In this document: positions 1-64,000 of the stretch, in pieces | How the letters are laid out: each line of letters starts with the position of its first letter | How positions within the stretch are numbered: position 1 is the first letter of the stretch | Sequence record: SRR31156797_10354 | DNA length: 64,000 nt | Direction: 5' to 3' (one strand) | The notes under the pieces: model-generated | Told to the model about the DNA's origin: nothing | What the model saw: the letters and a program-made list of their open reading frames with translations, nothing else | Databases searched by the model: none | Program-made: the position numbers and the translations under genes

Positions 1-31
1 AGTGTCCTATATAGGGGGAGCATATCAGATC

Positions 32-50
32 GAGCCTCGGCTCTTTTTTT
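32..50 (+). terminator. Short intrinsic terminator of a + strand transcript ending at the window edge
   Basis: GAGC-CTCG-GCTC hairpin followed by a T-run. Confidence 0.45.
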
Positions 51-729
51 ATTGTCTTACAGCCTCATTAGCAGCAAAGCGTTTTGAAAAATGTTGTTCT
101 AATCGCTTTTGACCGGCTTCAATCAAAATGCACAACAGCCAATAGATGATGGCAACTAGCACGTACATGGACATGTAATCAAAAGTTCGTCCGCCAACGA
201 TCTTGGCTTTTTGAAAAATATCAGGAATCGTGATCATTGCTGCCAAGGAGGTTCCTTTCAACAAATCCATTGCCACATTACTCAATGCCGGTACAGATAT
301 ACGAAAAGCTTGCGGCAAAATAATCAGACGCATCGTTTTCGTAAATGATAACCCTAACGCATAGGCAGCATCAAATTGCCCACGATCCACTCCAGCAATT
401 GATCCTCGGTAGATTTCCCCGATAAATGCGCTGCTGGTCAATGTAAAACAGATGATCGCAGCACTAAGCGCCGACAATTGATAGGGCAAACCAAAATACA
501 GGAGGAACAACAAGACCAACGCTGGGACGCCTCTTAGAAATGAGAGATAGCCCCGCACGAACCCTCTAATGATGGGGTTTTCCAGCATCCCTAAGAAGGT
601 GAGCATGATCCCTAAGAGGTTGCCACCTAGAAAAGAAACGACAGCAATGCCGACCGTATAGGACAAGCCCGACAGCAAATAGGGCAATGAGTCCCACATC
701 AACGGCAAATCAAGGGTTGGAATATACAT
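49..729 (-). CDS. Polar amino acid ABC transporter permease (YckA/TcyB-like)
   Basis: FLRGVPALVLLF, EIYRGSIAGVDRGQFDAAYALG (EAA-type loop), IILPQA motifs. Confidence 0.9.
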   Translation of the reverse strand: MYIPTLDLPLMWDSLPYLLSGLSYTVGIAVVSFLGGNLLGIMLTFLGMLENPIIRGFVRGYLSFLRGVPALVLLFLLYFGLPYQLSALSAAIICFTLTSSAFIGEIYRGSIAGVDRGQFDAAYALGLSFTKTMRLIILPQAFRISVPALSNVAMDLLKGTSLAAMITIPDIFQKAKIVGGRTFDYMSMYVLVAIIYWLLCILIEAGQKRLEQHFSKRFAANEAVRQ

Positions 730-1580
730 TAGTCTGTTTCAACCGTTTGGATCGCTTGATCAGATTTTACTGAAATATCGGTTTGAAAATACGTTTCTGC
801 AAGTTCTTTTAAACGGCCGTCTTCTTTCATTTCTGCTAAAACAGCATCCACTTTTTCCTGCAATGCTTTATGATCCTTCACAAATAAGAAGCCCGTTTCA
901 TTCGGATTAAAGTAGACATCTTCTAAAATTTTTACAGGGATATCTGGCAAAGCAGCAACCGCCATTTTTTGCAAATAGTAATCATTCAAGATCACATCCG
1001 TTCGACCATTCGCAACATCTGTCAAATACTGATCATTCGTTGCGTTGTCGTAAGTCACTAATTCTGCCCCATAAGATTCGGCTAAGCGCATGTAGCTGGT
1101 ATTCGGTTCACCAGCAGCTTTTTTGCCATCCAAATCTTCTAAAGAAGCAATCCCTGAGTCATCACTTTTACGCACGATCATACTATCGAACGAGTATTTG
1201 ATAGGCGTTGAGAGACTGAATTTTTCCGCCCGTTCATCCGTCAAACCAAAATCGTTGGCAGCAAAATCGGCTTCTCCACGTGTTAAAGAAGAAACTTGTC
1301 CATCGACATTGTACTCTTTAAATGTGATCTCTACGCCTAATCGTTTGGCGACTTCTTTTGCCACATCGACATCATAGCCCACTAATTCATTTTCATCGTT
1401 ATAGTAAGACGATGGATACAAGGTTCCCGAAGTAGCAACAACCAATGTTTTGGCTTCTTCCACCTTGCTTAGACTTGAGTCTTCTTCCGTTGGTTTGCTG
1501 CAGGCACTTAACAGGACCCCCGTAAATAAACCTAAAAAGCCAACCATTGCAACGATTTTCCCTTTTCTAACTTGTTTCAT
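729..1580 (-). CDS. Amino acid ABC transporter substrate-binding lipoprotein (SBP family 3)
   Basis: Lipobox LLSAC; GYDVDVAKEVAKRLG; SLEDLDGKK. Confidence 0.9.
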   Translation of the reverse strand: MKQVRKGKIVAMVGFLGLFTGVLLSACSKPTEEDSSLSKVEEAKTLVVATSGTLYPSSYYNDENELVGYDVDVAKEVAKRLGVEITFKEYNVDGQVSSLTRGEADFAANDFGLTDERAEKFSLSTPIKYSFDSMIVRKSDDSGIASLEDLDGKKAAGEPNTSYMRLAESYGAELVTYDNATNDQYLTDVANGRTDVILNDYYLQKMAVAALPDIPVKILEDVYFNPNETGFLFVKDHKALQEKVDAVLAEMKEDGRLKELAETYFQTDISVKSDQAIQTVETD

Positions 1581-1592
1581 AATATCCTCCTC

Positions 1593-3044
1593 TTAGTTTC
1601 CTTGTTTTGGCAACAGAAATCGTTGCTGTGTTTCAAATAAATAGCCGACTTGGAAAAGCAGATCTTCTCTGCCTTTAGACGCCATAAATTGGATCCCTAG
1701 CGGCAACCCTTCCTCGCTAAGAGCAGTTGGCAAGCTGATGGCTGGCTGCCCCGTTAAATTGGCTAATTGAGTGTAAGGTGTCAGAGTATAGCTCTTGGCA
1801 AACATTTCTTCGATCAACTCACCCGCAGCACTTTTTCCAAGCGATTCGATCTCATGCAGTCTTTGGCGAATGCTATCGCTTTGTAAGTCTTCCTCGATCA
1901 AAGGGGCTGGAAAAGCCGTCGTCGGTGTTAAAAAGAGATCATAGGTCGAAAAGACTTCTTCCATTTTTTCTGCCAGCTGATCCCACCACTGCAAGGCAAG
2001 AACGTAATCGGCGGCCGGCAGTTTTTTGCCATATTGGTAAAGTGCCCAGGTCATCAATTCCATCTCTTCCCGTCTGACCGGTTCTTGACGAGCAGCATCG
2101 ATCTCAGCAAACATCGCAGCTGTTTCGCCACCATTCATGGCGTAATAAGTGGTCATCATTTGCTGACCATCCACTGGATAGCCCACTTCAACGACTTCGT
2201 GCCCCTGCTTTTCTAAAAATGCGGCTGCACTTCGGACTGCTTGGATGGCAGTTTCAGACACTTGGCCACCGGTCGGCGATGCGGTAGTAAAAGCAACCTT
2301 CAACCGCGGTTTTTGACTCGCTTGCTGATGATGCCATTCTACTTGCGGTGCCTGATAAGGGGCTGCCGGCTGTGACGTCCGCAACGCATAAAACAACTGT
2401 TCCGTATCACGCATGGAAAGCGTCAACGCAAAGTTGATGGAAGCGCCTTGCCAGCTGCGCCATTCACTAGGACCCACTGGCATCGTGCCACGAGTTGGCT
2501 TCAAACCGATCAATCCGCTAAAGGATGCTGGAATGCGGATCGATCCGCCGCCATCACTGGCACCCGCAATCGGAAACATCCCCGAAGCCACTGCCGCTGC
2601 CGCACCACCACTGGAACCACCAGCTGAATAGGCAGGATTCCACGGATTACGCGTAGGCCCATACAATATTGGATCAGTGATGTTTTTGAATCCAAATTCT
2701 GGTGCATTGGTTTGCCCTAACGGCACAAAGCCCGTCTCTTCTAAACGAGAGACAAAATGAGCCGTGCGGCTGGCTCGTGCTTTAGCAAACAGTTTGGCTC
2801 CTGACGTTGCTGGCCACCCTGCTTTGTTTTGGCCGAGTATTTTTAACGGCATGGGTTGTCCCCCAAAGACCGTTTTTTGAAGATGCTGCTCGTAATGCTG
2901 GATCGCTGCTTGCGGATCAAATGTTACAAGCGCATTCAAAAGCGAATTTTGTTGATTGACTTTTTCTTCGATCATCGCCACCCGCTCTGCAAAGCTGATT
3001 TGTCCTTGCCGCAATTGTTTCGCCCAATAGGTCGCATCTTGCAT
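1593..3044 (-). CDS. Amidase signature family protein
   Basis: PLK lysine, GGSSGGAAAAVASG, SDGGGSIRIPAS (Ser-cisSer-Lys triad). Confidence 0.92.
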   Translation of the reverse strand: MQDATYWAKQLRQGQISFAERVAMIEEKVNQQNSLLNALVTFDPQAAIQHYEQHLQKTVFGGQPMPLKILGQNKAGWPATSGAKLFAKARASRTAHFVSRLEETGFVPLGQTNAPEFGFKNITDPILYGPTRNPWNPAYSAGGSSGGAAAAVASGMFPIAGASDGGGSIRIPASFSGLIGLKPTRGTMPVGPSEWRSWQGASINFALTLSMRDTEQLFYALRTSQPAAPYQAPQVEWHHQQASQKPRLKVAFTTASPTGGQVSETAIQAVRSAAAFLEKQGHEVVEVGYPVDGQQMMTTYYAMNGGETAAMFAEIDAARQEPVRREEMELMTWALYQYGKKLPAADYVLALQWWDQLAEKMEEVFSTYDLFLTPTTAFPAPLIEEDLQSDSIRQRLHEIESLGKSAAGELIEEMFAKSYTLTPYTQLANLTGQPAISLPTALSEEGLPLGIQFMASKGREDLLFQVGYLFETQQRFLLPKQGN

Positions 3045-3266
3045 GCTTGCCCCTCCTTTTCCTCAAAACCTCAAACAATTATCTAAACTGTAACACATGA
3101 AAAATTCTTCTTTATATAGACTACAATATACCAAACACTAGGAAATCTTTCAACAAAAATAGAACAGTTTTTAAACCTGTATCATATTGTTATCAAACGT
3201 TCCCATCTTTTTACTACCAGTTGTCGACCAATGCTTCTTCTTAGCTGTCCCCATCATTACCTAACA

Positions 3267-3299
3267 AAAACGGCACATCGCCAAACGATGTGCCGTTTT
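3267..3299 (-). terminator. Intrinsic terminator after the DUF368 gene
   Basis: AAAACGGCACATCG-ccaaa-CGATGTGCCGTTTT perfect stem. Confidence 0.85.
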
Positions 3300-3302
3300 G
3301 AT

Positions 3303-4145
3303 TTACTTGTATTTTTCTTCCAGCTTGCTCATCCAAAGACCTAACCAAGCCCCCAAGACAAACAAGATAATTCCGATGACGGCTGTTACCCAAGTAAAGC
3401 CGCTATAGTTTGCCACCGGAGGAATCACGATCAATATCGTTGAGGCAATAACGATCCCTAAAATGAAGTGATAGACTTTTGAATGATAATGGCTCAATAG
3501 CCACTCCATCAATTTCGAAAACAGCAGCATCACTGCCAAGCCGCCAATGGCGATCGGTAGAAAGACCCCCATGATGTCAAAGCTCTTAAAGCCTTTCAAC
3601 ATCGGATCATAAAGGCCCAAAACGAGCAAAAGGTTTGAAGGACTCAAGCCGGGAACCAAAACACCTAACGCGATCAGACCGCCGGCGATCACAAAACCAA
3701 TGAAATTGGCAGGGATCGTTCCTAAGATATCGCCCATAAAATAGAGGAACAAGAAGCCGATGACCATACTGCCGAAGAACCAAAGCAGGTCGCCGGTTGT
3801 CCGTTTGCTTTTCAAGGTCGATTCTTTAGCAAGTGCTGGTAACGTCCCAATAATTGCCCCCGCAAAGCCCCACAAAACGATGATTTGATAGTTTTGCAGC
3901 AGCCACTCTAATGGCTTTGATAAAAGCCCGATCCCTACGATTCCCCCGATCCCTACTGGCAGGAAAAAGAGGAGATTCTCTTTAAAATTCTTCGTCAGAT
4001 GTGCCATAAAGCGCAGCATCCGCTCATAAATGCCTAAGATGGCTGCCAATACGCCACCTGAAACACCAGGCAAGATAAAGCCCAAGGCAATCACCACGCC
4101 TTTAAGAAAACGTGACAAAATACTTTCGTTTCTCTGTTTTTCCAT
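3303..4145 (-). CDS. DUF368 membrane protein (undecaprenyl-phosphate recycling translocase family)
   Basis: Repeated PGVSGG / PGLSPS re-entrant motifs, multiple TM helices. Confidence 0.85.
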   Translation of the reverse strand: MEKQRNESILSRFLKGVVIALGFILPGVSGGVLAAILGIYERMLRFMAHLTKNFKENLLFFLPVGIGGIVGIGLLSKPLEWLLQNYQIIVLWGFAGAIIGTLPALAKESTLKSKRTTGDLLWFFGSMVIGFLFLYFMGDILGTIPANFIGFVIAGGLIALGVLVPGLSPSNLLLVLGLYDPMLKGFKSFDIMGVFLPIAIGGLAVMLLFSKLMEWLLSHYHSKVYHFILGIVIASTILIVIPPVANYSGFTWVTAVIGIILFVLGAWLGLWMSKLEEKYK

Positions 4146-4267
4146 TTACAATTGCTCTCCTTAGCGATGGTTTTCACCAATCGTTCTTTTTTCATCAATC
4201 CCTTTAACTATACTTGATTGCCAAAAAAATGGAAAGTAATTTCTAATTCCTCATACAAAGGCAGATT

Positions 4268-4780
4268 TCAAAGTTCTTTCAGCATCAAGAAATCCGTCTG
4301 CTCATCATCCCCCATAAAAAAGGAATGACTGCCAACTCTTACAAAGCCCATCGTATGATAAAAAGCCAACGCATTGTCGTTAAATTCCCAAACACCTAAC
4401 CAGATCGACTTTTTCTGCAGCGCTTTGGCGGTCTCTTGAGCAAACAGCAGCAGTGTTTTGCCATAGCCTCTGCGCTTATGTTCTTTTTTGATATAGATTC
4501 GTTCAATTTCCAACCCCTCTGGGGCAATCGCTTCCGTTTGCGCCTCACCCCAGTTAAGTTTGATATATCCTACGGTTTGATCATTTTCTTGTAAAAAATA
4601 AAACGCCGATTGCGGATTTTCTAACTCTCGGGTCAGTTTCGGCAGATTGTAGGCTTCTTCTAGATAGATACGAGTATTTTCCTCCGTATTGAAAGGAGCA
4701 AATGTATCGTAATAGGTGGATACGCTGATTTCTCCCAATTCTTCTAAATCTGCCAAAGTACATCGTTTGATAGCCATCAA
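4268..4780 (-). CDS. GNAT N-acetyltransferase (PaiA/spermidine acetyltransferase-like)
   Basis: LEIERIYI, RRGYGKTLL, IWLGVWEFNDNALAFY, DEQTDFLM. Confidence 0.85.
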   Translation of the reverse strand: MMAIKRCTLADLEELGEISVSTYYDTFAPFNTEENTRIYLEEAYNLPKLTRELENPQSAFYFLQENDQTVGYIKLNWGEAQTEAIAPEGLEIERIYIKKEHKRRGYGKTLLLFAQETAKALQKKSIWLGVWEFNDNALAFYHTMGFVRVGSHSFFMGDDEQTDFLMLKEL

Positions 4781-4837
4781 AACGCCTCCTTTTTTATCAA
4801 GCTATTCTATCACATCTCCATTATCCCTTGCAAAAGC

Positions 4838-4874
4838 AAAAAGGGCGGACAGCTTTCCCCACTGTCCGTCCTTT
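4838..4874 (-). terminator. Intrinsic terminator after the GT32 gene
   Basis: AAAGGGCGGACAG...CTGTCCGTCCTTT stem with A-run on +. Confidence 0.75.
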
Positions 4875-4889
4875 CATAGACTTACTCTT

Positions 4890-5519
4890 TTATAACCAAG
4901 AGCCAGAAAACTGATGGATCACCATCGTACTCGGATCTTCCTCGACCTCACCCGTGATATAGCTTTTTGGTGAAAACGTCATTTGCGGGAAGATCTCTAC
5001 GCCCTTAACGGTTTGTCGTTGATTATTCAATTCTAATCCGTGGTTTTGCAGCAGTTCCGTCACTCGGATCACATTGGTGACGACATCTTCCGTTTTTTCT
5101 GCCCGGACAAATTTTCGGTCATCGTAATCGTGGTACCATTCTTCCATAAAGGGATGGTGCGGCACCGCTCCAATGATCCCAGTAGAAATCTTGGTTTCGA
5201 TCTCAAAGCCCATAAATGCCTCCAGTGTCAAGAGCTCATCTAAAGGTTTGACCACCTCGATATCAGTATCCATATAAATACCGCCTTCTGTCACTAACGC
5301 ATACAAACGAACCACATCTGACACAAATGCCCATTCTTCTTGGTCATAGGCCTCTTTTAGATAAGGACCGAATTTTGAAAGGTCGATCGTTGATTCATCC
5401 CAACGTTTGATCTCATAATCCGGACAATATTTTTTCCAGGTATCCATGTATTTCTTTTCTTGTTCACCTAATGGATTGCCGCCAAACCAGCAATAATGAA
5501 TAATTTTTGGAATCATCAA
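4890..5519 (-). CDS. Glycosyltransferase family 32 (Och1/DXD type)
   Basis: MIPKIIHYCWFG start, WAFVSDVVRL, GGIYMDTD, HQFSGSW. Confidence 0.88.
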   Translation of the reverse strand: MMIPKIIHYCWFGGNPLGEQEKKYMDTWKKYCPDYEIKRWDESTIDLSKFGPYLKEAYDQEEWAFVSDVVRLYALVTEGGIYMDTDIEVVKPLDELLTLEAFMGFEIETKISTGIIGAVPHHPFMEEWYHDYDDRKFVRAEKTEDVVTNVIRVTELLQNHGLELNNQRQTVKGVEIFPQMTFSPKSYITGEVEEDPSTMVIHQFSGSWL

Positions 5520-5647
5520 TCTCTCTCCTTTAGTTTATTGGTCTCTTTTAAGTGTAGCGGATTTTGCAATTGTTTCAAAATCATATACACTTTTTACGGC
5601 AAAAAGAACTGTTGGCTCTGCTCTTCAGGATCAGAAAGGATCATTGA

Positions 5648-5682
5648 AAAAAGCACCTGAGTCAACGACTCGAGTGCTTTTT
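5648..5682 (-). terminator. Intrinsic terminator after lctO
   Basis: AAAAAGCAC..GAGTC-aac-GACTC..GTGCTTTTT. Confidence 0.75.
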
Positions 5683-5692
5683 GAGGGATTGC

Positions 5693-6796
5693 TTATAAAT
5701 AATGATTGTCCCGTAAGACGGCTTTTTTGATATCTGCCACCGTTTGCGTCCCCGCAAGCTGCATGACCATCTCCAATTCTTTTTTGAAGAAATCAAAGAC
5801 TTGTTGAACACCGGTGGCACCACCTAGAGCCAACCCATAAATCACTGGTCGACCGATTGCCACCAGATCTGCTCCGCAAGCAATCGCTTTAAAGACATGT
5901 TGTCCTCGCCGTACCCCGCTATCAAAGACGATCGGCGCCCGACCTGCTACTGCTTCAGCCACGATCTGCAAGGAATCAAAGGAAGCTGGACCACCATCCA
6001 ATTGGCGTCCCCCGTGATTTGAGACCCAAATCCCTTGTGCACCTGCCCCTAATGCTCGTTCCACATCTTCTTCTGATTGCACCCCTTTGACATAAACCGG
6101 CAAATCAGATTCTTTGGCGATAAAAGCGACATCCTGAGGACTTAATTTTTGTTTTGAGGAGCCGTAAACGGCATCCATCGTTTGTCCGATCCCTGATTGA
6201 TAAGCCTGAACGATCGGCATTGCCAACGGAAAGGTGAAGCCATTGCGGCGATCCGTTTCTCGATTGCCCCCCACGGTTGCATCTGCGGTCAAAACGATCG
6301 CTTTGGCGCCATTGCGTTTTGCCATCGCCAAGATGTCTTTGTTAATACCATCGTCTTTACTCATATAAAACTGGAACCACTGCGGCGCTTCTTGACCTCC
6401 AGCCGCTCGGATTTCTTCCAACGTACAAGAGGCATACGAACTCGCCGTATAGATCGTGCCAAAACGTGACACACCTTTGGCTGACGCTTGCTCTGCCGCA
6501 ACATTTGCTAAGCCGTGGGCAGCCACAGGCGCCATAATGATTGGCGCTGACAACGTGTCACCGCCAAAGGACAACGTTGTGTCCGGTAATTCAATGTCCT
6601 TTAAGACATGAGGAATGATCAATTTGTGATTGAAGGCGCGTTCATTTTCTTGATAGGTAAAAATATCCCCCGCACCACTGCTGATATAGCCATACCCACC
6701 TTTAGGAATCACTTCCTCTGCGGCGATCTCCAAATCGCGCATATTGATAAAATCAATTGCTCCTTCTGCTGTACTTGCTTGATAGATTTTTTCCAT
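5693..6796 (-). CDS. lctO: L-lactate oxidase (FMN-dependent alpha-hydroxy acid oxidase)
   Basis: MAPVAAHGLA, WFQFYMSKDD, SNHGGRQLD, DSGVRRG. Confidence 0.9.
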   Translation of the reverse strand: MEKIYQASTAEGAIDFINMRDLEIAAEEVIPKGGYGYISSGAGDIFTYQENERAFNHKLIIPHVLKDIELPDTTLSFGGDTLSAPIIMAPVAAHGLANVAAEQASAKGVSRFGTIYTASSYASCTLEEIRAAGGQEAPQWFQFYMSKDDGINKDILAMAKRNGAKAIVLTADATVGGNRETDRRNGFTFPLAMPIVQAYQSGIGQTMDAVYGSSKQKLSPQDVAFIAKESDLPVYVKGVQSEEDVERALGAGAQGIWVSNHGGRQLDGGPASFDSLQIVAEAVAGRAPIVFDSGVRRGQHVFKAIACGADLVAIGRPVIYGLALGGATGVQQVFDFFKKELEMVMQLAGTQTVADIKKAVLRDNHYL

Positions 6797-6817
6797 GCCT
6801 TTCCCTACTCTCCGATA

Positions 6818-6831
6818 AGATAACGTTTACA
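6818..6831 (-). promoter_or_regulatory. cre site (CcpA) upstream of lctO
   Basis: TGTAAACGTTATCT versus consensus TGWAANCGNTNWCA. Confidence 0.6.
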
Positions 6832-6941
6832 TTTTTATCCTACGCCTGATTGTAGGATCACGCAACTCATTCGCTCACTCCTGTCAAATAGGCTTACTTT
6901 ACTTTTCCACTCAAGACAGCCCTCCATTTGAACTAGCTGAA

Positions 6942-7364
6942 TTATTGTTTTGTTCGTTTAAGATATTCTGCCAATAACAACGGCTGAATCGTTGGATATG
7001 TCCAACTGACAGGCGGCTTTGCCCTTACATAGATTGCTTCGATCTCTGAGGTCAACTCATCCTCCAAGTCCGTGATCTGGGCTTCGAACACCAAGCCGTA
7101 ATCGGTCTCCCCGTCTTTTTCTACCCCATAGATAAATAACGGCTCTAGAGTAAAGTGCTTGGCTCCTGGTTCTTCCTTTAGTTCACGGGCGGCACACGCT
7201 GTGATGCTTTCTCCTGATTCTCGCTTACCTCCGGGTATTTCTAATGTGTCTCGTTCTTTGTGTTTGACATAGACGAGCTTTTCTTGATACTTGCTGATGA
7301 TCACCGCAAAAACTAGCTGCTCTTCTGCGATCTTTTCAAGCTCAAAAATCGTTACGTGATTCAT
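6942..7364 (-). CDS. NUDIX hydrolase
   Basis: Nudix box GGKRESGESITACAARELKEEPG; start placed at the ATG with a spaced AAAGGA. Confidence 0.85.
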   Translation of the reverse strand: MNHVTIFELEKIAEEQLVFAVIISKYQEKLVYVKHKERDTLEIPGGKRESGESITACAARELKEEPGAKHFTLEPLFIYGVEKDGETDYGLVFEAQITDLEDELTSEIEAIYVRAKPPVSWTYPTIQPLLLAEYLKRTKQ

Positions 7365-7423
7365 TTTACTCATTCCTTTCAAAAAAGCAGGCTTGCTTCT
7401 ATAATAAACAGTCGTTAAAAATC

Positions 7424-7462
7424 AAAAAAAGTGCTGATCCCTTATGGAAAGGATCAGCACTT
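7424..7462 (-). terminator. Terminator of the ireB-yqgF-DUF1292 operon
   Basis: AAGTGCTGATCC...GGATCAGCACTT stem plus A-run. Confidence 0.85.
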
Positions 7463-7470
7463 GCAGCTTG

Positions 7471-7788
7471 TTATTCTTCTTCTTCCGCCATGAATGTGTT
7501 GAAGACTTCTTCAATCATATCCCATTCTGCTTCTGTTTCGATCTGTTCTAATTCACCTTCAGAACCGTCTTCGTTTTCAATATAAGCGTACGCTTGTAAT
7601 TCAACGTCTTCTTCTTCCGGTACGCCTGCTGGATAAAGCAAGACGTAGTTGCGGCCGAATTCTTCCGTACCGTCAACCGTTAATAGAATTTCGTATAAGG
7701 TTTCATTTCCTTGGTCATCGATCAAAGTAATGTGTTCATGTCCTTCATGATCGTGATCGTGGTTATGATCGTGTGTATGTTCTGACAT
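7471..7788 (-). CDS. DUF1292 protein with His-rich N-terminus
   Basis: [28 protein letters not shown]; usual third gene after ireB-yqgF. Confidence 0.9.
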
Positions 7789-7810
7789 TTATTTTCCTCT
7801 TTTCTGTAAA

Positions 7811-8242
7811 TTAAAACAGCTGTTTCCCAGCACCATCTAAATAATTCTGCAAAATCATGACTGCTGCTAATTTATCAATCACTTTTTTTCGTTTGGCACG
7901 CGATGTATTCGCCTGTTCTACCAGCATTCGTTCTGCTTGAACGGTCGTCAGACGTTCGTCTTGGTAAACGACCGGCAAACCGAATTGCTGTTCGATCGCT
8001 GCGCCGTAAGCCATAGAAGCTTCCGCTCTAGGTCCGATCGTATTATTCATATTTTTAGGTAGTCCTACCACAAAACGTGAGACTTCATATTCTTTCACCA
8101 ATTCAGCAAGTCGATCATAACCGAAATTGCCTTCATCTTCATTGATGCGAATGATCTCGATCCCTTGTGCTGTCCAGCCCATTGGGTCACTGACCGCCAC
8201 GCCGACTGTCCGCGAACCAACATCCAATCCCATGATTCTCAT
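7811..8242 (-). CDS. ruvX: YqgF/RuvX family nuclease
   Basis: [41 protein letters not shown]. Confidence 0.95.
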
Positions 8243-8508
8243 TATAGGTTGATCCCGTGATTGCCTAAATAATAACGGATCAGAACTTCCATGATCTCAT
8301 CCCGTTCGTGACGACGAATCAAATTCCGGGCATCCCGATAACGAGGAATGTAAGCCGGGTCGCCAGAAAGGAGATAACCGACGATTTGATTGATCGGATT
8401 GTATCCTTTTTCCTCTAATGCTCGGTAGACGATAGCTAATGTTTCGCTGACTTCTTTTTTACGGCTATCATCAAAATCAAAGCGAACTGTTTCATCTGTA
8501 AAACCCAT
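8242..8508 (-). CDS. ireB: IreB/ReoM family regulatory phosphoprotein (UPF0297)
   Basis: [33 protein letters not shown]. Confidence 0.95.
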
Positions 8509-8653
8509 TTCACGACACCTCTCTTTTGTATAGATTTTAGCATATGTTCCTACTATATTGTACTAAACGTTTGATAAAACTACAAACATATGCTTAGATT
8601 TTCTTCATTATAACAAAGGTTTATGATGTTTCTATGAACTTTCTTAAAAAAAG

Positions 8654-9484
8654 CTAGAAAGCGCGATAGACATACTGGTTTTCTGGTGCTTCAATCGTCT
8701 TCTCTTGGTCTGCTACCACCATCGGCAAGTCTCGTTTGAAGGGTTGATAGTACTTCGATTGGATCGTCCCTTCCACGTGGAGCCACTGGTTATTTTCTGC
8801 AGTCGCTTGCTGCGGCAATTCCACCCGTAAACCGAAAACGCCTGAATCAGCCACACAATGGATAATGCCAAAACGAAACAAAAAGATTTCATTGGCATCA
8901 TCTTGATCTGCATGGTACACAAATCCATCATAGGTGATTTTCTTACCAATGAATTCACTCGGGTACGTATAGATCAACTCCATGACTTCCAAGTAATTTT
9001 CTTCCGTTACCGCAATCGTCTCATCTTTGGCGTAACGTGCCAAGGCTGCATCCATCTGAGTGTCATAATCTTCTTTGTTAAAATAAAGACTTGTATCGGG
9101 TTTCAGATATTGGGTCGTCATTTCTGGATCCCCCACAGATTCTTCACTTAGGGGGAAATTAAACCCTTTTGCTTCAACGATCGTCGTATCCAAGCTAACG
9201 GTGGGAAAAAAGAGACCCACGATGATCGGTAAGGCTAATAGAAAATACGCAATCACTCGTTGGTATTTTTTCTCTAATCCATGCTGGTGCTCGTCGTCAT
9301 GATGATGCTCGGGCTCTTGTTTGACCCAAAAGTACAGCTGGACCAAAGCCAACAATAAAGAAATGATCATAGATAAAATAGCGAGATAGCGATAATGAAT
9401 GTTGATAAACTGATTGAGTTTGCCCGTCACTTGCAAATACATCATTAATTCAAAATAGCCTGATAAGATCAAAAAACGAATCAT
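8654..9484 (-). CDS. TIGR03943/YcgQ family putative permease subunit
   Basis: N-terminal TMs, His patch, FLFRFGIIHCVADSGVFG. Confidence 0.85.
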   Translation of the reverse strand: MIRFLILSGYFELMMYLQVTGKLNQFINIHYRYLAILSMIISLLLALVQLYFWVKQEPEHHHDDEHQHGLEKKYQRVIAYFLLALPIIVGLFFPTVSLDTTIVEAKGFNFPLSEESVGDPEMTTQYLKPDTSLYFNKEDYDTQMDAALARYAKDETIAVTEENYLEVMELIYTYPSEFIGKKITYDGFVYHADQDDANEIFLFRFGIIHCVADSGVFGLRVELPQQATAENNQWLHVEGTIQSKYYQPFKRDLPMVVADQEKTIEAPENQYVYRAF

Positions 9485-9487
9485 TCT

Positions 9488-10435
9488 TTACACCACCCAT
9501 GCATAAATTGAAACGACGATTGCGACTAAACCAACCAGAGAAGCGATAAAACGCCCCGAAAAGTACCGCTTCATCATCAACAGGTTTTTAATATCTACCA
9601 TTGGACCAAAAACCAGGAAACCGACGACTGGTCCAGTGCCGAATAAACTCAACAACGAAGAGCCGATAAAGGCATCTGCTTCGGAACATAGGGATAATGT
9701 CAGTGCCAACAGCAGCATGACGAAAACCGCTAACAGCTTCGTGGAGCCTAATGTCAGCATCAAGCCAGTTGGCAGATAGGTCTGCATCGCTGAGGCGATC
9801 AACGCACCAATGATCAAATAACGCCCAGTATCGAAAAACTCATCCAAACTATGCTGTAGCAAATGACGAATCTGCCGAAGAAGCGGATGACTGGTCTTTT
9901 CTGTTTGATGGTGGGCGTGATCATGCCCATGATGGTGTGGGTGAGCTACTTGCTCATTCCCGCCACTTAATTGATTGGCAAGCCGTGTTTTTAAGACCTC
10001 TTGTTTGTTAAAATACGCCAGCCAGATCCCCACGACCATTGCGACCAATAAGCTGCCCAGTACACGCAAAAAGGCGAACTTCGCGGAATTTCCAAAGGCA
10101 ATGAATGTCGAAAAAATCACGATAGGATTGATGATCGGTGCAGTCAGCATAAAGGCAAACGCCGTATACACTGGCACTTCTTTTTTTACGAACTGATTAA
10201 CGATCGGTACGATCCCACACTCGCAGGAAGGAAAAAAGACCCCCAGGCCACAACCAACAGTGATCGATGCCAATTTGTTTTTTGGTAAGAGTCTCGTGAC
10301 TCTTTCTGGCGTCAAGAAGACTTGTAAAGCACCTGATATCAAGCAGCCCAATAGGACAAAGGGCAAGGCTTCAATGACGATAGATAAAAAAATAACACTC
10401 ATTTGCAGGACAGAATTCGGTAATGCCTGAAACAT
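9488..10435 (-). CDS. YcgR/DUF318 family permease
   Basis: FPSCECGIVP, LCSEADAFI, GPMVDIK, His-rich loop; paired with YcgQ. Confidence 0.85.
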   Translation of the reverse strand: MFQALPNSVLQMSVIFLSIVIEALPFVLLGCLISGALQVFLTPERVTRLLPKNKLASITVGCGLGVFFPSCECGIVPIVNQFVKKEVPVYTAFAFMLTAPIINPIVIFSTFIAFGNSAKFAFLRVLGSLLVAMVVGIWLAYFNKQEVLKTRLANQLSGGNEQVAHPHHHGHDHAHHQTEKTSHPLLRQIRHLLQHSLDEFFDTGRYLIIGALIASAMQTYLPTGLMLTLGSTKLLAVFVMLLLALTLSLCSEADAFIGSSLLSLFGTGPVVGFLVFGPMVDIKNLLMMKRYFSGRFIASLVGLVAIVVSIYAWVV

Positions 10436-10655
10436 AACTTTAACCTTCTTTATCAATAAATTCGAAACGCTGGAATTACTATACGTTTTTTCCTTTTTTT
10501 ATACAACGTTTTTTTTAAAGCAGTCTGTTTTTTTAATCGTTGCTTTAGATTTTCCTTATCTTTAAATCCTTCTTGTTCACCTAAATGATCAGCAACTATC
10601 AGATATTTTGACTTTTCCTCAAGAACAGCGTACATTTTCCATGGAGGAATGACTT

Positions 10656-11018
10656 ATGCAAAAAAATCAACCGATCCAAGAGAGGCTCGCCCAACATCCG
10701 TTGGCACTACTCTATCTCTCTCAACCAAATTGCAGTATTTGTGTTGCGGACAAACCACGCATCCAAACACTGGCACAAACCCAACAACTCCCACTATTTA
10801 CCATCAACACGCTGACAGAGCCAGAAGCAGCCAGTTTATTTTCGGTCTTGACGGTTCCCGTCGTCCTCTTGTTCGCAAATGGGAAAGAAGTGCATCGCGA
10901 AGCCCGCATCATCGATTTCACACGTTTGACTCAACAAATCTTGCGGTATCAAGAAGCACTCACAAGCGTTGAAGAGCAAGATTCTTACGAATCACTTTTT
11001 GACCAGTTAGACGAGTAA
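10656..11018 (+). CDS. Thioredoxin family protein
   Basis: CSIC active site, cis-Pro TVP, GKEVHREAR; GGAGG RBS. Confidence 0.8.
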   Translation: MQKNQPIQERLAQHPLALLYLSQPNCSICVADKPRIQTLAQTQQLPLFTINTLTEPEAASLFSVLTVPVVLLFANGKEVHREARIIDFTRLTQQILRYQEALTSVEEQDSYESLFDQLDE

Positions 11019-11035
11019 GTTCAGTGAATGAAAGC

Positions 11036-11085
11036 AAAAAACAGCTGTCAGATCCTTGTATATACTACGATCTGGCAGCTGTTTT
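11036..11085. terminator. Bidirectional terminator between the thioredoxin gene and rex
   Basis: AAAACAGCTGTCAGATC...GATCTGGCAGCTGTTTT. Confidence 0.8.
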
Positions 11086-11110
11086 GCTGGTTCCTATTTA
11101 TGTGATGCGA

Positions 11111-11785
11111 TTATTCGCTTAGTGATGGTTCTTCTACTGGTTCTTCATGGGACAAGACGTTGCCTGAATGCAAGAAATAAATCAATGTTTGCAATTCATT
11201 GGTTAAGTCAACGTTTTGAATCAGCACGCCTTTTGGTGCAGTGATCCGTGCAGGTGTAAAGTTCAAGATTCCTTTAATGCCAGCTTTCACAAGCTCGTTC
11301 ACTAAATCTTGTGAATGTTGTGCGGGAACCGTCAAAATAGCCACATCGATCTGCTGGATCTTCACTTGTTCCTTCATGTCATCCATTGGATAGACCGGCA
11401 CACCATCTACGATTCGACCAACTAGATCTTCATTGACATCAAATGCAGCACTGATCCGAATGCTGTTGCTTTGGTGAAATTTGTATTTCAACAAGGCGCT
11501 CCCCAAGTTTCCGACACCGACTAAAGCTACATTCGTCATGTGGTCTTCGTTCAATGTCTTCGCAAAGAACTGCATCAAGCTTTCAACGTCATAGCCATAG
11601 CCGCGTTTTCCTAATTCACCAAAGTAGGAAAAGTCGCGGCGGATCGTCGCACTATCAACTTGAACAGCTTCACTTAGTTCGGTCGAAGAAACTTTTAATT
11701 TGCCAGCTTGGTGCAAAATACGCAAGTAACGATAATATAAAGGCAATCGCTTCGCTGTTGCCTTTGGAATTTGATGATCTTTCAA
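11111..11785 (-). CDS. rex: Redox-sensing transcriptional repressor Rex
   Basis: [41 protein letters not shown] start after GGGGGAG. Confidence 0.95.
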
Positions 11786-12002
11786 AGAATACTCCCCCAT
11801 TGTGAAAAATTCACTTGTGATGAAGCTATCATAACAAATACATTGTTCAAAAATCAATTTGAATGCTCATAATTTGAAATATAAATTTTATAATGGTAAA
11901 ATCAAACTTTTTCCCAATCGCCGTTTCCCCTAAAATATGATAGACTTGTAGTATTGTAACCTTGATACAGACAAGTTTCTTAAAGATAGGAATGACATAC
12001 AC

Positions 12003-13934
12003 ATGATTTTATTACAAGCCAACCAAATCGCCCGTCTTTTCGGAGCCGAGGTTTTATTTGAAAATATCCAATTAGAGATTGCCAGCAATTCCCGAATCGC
12101 GCTTGTTGGGCGCAACGGTGCTGGTAAATCAACGCTGCTGAAAATTATTGCTGGACTCGAAAGTCCTGATAAAGGAACGATCGCTAAAAACAAGACCGCT
12201 ACGATGGGCTACTTAGCTCAAGATACCGGACTTGCTAGTCAGGCCACCGTTTGGGAAGAAATGCTAGGAGCTTTTGCAACGGTTCGACAGATGGAGCAGC
12301 GCATGCGTACCTTAGAGATCGCCATCTCCGAAGCAGATCCTGCTGCTGACTCTGGCAATCTTCTGAAAGAATACGATCAATTGCAACATGAATTTGCAGA
12401 AAAAAACGGCTATGGCTATGAAAATGAAATTCGCTCCGTCTTGCACGGTTTTCAGTTTGATCCTTCTTTTTACACACAGCCGATCGATACCCTTTCCGGT
12501 GGTCAAAAAACCCGCTTGGCATTAGCAAAAATGCTGCTGCAAAAACCTGATATCTTGATCCTCGATGAGCCGACCAACCATTTAGACATCGAAACGTTAT
12601 CTTGGTTGGAAAACTATCTACAAGGATATGCCGGTGCGTTGCTGATCGTTTCCCATGACCGTTACTTCTTAGACAAAGTTGTCAACGAAGTCTACGAACT
12701 GAGTCGGCAAAAAATGCGCCACTACAAAGGCAATTACAGCCGCTATTTGACCTTGAAAGCTGAACAGCTGCAAAGCGAATGGAAAGCCTTTGAAAAGCAG
12801 CAAGAAGAAATCAATAAACTGGAAGACTTTGTTGCCCGCAACCTTGTCCGTGCCTCTACCACCAAACGCGCGCAAAGTCGCCGTAAGCAATTAGAGAAAA
12901 TGGACCGGTTGGATCGCCCGCAAGGAGATGAAAAATCCGCCCACTTCCTTTTTTCCATTGAAAAACCTTCAGGAAATGTTGTGATGCAAGTAGAAAATGC
13001 CGCTATCGGTTATTCTGAAGAAGAAGTTTTATCGGCGCCCATCGACTTAGATGTTCGTCGCAAAGATGCGATCGCTTTAGTGGGGCCGAATGGGATCGGC
13101 AAGTCAACCTTACTGAAATCGCTGATTCATAAAATCCCCTTTATTCAAGGAAAGGTGCATTTTGGCGCCAATGTTTCAATCGGGTACTATGACCAAACTC
13201 AATCCGATCTGCACTCAACAAAAACGATCCTCCATGAGCTTTGGGATGACCACAGTACCACACCTGAAGTCGAGATTCGCAATATATTAGGCAGCTTCTT
13301 ATTTTCGGGAGAAGATGTTGAAAAGCCGATCACGCTGTTAAGCGGTGGCGAAAAAGCCCGTGTCGCTTTGGCAAAATTAGCCATGGACCATGACAATTTC
13401 TTGATTTTGGATGAGCCAACCAACCATTTAGACATCGACAGCAAAGAAGTCTTAGAAAATGCCCTGATCGATTATGAAGGCACGTTGTTCTTCGTATCTC
13501 ATGACCGCTACTTTATCAATCGAATCGCCACCAAGGTCGTGGAACTGTCTGAAAACGGCAGCAAGCTCTATCTAGGCGATTACGATTATTATTTAGAAAA
13601 GAAACAAGAAGAAGCTGAGATCGCAGCAATGTTGGAAGCAAAAACAACCGAAACCACCATCTCAGCGGGCAAGCAAAACTTTGTCCAAAGCAAAGAACAG
13701 CAAAAAGCCGTTAGAACCTTACAGCGAAAAGTCGCCCAAATCGAAGAAGAGCTTGCCACGATAGAAGAAACGATCCAGCAACTGGAACAAGACATGACCG
13801 CACCAGAAGCGTTGAATGATCATGTAAAATTGACCGCGTTGAATCAAGCGTTAGAACAAGCCCGCACTGAACAAGAAGCCCTATTAGAAGCATGGGAACA
13901 TACTAGCTTAGAACTAGAGGCATTTGAAAGTTGA
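12003..13934 (+). CDS. ABC-F ATPase (YdiF-like)
   Basis: Two ABC cassettes (GRNGAGKS, GPNGIGKS, LDEPTNHLD twice), no TM segments, C-terminal coiled coil; divergent from rex. Confidence 0.93.
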   Translation: MILLQANQIARLFGAEVLFENIQLEIASNSRIALVGRNGAGKSTLLKIIAGLESPDKGTIAKNKTATMGYLAQDTGLASQATVWEEMLGAFATVRQMEQRMRTLEIAISEADPAADSGNLLKEYDQLQHEFAEKNGYGYENEIRSVLHGFQFDPSFYTQPIDTLSGGQKTRLALAKMLLQKPDILILDEPTNHLDIETLSWLENYLQGYAGALLIVSHDRYFLDKVVNEVYELSRQKMRHYKGNYSRYLTLKAEQLQSEWKAFEKQQEEINKLEDFVARNLVRASTTKRAQSRRKQLEKMDRLDRPQGDEKSAHFLFSIEKPSGNVVMQVENAAIGYSEEEVLSAPIDLDVRRKDAIALVGPNGIGKSTLLKSLIHKIPFIQGKVHFGANVSIGYYDQTQSDLHSTKTILHELWDDHSTTPEVEIRNILGSFLFSGEDVEKPITLLSGGEKARVALAKLAMDHDNFLILDEPTNHLDIDSKEVLENALIDYEGTLFFVSHDRYFINRIATKVVELSENGSKLYLGDYDYYLEKKQEEAEIAAMLEAKTTETTISAGKQNFVQSKEQQKAVRTLQRKVAQIEEELATIEETIQQLEQDMTAPEALNDHVKLTALNQALEQARTEQEALLEAWEHTSLELEAFES

Positions 13935-14034
13935 TCGTGGAATCGGTCTGTAGGCCGATGACAAGCTCCCCCTCCTTTGTTTTACTTAAAAGAACAGGAT
14001 GAATACGTACGATTCGTAAAACAAGGAGGGAAAA

Positions 14035-14757
14035 ATGCAAAAACAGACAGATGTTTATCGAAAGCGTCGGCCAATGATTGTTTTAGCAGGATTGGTGTTG
14101 ATTTGGATAGGGTTCAATCGAATCTCTCATCACGTGTTGTACGGAGAGTTGTCCGAACACGTGCACACCGTCGTTGCCTATGATGAGAGTTATGACGACG
14201 AATATATTTACTCTCAAGCTATTTTTAGTGAAGATATCAATGCTTACTTAGGGGAAATGGACATCACAACACCGATTTTCCTGCAGACGAACGAAGAATG
14301 GGCCGATAGATCCTATGGCAATGACGGCAGCCAAACCTTAGCAGAAAACGGCTGTGCGATCGCTTCTCTTGCGATGGTTCAATCCTATCTTGAAGGCTAT
14401 TACATTACGCCACCGGAAGTCCTTGATTGGGCAGGAGATCATTATTACGTTGACGGCCAAGGAACGGACTGGCGGATTTTTTCTGACTTTGCCGATGCAA
14501 ACGGCTACAACTATTATGATCTTAGTACTGACCTAGCTAGCGTTGAAGCCTACTTGCAACAAAATCATCCCGTCATCGTTTCTATGACCCCAGGGGAATT
14601 TACAGATGGCGGCCATATCATGGTCTTAGGTGGAATGATGGGCGATCAAGTGTTTGTCTTAGATCCCAATGATGATCCGGAAAAATCCCACTACGCTACT
14701 TACTACACACTAGATGAAATCGCTGATCAAAGCTTACGCTTTTGGACCTTCAGCTGA
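14035..14757 (+). CDS. C39-like cysteine peptidase with N-terminal membrane anchor
   Basis: GCAIASLAMV (Cys), GHIMVL (His), VLDPN (Asp). Confidence 0.8.
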   Translation: MQKQTDVYRKRRPMIVLAGLVLIWIGFNRISHHVLYGELSEHVHTVVAYDESYDDEYIYSQAIFSEDINAYLGEMDITTPIFLQTNEEWADRSYGNDGSQTLAENGCAIASLAMVQSYLEGYYITPPEVLDWAGDHYYVDGQGTDWRIFSDFADANGYNYYDLSTDLASVEAYLQQNHPVIVSMTPGEFTDGGHIMVLGGMMGDQVFVLDPNDDPEKSHYATYYTLDEIADQSLRFWTFS

Positions 14758-14764
14758 TTGTTCG

Positions 14765-14791
14765 AAAAAAGTCCCATTGTGGGGCTTTTTT
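14765..14791 (+). terminator. Intrinsic terminator
   Basis: AAAAAAGTCCCA-ttg-TGGGGCTTTTTT. Confidence 0.8.
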
Positions 14792-14905
14792 CTTTGTCGT
14801 CCCGAAAGCAGCAACTGGATCTTACTTTTTTAATAAAAAAACCCTTTTTTCTCCCCTTGGGAATCCGCTTTCTATTATAATGGAAGAAAGAAAGGTGTGA
14901 AGTCT

Positions 14906-16012
14906 ATGAAAATCGGTATCCCCAAAGAAATCAAGAACAATGAAAATCGTGTGGCATTGCCGCCCTCCGGAGTCTATGAGTTAGTCCAAGACGGACACGA
15001 AGTCTTCGTTGAACAAGGCGCTGGTGCAGGATCAACCTTTTCTGATCAAGCGTATCAGGAAGTCGGCGCTACGATTGCTACCGTTGAAGAGGTTTGGGCC
15101 TCTGAATTGGTTATGAAAGTCAAAGAACCTTTACCAGAAGAATACCCCTTTTTGCATGAGGGACTGGTTTTATTCACCTATTTCCACGTAGCCGCCAATC
15201 AACAGCTTGCTCAAGCGTTGATCGACAGCAAAGTGATCGCTGTTGCTTATGAGAACGTCCAGCTGGCGAACGGCACCCTGCCTTTACTGTCTCCCATGAG
15301 TGAGATCGCTGGAAGAATGTCTGTTCAAATTGGCGCGCAATTTCTCGAAAAAATTTATGGCGGAAAAGGGATCCTGCTTTCGGGTGTTCCCGGCGTCCGT
15401 CAAGGTCGGGTAACGATCATTGGTGGTGGCGTTGCCGGCGAGAATGCCGCGAGAGTCGCCGTAGGTCTAGGCGCACAAGTGACAATTTTAGACGTTTCAA
15501 TCCCACGCTTACAAGAGCTGGATCGACAATTTTCTGGTCAAGTCCAAACTTTGTATTCCAATCGTTTGAATATCGAGCGAACGATCCAATCCGCAGACTT
15601 GGTGGTAGGAGCCGTTTTATTGCCAGGACAAAAAGCCCCGTGCTTAGTGACCCGCGACATGGTGAAACAGATGCCTGAAAAATCCGTGATCGTCGATATT
15701 GCCATTGACCAAGGCGGAATTTTCGAGACCGAAGACAAAGTCACCACCCACGACGAGCCAACCTATATCCGGGAAGAAGTCATTCACTATGCAGTGGCGA
15801 ATATGCCGGGTGCTGTGCCGCAAACGGCAACCATCGCATTGAGCATTGCCACATTACCGTATGCCCAGCAGCTAGCGAAAGACCCTTTAGCAGCGTTGCG
15901 AGAAAACGAGGCCCTTGCCAAAGGGGTCATCGCCTATGAGGGCGCATTTACTTCAAAAGAAGCCGCTCATGATCTGTCATTGCCTTTTACCGATCTATCG
16001 GAGTTGATTTGA
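14906..16012 (+). CDS. ald: Alanine dehydrogenase
   Basis: [46 protein letters not shown]. Confidence 0.95.
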
Positions 16013-16029
16013 GCCACTCTCCCACAATA

Positions 16030-16068
16030 AAACCAGCAGCCGCACAAGTAATTCGCGGCTGCTGGTTT
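16030..16068 (+). terminator. Terminator after ald
   Basis: AAACCAGCAGCCGC...GCGGCTGCTGGTTT. Confidence 0.8.
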
Positions 16069-16163
16069 GCTTTCTATGAGAATTTCCTTTTTTGGGTAGC
16101 ATGGGCTTTGGAAGTATGCTATATTCATACTTAAAAAAATTCGACCTAGACAGGAGGAACACT

Positions 16164-17180
16164 GTGCTTACTCAACAACAAATCCAAGCATTTCCCAAAG
16201 TAGAACTTCATTGCCATCTCGACGGTTCCATTCGTCCAGAAACATTGATCGCCATCGCCAATCAGCAAGAGCTTCCCATCGCTCAAGACATCGAAGCTGT
16301 GAAAGCACAGATGCAAGCCCCCAAAGATTGTCATGACCTGAGGGATTATCTTCGCTGCTTTGATTTCGTTCGGCCGTATTTGCAAACACAAGAAGCTTTA
16401 GCAGCTGCTGCCTATGACGTGATGGAACAAGCCGCTCAAGATGGGGTCGCTTATATTGAGATCCGCTTTGCCCCCAGCTTATCGATGGACAAAGGACTCA
16501 CTTGCAGCCAGACCATCCAAGCCGTGATCGAAGGCATCGCACGAGCAGAAAAGCGCTACCCAATCAAAGGCAATGTTTTGGTCATTGGGATGCGTCAAGA
16601 AGACCTACCAGCTATTACGGCGATTTTTGATGAAGCGATCGCTCTTACCGATGAAAAAGTAGTCGGTATTGATCTAGCAGGTCCAGAAGAAGACGGGTAC
16701 GTCCCTGATTTAGCTGCCAGCTATCAAGTGTTCCTCAAGAACCAAAGTGTCCAGCTGACCTTACATGCAGGCGAATGCGGCTGTGTGCAAAACATTTATC
16801 AAGCCATCGAAAGCGGTGCGCAGCGGATTGGCCACGGCATCGCCTTAAAAGGAGATCACACTGCTCAAGCGTTTGTTCGAGAACAAAAGCGCTGTATCGA
16901 AGGCTGTCCTACCAGCAATGTTCATACTCGTGCGATTCCCACATACTCGGCATACCCATTAAGAGAATGGCTGGAAGCCAAGGTCCCTTTTTGTTTGAAC
17001 ACCGATAACCGAACGGTCTCAAATACGACATTGACCAATGAATACCTGCAAATGGCTCATCATTGCGACATGTCCGAATCAGAGATGCGCTTCATAAACG
17101 AAACTGCCGCTCAGCATTCCTTTGCGGAAGCTGCCGACAAAGCGGTACTCTTGAAAAAAATTCAAGAATGGCAATTCTAA
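16164..17180 (+). CDS. add: Adenosine deaminase
   Basis: PKVELHCHLDGS, HAGE, RIGHG, CPTSN, NTDN; GTG start after AGGAGG. Confidence 0.9.
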   Translation: MLTQQQIQAFPKVELHCHLDGSIRPETLIAIANQQELPIAQDIEAVKAQMQAPKDCHDLRDYLRCFDFVRPYLQTQEALAAAAYDVMEQAAQDGVAYIEIRFAPSLSMDKGLTCSQTIQAVIEGIARAEKRYPIKGNVLVIGMRQEDLPAITAIFDEAIALTDEKVVGIDLAGPEEDGYVPDLAASYQVFLKNQSVQLTLHAGECGCVQNIYQAIESGAQRIGHGIALKGDHTAQAFVREQKRCIEGCPTSNVHTRAIPTYSAYPLREWLEAKVPFCLNTDNRTVSNTTLTNEYLQMAHHCDMSESEMRFINETAAQHSFAEAADKAVLLKKIQEWQF

Positions 17181-17223
17181 TAAACATGGACGCTAGTGAT
17201 CCCCACTGGCGTCCATGTTTATT
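17179..17223. terminator. Bidirectional terminator between add and the PHP gene
   Basis: AATAAACATGGACGC...GCGTCCATGTTTATT. Confidence 0.85.
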
Positions 17224-17248
17224 TCCAAAACAATCAACTTTCTTTCCT

Positions 17249-18016
17249 TCACGCAAAGAAGAGCCGATCGATCCTTGTTAATCCTAAGGCATCGATTTCT
17301 AAAAGAGCTCTTTCGTAAATTTCTGTATTTGTGAAAGCCGCACTCTCGTGGGCATCGATCCCAATAATACAAGAGCAGCCGACTTCCTTAGCGATCTTCC
17401 AAAATTCAGGATGCGGATAGCCACCATTCGTATAGCCCGCCAAATTATACTCCAATGGCAGCTGATACTCTTTGGCTTTTTCGCATAAACGGTAAGCAAC
17501 TTCTTCGCAATGGGAATCGAAGGTTTTATAGCCCCGCATAAACACATCTGGGTGTGCCATATAAGCAAAAATTTCTGATTCGATCCCTTGTAAAGAAACA
17601 CGGAGATAATCTTTGATCGCTTTTACCGAATCCCCGGGTGTATGGTCGTAATAGTGATTGCTTTCGATTTCAGGAAAGTGATTGCCAAAAATCAAATAGT
17701 CGATCGACAGCCTTTCTTTCTCTGCAACTAGCCAAGGAATCATTGTTTCAAAATATTCACACTCTAATCCTAATTTCACATCGATTTGTCCTTGATATTT
17801 TTCCCGTAAGCTTTTCACCGATGAAACGTAATCTTCCAATTGCGCAACATCCATCCGCATGGGCGAGACATACCCATCCTCAAAGGGCCAGGGACAATGA
17901 TCAGCGAAGCCGATTTCCTTAAAGCCAGCTTGGATGGCTTTGATCACATAGTCTTCATCAGAATCCCGTGCATGTTTGCATCGAGTTGTGTGGGTATGAT
18001 AGTTTGCTTTCCACAT
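17249..18016 (-). CDS. PHP-domain phosphatase (HisJ/histidinol-phosphatase family)
   Basis: NYHTHT..CKHA, GFADH, GLECEY, AHPD, GIDAH. Confidence 0.85.
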   Translation of the reverse strand: MWKANYHTHTTRCKHARDSDEDYVIKAIQAGFKEIGFADHCPWPFEDGYVSPMRMDVAQLEDYVSSVKSLREKYQGQIDVKLGLECEYFETMIPWLVAEKERLSIDYLIFGNHFPEIESNHYYDHTPGDSVKAIKDYLRVSLQGIESEIFAYMAHPDVFMRGYKTFDSHCEEVAYRLCEKAKEYQLPLEYNLAGYTNGGYPHPEFWKIAKEVGCSCIIGIDAHESAAFTNTEIYERALLEIDALGLTRIDRLFFA

Positions 18017-18289
18017 GGTTATTCACTCCTTCTTATTACATTTAGGTTAATTTGTTTTTGTGATCGCATTTTAGGTACACTCTTCTTGAGGCGTTATCCT
18101 TCAAACCGTTCGCTATTTTACAGAATCTTTTGTAAACGGAACCATTTTTTCGAAAAAATAGTACTAGCTATCAACACCTATCACTTAGCAACTTCATCAG
18201 TCTGGATTTATTCCAGTCCATTTCATTATAGAATTGCGGCTATCCCAAGACAATCAAAAGAAAGCTGCAAGCGGTTGCTTCTTTTCCCA

Positions 18290-19273
18290 TCACTTCCATT
18301 GAGTCGTTTCTCTTGGGACAAATGAATTTTTCAAGAGGACGTGTCTTGGTGCGGTTTTGTCTCCTTGTACCTCTTGAAAAAGTAGCTGGGTCGTCCAATC
18401 CACCATCTCCTCTAAAGGTCGTGCGATGGACGAAAGCAAAGGGTTAGTACAAAGACAAACATTGGTGTTTTCATAACCAATCACTTGAATCGCTTCACCA
18501 ACCTTTTTATCCAGTGAATGAAGGGAACGTAAAGCGCAGGCTGCCAAAAAATCACTTGCCGCAAAAATGCCATCGATAGAAGGCCATTGACGAAAAAGTT
18601 GATCAAAGGAAGTTTGCGTGACATTTACAAAATCGAGTATGACCTCGTGAACATGGATCTCTGGGTATTGGTCCATCACTTGATAAAAACCAGCTGATTT
18701 TTCTTGAACGGAATGTAATGTCTTTGGTCCATTAACGAAGAGGATCTCGCGACAACGATTTTGGATTAAGATCTGTGCTGCCAACTGTCCACCTGAGGTA
18801 TTATCCGCAGAAACGGAGGATACTTCATCGCTAAGGACTCTACCCACACTCACTAGAGGTAATTTGAGAACCTTTTGCAACAATGGACCTTGCGTACAAA
18901 GATTGGTACATAAGATCAACCCATCAATATTATTTGCGAGAAACAAGTTCAAAAAATAGGCTTCTCTTTCAGGATTTCCTTGTGTGGTACCAATCATCAA
19001 ACTATAGCCTTTCTCAATCAGTTGCGACTCGATTCGGGTAATAAATTGATTATAAAAATCATTTTTCAAATCATAGATCAGCAAGCCGATCATCTTTGAG
19101 GAATTGTAATAAAAGGACCGTGCTAATTCATTTGGTACATAATCAAGTGTTTGAATTGCTTCTAGCACAATCTGCTTTGTTTCTTCATTGACATATTTTC
19201 TGTTATTGATCACTCGTGAGACGGTGGTCACAGATACATTGGCAAGTTTTGCCACGTCTTGCATGTTTGCCAT
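18290..19273 (-). CDS. LacI family transcriptional regulator
   Basis: DVAKLANVSVTTVSRVIN HTH, YVPNELAR hinge; start after AAAGGAGG. Confidence 0.93.
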   Translation of the reverse strand: MANMQDVAKLANVSVTTVSRVINNRKYVNEETKQIVLEAIQTLDYVPNELARSFYYNSSKMIGLLIYDLKNDFYNQFITRIESQLIEKGYSLMIGTTQGNPEREAYFLNLFLANNIDGLILCTNLCTQGPLLQKVLKLPLVSVGRVLSDEVSSVSADNTSGGQLAAQILIQNRCREILFVNGPKTLHSVQEKSAGFYQVMDQYPEIHVHEVILDFVNVTQTSFDQLFRQWPSIDGIFAASDFLAACALRSLHSLDKKVGEAIQVIGYENTNVCLCTNPLLSSIARPLEEMVDWTTQLLFQEVQGDKTAPRHVLLKNSFVPRETTQWK

Positions 19274-19559
19274 TGGTCCCTCCTTTCTCTCTTTTACATG
19301 TCTCGTAAATATTAAATCCTTTTCCATTTGATCTATTATCCGAATGCAACATTCCAAAACGCTTTCTTTTTATTCTATAATAGCAAACCTTACCTTACAT
19401 TTTCTATTTTTATGAAAATAAAAAAGCTGTTTAGATGAAATCTCACCATAAACAACTTTTCTATGCTAGATAAAAGTTTGCATTAATGTCAGCGTCTTTG
19501 AAGAAAACAAGAAAATCACTCCCGTGTTCTCTTAAACAATCATTTACACAAGCACCCAG

Positions 19560-20399
19560 CTAATTTTTTAAATCTAAGCCTTCAATCAACGCCACCGCAC
19601 GATCGATCCCAGCGTCTTTTGTTTCTTCTAACACCACGTAACAGTATGGCTTGTGTTTGATCAGAAGCTGTAAAATTTCTGGATACCGTATTTGTCCTTC
19701 ACCTAACGGGACAGGGATCACTTCTTCTCTCGAGAGTTGAAAATCCTTTAGGTGCAAGCAGACGATTTTCTCGCCAAAAAGAGTAAACGCTTCTTCTACC
19801 AATGCAACTTGATCAGCAGCCGTTTTTGCGGTGATCAAATTCGTTGGATCGTAAATGATCCCTAGATAATCAGAAGGAACACGTTCAATCAGCTCGGCGA
19901 TGCGCTGATTCGAATACAACGGATGATTCATTCCTGCTTCGATCCCTACCATGGTTTTATGTTTTTCTCCTACTCGAACGAGTCGCTGGATCACATGGAT
20001 CAAGTCTTCAAAAACCTCATCCGAAAAATTCTCTTCGCTATATCCCAGCGCGGCAATGACTGAGCCTGTTTCTGAAGCCACCATGCTGGCACCAAAATAA
20101 CGGGCATGGAATAAGTAGCGCTCAAATTTCTGTAAGATTTTCTCTCGTTCCTCTGGTTCGGGATGAATCAAGTTACTATAACAACTTAACAAAGCGATTT
20201 GAACGCCTTGTTCTTGGAATTCATTCTTGAAGAAGGTCCCCATACCTGGACTCATTTTTTCAGGAGCACTTAGGTCTGGAAAAGACGCATTCAAGGCAAA
20301 CTGAACGTTTCTTATTTTCTTTGCTCCTACCGCTTGTGCTAGCTGCTTGGGTGTATATTCTCCTGAGAGGTCATGCCCTCGGATGGCTAAATGAATCAT
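19560..20399 (-). CDS. Sugar-phosphate isomerase/epimerase family TIM barrel (AP endonuclease 2 fold)
   Basis: VASETG, GIEAG, DPTNL, CLHLKD, VVLEE metal ligands. Confidence 0.8.
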   Translation of the reverse strand: MIHLAIRGHDLSGEYTPKQLAQAVGAKKIRNVQFALNASFPDLSAPEKMSPGMGTFFKNEFQEQGVQIALLSCYSNLIHPEPEEREKILQKFERYLFHARYFGASMVASETGSVIAALGYSEENFSDEVFEDLIHVIQRLVRVGEKHKTMVGIEAGMNHPLYSNQRIAELIERVPSDYLGIIYDPTNLITAKTAADQVALVEEAFTLFGEKIVCLHLKDFQLSREEVIPVPLGEGQIRYPEILQLLIKHKPYCYVVLEETKDAGIDRAVALIEGLDLKN

Positions 20400-23043
20400 C
20401 TGACTCCTCGCTTTCTACTGTTTTTTCCCATTCAATAATCAAATTTTCATAAGGTTCTAGCCTATGGTTACCCCGCGCCAGCGCTTCACCTGATAAGCGT
20501 TCGAAACCGGGGAGATGTAAGGTAAAGTCAGCTGTCGTCATCCCTAAGTTACTGATCCAGAGTTGGACATGGGTCGCTGACTCTCGGCGATACTTCATCA
20601 CACCTTCCGAACATTTGATCAACAGGCGCTCTGATTCATAAGGGAAAAGTTCTTTGTGACAAAACGACTGCCATATCAAACTGTCTGGTAAATTGCTAGG
20701 TAGCGCACCTAAATAGATGATCTCTCCTTGAGCCAGTTGTTTCTTAGCTAGTAGCGTTTGGTCATTCCCTCGTCCGATCGTTTCCCAATCTTCTGGGCAA
20801 TGAAAAACTGTGACCAAATGATCCAAAGGTTCTTTTAGGCCGTCATAGGTTAGCTGATAAGTCAGTCCTTTCACCGTAAACTGCTGGATTTGGTCAAACC
20901 CGAGCCATTCTCCTAAACGATCTAAGCCATTCGTCGCTGGCCACGCTAGCTCTTTTGTCCGATCCCCCGTCATCGGGCCTAAAATCAGCTTGCCTCCTGC
21001 TTCAGTAAAGGCGGCAAATTTTTTCAGCAAGGTAGGACTGATCCAACGAACAAATGGGGCAAGAACAACATCATACTCTTCTAACGGACTATTTTCTTGA
21101 ATGATTTCTACACGAATCCCTTGGCGAATCAGACTGCCGTAAAATTCGGTAAACAGGCTGCGATAATCATAAATACCCCCATGATCGATCGTGTAAAAGC
21201 GTTTCGAGTAGTCCGAGTAGATGATGGCTATTTTTGCAGATACATACTTCGTTTCCGCTAAAAGTGGTGCGATCTGTTGTCTTAGTTCGCCAATCCGAAC
21301 TACCTCTTCATACCCACGATCTGGCTCTCCCCAAGCAGTTAACACGGCGCTATGGGGTTGCTCCACACCATAGCGATGTCCACGAAAATGCCAAAAACAG
21401 AAGGATTTCAAATGACCAGCATAGCCAATGAACGCTTCACTTGTGACAAACCCATGAGGACGAGGTGCCGCATAGTTTTCAATATGACCGGCATTGGCGG
21501 TACAAGTTTCTAACAATAACATTTCCTTGTTGCGCGGTTTGACATTCCGCCAACGATCCAAGTTCATGGTATACGCTGGATAGTTGTCTGCCGGTGCATA
21601 CGTATCAAAACCGGCAATATCTAAATCAGCAAATAGCTCATCATTTTGCAAGTTAAACCCAAAAGCGGAGTTATGGGTAATGGGTAACGCGGTCTCCATT
21701 CGGATAAAATGACAAAGATCATGCGCAAACTCATTCAACGTATCGGTGGTAAAGCGGCGAAAGGCATTCATCAGGGAAGAATTATGCAAAAACGGGGTCG
21801 TTAGTGGCAAGACGACATCCTCAAATGCGTCATACCACTCACTCCACACCTTCGTGCCCCAACACTCGTTGAGGTTGGTCACGGATTGATAGTTGTCTTT
21901 TAAATACGTATGCCAACGCGTTTGGCACGTCGTACAGTAACATAGATCGACATGACATTTAAACTCATTGTCCAATTGCAACATAACGACATTTTCATGT
22001 TTTTCGGCAATCTCAGCGATTTTTCTCGTCAAACGATAGGCATAGCGGCGAAAGTCCTCGTTGTTGGTACAGACATGCTGTCTTGAGCCATGATGCATCT
22101 TCGTCCCATCTTGATTAGTGATTAAAGCTTCTGGGTACTGTTTTGTAAACCAGCGGGGCGGAGTTGGCGTTGGAATACATAAGCAAACATCGATGCCATT
22201 TGCTTGGTACTGTTCTAGCGCACGTTCCAACAACGCAAAATCATATTCTCCAGGTTGAGGCTCCAAGTCACGCCACATGAATTCCCCAATTCTAGCAAAA
22301 TTCATGCCCAACGTTTTCATCGTTTGACTATCACTTTGCATGATTTCTTCCGACCAGACTTCTGGATACATGCAGGCGCCGTAATAAATATCAGGAAACA
22401 GTGGTTGCTCATGGAAAAACGCCTGTAAACGAATCGCTACATAGCGAGCGATCATATGCGCCCCGACCTTTGAAAAGTGGGTATCATCTGCGAGACCTGC
22501 AGGATAATTGGGGTGCTCATCCGGTGCTAACCAAACAAAGAGCGCTTTGGAAGCTTCTAGTCCTAATGTGTCATAATAATGATAGGTATAGCGATTTAAA
22601 TCAAACAAATCCACTTCTTCCGTTCGACTAAGTTCTCTTAAGACAGGTAAAAATGCTGACAACGTATGCGCCAGTCGTCCCTCTTCCCCTACACGTCGTT
22701 CAACAGGTGTACACAGGATAGGAATTCCTGCTTTTTCTTTGATTTGACGGATCATGTCTGTCAAATGAGCAATGTACGCCTCCATCGTGACATGATTTTT
22801 CTCTTTTTGGTCATTATGTCCAAATTGCAGTAGGACGACTGTATTCGGTTCGACTTCTTGCAGGAGTTGCTTAAACAACCCTTCTTCGATAAACGAACGA
22901 GTCGTACTGCCGTTTTTCGCAAAATTGTGTACGTCTACTTCTGGGGACAGATAGCTTGGTAAAGCTTGTCCCCAGCCCATCATTGGCTGTTGATCAAGGG
23001 GATAATCCGCCACGGTTGAATCTCCGCCTAGAACGATTTTCAT
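20371..23043 (-). CDS. Fusion of rhamnogalacturonan acetylesterase (SGNH, CE12) and GH42 beta-galactosidase (YesZ-like)
   Basis: N-terminal GDSTVA, QFGHND, DDTHF; C-terminal YPEVW, RIGEFMW, QLDNEF, CYCTTC, LLETC. Confidence 0.87.
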   Translation of the reverse strand: MKIVLGGDSTVADYPLDQQPMMGWGQALPSYLSPEVDVHNFAKNGSTTRSFIEEGLFKQLLQEVEPNTVVLLQFGHNDQKEKNHVTMEAYIAHLTDMIRQIKEKAGIPILCTPVERRVGEEGRLAHTLSAFLPVLRELSRTEEVDLFDLNRYTYHYYDTLGLEASKALFVWLAPDEHPNYPAGLADDTHFSKVGAHMIARYVAIRLQAFFHEQPLFPDIYYGACMYPEVWSEEIMQSDSQTMKTLGMNFARIGEFMWRDLEPQPGEYDFALLERALEQYQANGIDVCLCIPTPTPPRWFTKQYPEALITNQDGTKMHHGSRQHVCTNNEDFRRYAYRLTRKIAEIAEKHENVVMLQLDNEFKCHVDLCYCTTCQTRWHTYLKDNYQSVTNLNECWGTKVWSEWYDAFEDVVLPLTTPFLHNSSLMNAFRRFTTDTLNEFAHDLCHFIRMETALPITHNSAFGFNLQNDELFADLDIAGFDTYAPADNYPAYTMNLDRWRNVKPRNKEMLLLETCTANAGHIENYAAPRPHGFVTSEAFIGYAGHLKSFCFWHFRGHRYGVEQPHSAVLTAWGEPDRGYEEVVRIGELRQQIAPLLAETKYVSAKIAIIYSDYSKRFYTIDHGGIYDYRSLFTEFYGSLIRQGIRVEIIQENSPLEEYDVVLAPFVRWISPTLLKKFAAFTEAGGKLILGPMTGDRTKELAWPATNGLDRLGEWLGFDQIQQFTVKGLTYQLTYDGLKEPLDHLVTVFHCPEDWETIGRGNDQTLLAKKQLAQGEIIYLGALPSNLPDSLIWQSFCHKELFPYESERLLIKCSEGVMKYRRESATHVQLWISNLGMTTADFTLHLPGFERLSGEALARGNHRLEPYENLIIEWEKTVESEESDDSFSHPRA

Positions 23044-23129
23044 TTCTTTTCTTCCTCCATCTATTTACTATCAGATTTCCAACAACTTCGACAAGTCCAC
23101 TGGTTTTCTTGCTGAACATAAGCTGCATT

Positions 23130-23212
23130 AGAAATCGCTTTCTTTTCTATTATACAAAACATTTGCTGACGAAAACATGGAAAAATCAGAGCAAAAGCTG
23201 CGAAAATACGAG
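23130..23212 (-). promoter_or_regulatory. Promoter of the CE12-GH42 operon: cre, -10 TATAAT, 21-bp-spaced direct repeats
   Basis: AGAAAGCGATTTCT at 23130-23143; -10 at 23149-23154; repeats starting 23176 and 23197. Confidence 0.6.
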
Positions 23213-23236
23213 CTTTTCCGCAGCAACCAACAGTGA

Positions 23237-25453
23237 TCAGCTCTGACCTTTTCGATATTGTCCTGGGGTCATTCCCGTGCACTTTTTAAATAAACGATTG
23301 AAGTAACTGGGATTATACCCAAGGTTTTCTGCAATTTCATTGATTTGGTGATCAGTTTCGAGCAACTGCCGTTTTGCTTCTACGATGCGAACATTGGTTA
23401 AATAATCAATAAAGTTGACCTGCTTGGCACGCTTGAACTCCTTACTCAAAAAGATTGGGTCTACTTCGAAACGATCCGCAACGTATTCTAACGAAATTTG
23501 TTCATTGCGAAAATCAGATTGGATGTACTCCGCTACTTTTTGGATCATTTCACTATAAGAATTAGCGACATTTTCTTGCCAGAGGATGGAGACGGGTTTT
23601 AAGAAATGATGGTACAAAAAGGCTTGGATCTGATTGATGTCCAAAAGTCGTTCGATTCGCTCTAACACAACCGTTTTCGATACATAATCCGTTCGTGAGA
23701 CCCCATTTTCATTTAAAAGGTAATCGACTTGATCGTACAGTCGATTGACCACATAGATCACCGCAGCCTGTTGATTGTTTTCTGCCACGACCTGTTCTAA
23801 AAACCGCTGGACACTTCGTTGCAATTCTTCATGATAGCCACTTTTCAGCGCTGTTAAAATCAAATTTTCTTGCGAAAGAGAATACTTCGGCAGCGGGCGC
23901 ATTTTCTCTCCTTGAAGCACTTGATTTTCGGGAATCAACCGTTGCAGATGGATTTGCTTTTTGAGACGTTGGGCAACTTCAGGCAACTTGCGAATCTCTG
24001 TTTCTTGTTGCGAACTAACGATGGTGACATAACGGCAGACGATCAAATTGATTTGCTTGGTGATCATCGTGAAGTAATCTGTCAGTAGCTGCTCTTGATT
24101 GACCACAAAAACCAAAATCCGTCCTTCATTTGAAGAAACAATGGTTGATTCAGGGAAAAACATGGCTGTGACATCCGCTATAATGTTTTCTAAGGCAAAC
24201 AAAATGTGGGTTTCATCTTGTGAATTTGCTTGATTGCTTAATAGATCATTGAGTTGGAAATAAAACAGGCGATACCCTTGGTCACTTAAGCACCAGTTTT
24301 TTTGCTGCAGTAATTGTTGCGATTCTTCCTCCGATAAATAGCCATAATACCCTTCCATCAAATGTTGGATCACTTGTCGCTTCAGCTAATCTTGAAAGCG
24401 TTCCGCCTGATTTTGCAACAATCCTTTTTCCCGACTTAATTGTTGCCAACGGTCCACCAAAAACTCCAGATCGTTTTCTTTTTTCCATTGGGTATTGCCA
24501 AAGAGCTGATCCATCGTTTTTTCAAAAGGTTGGTATTGTTTTTTTGCCAAAAAGAGACTCATGACTGCCACACAAGCAATAAAAAGAATGCTTACGACGA
24601 TCAGCACTCTAGCCAAATGAGTGACTGGCTCGGTAATCAATGCTAAGGGAACGACGGTATAAAACGTCCATATTTGGTTGAGTCGCGTACTGTTTACGGC
24701 GATCATGCTATAATCATTGCCATTGATCGATTCGACCCAGGTTCCTTGATGCTCCTCACTCAGCGGTTGGATAACATTCGCTAAGTTCTGATCGCCAATA
24801 AAACGAAAACTCTCATGATTAAAGGAAATCGCTGCGAGTCCATTTTCAATTTGAGTATCATAAAAATACTTTAACAATGATTGCTCGTCGATCGTTGCAA
24901 CTAAAAAAATTTTAGGCTGATCTTCGCCTTGGCTATCAATGTTTTGTACAAAAATCAATTCATCCTCTTCTTCAATGATCTTCCACTGATACTGCCTACC
25001 ATTATCGATCCGATAGCGTTCAAATGCTGTTTTGGTTTGCTCGAGCGTTAATTCATACGTGCCGCCACTTTCAATCCCAAAGGGCGCCTCTCCGAGCGAA
25101 TAAATACCGATTCGATTGACATAATTGGAGCTATTGGTTAAGTAAAACAATTCTTCCGACAGCTGGATCAACGTCTGATAATTCGTCGTTTCCAATAAAT
25201 CTTCTTGGTAGCGCCTTTGAAACGATTGCCCCCAAACGCTTAAAGTCACTTCCAGCTGCGAGAACTGTTGGTTGATGTTACTAACGATTCCTTCGACTTG
25301 GCGATTGTTTAGTTCTTGATACGATCGTTGTAATGGTCCGATCAAATAGGCATGCAAAAAGATTGCAACGGCTAATAGCGGCACGACGATCCATAGACTG
25401 GCTAGCTGCAGTTTTCGATGAAAACCGCCTGTTTTAAAGTACTTCATTCCCAA
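23237..25453 (-). pseudogene. YesS/YtdP-like membrane-anchored AraC regulator interrupted by an in-frame TAG at 24386-24388
   Basis: ORFs 24386..25453 (two TMs flanking a sensor domain) and 23237..24373 (AraC HTHs) share a frame: ...AERFQD*LKRQVIQHL...; joined length about 738 aa. Confidence 0.85.
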
Positions 25454-25533
25454 ACACCCTTGTAATAGATTTTATGTAACAAATTGTCATGCGAAAAAAC
25501 GCATGACAACCTATCCACAACTATTGAAGTGTA

Positions 25534-26412
25534 TCATCCTTTGACGGATCCAATCAGCATTCCTTTGGCAAAATGTTTTTGCAAAAACGGATAGAAGATC
25601 AAAATTGGTAAAGTCGCCACAATGATGACTGCAAATTTGATTCCTTGTTCAGGCGGCACATAGTTTGGGTCCATACTTGCTAACGCATTGGCACCACTGG
25701 AGGCCATCGTGATCTGTCTTAACAATAACTGAATCGGCCATTTTGCTGAATCGTTGATATAGAGCAATCCACTCATGAAGTCGTTCCAGATACCAACGGC
25801 GTAAAAAAGGGTGAAGGTCGCGATCACTGGTTTTGATAAAGGCAAAATGATTTTCCATAAGATCCCTAGTTCCGTACAGCCGTCCATCTTGGCGGATTCT
25901 TCCAACTCGATCGGCATTTCTTGGAAAAAGTTTTTGATGATCATTAAGTTGAAGGGATTGATCGCGATTGGCAAAATCAATGCCCAATAAGAATTGATCA
26001 GTCCTAAATTTTTCACCACGATAAACGTTGGGATCATCCCACCTGAAAAGAGCATTGCAAAAATCACGAGATTCAACAAGGTGTTCCGTCCTTTTAGGTG
26101 CTTGCGTGATAAAGGATAGGCAAAGGTGAAGGTACAGAAAAGCTGCACCAGCGTGCCAACGATGGTAACGCCGACCGTTACAAGCAAACTACGGATAAAG
26201 GTGTTGGTTGAAAAAATAAAGCGATAGGAGTCGAGACTGATCTCATTTGGCCATAAGAAAAACGAACGTGTGGTCAATTCTAACTCCGTAGCAAATGAAC
26301 CTGCGATCACATAAATAAAAGGAATCACCATGAATAACCCAATCAATGCCAAAAATAGTGCATTAAAAATGTCAAATATTTTCCCTGCCTTCGTATTGTG
26401 TAAAGTATCCAT
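25534..26412 (-). CDS. Carbohydrate ABC permease (LplC/YtcP-like)
   Basis: FSGGMIPTF, ELEESAKMDG, YPFLQKHFAKG. Confidence 0.9.
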   Translation of the reverse strand: MDTLHNTKAGKIFDIFNALFLALIGLFMVIPFIYVIAGSFATELELTTRSFFLWPNEISLDSYRFIFSTNTFIRSLLVTVGVTIVGTLVQLFCTFTFAYPLSRKHLKGRNTLLNLVIFAMLFSGGMIPTFIVVKNLGLINSYWALILPIAINPFNLMIIKNFFQEMPIELEESAKMDGCTELGILWKIILPLSKPVIATFTLFYAVGIWNDFMSGLLYINDSAKWPIQLLLRQITMASSGANALASMDPNYVPPEQGIKFAVIIVATLPILIFYPFLQKHFAKGMLIGSVKG

Positions 26413-26423
26413 CTTTTTCCTCC

Positions 26424-27371
26424 TTAGTATAAGCCGCTTTCGCCAAAGCGTTTCGCTAATTTATTGGTACAAAGTACGAGGATGATCCCAACGATCGATT
26501 TAAATAATCCGACGGCTGTTGAGTAACTGTAAGCGCCATTGGTGATCCCCATCATATACACATACGTATCAAAAACATCTGCTACTGTTCGGTTCAACTG
26601 ATTGGTCATCAAGAAAATCTGATCAAACCCAGTAGACAAAATCGACCCGATCCGCATGATCAGCATAATGATGATCGTCGAACGAATCGCAGGCAAAGTG
26701 ATATGCCACACACGACGAAAACGTCCTGCACCATCCATGATCGCGGCTTCGTATTGTTCCTGATCCACACCTGATAAGGCAGCTAAATAAATAATGGTCC
26801 CCCAACCGATCTCTTTCCAAATCGATTGCATCACGATCATGGGGCGGAACCATTGCGGGTCTGAGAGAAAATCGATTTCCACGCCTGTCAACGAAGCGAT
26901 AAATTGAGTGATCGCTCCATGATCGATGTTGAATAAAATATGCCAAAGACTAACGACGATCGTCCATGAAAGAAAATGCGGTACATAGACGAAGGTTTGA
27001 ATGGTCCGCTGAAACAGCTTGTTGCGTAATTCATTCAGTAACAGTGCCAAAAAGATTGGTGCTGGAAACGAAAAGAAAATGTTTAAAAAGGCAATCATCA
27101 ACGTGTTCCACAAGATTCGAAAGAAATCAGGATTATTGAAGAAATCCATAAAATTTTGTGTTCCTACCCATGGGCTATCTGCGATTCCTAAAAAGGGCAC
27201 ATAATCTTTGAAAGCAATGATCAACCCATACATCGGCGCATAACGAAATACTGCAAAATAGATGATCCCGGGAATCGTCAAAATATAGAGCCATTTATTT
27301 TGTTTAAAATGGTTGAGAAAACTCCCCCATTGCTCTTTCGTTTTCGGCACTTTTTTTATTGTTGTTTCCAT
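26424..27371 (-). CDS. Carbohydrate ABC permease (LplB/YteP-like)
   Basis: YAPMYGLIIAFKDY, PHFLSW, YEAAIMDGA, AVGLFKS. Confidence 0.9.
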   Translation of the reverse strand: METTIKKVPKTKEQWGSFLNHFKQNKWLYILTIPGIIYFAVFRYAPMYGLIIAFKDYVPFLGIADSPWVGTQNFMDFFNNPDFFRILWNTLMIAFLNIFFSFPAPIFLALLLNELRNKLFQRTIQTFVYVPHFLSWTIVVSLWHILFNIDHGAITQFIASLTGVEIDFLSDPQWFRPMIVMQSIWKEIGWGTIIYLAALSGVDQEQYEAAIMDGAGRFRRVWHITLPAIRSTIIIMLIMRIGSILSTGFDQIFLMTNQLNRTVADVFDTYVYMMGITNGAYSYSTAVGLFKSIVGIILVLCTNKLAKRFGESGLY

Positions 27372-29869
27372 TCATTCTCCTCCTCTAATTCCGCTCCAAT
27401 CAGTGCTAAACAACAAATCGTATTTAGCCCCCACTGTGACAACACATTGGTCGATACCCACGGCATTTCTTTTATTTTTTTCCACGTTGTCGCTGCTTCA
27501 ATGGTCGCTTCGATCGGCAATGGAACACCCGATTTGTCATTATCAAGCAATAACTGCCAAGCCCTTTGACTGATTGCTCGATCGTTACGCACTCGCCCAG
27601 CAAAGGCCATCATCGTCGACGCAAACATTGGCCAGGCAAAATGAGGTTCCGTCAGTACCTCGTTTGACTCTTCTGCTTTTATTTCAGGACTCAAGCTATA
27701 AAACCAGCCAAACTCCCCTAACATCTCTGTCCACTCTGGGTCTTCCAGCACTTGAGCAAGTTCTAACCAAACTTGCGGCGCCCCAAAGGAGATGACCATG
27801 TGATAGCCGCCAAAATTCCCTGTTCCCATATAAGATAAGGTTTTGTCTTGTGGATCAAATAACACTGTGGGACCAGACAATAGGCGCTGGGGCATGGCTT
27901 TGATGCAGGTGATGCCGGTGCGAATTCTTTCAAGGTACACAGGATCATTCGTCCGTTCCCACTGGGTAAACCAGTTCGAGACTAGCGCAGCCCAATCTGG
28001 TCCGATGCGAATCGGTATCCGCTTCGTTTCTCGTTCATAAAACTCGCGCATCGGTGGTAACGCATCAAAAGCATAGGTTTCATTGTCTTTGACTTGTTCC
28101 ATAATCTCTCCAATGCGTTCATCCGCTGTCAAATAGTAGTAGTAGCGATGGAGACCCGCCATTGAAATTCGAACTTCTTTGGCTTGGCAACCCCAATGAA
28201 CGACATTATGCCGTGACCCTAATCCTTTGTATTCCCCAGCATGATACTGATCGACTTCTGAAGTATGTCTCGTCATGCTTTCAGCCAGATAGTAGACGCT
28301 TGGATCACCAGTCCGTAAGAAATCTAGCCAAAGCCACATGTTAGGGACCAATTCAGTGTTTTGCCAAGCGTACCCACCAAGATCGTAGCGCCATTGGTGT
28401 CGAAACTGATCATAGGTATGCATGACATCACCATAGTTCCAATAGCCATACCAACTTCTTTGTTGGACTTCTGCTAAATAGAATTGACGCATCTCAGCCA
28501 ATTGTTGCTCCAGCAACTGTTTCGTTTTCGTTGATTCGTCTGGTAAACTGATCTTGCCAAAAACCCTCGTCTCTTGATAACGCTCTGGCAATGAAACGAT
28601 CTGGGCAGGTTCTTGGTTTTCTTGAGCTAAGTCCAGCAACACTTCTTCTGACGGGGCTTCCTCATAAAGATCCAACCAACAACGCGTCGTATTTGCTACG
28701 CCAACTGCCGTCGAACGAATCTCTTCCATTCCTTCGTATCCGCTAAGCACATGATCCCGTTTGGAATAGTGCTGAAAATCCATTGGCTTGGCATTCGGTG
28801 ACCACTGCCACATCGTGATTCGGGTTGCTTTTTGGGTGATGCCTGCCACCTCGATCGCAGATGGTGCTTTTTCCCAAAATTTCTCCATACTGCAAGCAAC
28901 GCCGCCGGTTTCTCCCCCAGCGTAAAAGGTACCTGAATAACGCTCACCATCCCCAATGGGCAACCAACAGTACCCAGGTTCTGTCTGTTTTTCTAATTCA
29001 AATGACCGATGATTGATTTGATTGACCCGAAAATTGTCCCAAATAGCATTTTCCACCGCATGAGACAGCATCGGCTCGTCCGCTGGGGTCAATGAAACGA
29101 GCTGTCCACTGGCTTGTTCTTGATAGGGAATGTTTTGTTGATAGTGTCGCCGTGAAAGTAACAATTGCGCCGCTTCATGATACACAGCATCTGCAATAAA
29201 TTTGACTTGTCGATTCCAATTTTCACCTGTCAACGCATAATCAAATGCTACCCCCATGCCTTCATAAGCAAGTGGTTTGATGATAATGACCGTATGAATG
29301 ATTTCCAATTTGCTGATTTCGCGAAAGATACGGAACCGTAAAATAAACTCTTGCACCACTTCTTGATTGATCTCAATGACGCCCGATACTTTGATAACGG
29401 CTTTTTCTGAACCATTTTCTTCCAACATCAAGTCCGTTACTTTGGACTGCACCTTTTTGTTTTGGTATTGCAGGATTGCGTGAAGATCTTGCAATTTTTT
29501 CTGCCCATTGACCGCTACCCAGTCCAATACATTTTTCCCTTCCCCATGTTTCGGGAAGAAGCCTTTGATCGTACCGTTGTCAAAATAAATACCGTTGTAT
29601 GCTTCCCTAGCAATCGCCTGTTTCTTCTGGACACGCTGTTTTCTTTGAAAAAGTAACTGCGTCGTTTCTGCCACCAGACCACTGTGTCCTGTCCATTTCA
29701 CACTGCCATCTGGCCAGTAAGCCAGTACTTTCGTTTGCAGCGGCTCCTCCCCCAGCAAAAACAGTTCCTCACTTAGAACCTCAGGTTGTAAAGCTCCTTT
29801 TTCCCATGGATACCCAAAACTCAGCCCACGTTTTCCCTTAGGTTTATTTTTGAGCCATTTCAATGCCAT
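27356..29869 (-). CDS. YetA-like protein, putative exo-rhamnogalacturonan lyase (PL26-like)
   Basis: AYWPDGSVKWTGH, WYGYWNYGDVMH, WRYDLGGYAWQNTEL, GLGSRHNVVHWG; start after GAGGAGG. Confidence 0.8.
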   Translation of the reverse strand: MALKWLKNKPKGKRGLSFGYPWEKGALQPEVLSEELFLLGEEPLQTKVLAYWPDGSVKWTGHSGLVAETTQLLFQRKQRVQKKQAIAREAYNGIYFDNGTIKGFFPKHGEGKNVLDWVAVNGQKKLQDLHAILQYQNKKVQSKVTDLMLEENGSEKAVIKVSGVIEINQEVVQEFILRFRIFREISKLEIIHTVIIIKPLAYEGMGVAFDYALTGENWNRQVKFIADAVYHEAAQLLLSRRHYQQNIPYQEQASGQLVSLTPADEPMLSHAVENAIWDNFRVNQINHRSFELEKQTEPGYCWLPIGDGERYSGTFYAGGETGGVACSMEKFWEKAPSAIEVAGITQKATRITMWQWSPNAKPMDFQHYSKRDHVLSGYEGMEEIRSTAVGVANTTRCWLDLYEEAPSEEVLLDLAQENQEPAQIVSLPERYQETRVFGKISLPDESTKTKQLLEQQLAEMRQFYLAEVQQRSWYGYWNYGDVMHTYDQFRHQWRYDLGGYAWQNTELVPNMWLWLDFLRTGDPSVYYLAESMTRHTSEVDQYHAGEYKGLGSRHNVVHWGCQAKEVRISMAGLHRYYYYLTADERIGEIMEQVKDNETYAFDALPPMREFYERETKRIPIRIGPDWAALVSNWFTQWERTNDPVYLERIRTGITCIKAMPQRLLSGPTVLFDPQDKTLSYMGTGNFGGYHMVISFGAPQVWLELAQVLEDPEWTEMLGEFGWFYSLSPEIKAEESNEVLTEPHFAWPMFASTMMAFAGRVRNDRAISQRAWQLLLDNDKSGVPLPIEATIEAATTWKKIKEMPWVSTNVLSQWGLNTICCLALIGAELEEENEWKQQ

Positions 29870-30521
29870 GCTCGATTTCCTCCTCTTCCCTCTCTGCAGG
29901 TTGAACTGCATCGTTTTGTTGCTTTAGCTTTTGTTCATTTTCATCAAATAATTTCAAGTAAATCCCCATTGTGCCAATGATCCACATCCCAATACTTAAA
30001 AATGGCAGGAGACCGGGGAGAAAAAAGCTGATCGTACTACAAATCCCAAACCAAAGGACGCCTAAAAAGGTGCCAATAGGTTGAAAGAAAAGAAAGCGTA
30101 GTGAAGCGCCTAGGTACTTCTTCGTTGGGAGCACATAATATTCGTACATGCTAAGCAATGTATTAATCACAGCGATCGCGACGCATTGGCTAACGATCAA
30201 TAGGATCAAGCCTGTTTGAGTCAATGCCGCTAAAAATCCTTGCTGGATCACTACCATGGGGCACAAATAAAAGAGAATGATCGGTAAGCCCAAGCGATTC
30301 GATCGCCAAAAGTTCCTGCGGTAATACCGAAAGAACGTTTGAAAAAAAGGCGGCGATTCCTGTTTAAGGGTTTTCTTTGCTACGTGGAATCCTGCTTGTA
30401 TGCTAGGCGCCAGTCCAAAGATGATCCCACCTACTAGCGCACCTATAATAACGGTTACATTTATCAGCAAACAATAAAAGACAAAATCTGCTGCTTGATA
30501 TACTTTCTGCCAATTCATCAC
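29844..30521 (-). CDS. YesL/YesV family (DUF624) membrane protein
   Basis: GGIIFGLAPS, FFQTFFRYYRRNF, TM pattern. Confidence 0.75.
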   Translation of the reverse strand: MMNWQKVYQAADFVFYCLLINVTVIIGALVGGIIFGLAPSIQAGFHVAKKTLKQESPPFFQTFFRYYRRNFWRSNRLGLPIILFYLCPMVVIQQGFLAALTQTGLILLIVSQCVAIAVINTLLSMYEYYVLPTKKYLGASLRFLFFQPIGTFLGVLWFGICSTISFFLPGLLPFLSIGMWIIGTMGIYLKLFDENEQKLKQQNDAVQPAEREEEEIEHGIEMAQK

Positions 30522-31186
30522 CGTTCCTCCTCTAAGGAATATACCTTTAAGTCTTTATAGCGGGCCTTCATTGGCGCCATTTGCCGAAATCCGATCGCTC
30601 CTTTGGTTAATATGGGACCAAACTGTTCCTCATCAAGGTACCTTAACACCAATAAGTCGTTGATCCAAAAGGAGATCGTTGCACCTACCTTATCGATTCT
30701 TAGGTGATAAAACCCTCGGGCATCTGCTACACTCGGAAGTGGATCTGCGCCTTGGGCGACCAGATGAAACCCATGGCTTTTGCGCAAATTACACGTTTCA
30801 AACGCCCGTTCCTCCTCATACTTTCTTCGAAAATAAGAAAGGTGGTAAGCATCGATCCCTCCAGAATGATACTCGGGATATGCCCCGGTTCGTTTGGGTA
30901 CTCCAGAATCGAAGATCGAGCCACCCTTGCGATTGGCTGCTGCAAAAAAGAGCATACATAAGCCTGGTTCAGCCAGTGGTTGAAACTGCCAGGTGATTCG
31001 TAGGTCCGCTGGAAATTGTTGAGGCAGCCATAAAACAAAATGTGGTTGTTTGTTTGATTCTTCAGAATACGTATTCGCCAGAATCATCCCGTCTTGGAAA
31101 GTAATCTTGGGCTCTCCTTCAGCAATAAAGTGTTGAATATCTGCTGCTTGATTCAGCGGATTTTCATAGATCAATTTCGCTAACAT
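30518..31186 (-). CDS. YesU family protein (DUF1961)
   Basis: HFVLWLP, EPGLCMLFFAA, HLSYFRRK, CNLRKS, IGFRQMAP. Confidence 0.85.
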   Translation of the reverse strand: MLAKLIYENPLNQAADIQHFIAEGEPKITFQDGMILANTYSEESNKQPHFVLWLPQQFPADLRITWQFQPLAEPGLCMLFFAAANRKGGSIFDSGVPKRTGAYPEYHSGGIDAYHLSYFRRKYEEERAFETCNLRKSHGFHLVAQGADPLPSVADARGFYHLRIDKVGATISFWINDLLVLRYLDEEQFGPILTKGAIGFRQMAPMKARYKDLKVYSLEEER

Positions 31187-31228
31187 TTCTTCTCCTTTTA
31201 TGCGTATATGAGCTGCTTTTCTCTTTTC

Positions 31229-31283
31229 ATAGTAAACTTGACCTACATTTCTAACAATTGACTTTTTTTGAATTCTTTGATAT
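31229..31283 (-). promoter_or_regulatory. Promoter of the yesU-like operon with putative AraC activator site
   Basis: -10 TACTAT at 31229-31234; CAATTGACTTTTTTTG..TTGATAT shared with the promoter at 33027-33082. Confidence 0.55.
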
Positions 31284-31406
31284 CAAGCGTTAGATTAGGG
31301 TTTTCATTTGCTTGTTTCCATTTTTTCTTTTCTGATTTCTCACTACCTGTCTCGTCTCACTTGACTATTACTCCATTTTATTAGCTGAAAAAAATTATTG
31401 AAAAAG

Positions 31407-31438
31407 AAAAAGGTTGAGAGCAAGATCCACTCAACCTT
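31407..31438 (-). terminator. Terminator after the lplA-like gene
   Basis: AAGGTTGAG...CTCAACCTT with A-run. Confidence 0.7.
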
Positions 31439-31450
31439 CTTCGACTGTCG

Positions 31451-32965
31451 TTATTGTGCTTGATGAAGGGCATTCGTTTCTTCCATCAGCTGCGTGCCTC
31501 CTTGATTCTTCCAAAGTTCGATCGCAGCTTCCCAACCCGCTTCATCGATTTGTCCTGCGATAAATTGAACCCGCGCATCACTAATGATCTGATCAAGCTG
31601 TGCCCCTTTTGTTACATACGTATCTGTATTATAGGAGGCTGCTGGGTTAAAGACAGCGTGCTCTAAATCAGCTTCCATCAATGACAATCGTTTTTCATAG
31701 CTTTCAGTAGCCGCTTCTGTATCAGGCTTAGCAATATAGTACAGGGTATCTTCCGTTACATTCATCCCAATTTGTGAGTACCCTTTGACCGCATTGGCTA
31801 ACGCTTCAGCTTCTGATCCTTCTAGTGCGACGGACATTCCATCCACTACTTCAAAATTGATTCCTTCGATTCCGTTGTTCAGCAATACCTGTGCTTCTTT
31901 ATCATTTAATTTATCAAGGAACGTCAACACCTCTTTTAGATGTTCCTCTGTCTGGACACTCGACTTAGGAATCGCCAAGAAACCAGAATAGCCATCTGTC
32001 GGTAACGCATTCATCGTACCGCTATTATCTTTTAAATTCCCTGTAAAGACGACGAGGTCTTCTTCTCCAGCTTGCAATAATTTATTACTGATTTGTGCTG
32101 CTCGTGAATACGTATCAATAATGATCCCACCACGTCCATTGATAAACGGCTCATCCCATTTATCTGCTGCCATGGTTGCAAAATCACGATTGACATAGCC
32201 TTGTTCCACCATATCTTTAACAAATTGCATTGATTCTAGGTATTCTGGTTGCATAAAGGATGGCTCTAAAGTGCCGTCTATTTCTTTCCAAGCATTTCCT
32301 GCCCCAAACCAAGTAGCTAACACATCGTAAGGACTATTTGAATTGATCGAGCCAGGCCATTGGGGAATAATCAAACCAAACGTATCATTTTCACCATTCC
32401 CATCGGGATCGTTCTCAGTAAATGCTTTGGCAATCTCATAAAGATCATCGATCGTTTCTGGTACCTCTAAGTTTAAGTTTTCTAACCAATCTTTTCGGAT
32501 GATCACCGCCGTCCGCATCGCATCACGTTTCCGATAAATTCCGTACACTTTGCCATTCACAGAAGAATTACGCAAAACATCCTCGTTAGACTGAGAGAGA
32601 TTAGGATAATCAGCTAAATAGTCGGTCAAATCCCAAAAAGCCCCATTTTCTGCTGACTTGATAAATCCTCCTGATTTTCCTTGAATGACCATCACTTCTG
32701 GAATATCATCTGAAGCTAACGTAATATTCATTTTATCCTCATAGGATGTATTGGGTGCCCAGGTAATATCAATGTTTTTGCCAGTGTAAGCTTCTAATTG
32801 TTTCAAAATCTCGTTGTCACTTGCAGGTGGTTCAGTTTCAATGTACGGCGATAAAATCGAAATCGTATCATAATCTGTTGTGGAACCTGCTTCCTCCTTC
32901 CCACATGCCGACAAAAAGGCGACTGATAGTAACCCCAAACCAAGAATCGTACTTAATTTTTTCAC
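31451..32965 (-). CDS. Carbohydrate ABC substrate-binding lipoprotein (LplA/YtcQ-like)
   Basis: Lipobox FLSAC, IRKDWLENLNL, AFTENDPDGNG. Confidence 0.88.
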   Translation of the reverse strand: MKKLSTILGLGLLSVAFLSACGKEEAGSTTDYDTISILSPYIETEPPASDNEILKQLEAYTGKNIDITWAPNTSYEDKMNITLASDDIPEVMVIQGKSGGFIKSAENGAFWDLTDYLADYPNLSQSNEDVLRNSSVNGKVYGIYRKRDAMRTAVIIRKDWLENLNLEVPETIDDLYEIAKAFTENDPDGNGENDTFGLIIPQWPGSINSNSPYDVLATWFGAGNAWKEIDGTLEPSFMQPEYLESMQFVKDMVEQGYVNRDFATMAADKWDEPFINGRGGIIIDTYSRAAQISNKLLQAGEEDLVVFTGNLKDNSGTMNALPTDGYSGFLAIPKSSVQTEEHLKEVLTFLDKLNDKEAQVLLNNGIEGINFEVVDGMSVALEGSEAEALANAVKGYSQIGMNVTEDTLYYIAKPDTEAATESYEKRLSLMEADLEHAVFNPAASYNTDTYVTKGAQLDQIISDARVQFIAGQIDEAGWEAAIELWKNQGGTQLMEETNALHQAQ

Positions 32966-33004
32966 TACTTTTCCTCCTTAGATTTTGTTGTTGAGCTCGA
33001 TTAA

Positions 33005-33082
33005 ATAAACCGCTTTCAATACCAAAAGCATAACGAAAAGCAGGATTTCCAGCAATTGACATTTTTTGTTAATCGTTGATAT
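33005..33082 (-). promoter_or_regulatory. Promoter of the lplA-like gene: cre, -10, putative AraC site
   Basis: TGAAAGCGGTTTAT at 33005-33018; -10 TATGCT at 33027-33032; CAATTGACATTTTTTG at 33053. Confidence 0.55.
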
Positions 33083-33291
33083 ATGGCTGGGTAGGGAGTT
33101 TTGCTCTACATTTGCAGGTATCGTAAATTATAGGAAAAAAGAATAAATAGTTCTTCGTGTTCTTAGTTCGCTCAATTAATTTAATTATCGCAGTTTTTCT
33201 GATTCCTATCATTCTTAAATTCTCGTTGTAGAAAAAGTAGCCTAAGTACTGATGTTCTTATTCGTGAGAGATTTGGAAACATCTTATCATG

Positions 33292-33320
33292 AAAAAAAGA
33301 CCAACTCATTGGTCTTTTTT
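33292..33320 (-). terminator. Terminator after the first GH28 gene
   Basis: AAAAAAGACCAA-ctca-TTGGTCTTTTTT. Confidence 0.75.
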
Positions 33321-33384
33321 GATAATTCATCAGTTTTGTAGTACTAAGCGGATCACCACTCATTCATATCCGACAGAAAGAGTA

Positions 33385-34638
33385 CTACCGCTCATACACA
33401 TCATTTTGATCCAAGGTTGGCGCTAACGCAGTGACGATCGTTTCCACCATCTTTAAGTTTTCGACCCCTGCAATCTTGCCGAACTCGTCGGCATGGATGG
33501 AAAGATTTTTCATTGTTAGATTGCGGATCGGTTCTGCTGGGCTGGCCTCGATGAAGAAAGCACGCACGCTTTGTTGTCCTATTTTGGTAGCTTGCACGTT
33601 TTCAATATTAATGTCGCAGACCTTTGCTGGACCTACTGGAATAGCAGGTTGTGCCATCAATTTGTGCCAATAGTCGGGAATCTCTTCCGCATAATCAGCT
33701 GGCAGTTCTGGATAACTATAATCTGGGTACCAATTTGTTTGTAAGAGAAAAGGAAAGCCAACATCCTTCATCGTTAAATCCGAAGCAGTGACCTTGCGTA
33801 TAAATCCACCTCGATTGTTAGCGGATTTGATCCGAAACCCTGCGCCAGTTTGCTCAAAGACGACTTTTTGGATTTTGATCTCTTCGATCCCACCTGAAGT
33901 TTCACTGCCAATGGCAATTCCTGAACCGTACCCTAACTGACAGTCTTTGATCGTGATTTTCCGACAGCTTCTTTGCTGGGCTAAGGCTTCTGCCCCACGT
34001 CCCGCCTTGATCGAGATATTGTCATCGTTGCAGGAAATGTAGGCATTTTGAATGGTGACTTCTTCACAGGAATCAATATCGATGCCATCAGTACTAGGCC
34101 CTTTTCCATTGTCTATCGTGATGCCGTCGATCAATATGTGGTGAGAATACGTGATTTGGGTATTCCAAAAACCCGACTGTACCGACGAAATATCTTTGAT
34201 GGTTACTTGCTGACTTTCATAAACAAGGATATTTCGTGGGCGCTTGCAATCATAATCTGCTGCCCAGCGTAAGCCTTTCTTTGCATAATCCGCCATCATC
34301 CCGCTGGCTTCATCTGTTCCCCAAAACGTTTGCCACCATGTTTCTCCACGACCATCAAGTTTCCCTTTTCCCGAGATCATGACATTTTCTGCGTGAAAAA
34401 CATTGATCATCGCTGCAGGCCACTTCATATTGATCCCTGCGACCCGATTATCTACTTCGGGATAATCGGCCAGTTCTTGACTACCATACAGAATCGTATC
34501 CTCTGAGACAATCAAGTGCACATTGCTTTTTAAAAACAATGCGCCGATTTGATAGGCGCCGGGTGGTGTAATCACTGTTCCCTGCACAGTTGATGCTTGG
34601 TCAATTTCTCGTTGCAATAATTGCGTGATGTCTTCCAT
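33385..34638 (-). CDS. Glycoside hydrolase family 28, no signal peptide
   Basis: LFLKSNV, STDGIDID, NDDNISIKAG, IAIGSE, RIKS. Confidence 0.9.
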   Translation of the reverse strand: MEDITQLLQREIDQASTVQGTVITPPGAYQIGALFLKSNVHLIVSEDTILYGSQELADYPEVDNRVAGINMKWPAAMINVFHAENVMISGKGKLDGRGETWWQTFWGTDEASGMMADYAKKGLRWAADYDCKRPRNILVYESQQVTIKDISSVQSGFWNTQITYSHHILIDGITIDNGKGPSTDGIDIDSCEEVTIQNAYISCNDDNISIKAGRGAEALAQQRSCRKITIKDCQLGYGSGIAIGSETSGGIEEIKIQKVVFEQTGAGFRIKSANNRGGFIRKVTASDLTMKDVGFPFLLQTNWYPDYSYPELPADYAEEIPDYWHKLMAQPAIPVGPAKVCDINIENVQATKIGQQSVRAFFIEASPAEPIRNLTMKNLSIHADEFGKIAGVENLKMVETIVTALAPTLDQNDVYER

Positions 34639-34940
34639 TCTTGCTTACCTCCTACGCTTTTGTTTTACGCTACAAATAGGTTTGTCGATATCCATGACTT
34701 TTAAAAATTTGCGCATCGCCAACCTTTTTTCATCTATCATTTATTTGGATAGAACTAAGTGCTTCTTACTGGCGCTGTCCATCAAGTAAAGCGTTCCTCT
34801 TGGCACATCTCGTTGTCTTTTCCCATGTGCTTTCTGGCGTCCTTTTTCCTACATTCTTTACTATAGTCCCCTTAGCGGCAAAAGAAAGTCCTTTTTGATT
34901 TCTGAGGATCGTCTTTTTTTGTAACGTCCTTTCTTGTTAG

Positions 34941-34979
34941 AAAAATGCGCCTTTTTGTCTACAAAAGCAAAAAGGCGCA
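34941..34979 (-). terminator. Terminator after the FN3-GH28 gene
   Basis: TGCGCCTTTTTG...CAAAAAGGCGCA plus A-run. Confidence 0.75.
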
Positions 34980-35061
34980 ACCTGTCAAGGAAGGAAATAA
35001 GGTGCTTAACTAACTGTTTCTCATTGGGAAAACCAACGCAGATCATTTCCAAAAGCTTGTT

Positions 35062-36675
35062 CTACGTGCGTTTCTTTTGCCCCACCATGGATAGTTCGAC
35101 TGTTTCTTGGCAACTTATTGCGTCACTTATGGCCGCTCGATCAATGATCGCTGCCTCTTTAAAGCTGACCTCCTGACACTGTTCAAAAATCATTTTCTTT
35201 TGCCCTTTAGCTGATTCAAAGGCAACTGACTCAAAAGTAACGCGTTGGATCGGTGAAACCTGCTGTGTTTGTTCATCGACAAACCCTTTTAGCTCGACCA
35301 AAGGGTTCTGCCCTACGATACGGGTATTCTTGACCAAAATATCCGAAATGATCGGTAACTGTTGTGCTGCCTGACCATCGGCATTGTAAGCAACAGGATG
35401 AGCCATGAAACGATCCAACAGGCAATCGGTGATCGTCACTTGACGAATATAGCCACCACGATCATTCTGCGCTTTCAATTCTAGCCCATAAAGCGTATTG
35501 GTCAGTTGACAATCTCGAAAAGCGATATTTTCAACACCACCAGATTGCTCACTACCAATCGCGATGCCATGTCCCCCTCGAATAGCCAAATCAAACAGCC
35601 GAATATTTTTCGCTGGTCTATTGATCTGATTTCCTTCTGGATTTTTGCCAGATTTGATTGCGATACAATCATCGCCCGTATCAAAAACGGTGTCAAAAAT
35701 CAGCAAATTTTGCGAAGAATCTGGGTCCCAACCATCGCCATTGTCGATGCCTTTGGACTGAATAGTCACCCCATGGGTCACAACGGTGTCACAGTAAATC
35801 ATATGAACAGTCCAGCATGGTGGATCAATCAACGTCAGCTCTGTCAAATGGATGTTTTTGGCCTGCATCATACAGATCAAACGTCCCCTTACTCGTCTTC
35901 CAGGTTTTCCATCAGAAACATATTCTGGATACTGTTCACGGTCTGCATAAGGGTTTCGCATCGCTAGTCCTAATGGATTCCCGCCACCAATGATCGTTCC
36001 TTTGCCACAAAGACGGACATTTTCACAAACGATACGCCCTCGATCGCCCCGATCGATATACCCAATGTTGATCAATGAACGAAAACAAAACAATTCCCAG
36101 CCTTCATAACGGCTTAATGGCAACCCCTCTTGATTCACGCTTCCTAAATAATCGTGAGGGGCAACCCGATACGTTTCTATGTCGAGGCTTGCTTGCAATG
36201 TGCCATCTACCTGAAAAATCATATTGCTTTTTAGCTCCAACGCACCAGAAAGGATCACTGCCCCTGTTGGGATCCAGACAGTGCCATTGCTAGGGCAATC
36301 GTTGATCGCTTGCTGGAGAATGGCGGTACTATCTTCTTTGCCTGCGCTATCAGCATGGTAGGGTGCTTGCGTAACATCTAACAAAACACTTTTTTTCTTT
36401 GTACGGAAGGTCGTCGTGACTGCGGTATTTGTAAGCAGGCACCCCTGATGATCGAGGCAGATGATCGTTACTTGATACGTTTGATCGGCAGATAAGTTTG
36501 TCAACGTCCAATGCGTCTTGTTTGTTGGTCTGGTTTGGATCAAATCGTTGTCTAAAAACAATTGATAACCAAAAATAGCTTGGGCGTGCAGCGGCTTCTC
36601 CCAAATAAGGGTAGCTTGATGAGCGCCGATCGTGCTTGGTACCACATGAAAATCAATTACTTGAAATGGTTGCAT
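35062..36675 (-). CDS. Glycoside hydrolase family 28 with N-terminal FN3 domain
   Basis: LIWEKP..YQLF..LTNLSADQTYQV (FN3); NGDGWDPD, GDDCIAIKSG, GHGIAIGSE. Confidence 0.88.
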   Translation of the reverse strand: MQPFQVIDFHVVPSTIGAHQATLIWEKPLHAQAIFGYQLFLDNDLIQTRPTNKTHWTLTNLSADQTYQVTIICLDHQGCLLTNTAVTTTFRTKKKSVLLDVTQAPYHADSAGKEDSTAILQQAINDCPSNGTVWIPTGAVILSGALELKSNMIFQVDGTLQASLDIETYRVAPHDYLGSVNQEGLPLSRYEGWELFCFRSLINIGYIDRGDRGRIVCENVRLCGKGTIIGGGNPLGLAMRNPYADREQYPEYVSDGKPGRRVRGRLICMMQAKNIHLTELTLIDPPCWTVHMIYCDTVVTHGVTIQSKGIDNGDGWDPDSSQNLLIFDTVFDTGDDCIAIKSGKNPEGNQINRPAKNIRLFDLAIRGGHGIAIGSEQSGGVENIAFRDCQLTNTLYGLELKAQNDRGGYIRQVTITDCLLDRFMAHPVAYNADGQAAQQLPIISDILVKNTRIVGQNPLVELKGFVDEQTQQVSPIQRVTFESVAFESAKGQKKMIFEQCQEVSFKEAAIIDRAAISDAISCQETVELSMVGQKKRT

Positions 36676-36710
36676 CGGTTTGTCCTTTCTTCAACGAATT
36701 CATTCAATAG

Positions 36711-36744
36711 AAAAAAGATATTCCAAAACAGCGAATATCTTTTT
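36711..36744 (-). terminator. Hairpin/terminator between the yesQ-like permease and FN3-GH28
   Basis: AAAAAGATATTC...GAATATCTTTTT. Confidence 0.6.
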
Positions 36745-36750
36745 CCACAC

Positions 36751-37587
36751 TTATTTAAGACCAGTCGTGCTGATGCCTTCAACAATGTATTTTTGGAAAA
36801 TAAAGAAGATGATCAACACAGGCAGCAAGGAGACGACAGACATCGCGAACATCGCTCCCCAATTGGAGGTGCTGCTAGCATCTAGGAACTGCTTTAAGGC
36901 AATCGATACCGTGTAGTTTTGCGGACGTGTAAGGTACAGCATCGGTCCGATCAGTTCTTCCCATTTCCAATAGAAAGAGAAGATCGCAGCGTTTGCCAAG
37001 GAAGGCTTCATCAACGGTAGAATCACACGGAAGAAAATACCGACCCGTCCACAGCCGTCCATTTTTGCTGCTTCATCTAAATCTGTCGGGATCGCAGAGA
37101 CAAATTGAACCATCATGAAAATAAAGAAAGCTTGTCCGAAGTATGAAGGAACGGTTACCGGACGAATCGAGTTAAGCCAGCCTAATTGATTGAACCAAAG
37201 ATACTGAGGCACCATGATGATCTCTTGCGGCAGCATCATCGTGACCAAGATACAAGCAAACCAAAAGCCTTTTCCTTTGAAAGGAATTCGACCAAATCCA
37301 TAAGAAATGACAGCCGAAGAACAGACCGCCCCTACCATTGAAATCAACGCGATTTGCAACGAGTTGAAAATATAGCGAATGAAGGGAATCCCTGCGATCC
37401 CTTCAAACCCCTTGGTAAAATTTTCTAACGTCCAGCTTCGGGGGATCAACTCCGTTGCCGTTCGAAAAATGTCACTACTAGGTTTAAAGGCACTAAACAG
37501 CAGCCAGAAAATCGGATAAAGCATCAGTAATGCAGCAACTAAGATCACGGCATCAAAGAAATAATTTTGTTTTTGTTCACGCATCAA
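36751..37587 (-). CDS. Carbohydrate ABC permease (YesQ/RhiG-like)
   Basis: TMMLPQEIIMVPQY, DLDEAAKMDG, FQKYIVEGISTTGLK. Confidence 0.9.
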   Translation of the reverse strand: MMREQKQNYFFDAVILVAALLMLYPIFWLLFSAFKPSSDIFRTATELIPRSWTLENFTKGFEGIAGIPFIRYIFNSLQIALISMVGAVCSSAVISYGFGRIPFKGKGFWFACILVTMMLPQEIIMVPQYLWFNQLGWLNSIRPVTVPSYFGQAFFIFMMVQFVSAIPTDLDEAAKMDGCGRVGIFFRVILPLMKPSLANAAIFSFYWKWEELIGPMLYLTRPQNYTVSIALKQFLDASSTSNWGAMFAMSVVSLLPVLIIFFIFQKYIVEGISTTGLK

Positions 37588-38556
37588 TCAAACCTCCTCG
37601 TTTTCTTTAAACACCCAAAATTTCGATGTTGCGAACAACAGAATCGTAATCAACCCAACGATGACCAGTAAAATCCACGCTAAGGCTGAAGCATAGCCCA
37701 TTTTGAAATCGGTAAAGGCTCGTTGATACATGTACAAGGAATAGACTAACGTGCCGTTACGGGGTGAACCCGTCCCATTCGAAATGATAAACGCAGGTGT
37801 AAAGGTCAAAAAGGCCATGATCGTTTGATAGATCAGATTGAAAAAGATGATTGGCGTCAGGACTGGAACCGTGATATTGAAAAACTGTCTGATTTTTCCT
37901 GCCCCATCAATTTCTGCCGCTTCGTAATAATCTTTCGGAATATTTTTCAAACCGGATAAGAAAATCAACATCGACGAGCCAAATTGCCACGCTGCTAATA
38001 AAATCAAGGTCATCAACGCTAAGCCAGGACTTTTAAAGAAGTAGATCGGGTCTAAGCCGATCGCCGCTAGCACGCCATTGATCAACCCTGAATCGCCAAA
38101 AAGATTCCGCCACATGATCGAGACCGCCACGCTCCCACCTAAAATCGAAGGGATATAAAATAATACCCGATAAGCGCCGCATAATTTCGATGGGCGGTTG
38201 ATCAGCATCGCCACTGCTAATGCGACGATCAGCCGTAAAGGGACTGCCAACACAACATATTTCAGCGTAACAGTCAGTGACTGAACAAACTTGGGATCAT
38301 TCGTAAAAATCGTCTTAAAGTTATTCCAGCCAACAAATTGCGCCTCTGTCAATAAATCATAGTCATGAAAAGACATAAAAAGAGAAATCCCCATCGGGAC
38401 GATAATAAAAGCAAAAAAGCCAATGATGAAGGGTGAGATAAATAAGTAGCCTGTAACCATATTCTGTTTTGATTCTGGTAATCGATTAAACCAGCTTTTG
38501 AGTTTCCCAGGCTCTTTTGCCGTGGGTGATTTTGATTGTAGTTCCATAATTTTCAC
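37588..38556 (-). CDS. Carbohydrate ABC permease (YesP/RhiF-like)
   Basis: YIPSILGGSVAVS, YYEAAEIDGA, MGYASALAW. Confidence 0.9.
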   Translation of the reverse strand: MKIMELQSKSPTAKEPGKLKSWFNRLPESKQNMVTGYLFISPFIIGFFAFIIVPMGISLFMSFHDYDLLTEAQFVGWNNFKTIFTNDPKFVQSLTVTLKYVVLAVPLRLIVALAVAMLINRPSKLCGAYRVLFYIPSILGGSVAVSIMWRNLFGDSGLINGVLAAIGLDPIYFFKSPGLALMTLILLAAWQFGSSMLIFLSGLKNIPKDYYEAAEIDGAGKIRQFFNITVPVLTPIIFFNLIYQTIMAFLTFTPAFIISNGTGSPRNGTLVYSLYMYQRAFTDFKMGYASALAWILLVIVGLITILLFATSKFWVFKENEEV

Positions 38557-38573
38557 TTCCTACCTCCTATAGT

Positions 38574-38656
38574 TGATTACGCTTACAAGTTGATTTTAAC
38601 GAAGTGCTTCTTAAGAATGAATAGAAAAAAAAGCACAGAAATGTGAAAAACTAGAG
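38574..38656 (-). promoter_or_regulatory. Internal promoter of the yesPQ-like permeases: cre, -10, direct repeats
   Basis: TGTAAGCGTAATCA at 38574-38587; -10 TAAAAT at 38593-38598; repeats at 38620 and 38641. Confidence 0.65.
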
Positions 38657-38688
38657 GACCTATATTTTTTTCCTCCAGTGCTTCTCCT

Positions 38689-38724
38689 AAAAAAACGCCT
38701 TTACTGAAAAAGTCAGTAAAGGCG
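38689..38724 (-). terminator. Terminator after the yesO-like gene
   Basis: CGCCTTTACTGA-aaaag-TCAGTAAAGGCG plus A-run. Confidence 0.85.
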
Positions 38725-38736
38725 CCGCATCTATGC

Positions 38737-40047
38737 TTATTGATAGTTTTCTGCAAAAATTTCTTCGCAGCGTTGCGTAAAGGCATCATAAGTTTCTTCT
38801 GGTGTCATCGTGCCATAAGTGATCTCTGCGTACAGCTCTTTAAAGTACGTGTTGATTTCAGCAAACCCAATTGGTGGGATTGGGGATGGATCACCGACGA
38901 TGTCTGCAATATCATCTAAGAAATCAGAGGACTCTTGTTCTTCTGGTGTCATGTCGGCATAAAGCAATTCTTTGATGGCATCATTGGAAGGAATTCCCCG
39001 CTCAGTACCGATGATCTTATTGGCTTCTTCACTATTCACTAAAAAGTCAACAAACTTCGCAGCTGCTTCTTTTGATTCAGAAGCATTCGCGATCGAATAA
39101 AAGAACCCTGGTCGATACGCCATCGCCCCGTTTTCTGAGTCAAAAGGACGAGTCAAATTGATTTCGACATCTTCTGCGGCGGAGGCTTTATAGGTCAAGT
39201 ATTGATTGGACCAAGTCATCATATAAGCTGCTTTTCCTTGTGAAAACGGATATTGATCCATACTGTTGGCATTGCTAGTCACTTCTGCGGTTGGCATTGC
39301 TTTGGCTTCCGTAAGATCTGCGATAGCCTCCATAAATTCAACCCAGTTTTCTTTGGTAAAACCGATCTCTGGTTTGCCGTCTGCATCGTATTGGTATAGA
39401 TCTTCGCCTTTAGTACGTAAAAAGTATTGCAAAATCGTACTGTTGTCATTGTTATCATTCCAACCATAATCACCGTTTGCTTCAGCGATCGCTGCCGTAC
39501 TTTCCACAAGGTCATCGAAGGTATAATTGCTAAAGTCGATCCCAGTGCCCCCTTGTTCTACCAATGATGGATTGTAGAGCATCGCCATCGTATTGACAGA
39601 AGTTGGTATGCCAAAAACGTTTCCATCTAACTCGCCAGTTGCTAAAATCGACTCTTTGATATCATCGGTTTGAATCTCATTGCCGATAAATTCCGACATA
39701 TCTGCTAATTGATTTTTCGTTCCATATTGCGCAATGTACTGCACATCCATCTGGATCACATCAGGTAATTCTCCAGAAGCCGCTTTTGTCGCTAGTTTTT
39801 TCCAATGGTCATCCCAAGAACCATATTCATATTCAACTTTGATGTCAGGATTTTGTTTCTCAAATTCTTTGATCGATTCGATATACTTCTCGTGTCTGAC
39901 TTCTGAGCCCCACCAGGTAAAGGAAATCGTCGTTTTCCCATCTGCATCAGCTTCTGAGCTTCCGCTACTATTGCCGTTATTGCCACAAGCTGCTAAGGTC
40001 GCCCCAAGAAACAACAAGCTCGCTGCTTTTAAAAAAGTTTTCTTCAT
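38737..40047 (-). CDS. Carbohydrate ABC substrate-binding lipoprotein (YesO/RhiL-like)
   Basis: Lipobox TLAAC, WWGSEVRHE, LPDVIQMD, GTERGIP. Confidence 0.9.
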   Translation of the reverse strand: MKKTFLKAASLLFLGATLAACGNNGNSSGSSEADADGKTTISFTWWGSEVRHEKYIESIKEFEKQNPDIKVEYEYGSWDDHWKKLATKAASGELPDVIQMDVQYIAQYGTKNQLADMSEFIGNEIQTDDIKESILATGELDGNVFGIPTSVNTMAMLYNPSLVEQGGTGIDFSNYTFDDLVESTAAIAEANGDYGWNDNNDNSTILQYFLRTKGEDLYQYDADGKPEIGFTKENWVEFMEAIADLTEAKAMPTAEVTSNANSMDQYPFSQGKAAYMMTWSNQYLTYKASAAEDVEINLTRPFDSENGAMAYRPGFFYSIANASESKEAAAKFVDFLVNSEEANKIIGTERGIPSNDAIKELLYADMTPEEQESSDFLDDIADIVGDPSPIPPIGFAEINTYFKELYAEITYGTMTPEETYDAFTQRCEEIFAENYQ

Positions 40048-40064
40048 TCTTCTACACTCCTTTT

Positions 40065-40265
40065 TGTTTGCGCTTACAAGGTGATTGTAATGGAAATCCT
40101 CGTTAATAAAAATGAAAAAACAAGAGCAAATATGTGAAAAACTAGACTGTCGTTTTTGCTGAAGGCTAAGCCTTCATGGGCAATAGCTAGAAAAAAATAG
40201 AAAAACAGATGAAAAATGTAAAAAAACAGACATGCTCTATTTTTTCCAATATACTATGCTATACT
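40065..40265. promoter_or_regulatory. Divergent promoter region between yesO and yesLMN, with cre and four direct-repeat boxes
   Basis: cre TGTAAGCGCAAACA at 40065-40078; minus-strand -10 TACAAT at 40084-40089; boxes at 40111, 40132, 40195, 40216; plus-strand extended -10 TGCTATACT at 40257-40265. Confidence 0.65.
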
Positions 40266-40302
40266 AGCGTTGAAAAGGCTTACTTTTCAAAAAACAAGGT
40301 AG

Positions 40303-40968
40303 GTGGAAACAATGAAAAAAATACAAACCGGACTGTTTCGTCTTTTTACGGTAACAGCTTATTTTGCTAAATTAAACCTTTTATGGCTTTTCTTTACCCT
40401 TTTAGGATTGGGGATCTTTGGCTTCGGTCCTGCCACCGCTGTCACGATCAAATGTTTACATGATTTTCGTAAAACTGGCCATGACTATTCGGTTGTTGCC
40501 TTCTGGCAAGCCTACAAGCAAGCCTTTCGCACCTTTACCCTTTTTGGCATTGGACTATTAAGTACAGTACTCCTGTTATTGTTTAACTTACGGATCACTC
40601 ATTTTTTCCCGACTGAAATGGCTTGGCTGCGTCCTGTCTATTTACTTTTAACGATTCTCCTCCTCTACACTGCATTCATCAGCTTTATGACCTATGCCAA
40701 AGCCGAACAACACGCTTGGAAACAGACCTTGTACGTCAGTATCTTTCTAGTTTTTCGCTACCCACTGCAAGGCCTTGCCTTGTTGTTTACCTGGTATTTA
40801 TTGTTTCTCTTATTAACTGCCAAAACCTCCTTGTTACTCGTCTTTGGACTGGTGATTTTCTTGTTTTTCGCTGAATTTTTTCATGGTCAGATGATTGAAA
40901 AAACCAAACAATTGCAAGTAAAGCGAGGCAGTGTCCATGAAGTCCCAGAAGCTGATCAATCAATTTAA
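40303..40968 (+). CDS. YesL family (DUF624) membrane protein
   Basis: LNLLWLFFTLLGLGIFGFGPATA, FWQAYKQAF; precedes the sensor kinase. Confidence 0.82.
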   Translation: METMKKIQTGLFRLFTVTAYFAKLNLLWLFFTLLGLGIFGFGPATAVTIKCLHDFRKTGHDYSVVAFWQAYKQAFRTFTLFGIGLLSTVLLLLFNLRITHFFPTEMAWLRPVYLLLTILLLYTAFISFMTYAKAEQHAWKQTLYVSIFLVFRYPLQGLALLFTWYLLFLLLTAKTSLLLVFGLVIFLFFAEFFHGQMIEKTKQLQVKRGSVHEVPEADQSI

Positions 40969-42706
40969 AAAGCAGCCTTTTGAGCGACAGTTACATTTTG
41001 TGTTTTTTGCGACGGTGGCAATTATCGTCTCATTGGCTGTTCTCCTGACCTTAGTTTGGCGACAAGTCTACATGACACAGCTAAAAGAAGCTGCGTATAA
41101 AGATGTTTCAATCATTTCAACAAATATCGCCAAACGGTTAACTGCCGTCGAAACCCTCTCTTTTCGCATTATCGATAGTGCACCGATCCAAAATGGCCTA
41201 CAAAGGATCTTGGCACAAGATTCCTTACAATCCTTAGAGGCGATCGACCAAAAGAATGCCTTAAGTGCGGAAATCAACGCCCTCGTACGCAATGAATCAA
41301 CGATTCAAAATGTCTATCTCTTTACCCCAACGAATGAAAACATGATCAACTTTCTAGCCGAGACCGACCATATCTTTAATGGCCAAACCATCAAAGATAT
41401 GATCGAGACTTTGCCCGATAAGCCTGCCAAAGGGAGTTGGTTTTTTGCAAAGTACCTTTCTCAAGGTGTCTACCTGCGAAAAATCTATTCAACAACCGAT
41501 CTTTCTTTAACCTATATTGGCACGGTGATATTTTTGGTCAATACGTCCTTCTTTCGTAACGAGATCGAAAGTCTTCCCATTGTCTCCGAACAAAACCAAT
41601 TTTTCATGGCGTATCAGAACCAATTTTATAGTACCGCAAATGACGAGCAAACCCTCGTTGCGGATCAAAATACCTTGCAGCAAAAAATGGGAACCTTCCA
41701 GCAATCGATCGGCTCCATGACGTTTGATAATCGCCAGTACTACTATGCAATGGATCGTAAGACGATGCCGAATATGACCTTCATTTATTTGCTACCTGAA
41801 AACCAAGTTTTAGCGGATCTTTATAAGCTACAAGGCCTTTCCATCGCTGTGAGTTTGCCTTTTTTATGTTTGATTATTGTTGTGATTCGGAAAATAAGCA
41901 ATCAGCTGACCCGCCCTTTAGCTGACTTGGCTTCGCAAATGGCAGTTCTGCGGAAAACGAAAAAACTGGCCTCTTTAAAGACCCTCGCTGTCCCAGAAAA
42001 TAGTCAAGAAGAGATCATGGTTCTTTATGAAAGCTACAATACGATGATCGATGAATTAAATGCCTTGATCAAGGACAATTATGAAATGCGTATTTTGTCC
42101 CAAGAAATCGAATTTAAAGGATTGCAAGCGCAATTAGATCCACATTTTCTCTACAATACGTTAGACTCGATCAACTGGATCGCCATTGAAAATCAGCAGT
42201 GGCAGATCTCAGAGATGGTCACCTCCCTTGCCTATTTGTTTCGTAAAAAAATCGATACCAAGTCTGACTTTACGACACTGCAAGATGAATTAGATATCGT
42301 GCACGCCTATATCAATATTCAAAACGTTCGCTTCGGGAAACGGATCGAGTATATCGAAGTAATTTTGGTGAATGATTTGTCCTTTAAGATTCCTAAGTTA
42401 CTGATTCAACCATTGATTGAAAATGTCTTTAAATACGCCGTCAATGATATGAGGGAAACGTGTCGCCTCGTCCTCACGATTGAACAACAAGCAACCTTTC
42501 TCCAAGTCAGTGTCTCTGACAATGGCCCTGGTTTTAAAGCCAACTTCTCGATTGAAAAAGAAGGTGGCATCGGATTGACCAATATTCAAAAACGATTGCA
42601 ACTGCATTATGGTGACCAAGCGTCGTTAGCCATCGTCTCCTCGATTCCCTTCAAAAAGACGACGGCGCGCTTTGTGATCCCCTTAAAAGGAGTGAGTGAA
42701 ACATGA
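40937..42706 (+). CDS. yesM: YesM-like sensor histidine kinase (LytS/YesM family)
   Basis: Two TMs, HAMP, LQAQLDPHFLYNTL, IQPLIEN, VSDNGPG, GIGLTNI. Confidence 0.88.
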   Translation: MKSQKLINQFKKQPFERQLHFVFFATVAIIVSLAVLLTLVWRQVYMTQLKEAAYKDVSIISTNIAKRLTAVETLSFRIIDSAPIQNGLQRILAQDSLQSLEAIDQKNALSAEINALVRNESTIQNVYLFTPTNENMINFLAETDHIFNGQTIKDMIETLPDKPAKGSWFFAKYLSQGVYLRKIYSTTDLSLTYIGTVIFLVNTSFFRNEIESLPIVSEQNQFFMAYQNQFYSTANDEQTLVADQNTLQQKMGTFQQSIGSMTFDNRQYYYAMDRKTMPNMTFIYLLPENQVLADLYKLQGLSIAVSLPFLCLIIVVIRKISNQLTRPLADLASQMAVLRKTKKLASLKTLAVPENSQEEIMVLYESYNTMIDELNALIKDNYEMRILSQEIEFKGLQAQLDPHFLYNTLDSINWIAIENQQWQISEMVTSLAYLFRKKIDTKSDFTTLQDELDIVHAYINIQNVRFGKRIEYIEVILVNDLSFKIPKLLIQPLIENVFKYAVNDMRETCRLVLTIEQQATFLQVSVSDNGPGFKANFSIEKEGGIGLTNIQKRLQLHYGDQASLAIVSSIPFKKTTARFVIPLKGVSET

Positions 42707-44154
42707 AAAACATCCTCGTTGTTGACGATGAACCCTTGATAGCAAATGGTGTGGCTAACCTCGTTGCTTCTTTTGATTTCCCATTAGTGGTCAAAGGAAT
42801 TTACACAGACAGTGAAGAAGCCTTGGCATTTTGTCAGCAAAACACCATCGACATCGTGATTACCGACATCAATATGCCTAAAGTCAATGGACTTGCCTTG
42901 ATCAAAAAATTAAAAGCCATCAATCCTGCGATTCAAATCATTATTTTGACAGGCTTTGGCAGCTTCTCCTTTGCCAAAGAAGCGATGGCTTTAGGGGTCA
43001 AATTTTTCCTTGAAAAACCTGTTTTTCCGAGCAAGCTTTCAGAAGCGTTGGCTGAGACGATCGAACGCTCTGAACGTCGCCAAATGGAATCTACCCTCTA
43101 TTTAAAACAGCAAATTGAACAATACATCAATAGCTGCGGAGAAGAACCACTGCCTGAATCATTCGTTTTTCCATTTTGTATGTACTTATTTGATTCGAAA
43201 TTCTATCACGCCATCGCTAAGCGGATCGAAAGCTATGAGAACCATCACGAGTTGGTGATCGGTCATCAAAACAAAGTTGGCTATATCCTGAACTTCAGTA
43301 CGGAAAATACCTTTAATCTCTTTTTTAAAACGAAGGTACAGGCTGCGCATCTAGGAAAAGGGATCGCCATCAATTGCTGGGTCGAAACTCCCGAAAAATT
43401 TTTACTCAGTTATCATTTAGGCAAGCGAAACTTGGATAAGGAGTTTTATTTTGATACCTTTGAAGTCATCCAAGAAGCCCAAATCTCACAAGAAAATGTC
43501 TATGAAAATAGTCTCTACATGGAATACCGTGAAAAACTTTTGGCATTGATCGACAAAGGCGAACTGACTTTAGCCCAAGTTCTTACGGAAAACTTTTTTT
43601 CTACCTGTCGCATGGAGCTTTACCCTGTCCAACTATTGCGGCTGCAAGTCAACGATTTGTTATCAGCAATTTTTGAAAATCATCGCATCAAAAAAGACAT
43701 CTACTTCGATGACTATTCCCCAAAGATCATGCTCTTGAATAATTGGCACGAACTCCAGTTTATGCTGCTTCACTGTATCGATTTGATGCGGGGCAGCTTA
43801 GACGATAGTGAGAACATGCAGTTGTCCCAAAAAGTCAACCTGATCATCGAAGAATATTATGACCATGAAGCATTGTCATTGAAATGGATCGCCGCCCATC
43901 TTTTGTACTTAAATCCTGAATACTTAGGAAAAACCTATTACAAAGAAACCGGGATTCGCTTCAATCAAAAATTAGCCGAATACCGCATCCAAAAAGCACA
44001 AGAATTGCTGAAGAAAAACTACAAAGTCTACGAAGTGGCAGCGATGACGGGCTTTAGTAATGCCCCCGAATATTTTGTTCAAACGTTCAAAAAGATTACC
44101 GGTATGACACCAAAGAAATTCTTGAAGCAGCAAGAAAAAGCACTTCTCTCTTAA
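42703..44154 (+). CDS. yesN: YesN-like response regulator (receiver plus AraC HTH)
   Basis: ILVVDDE, TDINMP, YLNPEYLG, YFVQTFKKITGMTP. Confidence 0.88.
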   Translation: MKNILVVDDEPLIANGVANLVASFDFPLVVKGIYTDSEEALAFCQQNTIDIVITDINMPKVNGLALIKKLKAINPAIQIIILTGFGSFSFAKEAMALGVKFFLEKPVFPSKLSEALAETIERSERRQMESTLYLKQQIEQYINSCGEEPLPESFVFPFCMYLFDSKFYHAIAKRIESYENHHELVIGHQNKVGYILNFSTENTFNLFFKTKVQAAHLGKGIAINCWVETPEKFLLSYHLGKRNLDKEFYFDTFEVIQEAQISQENVYENSLYMEYREKLLALIDKGELTLAQVLTENFFSTCRMELYPVQLLRLQVNDLLSAIFENHRIKKDIYFDDYSPKIMLLNNWHELQFMLLHCIDLMRGSLDDSENMQLSQKVNLIIEEYYDHEALSLKWIAAHLLYLNPEYLGKTYYKETGIRFNQKLAEYRIQKAQELLKKNYKVYEVAAMTGFSNAPEYFVQTFKKITGMTPKKFLKQQEKALLS

Positions 44155-44194
44155 CGTTTCTTCTATAACGAAAGCATTGTTTTGCTATTTCAAC

Positions 44195-44237
44195 AAAAGA
44201 GGTAGTCCGCTCACGAATGTGAGCGAACTACCTCTTT
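44195..44237. terminator. Bidirectional terminator between yesN and rhaM
   Basis: AAAGAGGTAGT.CGCTCAC-gaat-GTGAGCG.ACTACCTCTTT. Confidence 0.85.
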
Positions 44238-44309
44238 GACTAACGAGTGATTGATGTCAAACAACTGATGCGACCGTGTTCGTTTTAAGGAATGAGCGTT
44301 TTGTCTAGC

Positions 44310-44621
44310 TTACAGCGTAAAGACTTCCTTTAACTCCTGTGTCACTGGCGAATCATCCGGATTTGTTTCCATAAGTTCTGCCATGTAATGCCACCATTTT
44401 TGGTTGATCTCGGTTGCCGCTAACTGCTGCCAGCGGGTTTCATCTTCAATCTCAAGGTAGCCAAACAACGCAAGGCTTTCTGGATCTAAGAAAATCTGGT
44501 AGCTTTTCGCCCCGTGTGCTATGAGCTGCTCTTTTAGTTCTGGCCATAGTTCGCGATGCCGTTTTTCATATTCTGCTTCATAACCAGGATGTAGCTTCAT
44601 CCGAATCGCTTTTTTGATCAT
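44310..44621 (-). CDS. rhaM: L-rhamnose mutarotase
   Basis: EYEKRHRELWPE, KWWHYMAELMETNPDDSP, EVFTL. Confidence 0.93.
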   Translation of the reverse strand: MIKKAIRMKLHPGYEAEYEKRHRELWPELKEQLIAHGAKSYQIFLDPESLALFGYLEIEDETRWQQLAATEINQKWWHYMAELMETNPDDSPVTQELKEVFTL

Positions 44622-44660
44622 CTTTGTCTGCTCCTCTCTTTATTACGTAAGGTGTTCTGC

Positions 44661-45767
44661 TTAACAAAATGAAACCAATAGTTCAGTAAATGCTAAAACT
44701 GTCAGTGATTGCCCGTAAGGCATTGCCGTAATCGCGATGTTTTTGTAGTACGCCAAGTCTTCTCCCATTCCAGTACCGATGGAAACATTTTGGACTTCTC
44801 CATCTTCTGCGACTTGTTCGATCAAACCGGCTAACGCTTTATAGGCAACATCTTCCCAAGCTTTGTCAATGTAACGCTTATGAACGGCTTTTAAAATCCC
44901 ATAGGCAAAACCAGCCGTCGCAGAGGCCTCCACATACGAGCTAGGATCATCTAACAAGGTGTGCCACAAACCACTTTCATCTTGCATTTCTTGCAAGGCA
45001 GCTAGTTGGTCTAAGAGGGTATTGATCAAGAAGCCCCGTAACGCATCTCCTTCTTGCAAGTCGAGAATTTCAATGATCTCAGGAATCGCAATGGTGATCC
45101 AGCAGTTGCCTCTTGCCCAAAGCGCTTGCGCATAATTGTGGCGTTCTTCAAATGTCCAGCCGTGGAACCAAAGACCAGTTTTTTTATCAACTAAGTATTT
45201 GATATGGATCATAAATTGTTGTTTTGCTTCTTCGATACAAGCCGGACGATTCAGCAACATGCCAATTTTCGCCAAAGGCAAAGCGGTCATCATCAAGGTA
45301 TCGTCCCAAAGCTGGTTGCGATTTTCTGGTCCATAGGTCGCATGCTGCAGACCATTTTCATCGGTTCGCGGCATATCATGCATGACCCATTCCGCCCATT
45401 GTTCAAGGTACGGCAAGTAACGAGAATCTTTGGTGTCTTCATAAAGATACGCCATTGCCAAAAGCGGCGCCATCGTGTTGACATTTTTAGGCGGCGCGCC
45501 TTCTAACATCCGCTGCTCAAACCATTCTTCCACAACTTGGAGCGCTTGGGGATTTTTAGTGATTTGGTAGATTTTATAAATGCCGTATAGTCCCACCCCT
45601 TGCGGCCAGTTCCAAATCCCCCAGCTTTTATCATCAACGATCAAGCCGTCAAAGTCTAATAGAAATTCGCCATTATCATCCTTGATCGTCGTTAAATTTT
45701 CGATCATGCGATCAATTTTTTCTTCTACAACACGTTTTTCCACAAATAACTGTTCTAAAATCACCAT
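44661..45767 (-). CDS. Unsaturated rhamnogalacturonyl hydrolase, GH105 (YesR/RhiN-like)
   Basis: WNWPQGVGLYG, NVNTMAPL, LWDDTLMM, GLWFHGW, WARGNCW, EASATAG. Confidence 0.9.
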   Translation of the reverse strand: MVILEQLFVEKRVVEEKIDRMIENLTTIKDDNGEFLLDFDGLIVDDKSWGIWNWPQGVGLYGIYKIYQITKNPQALQVVEEWFEQRMLEGAPPKNVNTMAPLLAMAYLYEDTKDSRYLPYLEQWAEWVMHDMPRTDENGLQHATYGPENRNQLWDDTLMMTALPLAKIGMLLNRPACIEEAKQQFMIHIKYLVDKKTGLWFHGWTFEERHNYAQALWARGNCWITIAIPEIIEILDLQEGDALRGFLINTLLDQLAALQEMQDESGLWHTLLDDPSSYVEASATAGFAYGILKAVHKRYIDKAWEDVAYKALAGLIEQVAEDGEVQNVSIGTGMGEDLAYYKNIAITAMPYGQSLTVLAFTELLVSFC

Positions 45768-45804
45768 TAGGTTCATCCTCTCATTTCTCTTTGATAGATT
45801 GATC

Positions 45805-45818
45805 GTAACACGCTTACA
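45805..45818 (-). promoter_or_regulatory. cre-like site upstream of GH105
   Basis: TGTAAGCGTGTTAC. Confidence 0.45.
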
Positions 45819-45899
45819 TTTACACAAAAATAGCAGTTATTGACACTTTACTAGCTATTCTTGTATGATAAAAACAAACGAGTACGAAAGGAGCCAATC

Positions 45900-46784
45900 A
45901 TGGAGAATCAAAGTGCGGATACGATGATCAACGATCGTTTTGAGGCCTTTCACGTCAAAGACATCGTAGAAGAAAACAATACCCTTTATCATTACCATAG
46001 TTTTTATGAGATTCACTGTACCTTAAAAGGATCAGCGGTCTTCTTTATCGATGGCGGAGAATTCCCTCTAGAACCTGGTACGATTATCTTGATTCCTCCA
46101 AACGTCTTGCATCGAATCGTCCATCAAACTTCTGATTTTTTCGAGCGAACCTACCTGTATATCAATCCTAGTTATCTCGCTGCCCTCTCCACTACCCAAA
46201 CAGATCTCACTGCCTGTTTTCGTAGCAACGGCGGCATCAACAGTCGTATTTTATCGATCGATGCCGACCAATTAGACCAGCTATTGCGTCCTTTACGCAA
46301 AAAAACGGATAGCAATTATGGCACCGACTTACTTTATCAAAATCATTTAACCGCGTTTTTGATTTCCATCAATACGATTGCCTATCAGGAAAAAGAACCG
46401 CTATTTTTATCCGACTCACTCTATAAAAATAAAGACATTTTGGCTGCTATTACCTATATCAATCAGCATTTGACCGCTGATCTCTCCTTAGATACCGTCG
46501 CCAAAGCCCTTTTCATGAGCCCATACTCGCTTTCAAGGACCTTCAAAAAAGAAACTGGCGTCGCCTTTCATGCTTATGTGGTAAAGAAACGACTCTTAAA
46601 GAGCAAAGAAATTTTACGTAAAACCAGAAGCGCCACCGCCACCTTCGAAGCTTGCGGCTTCAACTCCTATACCCATTTTTTACGCTGCTTTAAACAAGAG
46701 TTTCAACTGACACCAAAAGAATTTTTACAAGAAGAAGCCCAAAATCAGTTTGTCCGTTTTACGCATTTTGCAGGGAAAAAATAG
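45900..46784 (+). CDS. AraC family regulator with cupin sensor domain (RhaR-like)
   Basis: HYHSFYEI cupin, LSLDTVAK..SPYSLSRTFKK, GFNSYTHFLRCFK; divergent from GH105-rhaM. Confidence 0.88.
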   Translation: MENQSADTMINDRFEAFHVKDIVEENNTLYHYHSFYEIHCTLKGSAVFFIDGGEFPLEPGTIILIPPNVLHRIVHQTSDFFERTYLYINPSYLAALSTTQTDLTACFRSNGGINSRILSIDADQLDQLLRPLRKKTDSNYGTDLLYQNHLTAFLISINTIAYQEKEPLFLSDSLYKNKDILAAITYINQHLTADLSLDTVAKALFMSPYSLSRTFKKETGVAFHAYVVKKRLLKSKEILRKTRSATATFEACGFNSYTHFLRCFKQEFQLTPKEFLQEEAQNQFVRFTHFAGKK

Positions 46785-46865
46785 CAAGCCGTTGCAAAGC
46801 GCCAATCATTGGCTCGTGAAAAAAGAGTTGCTGCTTCCCTTTCCTGATGTTAGATGACACAATAT

Positions 46866-46901
46866 AAAAAGAATGACACGAGGAAATGTGTCATTCTTTT
46901 T
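46866..46901. terminator. Bidirectional terminator
   Basis: AAAAAGAATGACAC...GTGTCATTCTTTTT. Confidence 0.8.
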
Positions 46902-46906
46902 GTATG

Positions 46907-50199
<3,293 letters not shown>

Positions 50200-50294
50200 A
50201 CATTCCACCCCTAAATAAATTTCAAAGAAAATCTATGTTGTATGTGCTTACCGGTATAACATACTGTTCTTTCTGCCAGCAATGTACCATTTAT

Positions 50295-50380
50295 AGAGAG
50301 CGTTTCCAATATATTTTCCCAAAGACGAAATGGATTTCATCTTTTCATTAAAAACCGCTCTTTTTTCGAAATCCATTCCA
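50295..50380 (-). promoter_or_regulatory. cre site and two putative RpiR-type operators upstream of the PTS operon
   Basis: TGGAAACGCTCTCT at 50295-50308; dyad AAAGAcGAAAT-GG-ATTTCaTCTTT at 50321-50344; CGAAATCCATTCCA at 50367-50380. Confidence 0.55.
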
Positions 50381-50666
50381 TTAAAAGACCAAACATCGCC
50401 TTGACGAAGCCACTAGAAACAATGATATAATTTACTAGATGATTGTGTTACTTTTGATCTATCGCGATCATAATAGGCTTTTTCAACGTAATGGACCCAC
50501 CAACCGAAAAAGAACGCCCCGATGATCCCGCAACAACGGATCAAACCACTGCTTCTTCCCCCAACCATTGAAGCAATCCTTACTGAATCAACGATTTGGT
50601 CTAGCCTGTTATGAACGGCTATTCTAGGTTGGATTTATAAAAAACAGGCGAAGGGAACGAAGAAAC

Positions 50667-51488
50667 ATGACAAACGCGAAACAAGCAATACCCCCAAAAA
50701 CGATTTTCTTTCATGAAGAAGCTTTTCAAAAAACAGATCAAACGATCATTCGCTGGTTAGGAAACTCCGGTATTCTTCTAAACAGCCGTGGTACATGTAT
50801 CATGGTTGATCCGGTCTTGGAAGGATTTGACCTGCCGTTACTGATCGATATGCCAATCAAACCGGCGGCAGTCCCTCACTTAGATGCGGTATTGATCACC
50901 CATTCAGATAATGATCACTACGGCATTCCGACGATTGAAAAATTAGTCCCGGTTACCGATAGCTTCCATGGACCCAAATATGTTGCCGAACTTATGCAAG
51001 AGCACTTTCAAGTTGCTGCCCAAGGTCACGAAATCTATGATTCATTCACCGTTAAAAATTTGGAGATTTCATTAACAAAGGCGTATCACCTTTGGCAAAA
51101 TGAGACGACAAAATTTGACCGTGTCTTCCAAATTGAGGACTATTGCGGCTTTTGGATCGATACTCCGGATGGTTCCTTGTGGATTCCTGGCGATTCTCGT
51201 CTTTTACCAGAACAATTAGAGATGCCTCAACCAGATGCGATCTTATTTGACTTTAACGACAACGCTTGGCATATCGGCTTTGAGAACGCCGTGAAACTGG
51301 CAAATACCTATCCTCATGCTGAATTGATCCTCTCCCATTGGGGAACAGTGGATGCTCCGCATATCGATGCTTTTAATGGGGACCCTGAAGCTTTGTACGA
51401 TCGGATCGTCAATCCGAAACGGATTCGTCTAGTTGCTGCCGGTGAGCCGATCGAATTGAAATCAACCACTTCCAACAATTTAGAATAG
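50667..51488 (+). CDS. Metallo-beta-lactamase-fold hydrolase (UlaG-like)
   Basis: IRWLGNSG, IMVDP, ITHSDNDHY, PGDS, SHWGT. Confidence 0.8.
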   Translation: MTNAKQAIPPKTIFFHEEAFQKTDQTIIRWLGNSGILLNSRGTCIMVDPVLEGFDLPLLIDMPIKPAAVPHLDAVLITHSDNDHYGIPTIEKLVPVTDSFHGPKYVAELMQEHFQVAAQGHEIYDSFTVKNLEISLTKAYHLWQNETTKFDRVFQIEDYCGFWIDTPDGSLWIPGDSRLLPEQLEMPQPDAILFDFNDNAWHIGFENAVKLANTYPHAELILSHWGTVDAPHIDAFNGDPEALYDRIVNPKRIRLVAAGEPIELKSTTSNNLE

Positions 51489-51490
51489 GG

Positions 51491-51524
51491 AAAAAGGACC
51501 ACACCGTTTTTGGTGTGGTCCTTT
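51491..51524. terminator. Bidirectional terminator
   Basis: AAAAGGACCACACC...GGTGTGGTCCTTTT. Confidence 0.85.
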
Positions 51525-52411
51525 TATTCTTCTGCCATCTCTTTAAACGTCGTTCTTCGACTCGTTTCTAAATAACGAGCGTTGCTGATTTTCATTTGGA
51601 TATTCTCCTGATAATCGAGGGAAAAAATCTGAGCAAACAAAACCGTCAAAAGGAATTGAATCGATTCTTCTGTGGAAAAATTTCCGATTTTAGAATATAG
51701 TTTTTCTCGGCTAGCAATCGTCAAGACGATCGTCGAATAGTCCCGCAAATAGTTGTCCCCACCACTCGTAAGACTGATAATTGGCACACCATTTTTCAGC
51801 AATGTTTTCACATTTTTCATAGGATAGGTCTCTGAATTATTTCCAGAATAAGAGATAAGAATGGCACAATCCTGCGGGGTCAGCGTTTGGGAAATCAAGC
51901 CCGCTTCGTCCGTATCCGCAACAAAGGCTTTTTTATGAATCGTGTTTAAGTTGCGTTTAAACAGCTGCCCGAAATACGAATTTGGACTACGCCCATAGAT
52001 GACAACGTTTTGAGCGCCATTGATGAGTCGAGCGGCTTGATTCAGGTCTTTTACCGTCATAAGTGCCGCTGTTTCTTTAATCGTCTGCATGCGTAAGTTC
52101 GCCAAGTTTTCAATGATTTCTAATGTGTCTGCCGCCTCACCAAAAGGGATATTCACATCGATCGTTGCTGAGCCATCATCAAAGTGTGCCAGTTCATGCA
52201 CGAAGGCATACACAAATTCTTTCCAACCGGAAAAGCCAAAATATTTTGCAAAACGGACTAACGTCGGCTTTGAGGTATGGGTCAGTTTTGCGATTTCTTC
52301 CATAGTATACTCACTGACTTTTTCCCGATTGCCTAGTAAAAAATCACCGATCGTCCTTCTTGCATCATTTTGTTTAAACGCTGCTTCTTCAATTTTTTGA
52401 AAAAGATACAT
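51524..52411 (-). CDS. MurR/RpiR family transcriptional regulator
   Basis: TSKPTLVRFAKYFGFSGWKEF HTH; SIS domain ISYSG. Confidence 0.9.
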   Translation of the reverse strand: MYLFQKIEEAAFKQNDARRTIGDFLLGNREKVSEYTMEEIAKLTHTSKPTLVRFAKYFGFSGWKEFVYAFVHELAHFDDGSATIDVNIPFGEAADTLEIIENLANLRMQTIKETAALMTVKDLNQAARLINGAQNVVIYGRSPNSYFGQLFKRNLNTIHKKAFVADTDEAGLISQTLTPQDCAILISYSGNNSETYPMKNVKTLLKNGVPIISLTSGGDNYLRDYSTIVLTIASREKLYSKIGNFSTEESIQFLLTVLFAQIFSLDYQENIQMKISNARYLETSRRTTFKEMAEE

Positions 52412-52536
52412 CTGGTTCTCCCTTCTGATTGCTGCTGTTAGTTTTACACGTCCCATTCATTCACGTTTCTTTCTATCTAAAAGCACTGAAAGTGATGAAT
52501 TGAAGACAGAAAAGCGTGGAGCACGCCAGCGTATGC

Positions 52537-53715
52537 CTACCCTCGTTCAAAATACAAAAAGAATTTATTTCCCAAAAGGGCGATCATACCAATCAGACAT
52601 AGCATGCCCCCTGATAAGATCATCTGCATCCCTGCTGTTTCATTGCCGCTGACTAGTATCAGCAAGCGTGATGCATAGGGTGCGAGCGTGACCCCTAAAT
52701 TGTAAGCAACGATCGAGACGATCGTGCCAAACTTAGCTTCTGCTTCACCACCAGTGGTCAGCAAGTGGGTGAAAAAAGGCATGATGCTGCGAAAGGCAAA
52801 GCCTAATAATAAAGAACAACCCAAGAGTAGCCCCACTGTCTGCAATGGGTAAGTCAAATAGATGCTGCTTCCTGCAAGCAATGCCGCAATGGGCAGCAAC
52901 CAGCGATGTAGGCGACTGTATATCAAGCCAAAGGCATTGCCGGCGATAAATGCTCCCGTCGCAATGGCGGCAATCATGTTACTGCCTTCAGTGGCGTCCC
53001 CGATTCCTTTTTCCAATAACAATGGTGTGATCTGTAAATTGTAATTAATAAATAAGACAACGATTAGAAACAAGAGCACACCCAGAACGAATGATCGCTG
53101 TTTCCGTTCTTTTGAAACCGTGACGTTCGCCAATAACGTCTCATTAGTCACAGCCTGTGTTTCGTTTGGAATAAACAGCTGGACAAAGAAGAGACTGATC
53201 AGGGCAAAGCCATAAACCAAGAAGGACATTTCCCAACTGATTTTCACTAGCTGCCCAACCAGCAAAGTCATAAAGATACCACCTAAACCACCAACGGCAC
53301 TTTCTAATCCAAGAGCTTTGGCTTTCTTTTGCGGCTCATTTTGAAACAGCAAACTAATCATTTGAATCGCCAAACGATTGAATAAGCCGATCCCGAAGCC
53401 AAGAATCCCTCGAGAAAGAAACAAGACGGGAAAGCTCCCCTGATACCATGCCGGCAGCGTGCCAAAAACCGCCACAATGACCAAGCCGGTGACCATCGTG
53501 TATTTTTTGCCGATCCTTTTTTCGATCATGCTGGTAGTAAAAATCCCCAGTAAAAGAAACAATGATGGAATCGTGGTCAGTAACCCAATGTAGACCGCAT
53601 CAACTTCTGGGAAGCTTGCCGCAATCGCTGGGACATTGGCAGAAATCGCCGGTGCCGAATAGACAACCATTGCCACCGACAGCAGTGCCAACAACTTCAT
53701 AGAAAAAAATTTCAT
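52537..53715 (-). CDS. MFS transporter
   Basis: About 12 TM helices, EKRIGKK motif A, LSRGILGFGIG. Confidence 0.85.
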   Translation of the reverse strand: MKFFSMKLLALLSVAMVVYSAPAISANVPAIAASFPEVDAVYIGLLTTIPSLFLLLGIFTTSMIEKRIGKKYTMVTGLVIVAVFGTLPAWYQGSFPVLFLSRGILGFGIGLFNRLAIQMISLLFQNEPQKKAKALGLESAVGGLGGIFMTLLVGQLVKISWEMSFLVYGFALISLFFVQLFIPNETQAVTNETLLANVTVSKERKQRSFVLGVLLFLIVVLFINYNLQITPLLLEKGIGDATEGSNMIAAIATGAFIAGNAFGLIYSRLHRWLLPIAALLAGSSIYLTYPLQTVGLLLGCSLLLGFAFRSIMPFFTHLLTTGGEAEAKFGTIVSIVAYNLGVTLAPYASRLLILVSGNETAGMQMILSGGMLCLIGMIALLGNKFFLYFERG

Positions 53716-53830
53716 AAATACCCCTTTCCTTAAAAACACCTTTTCTTCCTTGTCTCTGAACCCAATAGTCCAAGATGACAAAGTGATCCTTTCACTACCT
53801 TATTATTCGCTAGATTGTCCTCGTTGACCA

Positions 53831-53867
53831 ATGCTTAACGCGCTTGGGCTTTATGCTTGAAAAGCAT
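53831..53867. promoter_or_regulatory. Putative LysR-type binding sites upstream of the MFS gene
   Basis: ATGC-N7-GCAT at 53853-53867 and ATGC-N7-GCTT at 53831-53845. Confidence 0.4.
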
Positions 53868-53927
53868 TGGTCTTCTGTATTTTACTAGGTTTCTATGGCG
53901 ATTGCTGGAACTCATTTATGTTTGTCT

Positions 53928-53977
53928 AAAAAAAAAGAAACCTTGCAGTATGTTTTCTGCAAGGCTTCCTTCTTTTC
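53928..53977 (-). terminator. Terminator after the dxs-like gene
   Basis: CCTTGCAG...CTGCAAGG plus long A-run. Confidence 0.75.
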
Positions 53978-54006
53978 ATAAATCGACTGTAACTACTCAG
54001 AATGCT

Positions 54007-55773
54007 TTAGTGAATTGATTGCTGTAACTGTTCCATAACGTCTTTCGTAATTGTCTCAACGGTGATACCAAGTTCAGATAAAACGTCCGCTGCCCGGTAA
54101 TTATCATAAAATTTCTTTTCTAAGCCATAATTTTTGACGACAATCTCACGATCACCCAGGTAGCTGGCAATCATTTGTCCATAGCCACCCTCTCGTATGC
54201 CATCTTCCAACGTGACAACGAGTTTGTGCGATCGTGCCACAGCATCCAACAACTCTTTGTCGACCCCTGAAATAAACTTAGGATTGATCACCGTTGGCGT
54301 AATTCCATGTTGCATTTTCAATTGTTCTGCGATCTCTTCCGCTAACGCATAAAAGTTCCCAACACCGACGATGGCTACCTGCGTGCCAGCTTGAGTCACT
54401 TCATTTTTTTGATCACTGTAGTCAGTAGAGACTGTCACTGCCATTTCGTTGACAGGTCCAACCGGTACCCGGATCGCAACTGGTGCGTTGGTTTGTTCCA
54501 GCGACCAATCCAACATTGCCAGATATTCTTCTTTAGAGGTTGGCGCAAGATAAATAAGGTTGGGAATATGTGCCAAAAATGGAATATCAAAAATTCCCAA
54601 ATGGCTCTCGTCATTCATGCCGTGAATCGATGCACCATATACCAGAATCGTTCCAGGCAGATGATTTAAGGCCAAATCATGGGAAATTTGATCAAAACTA
54701 CGTTGCATAAAGGTAGAAAAAACGGCCCAGACAGGTTTTGCTCCATTTTTTGCTAACCCAGCAACCATCGATACCGCATGTTCTTCTGCAATACCTACAT
54801 CTACAAATTGTTTGCCTGCTTTTTCTCTTTGTTCCGGAGAAAAAAGCAGCATCGGTGTACCAGCGTTTACTGCCACGACTTTAGGATCTGACGCCATTTT
54901 TTCTAATAAATAATCCGTCGTTAAGCTATTGTACGTTACTTGATTGCCGCCAGTAGAAATATATTCGCCGGTTTCTAAATGAAAGGGACCGCCTGCATGA
55001 AACTTTTCACGATTTTCTTCCGCAAACTTGAAGCCTTTGCCTTTGATCGTATGAATGTGTAATAAAACAGGATGATCAACATCTTTCACTTTTTCAAATA
55101 AAGCAATCAATGCAGCGAGGTCATTTCCTTCATCCAAATAGTGGTACTCAAAACCAATCGCTTTGAACAGATTGTCTGCTGCTTGCCCATTGGTTTCCCG
55201 CAATGCCCGCAAATTCTGATACATCCCCCCATGGTTTTCTGCGATCGATTGGTCATTGTCGTTGAGGACCACGATGGTATTGGTGCCTAATTCCACGATA
55301 TTGTTCAAGCCTTCAAACGCTAACCCGCCTGATAGAGAACCATCACCAATCACGGCAACGACGTTATACGTTTCATTTTTTAGGTCACGGGCTTTCGCCA
55401 CACCATTTGCCAGCGAAACTGACGTGGAGGTATGTCCGACCGTAAAGAGATCGTGCTCGCTTTCTTTCGGATTCGTGTAACCAGAAACCGCACCATACTG
55501 CGCAGCATCAAGAAAGGCATGGGCGCGTCCTGTCAGCATTTTATGGATATAAGTCTGATGAGACACATCAAAAATCAGCTTATCTGTGGGGGAATCAAAG
55601 ACTCTATGCAACGCAATCGTCATCTCAACCATCCCCAGATTGGGGCCATTGTGCCCCCCATGGTGACTGATTTTTTCCAATAAAGCAGTTCGTGCTTCTA
55701 CTACCAGTTCTTGAAGTTGCCCACTGGTCAATTCTTTTAACGCTTTGGGGCTTTTGATTTTTTCTAATAACAT
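54007..55773 (-). CDS. dxs: 1-deoxy-D-xylulose-5-phosphate synthase-like ThDP enzyme (divergent paralogue)
   Basis: GGHNGPNLG, DVSHQTYIHK, GHTSTS, GDGSLSGG..LNDN, DVGIAEEH; start after AGGAGG. Confidence 0.85.
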   Translation of the reverse strand: MLLEKIKSPKALKELTSGQLQELVVEARTALLEKISHHGGHNGPNLGMVEMTIALHRVFDSPTDKLIFDVSHQTYIHKMLTGRAHAFLDAAQYGAVSGYTNPKESEHDLFTVGHTSTSVSLANGVAKARDLKNETYNVVAVIGDGSLSGGLAFEGLNNIVELGTNTIVVLNDNDQSIAENHGGMYQNLRALRETNGQAADNLFKAIGFEYHYLDEGNDLAALIALFEKVKDVDHPVLLHIHTIKGKGFKFAEENREKFHAGGPFHLETGEYISTGGNQVTYNSLTTDYLLEKMASDPKVVAVNAGTPMLLFSPEQREKAGKQFVDVGIAEEHAVSMVAGLAKNGAKPVWAVFSTFMQRSFDQISHDLALNHLPGTILVYGASIHGMNDESHLGIFDIPFLAHIPNLIYLAPTSKEEYLAMLDWSLEQTNAPVAIRVPVGPVNEMAVTVSTDYSDQKNEVTQAGTQVAIVGVGNFYALAEEIAEQLKMQHGITPTVINPKFISGVDKELLDAVARSHKLVVTLEDGIREGGYGQMIASYLGDREIVVKNYGLEKKFYDNYRAADVLSELGITVETITKDVMEQLQQSIH

Positions 55774-55998
55774 GTACGTACCTCCTGTAGAAATGTTTGA
55801 ATGGTTCGTGTGTTTACTCACAAGGAAAAAGACACGAAATCGAAATGAGTGGATCGTTCTCTAGAATGAAAAACGTGGCCATCAGAGCTAGACGCTCTTT
55901 TTAGAATTCCTGTCAAACCAAGAAATAGCAAGTTATCCTAAAGGGAAATCGTGATTTTTCTGAGTTTTAACAATCGCTGCTCATTTCTTCTATCTAAA

Positions 55999-56029
55999 AA
56001 GATACCACCTAGAGTTGACTTTAGGTCAA
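55999..56029 (-). promoter_or_regulatory. MerR-type promoter with dyad operator upstream of the dxs-like gene
   Basis: TTGACC-19 bp-TATCTT; dyad ACCTAAAGT-CA-ACTCTAGGT at 56007-56026. Confidence 0.75.
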
Positions 56030-56090
56030 GCACTTTTTGTGAATTTATTCTATTTTGATCCTATCTTTACTGCGTGCCCGCCATAATGAT

Positions 56091-56123
56091 ACAAAAAAAG
56101 ATAAGAAGCGCTTGCTTCTTATC
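56091..56123 (-). terminator. Terminator after the zeta remnant and small ORF
   Basis: AGATAAGAAGC-gctt-GCTTCTTATCT plus A-run. Confidence 0.8.
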
Positions 56124-56181
56124 TCGGGTTTTACTTGTTCAATGGTCATTCTTAAGAAACCTAAATTTTTTCATTGACCAC

Positions 56182-56349
56182 TTATTCTTCTTTCTCTAAG
56201 CCAACAAGCACTCGCTGTTTACGGTTCGATTCTTCTGCAACAAAGTTTAAAACTGTTTTCAATTCGCTAGGCGTTGCCTTTTTCTGTAAGATCGAGAAGT
56301 TTCGATGATATTTTATCATGATTGTTTCTACTTTTTCTTTCTCAGTCAT
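56182..56349 (-). CDS. 55-aa hypothetical protein coupled to the zeta-family ORF (below the ORF track cut-off)
   Basis: MTEKEKVETIMIKYHRNFSILQKKATPSELKTVLNFVAEESNRKQRVLVGLEKEE; GGAGGAG RBS; overlaps the upstream stop. Confidence 0.7.
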   Translation of the reverse strand: MTEKEKVETIMIKYHRNFSILQKKATPSELKTVLNFVAEESNRKQRVLVGLEKEE

Positions 56350-56704
56350 TGAGCTTCTCCTCCAATTCTTCCTTTGTGTATGTTAATGGCAAAGCGAACG
56401 ATACATTGTCAACTGCCATCAACGTATGAGAATGGCGATTCTGAAAATCTTTTATAAAAATATTAACGGTCACATTTTCTTTATACAATTCCTTCATTTT
56501 AATCAAGTTATATCTTGATTGAAAAAAAGCATTTATAAAATGTTCTTTAGGAACAAAGCGTCCTTCTATTTTTTCACGTTGCTTCGTATAATTCCAAGCA
56601 ATAAAAGGATCTTGATAGATATAATAGATAAGCACATCATAATTCTTTTTTAAGCATCGCGCAATATTTTGATCAGCTTTTTTAGTGGGTGAAACAAGAA
56701 TCAT
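56342..56704 (-). pseudogene. 5'-truncated zeta-toxin-family P-loop kinase (C-terminal half only)
   Basis: QNIARCLKKNY..YIYQDPFIAWNYTKQREKIEGRFVP lid region present; no Walker A; no RBS. Confidence 0.7.
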
Positions 56705-56753
56705 TTATTGCGAGAAGTAAGATGGCAAAAATTTCTGTTAATGAACTATACGC

Positions 56754-56790
56754 AAAAAAACAGACTACATTTGTCATGCAGTCTGCTTTT
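56754..56790 (-). terminator. Terminator after the aldo-keto reductase gene
   Basis: CAGACT.CAT...ATG.AGTCTG with A-run. Confidence 0.65.
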
Positions 56791-56806
56791 CCAACTTTTT
56801 CTTTAT

Positions 56807-57814
56807 TTAGTGTTTGTCCCACTGTTTTCCGAAAGATTGTTGTTGTGATTCGACATGTCCTCGATGGCCATATACAGGTATTTGATTCAATTGGTTTTCA
56901 ATTACTTGAAATTCGGTATCTGTAAGCTGTACATCCCAAGCAGCTAGATTTTCCAAAATCCTGCCTCGATTTTTTGATCCAGGAATCGGCACTGCATTCG
57001 GATACTTGTGAAGCATCCACGCCAATGAAATTTGGGCATTTGTCGACTGCTTTGCTTGAGCGACTTCTGCTAGCATATTTAAAATCGGTTGATTGGCTAC
57101 GAGGTTTTCTTTAGCCAGCTGAGGGACGAATTTGCGAACATCATCCCCTTCAAAGGATGTATCTGGTGTGACTTTTCCAGATAAAAACCCACTAGCGATT
57201 GGTGAAAAAGGAACGACGGCGATCTCGTTCTCAAGACAATAGGGGAAAATCTCTCGCTCACAATCACGCTCAACCATTGAATAGAGATTTTGCACAGCAC
57301 CAACGGGGGTAATCCCATGTGCTTTAGCAAGTGTCTCCACGGAAACTTGTGAGAGTCCCCATTCTCTGATCATACCTTCTTTGATCAATCGTCCCATCAC
57401 CTCAGCTATTTCTTCTAAAGAAAGCTGTTCATTGATTCGATGAAGATAATAGAGATCAACATAATCGGTGCGCAATTTTTCCATTGAAGCAATCAAATGG
57501 TTACGGATGGCTGTGTAAAGAGTTGTGCTTTCATTCACTTCTTTTTCGTCGAGATGATACTTGGTGGCAAGAACAACTTTGTTTCGAAAAGGCGACAGTG
57601 CTTTACCCACCAACTCCTCATTATGTCCAGAATAAAACATTTCTTTTCCATAAGCTTCTGCTGTATCAAAAAATGTACAGCCAAATTCGTAAGCTTTGCG
57701 AATAGATGCAATACTCTCTTTTTCTTCTGGCACCTTTCCATATCCGTGAGAAAACCCCATACACCCCATTCCGATTGGCGAAACTGCTAAACTTCTGATT
57801 TTTCTATTCTTCAT
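56807..57814 (-). CDS. Aldo/keto reductase
   Basis: IGMGCMG, FDTAEAY, LATK, DLYYLHR, VPFSPIASGFL, VPIPGS. Confidence 0.93.
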   Translation of the reverse strand: MKNRKIRSLAVSPIGMGCMGFSHGYGKVPEEKESIASIRKAYEFGCTFFDTAEAYGKEMFYSGHNEELVGKALSPFRNKVVLATKYHLDEKEVNESTTLYTAIRNHLIASMEKLRTDYVDLYYLHRINEQLSLEEIAEVMGRLIKEGMIREWGLSQVSVETLAKAHGITPVGAVQNLYSMVERDCEREIFPYCLENEIAVVPFSPIASGFLSGKVTPDTSFEGDDVRKFVPQLAKENLVANQPILNMLAEVAQAKQSTNAQISLAWMLHKYPNAVPIPGSKNRGRILENLAAWDVQLTDTEFQVIENQLNQIPVYGHRGHVESQQQSFGKQWDKH

Positions 57815-57865
57815 ATTACAATTCCCTCCTTCATCGATACCTTATGCACTCGTTAAGCTAGCTAA

Positions 57866-57896
57866 ACTTTAGCATCTTCGAGTCACTCGAAGTCAA
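57866..57896 (-). promoter_or_regulatory. MerR-type promoter and operator of the aldo/keto reductase gene
   Basis: TTGACT-19 bp-TAAAGT; perfect dyad CTTCGAGT-G-ACTCGAAG at 57876-57892. Confidence 0.85.
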
Positions 57897-58067
57897 GGAG
57901 TTTCTAACAATCATTTTTCTTCCACCTTTTGTCTTTTTGAGGCTCTCAAATAGGAAGCTACTTTTCTCCACAAAATTATCTGTGCTATAATACGCGATAT
58001 AAAAAGAAAATGATCTACAACAGTTTTTACTAATACGTTCAAACGACTTGCTTGACTTCAGCAAATT

Positions 58068-58514
58068 ATGAAAGGCGTGACCAACATTTACTCTATCAAA
58101 GAAGCAGCCACGATCACTGAATTGTCTGAACACACGATTCGCTATTATACCGATATGGGTTTGGTTCCTAGTTTGATCAGGGACAAAAACAACAGACGGG
58201 TTTTTAATCAGACTTCCATCAATTGGTTAACTGGTATCAAGAATTTGCGCGAAACAGGCATGTCTTTAGAAGCCATTAAGCATTATATTTCGCTTTGCCT
58301 CCTTGGCGATTCGACGATCAAAGAAAGAGCCGACATCATTCAATCGCAAAAAGAAAAAGCGCTCGTTAAACTTACAGAAGCGCAAAAACGAGTCGCTTAT
58401 TTAGAAAAGAAAAGCAATACCTATCAAGAGCTCATCAACCAGAAAACAGCTTCTAACGATCCATTGAATCCGGCAACTTGGGAGGAGGAAGCAGTATTGC
58501 GGAATAGAACTTGA
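58068..58514 (+). CDS. MerR family regulator (AdhR/YyaN-like); start codon uncertain
   Basis: YSIKEAA..LSEHTIRYYTDMGL, RDKNNRRVF, LRETGMSL, LCLLGDSTIKER. Confidence 0.88.
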   Translation: MKGVTNIYSIKEAATITELSEHTIRYYTDMGLVPSLIRDKNNRRVFNQTSINWLTGIKNLRETGMSLEAIKHYISLCLLGDSTIKERADIIQSQKEKALVKLTEAQKRVAYLEKKSNTYQELINQKTASNDPLNPATWEEEAVLRNRT

Positions 58515-58605
58515 ATGAAGATATTTTACCAATGATTTGGATCAATAGACACTTAATTTTTTGATGATTATATTCGTATAGTGCTGAAATAGACTATTCA
58601 TTACT

Positions 58606-58652
58606 AAAAAACTGCCATTAAACAGGATTCATTCCCTGCTTAATGGCAGTTT
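58606..58652. terminator. Terminator between merR and potD
   Basis: AAACTGCCATTAA.CAGG...CCTG.TTAATGGCAGTTT. Confidence 0.8.
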
Positions 58653-58654
58653 GC

Positions 58655-59728
58655 TTATTTCCGATACATCTTCAATTCCAAGAACAAATCATTATAGATG
58701 CCAAGATACTCAGCACCTAAGTTTTCATAGACTTCGAGGTGTTCCATCAATTCATCGGATGGGTAGAATTGTTCGTCTTCGGTGATCTCGTCTGGCAGTA
58801 AGGCCATGGCTTCTTGGTTAGGTGTGGAATAGCCGATGTATTCTGCGTTTTGTGCAGCGTTCTCGGGTTCTAGCATAAAGTTCAAGAAGGCGTAAGCACC
58901 GGCTTCGTTTTGTGAGGTCTTAGGAATGACCATATTATCGAACCACAGGTTGGAACCTTCCGAAGGGATCACGTAATGAATGTGCTCGTTTTCGTACATC
59001 ATGTCGGCTGCTTCCCCAGAAAATGTGACCGCAACCGATGCTTCTTCATTGGCCATGTACATCTTGATTTCATCTGCGACGATGGCTTTGATATTTGGGG
59101 TCATGGTCCGCAGCTTATTGAATGCCTCTTGCAGTTGATCATCGTCTTTGCTGTTAAGAGAATAGCCTAAGCTGTCCAAACCTAATCCCATTACTTCACG
59201 CGCGCCATCGATCAGCATGATGCTGTTTGCTAATTCGGGTTTCCAAAGATCGTCCCATTGGGTGATCTCACCTTCATCAAAGAATTTATCGTTATAGACG
59301 ATCCCCAGTGTTCCCCAGAAATAAGGGATGGAATATTGATTGCCTGGATCAAAACTCAGGTCTAAAAAGCGAGGGTCGATATTGTCTAGCCCTTTGATTT
59401 TGCTGTGATTCAATGGTTTTAAAAGATTTTGTTCCATCATTTTCTCAATCATGTATTCACTCGGTATGGCGATGTCATAGGACGTACCGCCTTGTTGGAT
59501 CTTCGTGAACATCGCTTCATTTGAGTCAAAGGTTTCATAATTGACTTTGTAGCCTGTCTCTTCTTCAAACTTACTGATCAAATCAGGGTCGATGTAGTCG
59601 CCCCAGTTGTAGATGTTGACGACCTCAGCGCCTGCCATACCAGAGGAGCGTTCCAATTGACGGACACCAAAGAGCAAGATCAGGACGATCGCAACAATAC
59701 CGATAATCAGAGATTGTAGTCGTTTCAT
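58655..59728 (-). CDS. potD: Spermidine/putrescine ABC substrate-binding protein
   Basis: YNWGDYIDP, FDSNEAM, PYFWGTLG, EGSNLWFD. Confidence 0.95.
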   Translation of the reverse strand: MKRLQSLIIGIVAIVLILLFGVRQLERSSGMAGAEVVNIYNWGDYIDPDLISKFEEETGYKVNYETFDSNEAMFTKIQQGGTSYDIAIPSEYMIEKMMEQNLLKPLNHSKIKGLDNIDPRFLDLSFDPGNQYSIPYFWGTLGIVYNDKFFDEGEITQWDDLWKPELANSIMLIDGAREVMGLGLDSLGYSLNSKDDDQLQEAFNKLRTMTPNIKAIVADEIKMYMANEEASVAVTFSGEAADMMYENEHIHYVIPSEGSNLWFDNMVIPKTSQNEAGAYAFLNFMLEPENAAQNAEYIGYSTPNQEAMALLPDEITEDEQFYPSDELMEHLEVYENLGAEYLGIYNDLFLELKMYRK

Positions 59729-60561
59729 CGCAGATTTGCCACCTCCACACGGCGGTTTTTACGCAACTTTTTCGCGCCGTTTTCTTTACTGATAAAGTAA
59801 TAGCCTACCACCAGGATCATGGAGAATAAGAAGACAAGTGTGCTTAATGCATTGATTTCTAAACTGATTCCTTGACGTGCTCTAGAATAGATCTCTACCG
59901 ATAAGGTACTAAAGCCATTGCCTGTCACAAAGAATGTCACGGCAAAATCATCGAGTGAATAAGTAAAGGCCATGAAATAGCCGGCGATGATGCCCGGCGT
60001 CAAGAAAGGCAAAATGATATTTTTAACGACTTGAAAATTATTCGCGCCTAAATCACGGGCAGCATCGATCATTGAATCGTTCATCTCTTGCAGTTTCGGC
60101 AAGACCATCAAGACCACGATCGGGATACTAAAAGCGATATGCGAAAGCAACACGCTGAAAAAGCCTAAGCTAAACCCACGGAACAAGTTGCCGATCATCG
60201 TGAAGAAAATCAAGAAGCTAGCACCAATGATGACATCTGGTGAAACCAACAAAATATTATTCAAACTCAACAATGCTGTTCTTGTTCGGCGTTTGCGGGT
60301 ATAGTAGATGCCCATCGCACCAAATGTGCCGATGATCGTTGCCAGTAATGCTGATAAAAATGCCAGCATAAAGGTGTTCAACACGATGATCATCAAGCGG
60401 GTATCTTGAAAGACGGATTGGTAATGTTCAAAAGTGAAACCCGTAAAAGCATTCATGGTGCCTCCTTCATTGAAGGAATAGAAAATCAAATAAAAGATCG
60501 GCACGTACAAAAGAATAAAGACGACGATCAGATAAAGATTCGACCAGCGAAATTTTTTCAT
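59725..60561 (-). CDS. potC: Spermidine/putrescine ABC permease
   Basis: SPDVIIG, DAARDLGA, FTYSLDDF. Confidence 0.95.
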   Translation of the reverse strand: MKKFRWSNLYLIVVFILLYVPIFYLIFYSFNEGGTMNAFTGFTFEHYQSVFQDTRLMIIVLNTFMLAFLSALLATIIGTFGAMGIYYTRKRRTRTALLSLNNILLVSPDVIIGASFLIFFTMIGNLFRGFSLGFFSVLLSHIAFSIPIVVLMVLPKLQEMNDSMIDAARDLGANNFQVVKNIILPFLTPGIIAGYFMAFTYSLDDFAVTFFVTGNGFSTLSVEIYSRARQGISLEINALSTLVFLFSMILVVGYYFISKENGAKKLRKNRRVEVANLR

Positions 60562-61367
60562 TTACGTTGCCCTCCTTTTTTCTTTTCTCCCGTAAACAGC
60601 ATCACGAGGAACATAGCGATGATCAAAATGACGCCGATGGTCGAACCCATGCCCCAGTTTTGGGTAACGAGAAAGTGCTGCTCGATCGCCGTACCAAGCG
60701 TGATTACGCGATTGCCCCCAATCAAACGGGTCAACATGAAGAGGGAGAGCGACGGAATGAAGACGGCTTGGACGCCGCTTTTTACACCGTTTAACGACAG
60801 AGGGAAAATCACTCGTCGAAACGTATCATAGCTGTTTGCCCCTAAATCGCGACTGGCACTGATCAAAGAGGGATTCATTTCTTCTAAGGCATTAAAAATC
60901 GGCATGATCATAAAGGGCAGTTCGATATAGACGGCAACCGTCAAAAAGCTAAAGTCGGTAAACAAAATCTGCTTTGGTCCAACACCCATGATTTCTAGAA
61001 AATTGTTGACACTACCGTGAATGCCGAAGATGCCAATAAACGCGTAGGCTTTTAACAATAAGTTGACCCACGTTGGTAAGATAATCAACAGCAGCCACAA
61101 ATCTTTGTGACGCAGCTTAGTTAAGAAATAGGCTGTCGGGTAGCTGATCACTAAGGTAATCAAGGTGATCAAAAAGGCATACCAAACCGAGTTTAAGGTC
61201 ATGATCAAATATTTGCCAGAACCTAAGTAGCTTTGATAATTGACCAGCGAAAAGTTGCCGTTCATATCAAAAAAGGATTGGTAGATGATCAATAAGACTG
61301 GTGCAATAACAAATAGCAATAACCAAAAGACATAGGGTATCGCATAAAAACGACGCATTTTCGTCAT
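60558..61367 (-). CDS. potB: Spermidine/putrescine ABC permease
   Basis: LPTWVNLLLKAYA, ASRDLGA, VFIPSLS. Confidence 0.95.
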   Translation of the reverse strand: MTKMRRFYAIPYVFWLLLFVIAPVLLIIYQSFFDMNGNFSLVNYQSYLGSGKYLIMTLNSVWYAFLITLITLVISYPTAYFLTKLRHKDLWLLLIILPTWVNLLLKAYAFIGIFGIHGSVNNFLEIMGVGPKQILFTDFSFLTVAVYIELPFMIMPIFNALEEMNPSLISASRDLGANSYDTFRRVIFPLSLNGVKSGVQAVFIPSLSLFMLTRLIGGNRVITLGTAIEQHFLVTQNWGMGSTIGVILIIAMFLVMLFTGEKKKGGQRK

Positions 61368-61379
61368 TAGCTTTCCCTC

Positions 61380-62468
61380 CTAATCTTCGTAGCTCTCTAA
61401 ACGAGCATCAAAATCTTCTTCGGACTCATTGAAACGCATGACGTGGATGTCTTCTGGTTCAAAGGAAAGCCCGATCTTGCTTCCTTCAGTGGCTTTTCTT
61501 GTAGAGTGAACCATCCACTCGTTGCCTTGTTCGTCGTAACAAATGATTTCGTAATGCACGCCTCGGAACAATTGAGTATCCACTTCAACGACTAACTTGC
61601 CTTTCTCAACGGTCGTCAAATTCAAATCTTCCGGACGGATCACGATCTCAACGGCTTCATTCGGACGCATCCCGCCATCGACACATTCAAACTGCTTGCC
61701 GACAAACTCCACTAAGTTGTCTTCGATCATCGTACCTGTAACGATGTTGCTTTCACCAACAAAATCCGCTACAAAATGGTTGATTGGTTCATCGTAGATA
61801 TCCACTGGCGTGCCACTTTGGACGATCTTCCCTTTGTTCATAACGAAAATCTCATCACTCATCGCCAACGCTTCTTCTTGGTCATGGGTGACAAAAATAA
61901 AGGTGATGCCTAGTCGCTGCTGCAATTCCCGCAGCTCGTATTGCATGTCAGTTCGCAATTTCAAGTCCAATGCGGACAATGGTTCATCAAGAAGCAATAC
62001 TTTGGGTTCATTGACGATCGCTCGTGCGATTGCGACCCGTTGGCGTTGACCTCCTGACATTTCGCTGATTTCACGATTCTCATAACCAGGAAGTTGTACT
62101 AACCGTAACGCTTCTAAGACTTTTTTATTCACTTCATCTTTTGGTAATTTTTTGATTCGCAGACCAAATGCCACATTTTCAAAAACGTTCATATGTGGGA
62201 ATAAGGCATAATCTTGAAAGACAGTATTCACTTGCCGTTGATTGGCAGGAACGTCATTAATTCTTTGTCCATCAAAATAAACGTCGCCTTCTGTTGCGTC
62301 CGAAAAACCCGCAATGATGCGTAAAATAGTTGTTTTTCCACAACCTGAAGGACCTAACAATGTATAAAAGCGACCTTCTTCAATATCAAAACTCACTTTT
62401 TTCAAAACTGTTTCATCATCATCAAATCGTTTCACCACATTGTTGAATGAAATTATTGTTTTTCCCAC
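61380..62468 (-). CDS. potA: Spermidine/putrescine ABC ATPase
   Basis: [39 protein letters not shown]. Confidence 0.95.
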
Positions 62469-62484
62469 ACTCTTTCCTCCTGTA

Positions 62485-63027
62485 CTATAAATAAGAATCC
62501 GTTACGACTACGAGCACACGGCTTTTTTTGCCGGCGATATTTTTTAATTGATGCGGCTCAGTCGCCTGATAATAGATCGATTGGCCTTTACGAGCCTTGT
62601 ACTGCGTTTCTCCTAACGACAACGCCACACTGCCCTCTAAGACATAGATAAATGTTTCTGCTAACGATGGTTCAAAGGTCTTGTATTCGCCGGCTTTATC
62701 AAAAGTCAGCAAGACTGGCTCCATTTCTTTTTCATTGGAATCGGGAATCAGCCATTTCAATTCATAGCCATTTTCTTCATCATAATAAAGCGTGCTGTCT
62801 TCTTCGCGATAAACCACTTGATGCTGCGCATTTTCTTCTCGGAAAAATTCCTCTGGTGTCACGCCTAAAACTTCTAAGATCGTAAAAAAAGTTTCCATAG
62901 AAGGCGAACTCAAATCACGTTCCAACTGTGAGATATAGCCTTTCGTCAAATCGGTCCGCTCGCCTAATTCTTCTTGGGTCAAATTCTTTTGAACGCGCAA
63001 ATTGCGCAGCTTCTCGCCAATCTCCAT
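62485..63027 (-). CDS. XRE-family HTH/cupin regulator heading the pot operon (PotR/PuuR-like)
   Basis: [25 protein letters not shown]; cupin FIYVLEG..PHQL. Confidence 0.9.
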
Positions 63028-63065
63028 GTTCATTCCCCCTTTTATTGACACAACTGCAAGTAAAA

Positions 63066-63086
63066 AAGTTTGCTATAAGTAAACTT
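63066..63086. promoter_or_regulatory. Putative operator of the pot operon
   Basis: Dyad AAGTTTGCT-ATA-AGTAAACTT downstream of minus-strand -10 TATACT (63109-63114). Confidence 0.5.
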
Positions 63087-63413
63087 CATGTTTAATTTCA
63101 CTTTTTCTAGTATACAAATTATTGCAGAAAACACAAGCCTTTTTTCTGCATTTCTTTGAATTCTTTTCTTGCTGCTCAAAAAAAGGAGTGACGCTAAACG
63201 CTTGTGCTATAAAGGAAAGGATTGGCGGTCCCGTCATTTTCGCTTTTCACAGGTTTAAAAGAACAACTTCTATTTTAACGAAGAAAAGGTAGATTTAATA
63301 ATGATCTGTTTTTACTGATTTTTTGATAAGAAGCCCTGCCTTTTCTTGCTTCACTGGTTAAAAAAATAAAACTTATGGTATTATGAGTACAAACCATCAA
63401 AGGAGTGTCTGAA

Positions 63414-64000
63414 ATGACGAATTTCTCTACCTTTCGTGTCATGAATGAACCAAATTTTACTGCTTCACTCACAACTGCAACCCTTGACGAGCTGCCAGCA
63501 GGCGATGTGCTTGTCCGGGTTGATTACTCAGATGTCAATTACAAAGATGCCTTGGCAGCAAAAGAAAATGGCGGCGTGATCCGCACGTATCCGATGACGC
63601 CGGGAATCGATTTAGCAGGGGAAGTCGTGGACAGTCAGTCTGCTGATTTTGCCCCAGGCGATCAAGTTTTAGTGACTGGCTATGGCTTAGGGGTTTCTCA
63701 CCCAGGCGGTTACAGTCAATTTCAACAGGTCCCGGCCGAGTGGCTCGTGAAACGTTCTGCTGGTTTTTCAGCGAAAGACAGTATGACCTATGGCACGGCT
63801 GGGTTCACAGCAGCTTTAGCGGTGCAAGAATTAGAGCAGCTGCACTTAGCAAAAGACGCTGCGATTTTGGTGACAGGTGCGAGCGGTGGCGTCGGCAGTG
63901 TCAGCATTGCCTTATTGAAAAAACTGGGCTATACAAATATAGTGGCGCTATCTCGTAAAACCGATGCGCAATGGTTGTTAGACCTAGGCGCAGCAAAAAT
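63414..64000 (+). CDS. YhdH/YhfP family (AcuI-like) NADPH oxidoreductase, truncated by the window end
   Basis: Manual translation: VDYSDVNYKDALA, PGIDLAG, GTAGFTAALAV, VTGASGGVGS; AAGGAG RBS. Confidence 0.9.
   Translation, partial: MTNFSTFRVMNEPNFTASLTTATLDELPAGDVLVRVDYSDVNYKDALAAKENGGVIRTYPMTPGIDLAGEVVDSQSADFAPGDQVLVTGYGLGVSHPGGYSQFQQVPAEWLVKRSAGFSAKDSMTYGTAGFTAALAVQELEQLHLAKDAAILVTGASGGVGSVSIALLKKLGYTNIVALSRKTDAQWLLDLGAAK

Follow-up and report, generated by a model that had tools for sequence, protein, structure and literature searches.

A DXPS-like ThDP-dependent enzyme with a replaced D-GAP pocket, encoded behind a candidate NmlR/AdhR-type MerR promoter

Does a gene whose product is labeled DXS by every source encode a DXP synthase? 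The question is raised by an Enterococcus reading frame on the minus strand of our window (the whole 64-kb stretch of DNA analyzed here), which the first-pass annotation had described as a DXS paralogue that has lost its glyceraldehyde-3-phosphate-binding residues, and for which it had proposed a pyruvate-dependent carboligase activity on non-phosphorylated aldehydes.

The gene, its transcription unit and its family

The DXPS-like open reading frame is intact, running from an ATG at 55773..55771 to a stop codon at 54009..54007, and its surroundings contain the following features.

53928..53965, minus strand: intrinsic terminator directly 3' of the DXPS-like stop codon (sequence and terminator scan)
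54007..55773, minus strand: coding sequence of the DXPS-like ThDP-dependent enzyme, 588 aa (open reading frame with translation, HMMs, AF2 model)
55774..55992, minus strand: predicted 5' untranslated leader of about 219 nt (-10-to-ATG distance)
55781..55786, minus strand: Shine-Dalgarno sequence AGGAGG, 7 nt 5' of the ATG (sequence reading)
55999..56029, minus strand: candidate MerR-type promoter of the DXPS-like gene (sequence and box conservation)
56090..56125, minus strand: terminator of the preceding gene, a zeta-toxin-domain fragment (scan: 12-pair stem, then T-run)

The candidate promoter consists of a -35 element TTGACC (56029..56024) and a -10 element TATCTT (56004..55999) separated by a 19-nt spacer, with the dyad ACCTAAAGT-CA-ACTCTAGGT (56026..56007) overlapping the -35 element. 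The transcription start is predicted from the distance between the -10 element and the ATG. Leader length varies among orthologues, being 54-81 nt in other genera, and an Rfam search of the leader for a riboswitch or leader RNA (E<=1) returned only weak matches to unrelated families. The downstream terminator is formed by the stem GCCTTGCAG / CTGCAAGG followed by a T-run, and the terminator scan lists the same hairpin on the other strand. The upstream terminator lies between the zeta-toxin-domain fragment and the DXPS-like promoter. Thus, with a terminator on each side, the gene is monocistronic. In four ant metatranscriptome runs, contigs cover the whole gene with 95-99% likeness, and one contig comprises the entire stretch. 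Contigs break between 55963 and 56084 in three runs, with a 2114-nt contig (53972..56084) in one of the runs; we drew no transcript ends from these data, since the contigs are silent on starts, ends, strand and expression level and the libraries may contain DNA.

At the family level, the protein matches NCBIfam NF008968 (PRK12315) with 838.4 bits against a cut-off of 510, residues 1-583 covering positions 2-581 of the 582-position profile. Its score against the TIGR00204 dxs equivalog model is 494.1 bits, narrowly above the cut-off of 465.95, in a match split into two stretches because of a loop deletion. The Pfam domains are DXP_synthase_N, Transket_pyr and Transketolase_C, and the AF2 model has a pLDDT of 90.1. 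The PDB entry 9KPQ ('A ThDP-dependent enzyme belonging to the DXPS-like subfamily'; release date 2025-08-20) was the top match both by sequence, along the full length with 705.4 bits (E 4.4e-211), and by fold, when compared with the AF2 model (TM 0.94, rmsd 2.1, 54% identity). It has the same length of 588 aa, the short loop and the GMND..H motif, and likewise lacks the DRAG arginine and the second RxPRG arginine; it differs in having F-W in place of Y-G at E. coli positions 419/420 and A in place of V at position 478. Canonical DXPS structures gave at most 354 bits by sequence and a TM of at most 0.90. The three-domain fold is shared by the enzymes of E. coli (b0420/2O1S), D. radiodurans (2O1X, 6OUV) and M. 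tuberculosis (7A9G), with TM values of 0.83-0.90.

A FastTree phylogeny of 124 sequences placed the query within a clade of 30 (support 0.999) that contains no canonical sequence. D419-R420 is present in none of these 30 sequences, all of which have loops of 33-35 residues, and seven sequences without the D-R pair were placed outside the clade. Judged from this tree, the DXPS-like clade is old and well separated, and the protein is not a recently decayed DXS copy. The description as a paralogue that has lost residues was therefore not upheld: the clade is old and separate, the PDB itself labels it a DXPS-like subfamily, and the nearest genome (G001, 100% complete) lacks a canonical DXS. The protein is a further member of this already known family. 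In the literature searched we found no paper citing 9KPQ, although subscription journals may contain one; the work that we found was confined to plant DXS-like genes, canonical DXPS and the AniP paper discussed below. The same literature contained no report of enzyme activity, inducer or regulator-DNA binding for the DXPS-like family.

Retained and replaced residues of the active site

We compared the protein by BLASTP with E. coli K-12 DXS taken from NC_000913 (b0420), to which it is 33% identical (198/606, E 4e-104). The ThDP motif GDG..NDN is retained (D144, N173), as are the catalytic residues E330 (E. coli E370), H41 (H49), H72 (H80), H259 (H299), R358 (R398) and H391 (H431), which are likewise shared with the canonical structures. 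The alignment shows that the protein keeps the machinery by which DXS binds its cofactor and forms the acyl anion, in line with the intact ThDP and catalytic motifs noted in the first-pass annotation. Unlike this machinery, the D-GAP phosphate ligands of the canonical enzymes are replaced: Y392 is F352 (AIYSTF vs AVFSTF), D419-R420 is Y379-G380 (DRAG vs YGAS) and R478 is V438 (RYPRG vs RVPVG). The changes R420 to G, R478 to V and Y392 to F had been noted before and were reproduced exactly here, and so was the shortening of the loop after NDN, the flexible loop (E. coli 183-250) being 35 residues long vs 67 in E. coli DXS. Two further changes were absent from the earlier note, R99 to A91 and D427-G428 to N387-D388. 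Both touch the LThDP-gating network of E. coli DXPS (H431-D427-R99-H49-H299), which is thus altered at two positions.

The replaced residues are those expected to hold the substrate phosphate. In the MtDXPS crystal structure (PMC9068908), phosphate density touches the equivalents of Y392, R420, H431 and R478; three of these four ligands are replaced in the DXPS-like protein. In E. coli the R478A variant has a Km(D-GAP) of 1400 µM (PMC11019550). With the phosphate pocket defined as in PMC11019550 and PMC9068908, the alignment shows it to be uncharged and partly aromatic (A91, F352, Y379-G380, V438).

This pattern extends across the family. We aligned 68 family sequences (50-97% identity) with 46 canonical sequences. 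Arg420 and a basic residue at position 478 were each found in 0/68 family members and Tyr392 in 9/68, while all 46 canonical sequences have R420 together with R or K at 478. This indicates that the substitution pattern is not due to chance. All 68 members, which come from several phyla, have identical residues at the nine cofactor and catalytic positions. Position 419 is F or Y in 62 of the 68, and small residues occupy 420 and 478. The 68-sequence alignment also contains conserved basic residues specific to the family (K34, H38, R316, H516, K553), which could in principle rebuild an anion site and so be the compensating basic residues that the first-pass annotation had named as an argument against its own reading.

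DXP consumers in genomes that carry the gene

If the enzyme supplied DXP, consumers of DXP would be expected alongside it. The first-pass annotation had suggested a genome search for dxr, isp genes and thiG. In the nearest genome, which encodes HMG-CoA synthase, we found no dxr, ispH, ThiG or PdxJ. The query thus differs from canonical DXPS in having no MEP, thiazole or PdxJ context there, and also in its stress-type MerR promoter. More broadly, dxr is absent from 28 of the 32 Lactobacillales carriers of the DXPS-like gene, and of the five carriers with the MEP pathway that we examined, four encode a canonical DXS in addition. An Enterococcaceae genus (g5) has dxr in 10/10 genomes and the DXPS-like gene in a single one (G182); the other nine gave no DXS-type match (best E 1.6e-20 to 4.1e-35). 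Since nine genomes have dxr without the DXPS-like gene, dxr in this genus is independent of it, which rules out G182 as a case of DXP supply by the DXPS-like enzyme.

Olsenella urininfantis (G005) is an exception to our reading: it encodes dxr (375.7 bits) and ispH (262.2 bits) but no canonical DXS. Its sole DXS-type gene, which sits in a housekeeping context, belongs to the DXPS-like family, and the pocket of this member is even more acidic (E, G-D, S-D, G).

Because the phosphate ligands are replaced, the DXP consumers are absent from the nearest genome and 28/32 carriers lack dxr, it is very unlikely that the protein is the DXP synthase of the MEP pathway, and the earlier doubt about this role is borne out. 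The opposing view, that it is a genuine DXP synthase with another mode of acceptor binding that serves an unrecognized DXP-requiring process, or that it makes 1-deoxy-D-xylulose, which another step would then phosphorylate, would account for the TIGR00204 score and the DXS labels, for O. urininfantis and for the family-specific basic residues. We consider it improbable in light of the missing arginines in all 68 members (and the more acidic Olsenella pocket), the lack of DXP consumers in the nearest genome, the distribution of dxr in the carriers and in g5, and the canonical DXS kept by most MEP-positive carriers. An inactive DXS relic, left behind after a move to the mevalonate pathway, would fit an orphan gene in a mevalonate-pathway genome and the in-frame stops found within the DXPS-like gene in two carriers (G092 and G238). 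This is scarcely credible for a gene with an intact frame, a good ribosome-binding site, a promoter and a terminator, in an old and distinct clade whose cofactor and catalytic positions are invariant across several phyla and of which one member has been crystallized as an enzyme (9KPQ). Counting the DXPS-like gene as step 1 of the MEP pathway in pathway reconstructions is therefore wrong, as its acceptor site is gone and dxr is mostly missing.

A candidate NmlR/AdhR-type promoter and its partners

The promoter box of the DXPS-like gene is the only match to the box pattern in the 64-kb window. Using a regular expression built from six of the positive sites, we found the box upstream of the orthologue (<=1.4 kb, same strand) in 17 of the 73 related loci; the reversed-pattern control had 0 matches. 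Orthologues with the box come from at least ten Bacillota lineages. The other 56 loci, among them E. cecorum, E. gallinarum, Gemella/Streptococcus and most Bacteroidales, gave no match to the box. The nearest genome has the box at four sites (0 control matches), where it precedes the DXPS-like gene, a MerR-aldo-keto reductase operon, an aldo-keto reductase-MerR operon and a flavodoxin_4 gene, and the arrangement in G182 is alike. MerR genes adjoin the orthologue in eight loci from two phyla, and the regulators beside orthologues have their top score against the NmlR model. Genes for aldo-keto reductase, FMN reductase, flavodoxin and SDR recur near the orthologues, ABM also recurs beside or co-regulated with them, and the commonest co-regulated partners are aldo-keto reductases. 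Neighbor clustering across the 73 loci revealed no universal operon partner, and no aminotransferase was found among the annotated recurrent neighbor clusters. The downstream MFS and RpiR genes are kept in the E. casseliflavus group only and are cut off from the DXPS-like gene by the terminator.

According to PMC5001606, a -35 element embedded in an inverted repeat is particular to NmlR-type operators. The DXPS-like promoter has this repeat together with a spacer of 19 nt, within the 19-20 nt of NmlR/AdhR promoters. Known signals of NmlR and AdhR are formaldehyde and methylglyoxal (PMC4776306, PMC5001606). The sensor cysteine (HiNmlR Cys54 / AdhR Cys52), called absolutely conserved in the NmlR clade, is present in six aligned MerR proteins that adjoin orthologues; the two box-linked MerR proteins encoded in the nearest genome have H and Q at this position, and the MerR protein of the window has N. 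Since these regulators lack the cysteine, their signal may differ from the known NmlR/AdhR one.

Compared with the known regulons (H. influenzae nmlR-adhC-estD; B. subtilis adhR with adhA, yraA and yraC), the candidate regulon has the same 19-nt spacer and inverted repeat over the -35 element, carbonyl-detoxifying oxidoreductases among its targets and regulators that score best against the NmlR model. It differs in its targets: the four box sites in the nearest genome lie before aldo-keto reductase genes, a flavodoxin-like gene and the DXPS-like gene, and neither a class-III alcohol dehydrogenase nor an esterase D was found there. It also differs in that the E. casseliflavus-group regulators lack the conserved sensor cysteine. 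We found no report of a ThDP enzyme within an NmlR/AdhR-type regulon in the literature searched, and the placement of the DXPS-like gene behind a candidate promoter of this type is a new observation.

In the window, the DXPS-like gene is neighbored by genes for an MFS transporter, the zeta-domain fragment and an aldo-keto reductase, the last of which belongs to a separate unit.

56807..57814, minus strand: aldo-keto reductase, separate unit (Pfam Aldo_ket_red, 232.5 bits)
57866..57896, minus strand: second, different candidate MerR-type promoter, of the aldo-keto reductase (sequence reading)
58068..58514, plus strand: MerR-family regulator, divergent from the aldo-keto reductase (Pfam MerR_1)

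The top NCBIfam matches of this reductase are methylglyoxal or GAP reductase types, all below their cut-offs. Its promoter has a -35 element TTGACT, a 19-nt spacer, a -10 element TAAAGT and the perfect dyad CTTCGAGT-G-ACTCGAAG. The divergent MerR protein, which is NmlR-like but scores below the cut-off of the NmlR model (86.3 vs 175 bits) and has Asn in place of the sensor cysteine, is probably the regulator of this box. We did not assign it to the DXPS-like gene because the palindrome of its adjacent box is different.

Taken together, we interpret the gene as encoding an electrophile-stress-induced ThDP carboligase of the DXPS-like clade that would act on non-phosphorylated carbonyls, and not the MEP DXP synthase, and we give this reading a probability of about 0.5. 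Under stress by reactive carbonyls or electrophiles, a MerR-family activator would induce the gene. The enzyme would decarboxylate a 2-keto acid on ThDP, most simply pyruvate, and the acyl anion so formed would attack a non-phosphorylated aldehyde or other carbonyl electrophile, giving a less reactive alpha-hydroxyketone that co-regulated reductases could reduce further. The non-phosphorylated acceptor suggested by the first-pass annotation fits both the uncharged pocket and a regulon that includes aldo-keto reductases. More tentatively, gut, mouth and insect bacteria may possess a thiamine-dependent branch of the carbonyl-stress response, in which an NmlR-type MerR protein induces a carboligase that quenches aldehydes with a pyruvate-derived acyl anion and aldo-keto reductases reduce the acyloins; we regard this wider scheme as possible but doubtful. 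Such carboligase chemistry is not among the formaldehyde and methylglyoxal responses in the available part of the review PMC4776306. The link between a ThDP carboligase and an NmlR/AdhR-type regulon makes detoxification a directly testable hypothesis, and if it is true, thousands of 'DXP synthase' entries in mevalonate-pathway bacteria are mis-annotated.

The same stress regulon could also serve a different chemistry, in which alpha-dicarbonyl donors (diacetyl, methylglyoxal) are cleaved or rearranged, nitroso compounds are acylated, or enamine electrons pass to quinones or O2 with the flavodoxin-like and FMN-reductase proteins. Canonical DXPS accepts nitroso compounds and O2. Alternative activities of the canonical enzyme are described in the abstract of bioRxiv 10.1101/2025.03.03.641193. 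Flavodoxin_4, NADPH-FMN reductase and ABM genes recur beside the gene or under the same control, and intermediate release may be ungated, given the two altered positions of the LThDP-gating network. Nevertheless, the commonest partners are aldo-keto reductases, which would be at least as compatible with aldehydes or ketones as products, and we judge this variant rather unlikely. A further precedent comes from anisomycin biosynthesis. PMC11387542 describes siAniP as a DXPS-clade enzyme without the TK/DXPS substrate residues that takes D-glyceraldehyde and not G3P, with an aromatic 2-keto acid as donor, pyruvate not being the natural one. Homologues occur in Streptomyces, Chromobacterium and Pseudomonas, and according to the same paper always lie beside an aminotransferase and an SDR gene. 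Compared by this description, AniP resembles our protein as a full-length DXPS-clade ThDP enzyme lacking the recognition residues, and an AniP-type biosynthetic carboligase, with a larger aromatic or branched 2-keto acid donor and a role in specialized metabolism and not in detoxification, would suit the aromatic gain at position 419, the small residues at 420 and 478 and the variable pockets of the short-loop clade, as expected for diversified substrates. However, the DXPS-like gene stands alone behind a MerR promoter, without an adjoining AniQ-type aminotransferase and AniN-type SDR in the window or a biosynthetic partner conserved across the 73 loci; it occurs in gut, oral and insect-associated bacteria, and shares a stress-type promoter with reductases, unlike a biosynthetic cluster. 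We therefore see little chance of such a role.

DXPS is pursued as an antibacterial target, and the DXPS-like family shows its scaffold after loss of the GAP pocket. In the wider short-loop clade the pocket residues are highly variable, which makes the clade a possible source of new acyloin-forming enzymes for biocatalysis.

The gene and its acceptor pocket

The DXPS-like protein is encoded by an intact single ORF, whose start codon is preceded at 7 nt by a Shine-Dalgarno sequence (AGGAGG).

54007..55773, minus strand: DXPS-like CDS, 588 aa (ATG at 55773, stop at 54009..54007)

A longer frame with a GTG start, reaching to 55821, has no ribosome-binding site. The protein contains the Pfam domains DXP_synthase_N, Transket_pyr and Transketolase_C, and its close relatives (95-99% identity) carry the name DXS, from Enterococcus casseliflavus or E. 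innesii. The top NCBIfam family is NF008968 (PRK12315 'DXS' subfamily; 838.4 bits, cut-off 510), and the cut-off of TIGR00204, the dxs equivalog, is only marginally exceeded (494.1 versus 465.95). The flanks are ordinary chromosomal context, with beta-glucoside PTS IIABC and 6-phospho-beta-glucosidase genes at 46907..50208 and a potD-type spermidine/putrescine ABC transporter operon at 58655..62468, both on the minus strand.

We aligned the protein by BLASTP with E. coli K-12 DXS, taken from NC_000913 (33% identity, E 4e-104). The first-pass annotation had described intact ThDP and catalytic motifs, a shortened loop and the replacement of three D-GAP-binding residues, and the alignment reproduces this description, the three replacements exactly. 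GDG..NDN, E370, H49, H80, H299, R398 and H431 are kept; Y392 corresponds to F352, D419-R420 to Y379-G380 and R478 to V438; and the flexible segment Ec183-250 (E. coli numbering) spans 35 residues versus 67. Two further changes are R99 to A91 and D427-G428 to N387-D388, the latter displacing the aspartate by one position. One study assigns EcR420, R478 and Y392 to 'the conserved GAP binding pocket', gives a Km(D-GAP) of 1400 uM for R478A and demonstrates a role for R99 (PMC11019550). Elsewhere, a phosphate-like density in MtDXPS touches the equivalents of Y392, R420, H431 and R478 (PMC9068908), and lactyl-ThDP is retained until D-GAP arrives by the network H431-D427-R99-H49-H299 (bioRxiv 10.1101/2025.10.24.684457). 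Measured against these phosphate contacts and this gating network, three of four phosphate ligands and two of five gating residues are therefore altered. By alignment, the ThDP active site is conserved and the acceptor pocket uncharged.

Structural relatives and the wider family

The closest PDB entry by sequence is 9KPQ (705.4 bits, versus at most 354 for any DXPS), which is also the top fold match to the AF2 model of the protein (pLDDT 90.1; TM 0.94, 54% identity). This entry, released 2025-08-20, bears the title 'A ThDP-dependent enzyme belonging to the DXPS-like subfamily'; sequence alignment revealed that both arginines (Ec420 and Ec478) are likewise missing from it. The Enterococcus protein adds a member to a family already recognised structurally. 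Searches of the literature returned no paper on 9KPQ, no function in print for the DXPS-like family and no report of its membership in an NmlR/AdhR-type regulon; the link to such a regulon is the part worth testing.

We calculated a FastTree phylogeny of 124 sequences, comprising 122 full-length representatives (from the best 150 of a 50%-identity library search), the query and E. coli DXS. D419-R420 is present in 87 of these, and all of those listed have Y392, D427-G428 and H431, nearly all with R or K at 478. Thirty sequences, the query included, form a single clade (support 0.999) with loops of 33-35 residues in every member, no D-R pair and no canonical sequence inside; seven others without the pair were placed outside it. 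Residues at Ec392, 419/420, 427/428 and 478 vary widely within the clade, as expected for diversified acceptor pockets. We also compared 68 sequences of the query's own family, namely the query and 67 full-length proteins encoded at related loci (50-97% identity). No variation was seen at nine cofactor and catalytic positions (68/68), Arg420 and a basic residue at 478 occur in none, and Tyr392 occurs in 9. F or Y stands at Ec419 in 62 of the 68, and Asp replaces Ec G428 in 67. The residue argument of the first-pass annotation is sound, but the absent residues are a trait of a whole separate family, neither a recent nor a local event.

The MerR-type promoter and its shared genes

The DXPS-like gene lies among the following signals and is, as read from them, a single-gene unit bracketed by two intrinsic terminators.

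56125..56090, minus strand: intrinsic terminator ending the preceding gene (terminator scan)
56029..56024, minus strand: -35 element TTGACC, followed by a 19-nt spacer
56004..55999, minus strand: -10 element TATCTT
53965..53928, minus strand: intrinsic terminator after the DXPS-like gene

A dyad on the same strand, ACCTAAAGT-CA-ACTCTAGGT, overlaps the -35. A 19-nt spacer combined with a dyad is the signature of the MerR family. According to one report, only NmlR-type operators have the -35 embedded in the repeat (PMC5001606).

We searched 73 related loci (1.09 Mb) for the box in the form TTGACyTrrAGT-NN-ACTyyArG, allowing up to 2 substitutions, and found 24 copies, with none for the reversed control pattern. 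Each of the 17 box-bearing loci has a same-strand copy no more than 1.4 kb upstream of the orthologue, and the orthologue is the first gene, or the second behind a MerR, aldo-keto reductase, cupin or RibD_C gene. The pattern was built from 6 of the 17 sites; the other 11 loci and the sites in the genomes G182 and G001 are the independent part. Among enterococci, these loci come from E. columbae, the E. casseliflavus group and three members that are Candidatus or unnamed; the remainder belong to Listeria fleischmannii, Roseburia, Eubacterium/Clostridiales and Erysipelotrichaceae. In 56 of the 73 loci, among them those of E. cecorum, E. gallinarum, Gemella/Streptococcus and most Bacteroidales, the box was not found. 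A similar 19-nt-spacer promoter occurs at two loci that are filed under Bacteroidota and that each have a divergent MerR gene, a promoter whose dyad (TAAAG-N4-CTTTA) is shifted by one base. In L032-L042 (Gemella / Streptococcus sp.) the orthologue (64% identity) has a divergent DegV gene on one side and, on the other, a PRD/EIIA regulator with GutM, a regulator pair of sorbitol type; these neighbours and the missing MerR box indicate that its control differs in this lineage.

In G001, the nearest genome compared (64% of sampled words in common with the window), four sites with at most 1 mismatch (control, 0) stand before the orthologue, two aldo-keto reductase (AKR) operons, in the order MerR-AKR and AKR-MerR, and a flavodoxin_4 gene. 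Among the genes that recur near the orthologue across loci, MerR is found at 8 loci, aldo-keto reductase and NADPH-FMN reductase at 5 each and flavodoxin_4 at 4; SDR, ABM and esterase genes recur too. An Enterococcus sp. MAG carries what looks like a compact regulon island (L029 4295..12290), with six boxes in 8 kb preceding two MerR genes and genes for an MFS transporter, DUF4440, a RibD_C-like protein followed by the DXPS-like protein, an NAD(P)H-binding protein, SDR, aldo-keto reductase and Zn-ADH. At the level of promoter sequence, the MerR-type operator is conserved and common to carbonyl reductase genes.

The best model for the MerR regulators is NmlR, yet they score below its cut-off (86-92 bits versus 175). 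Both NmlR and AdhR reportedly sense formaldehyde and methylglyoxal through a thiol (PMC4776306, PMC5001606). A caveat to this comparison is the sensor cysteine, reported as absolutely conserved: 6/6 aligned regulators adjoining the orthologue in other taxa have it, but the position is H or Q in the two box-linked G001 regulators and N in the window's MerR. The latter forms a separate pair with a second aldo-keto reductase, whose promoter also has a 19-nt spacer and a perfect palindrome, CTTCGAGT-G-ACTCGAAG, that differs from the DXPS-like gene's box.

56807..58514: MerR/aldo-keto-reductase pair, MerR without the NmlR sensor cysteine
56342..56704, minus strand: 120-aa ORF with a Zeta_toxin match of 44.2 bits, limited to profile positions 110-186 of 199

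This ORF is apparently what is left of a zeta-type kinase gene after truncation, and its end is at the terminator 56125..56090. The gene adjoining dxs in E. coli K-12 encodes the aldo-keto reductase YajO (L007 1162..2136), labelled '1-deoxyxylulose-5-phosphate synthase' in RefSeq; this pairing of AKR and DXS-type genes echoes the AKR co-regulation of the DXPS-like gene.

Proposed role and alternatives

We propose, with a probability of about 0.5, that the gene encodes a MerR-induced ThDP carboligase for non-phosphorylated aldehydes acting together with reductases. A MerR-family activator, whose control of the gene is likely, would switch it on when reactive carbonyls or other electrophiles build up. 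The enzyme would convert a 2-keto acid to an acyl-anion equivalent and add this to a non-phosphorylated aldehyde, and the acyloin would be processed by co-induced reductases. The specific pyruvate-plus-aldehyde chemistry is a tentative assignment. Some other chemistry inside the same MerR regulon is unlikely. An AniP-like biosynthetic role is somewhat less probable again. siAniP, the one characterised DXPS-clade relative that the literature searches brought up, is without the TK/DXPS substrate residues; its donor is 4-hydroxyphenylpyruvate, and as acceptor it takes D-glyceraldehyde, not G3P (PMC11387542).

The protein is very probably not an MEP enzyme, and a true DXP or DX synthase is improbable. 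The 100% complete G001 has the orthologue as its single DXS-type gene; a search for dxr/isp and thiG, as the first-pass annotation proposed, found no dxr, ispH or ThiG there, PdxJ was also absent, and HMG-CoA synthase is present (536.7 bits). Among 301 sampled Lactobacillales genomes, 43 had an NF008968 match above cut-off; dxr is present in 4 of the 32 counted as carriers (listed match at least 806 bits, the next listed scores, at most 527 bits, being left out). Ten further carriers, reached via named loci, include six with dxr; the four without it are a 1.8-Mb Segatella MAG, Gemella haemolysans and the enterococci E. cecorum and E. gallinarum. Canonical DXS (568-796 bits) accompanies the family member in 4 of 5 dxr-positive carriers examined. 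Two genomes are exceptions. In Olsenella urininfantis, dxr and ispH are present without canonical DXS, and the sole DXS-type gene encodes a family member that is 52% identical to the query; this is the main fact in favour of some DXP-related function within the family.

L071 8001..9752: Olsenella urininfantis family member, with an acidic pocket (E, G-D, S-D and G at Ec392, 419/420, 427/428 and 478)

Its neighbours are FTHFS, FolD, GTP cyclohydrolase I, FolC-like and ThrRS genes. G182 (Enterococcaceae) likewise has dxr and ispH with a family member as only DXS-type gene (73% identity, with the same pocket and MerR box as the query). All ten sampled genomes of its genus g5 (G046, G174, G182, G190, G206, G220, G279, G284, G292 and G308) have dxr (459-477 bits) and none has canonical DXS; the nine besides G182 have no DXS-type match (best NF008968 E 1.6e-20 to 4.1e-35). 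Because these nine have dxr without the gene, dxr in g5 is independent of it. That the query gene is a dead relic is extremely improbable, its ORF being intact; two of the 32 Lactobacillales carriers have an in-frame stop in the family member (G092:C1:374221-375955 and G238:C42:6907-8649, one each; TAA and TAG), and these are possibly pseudogenes.
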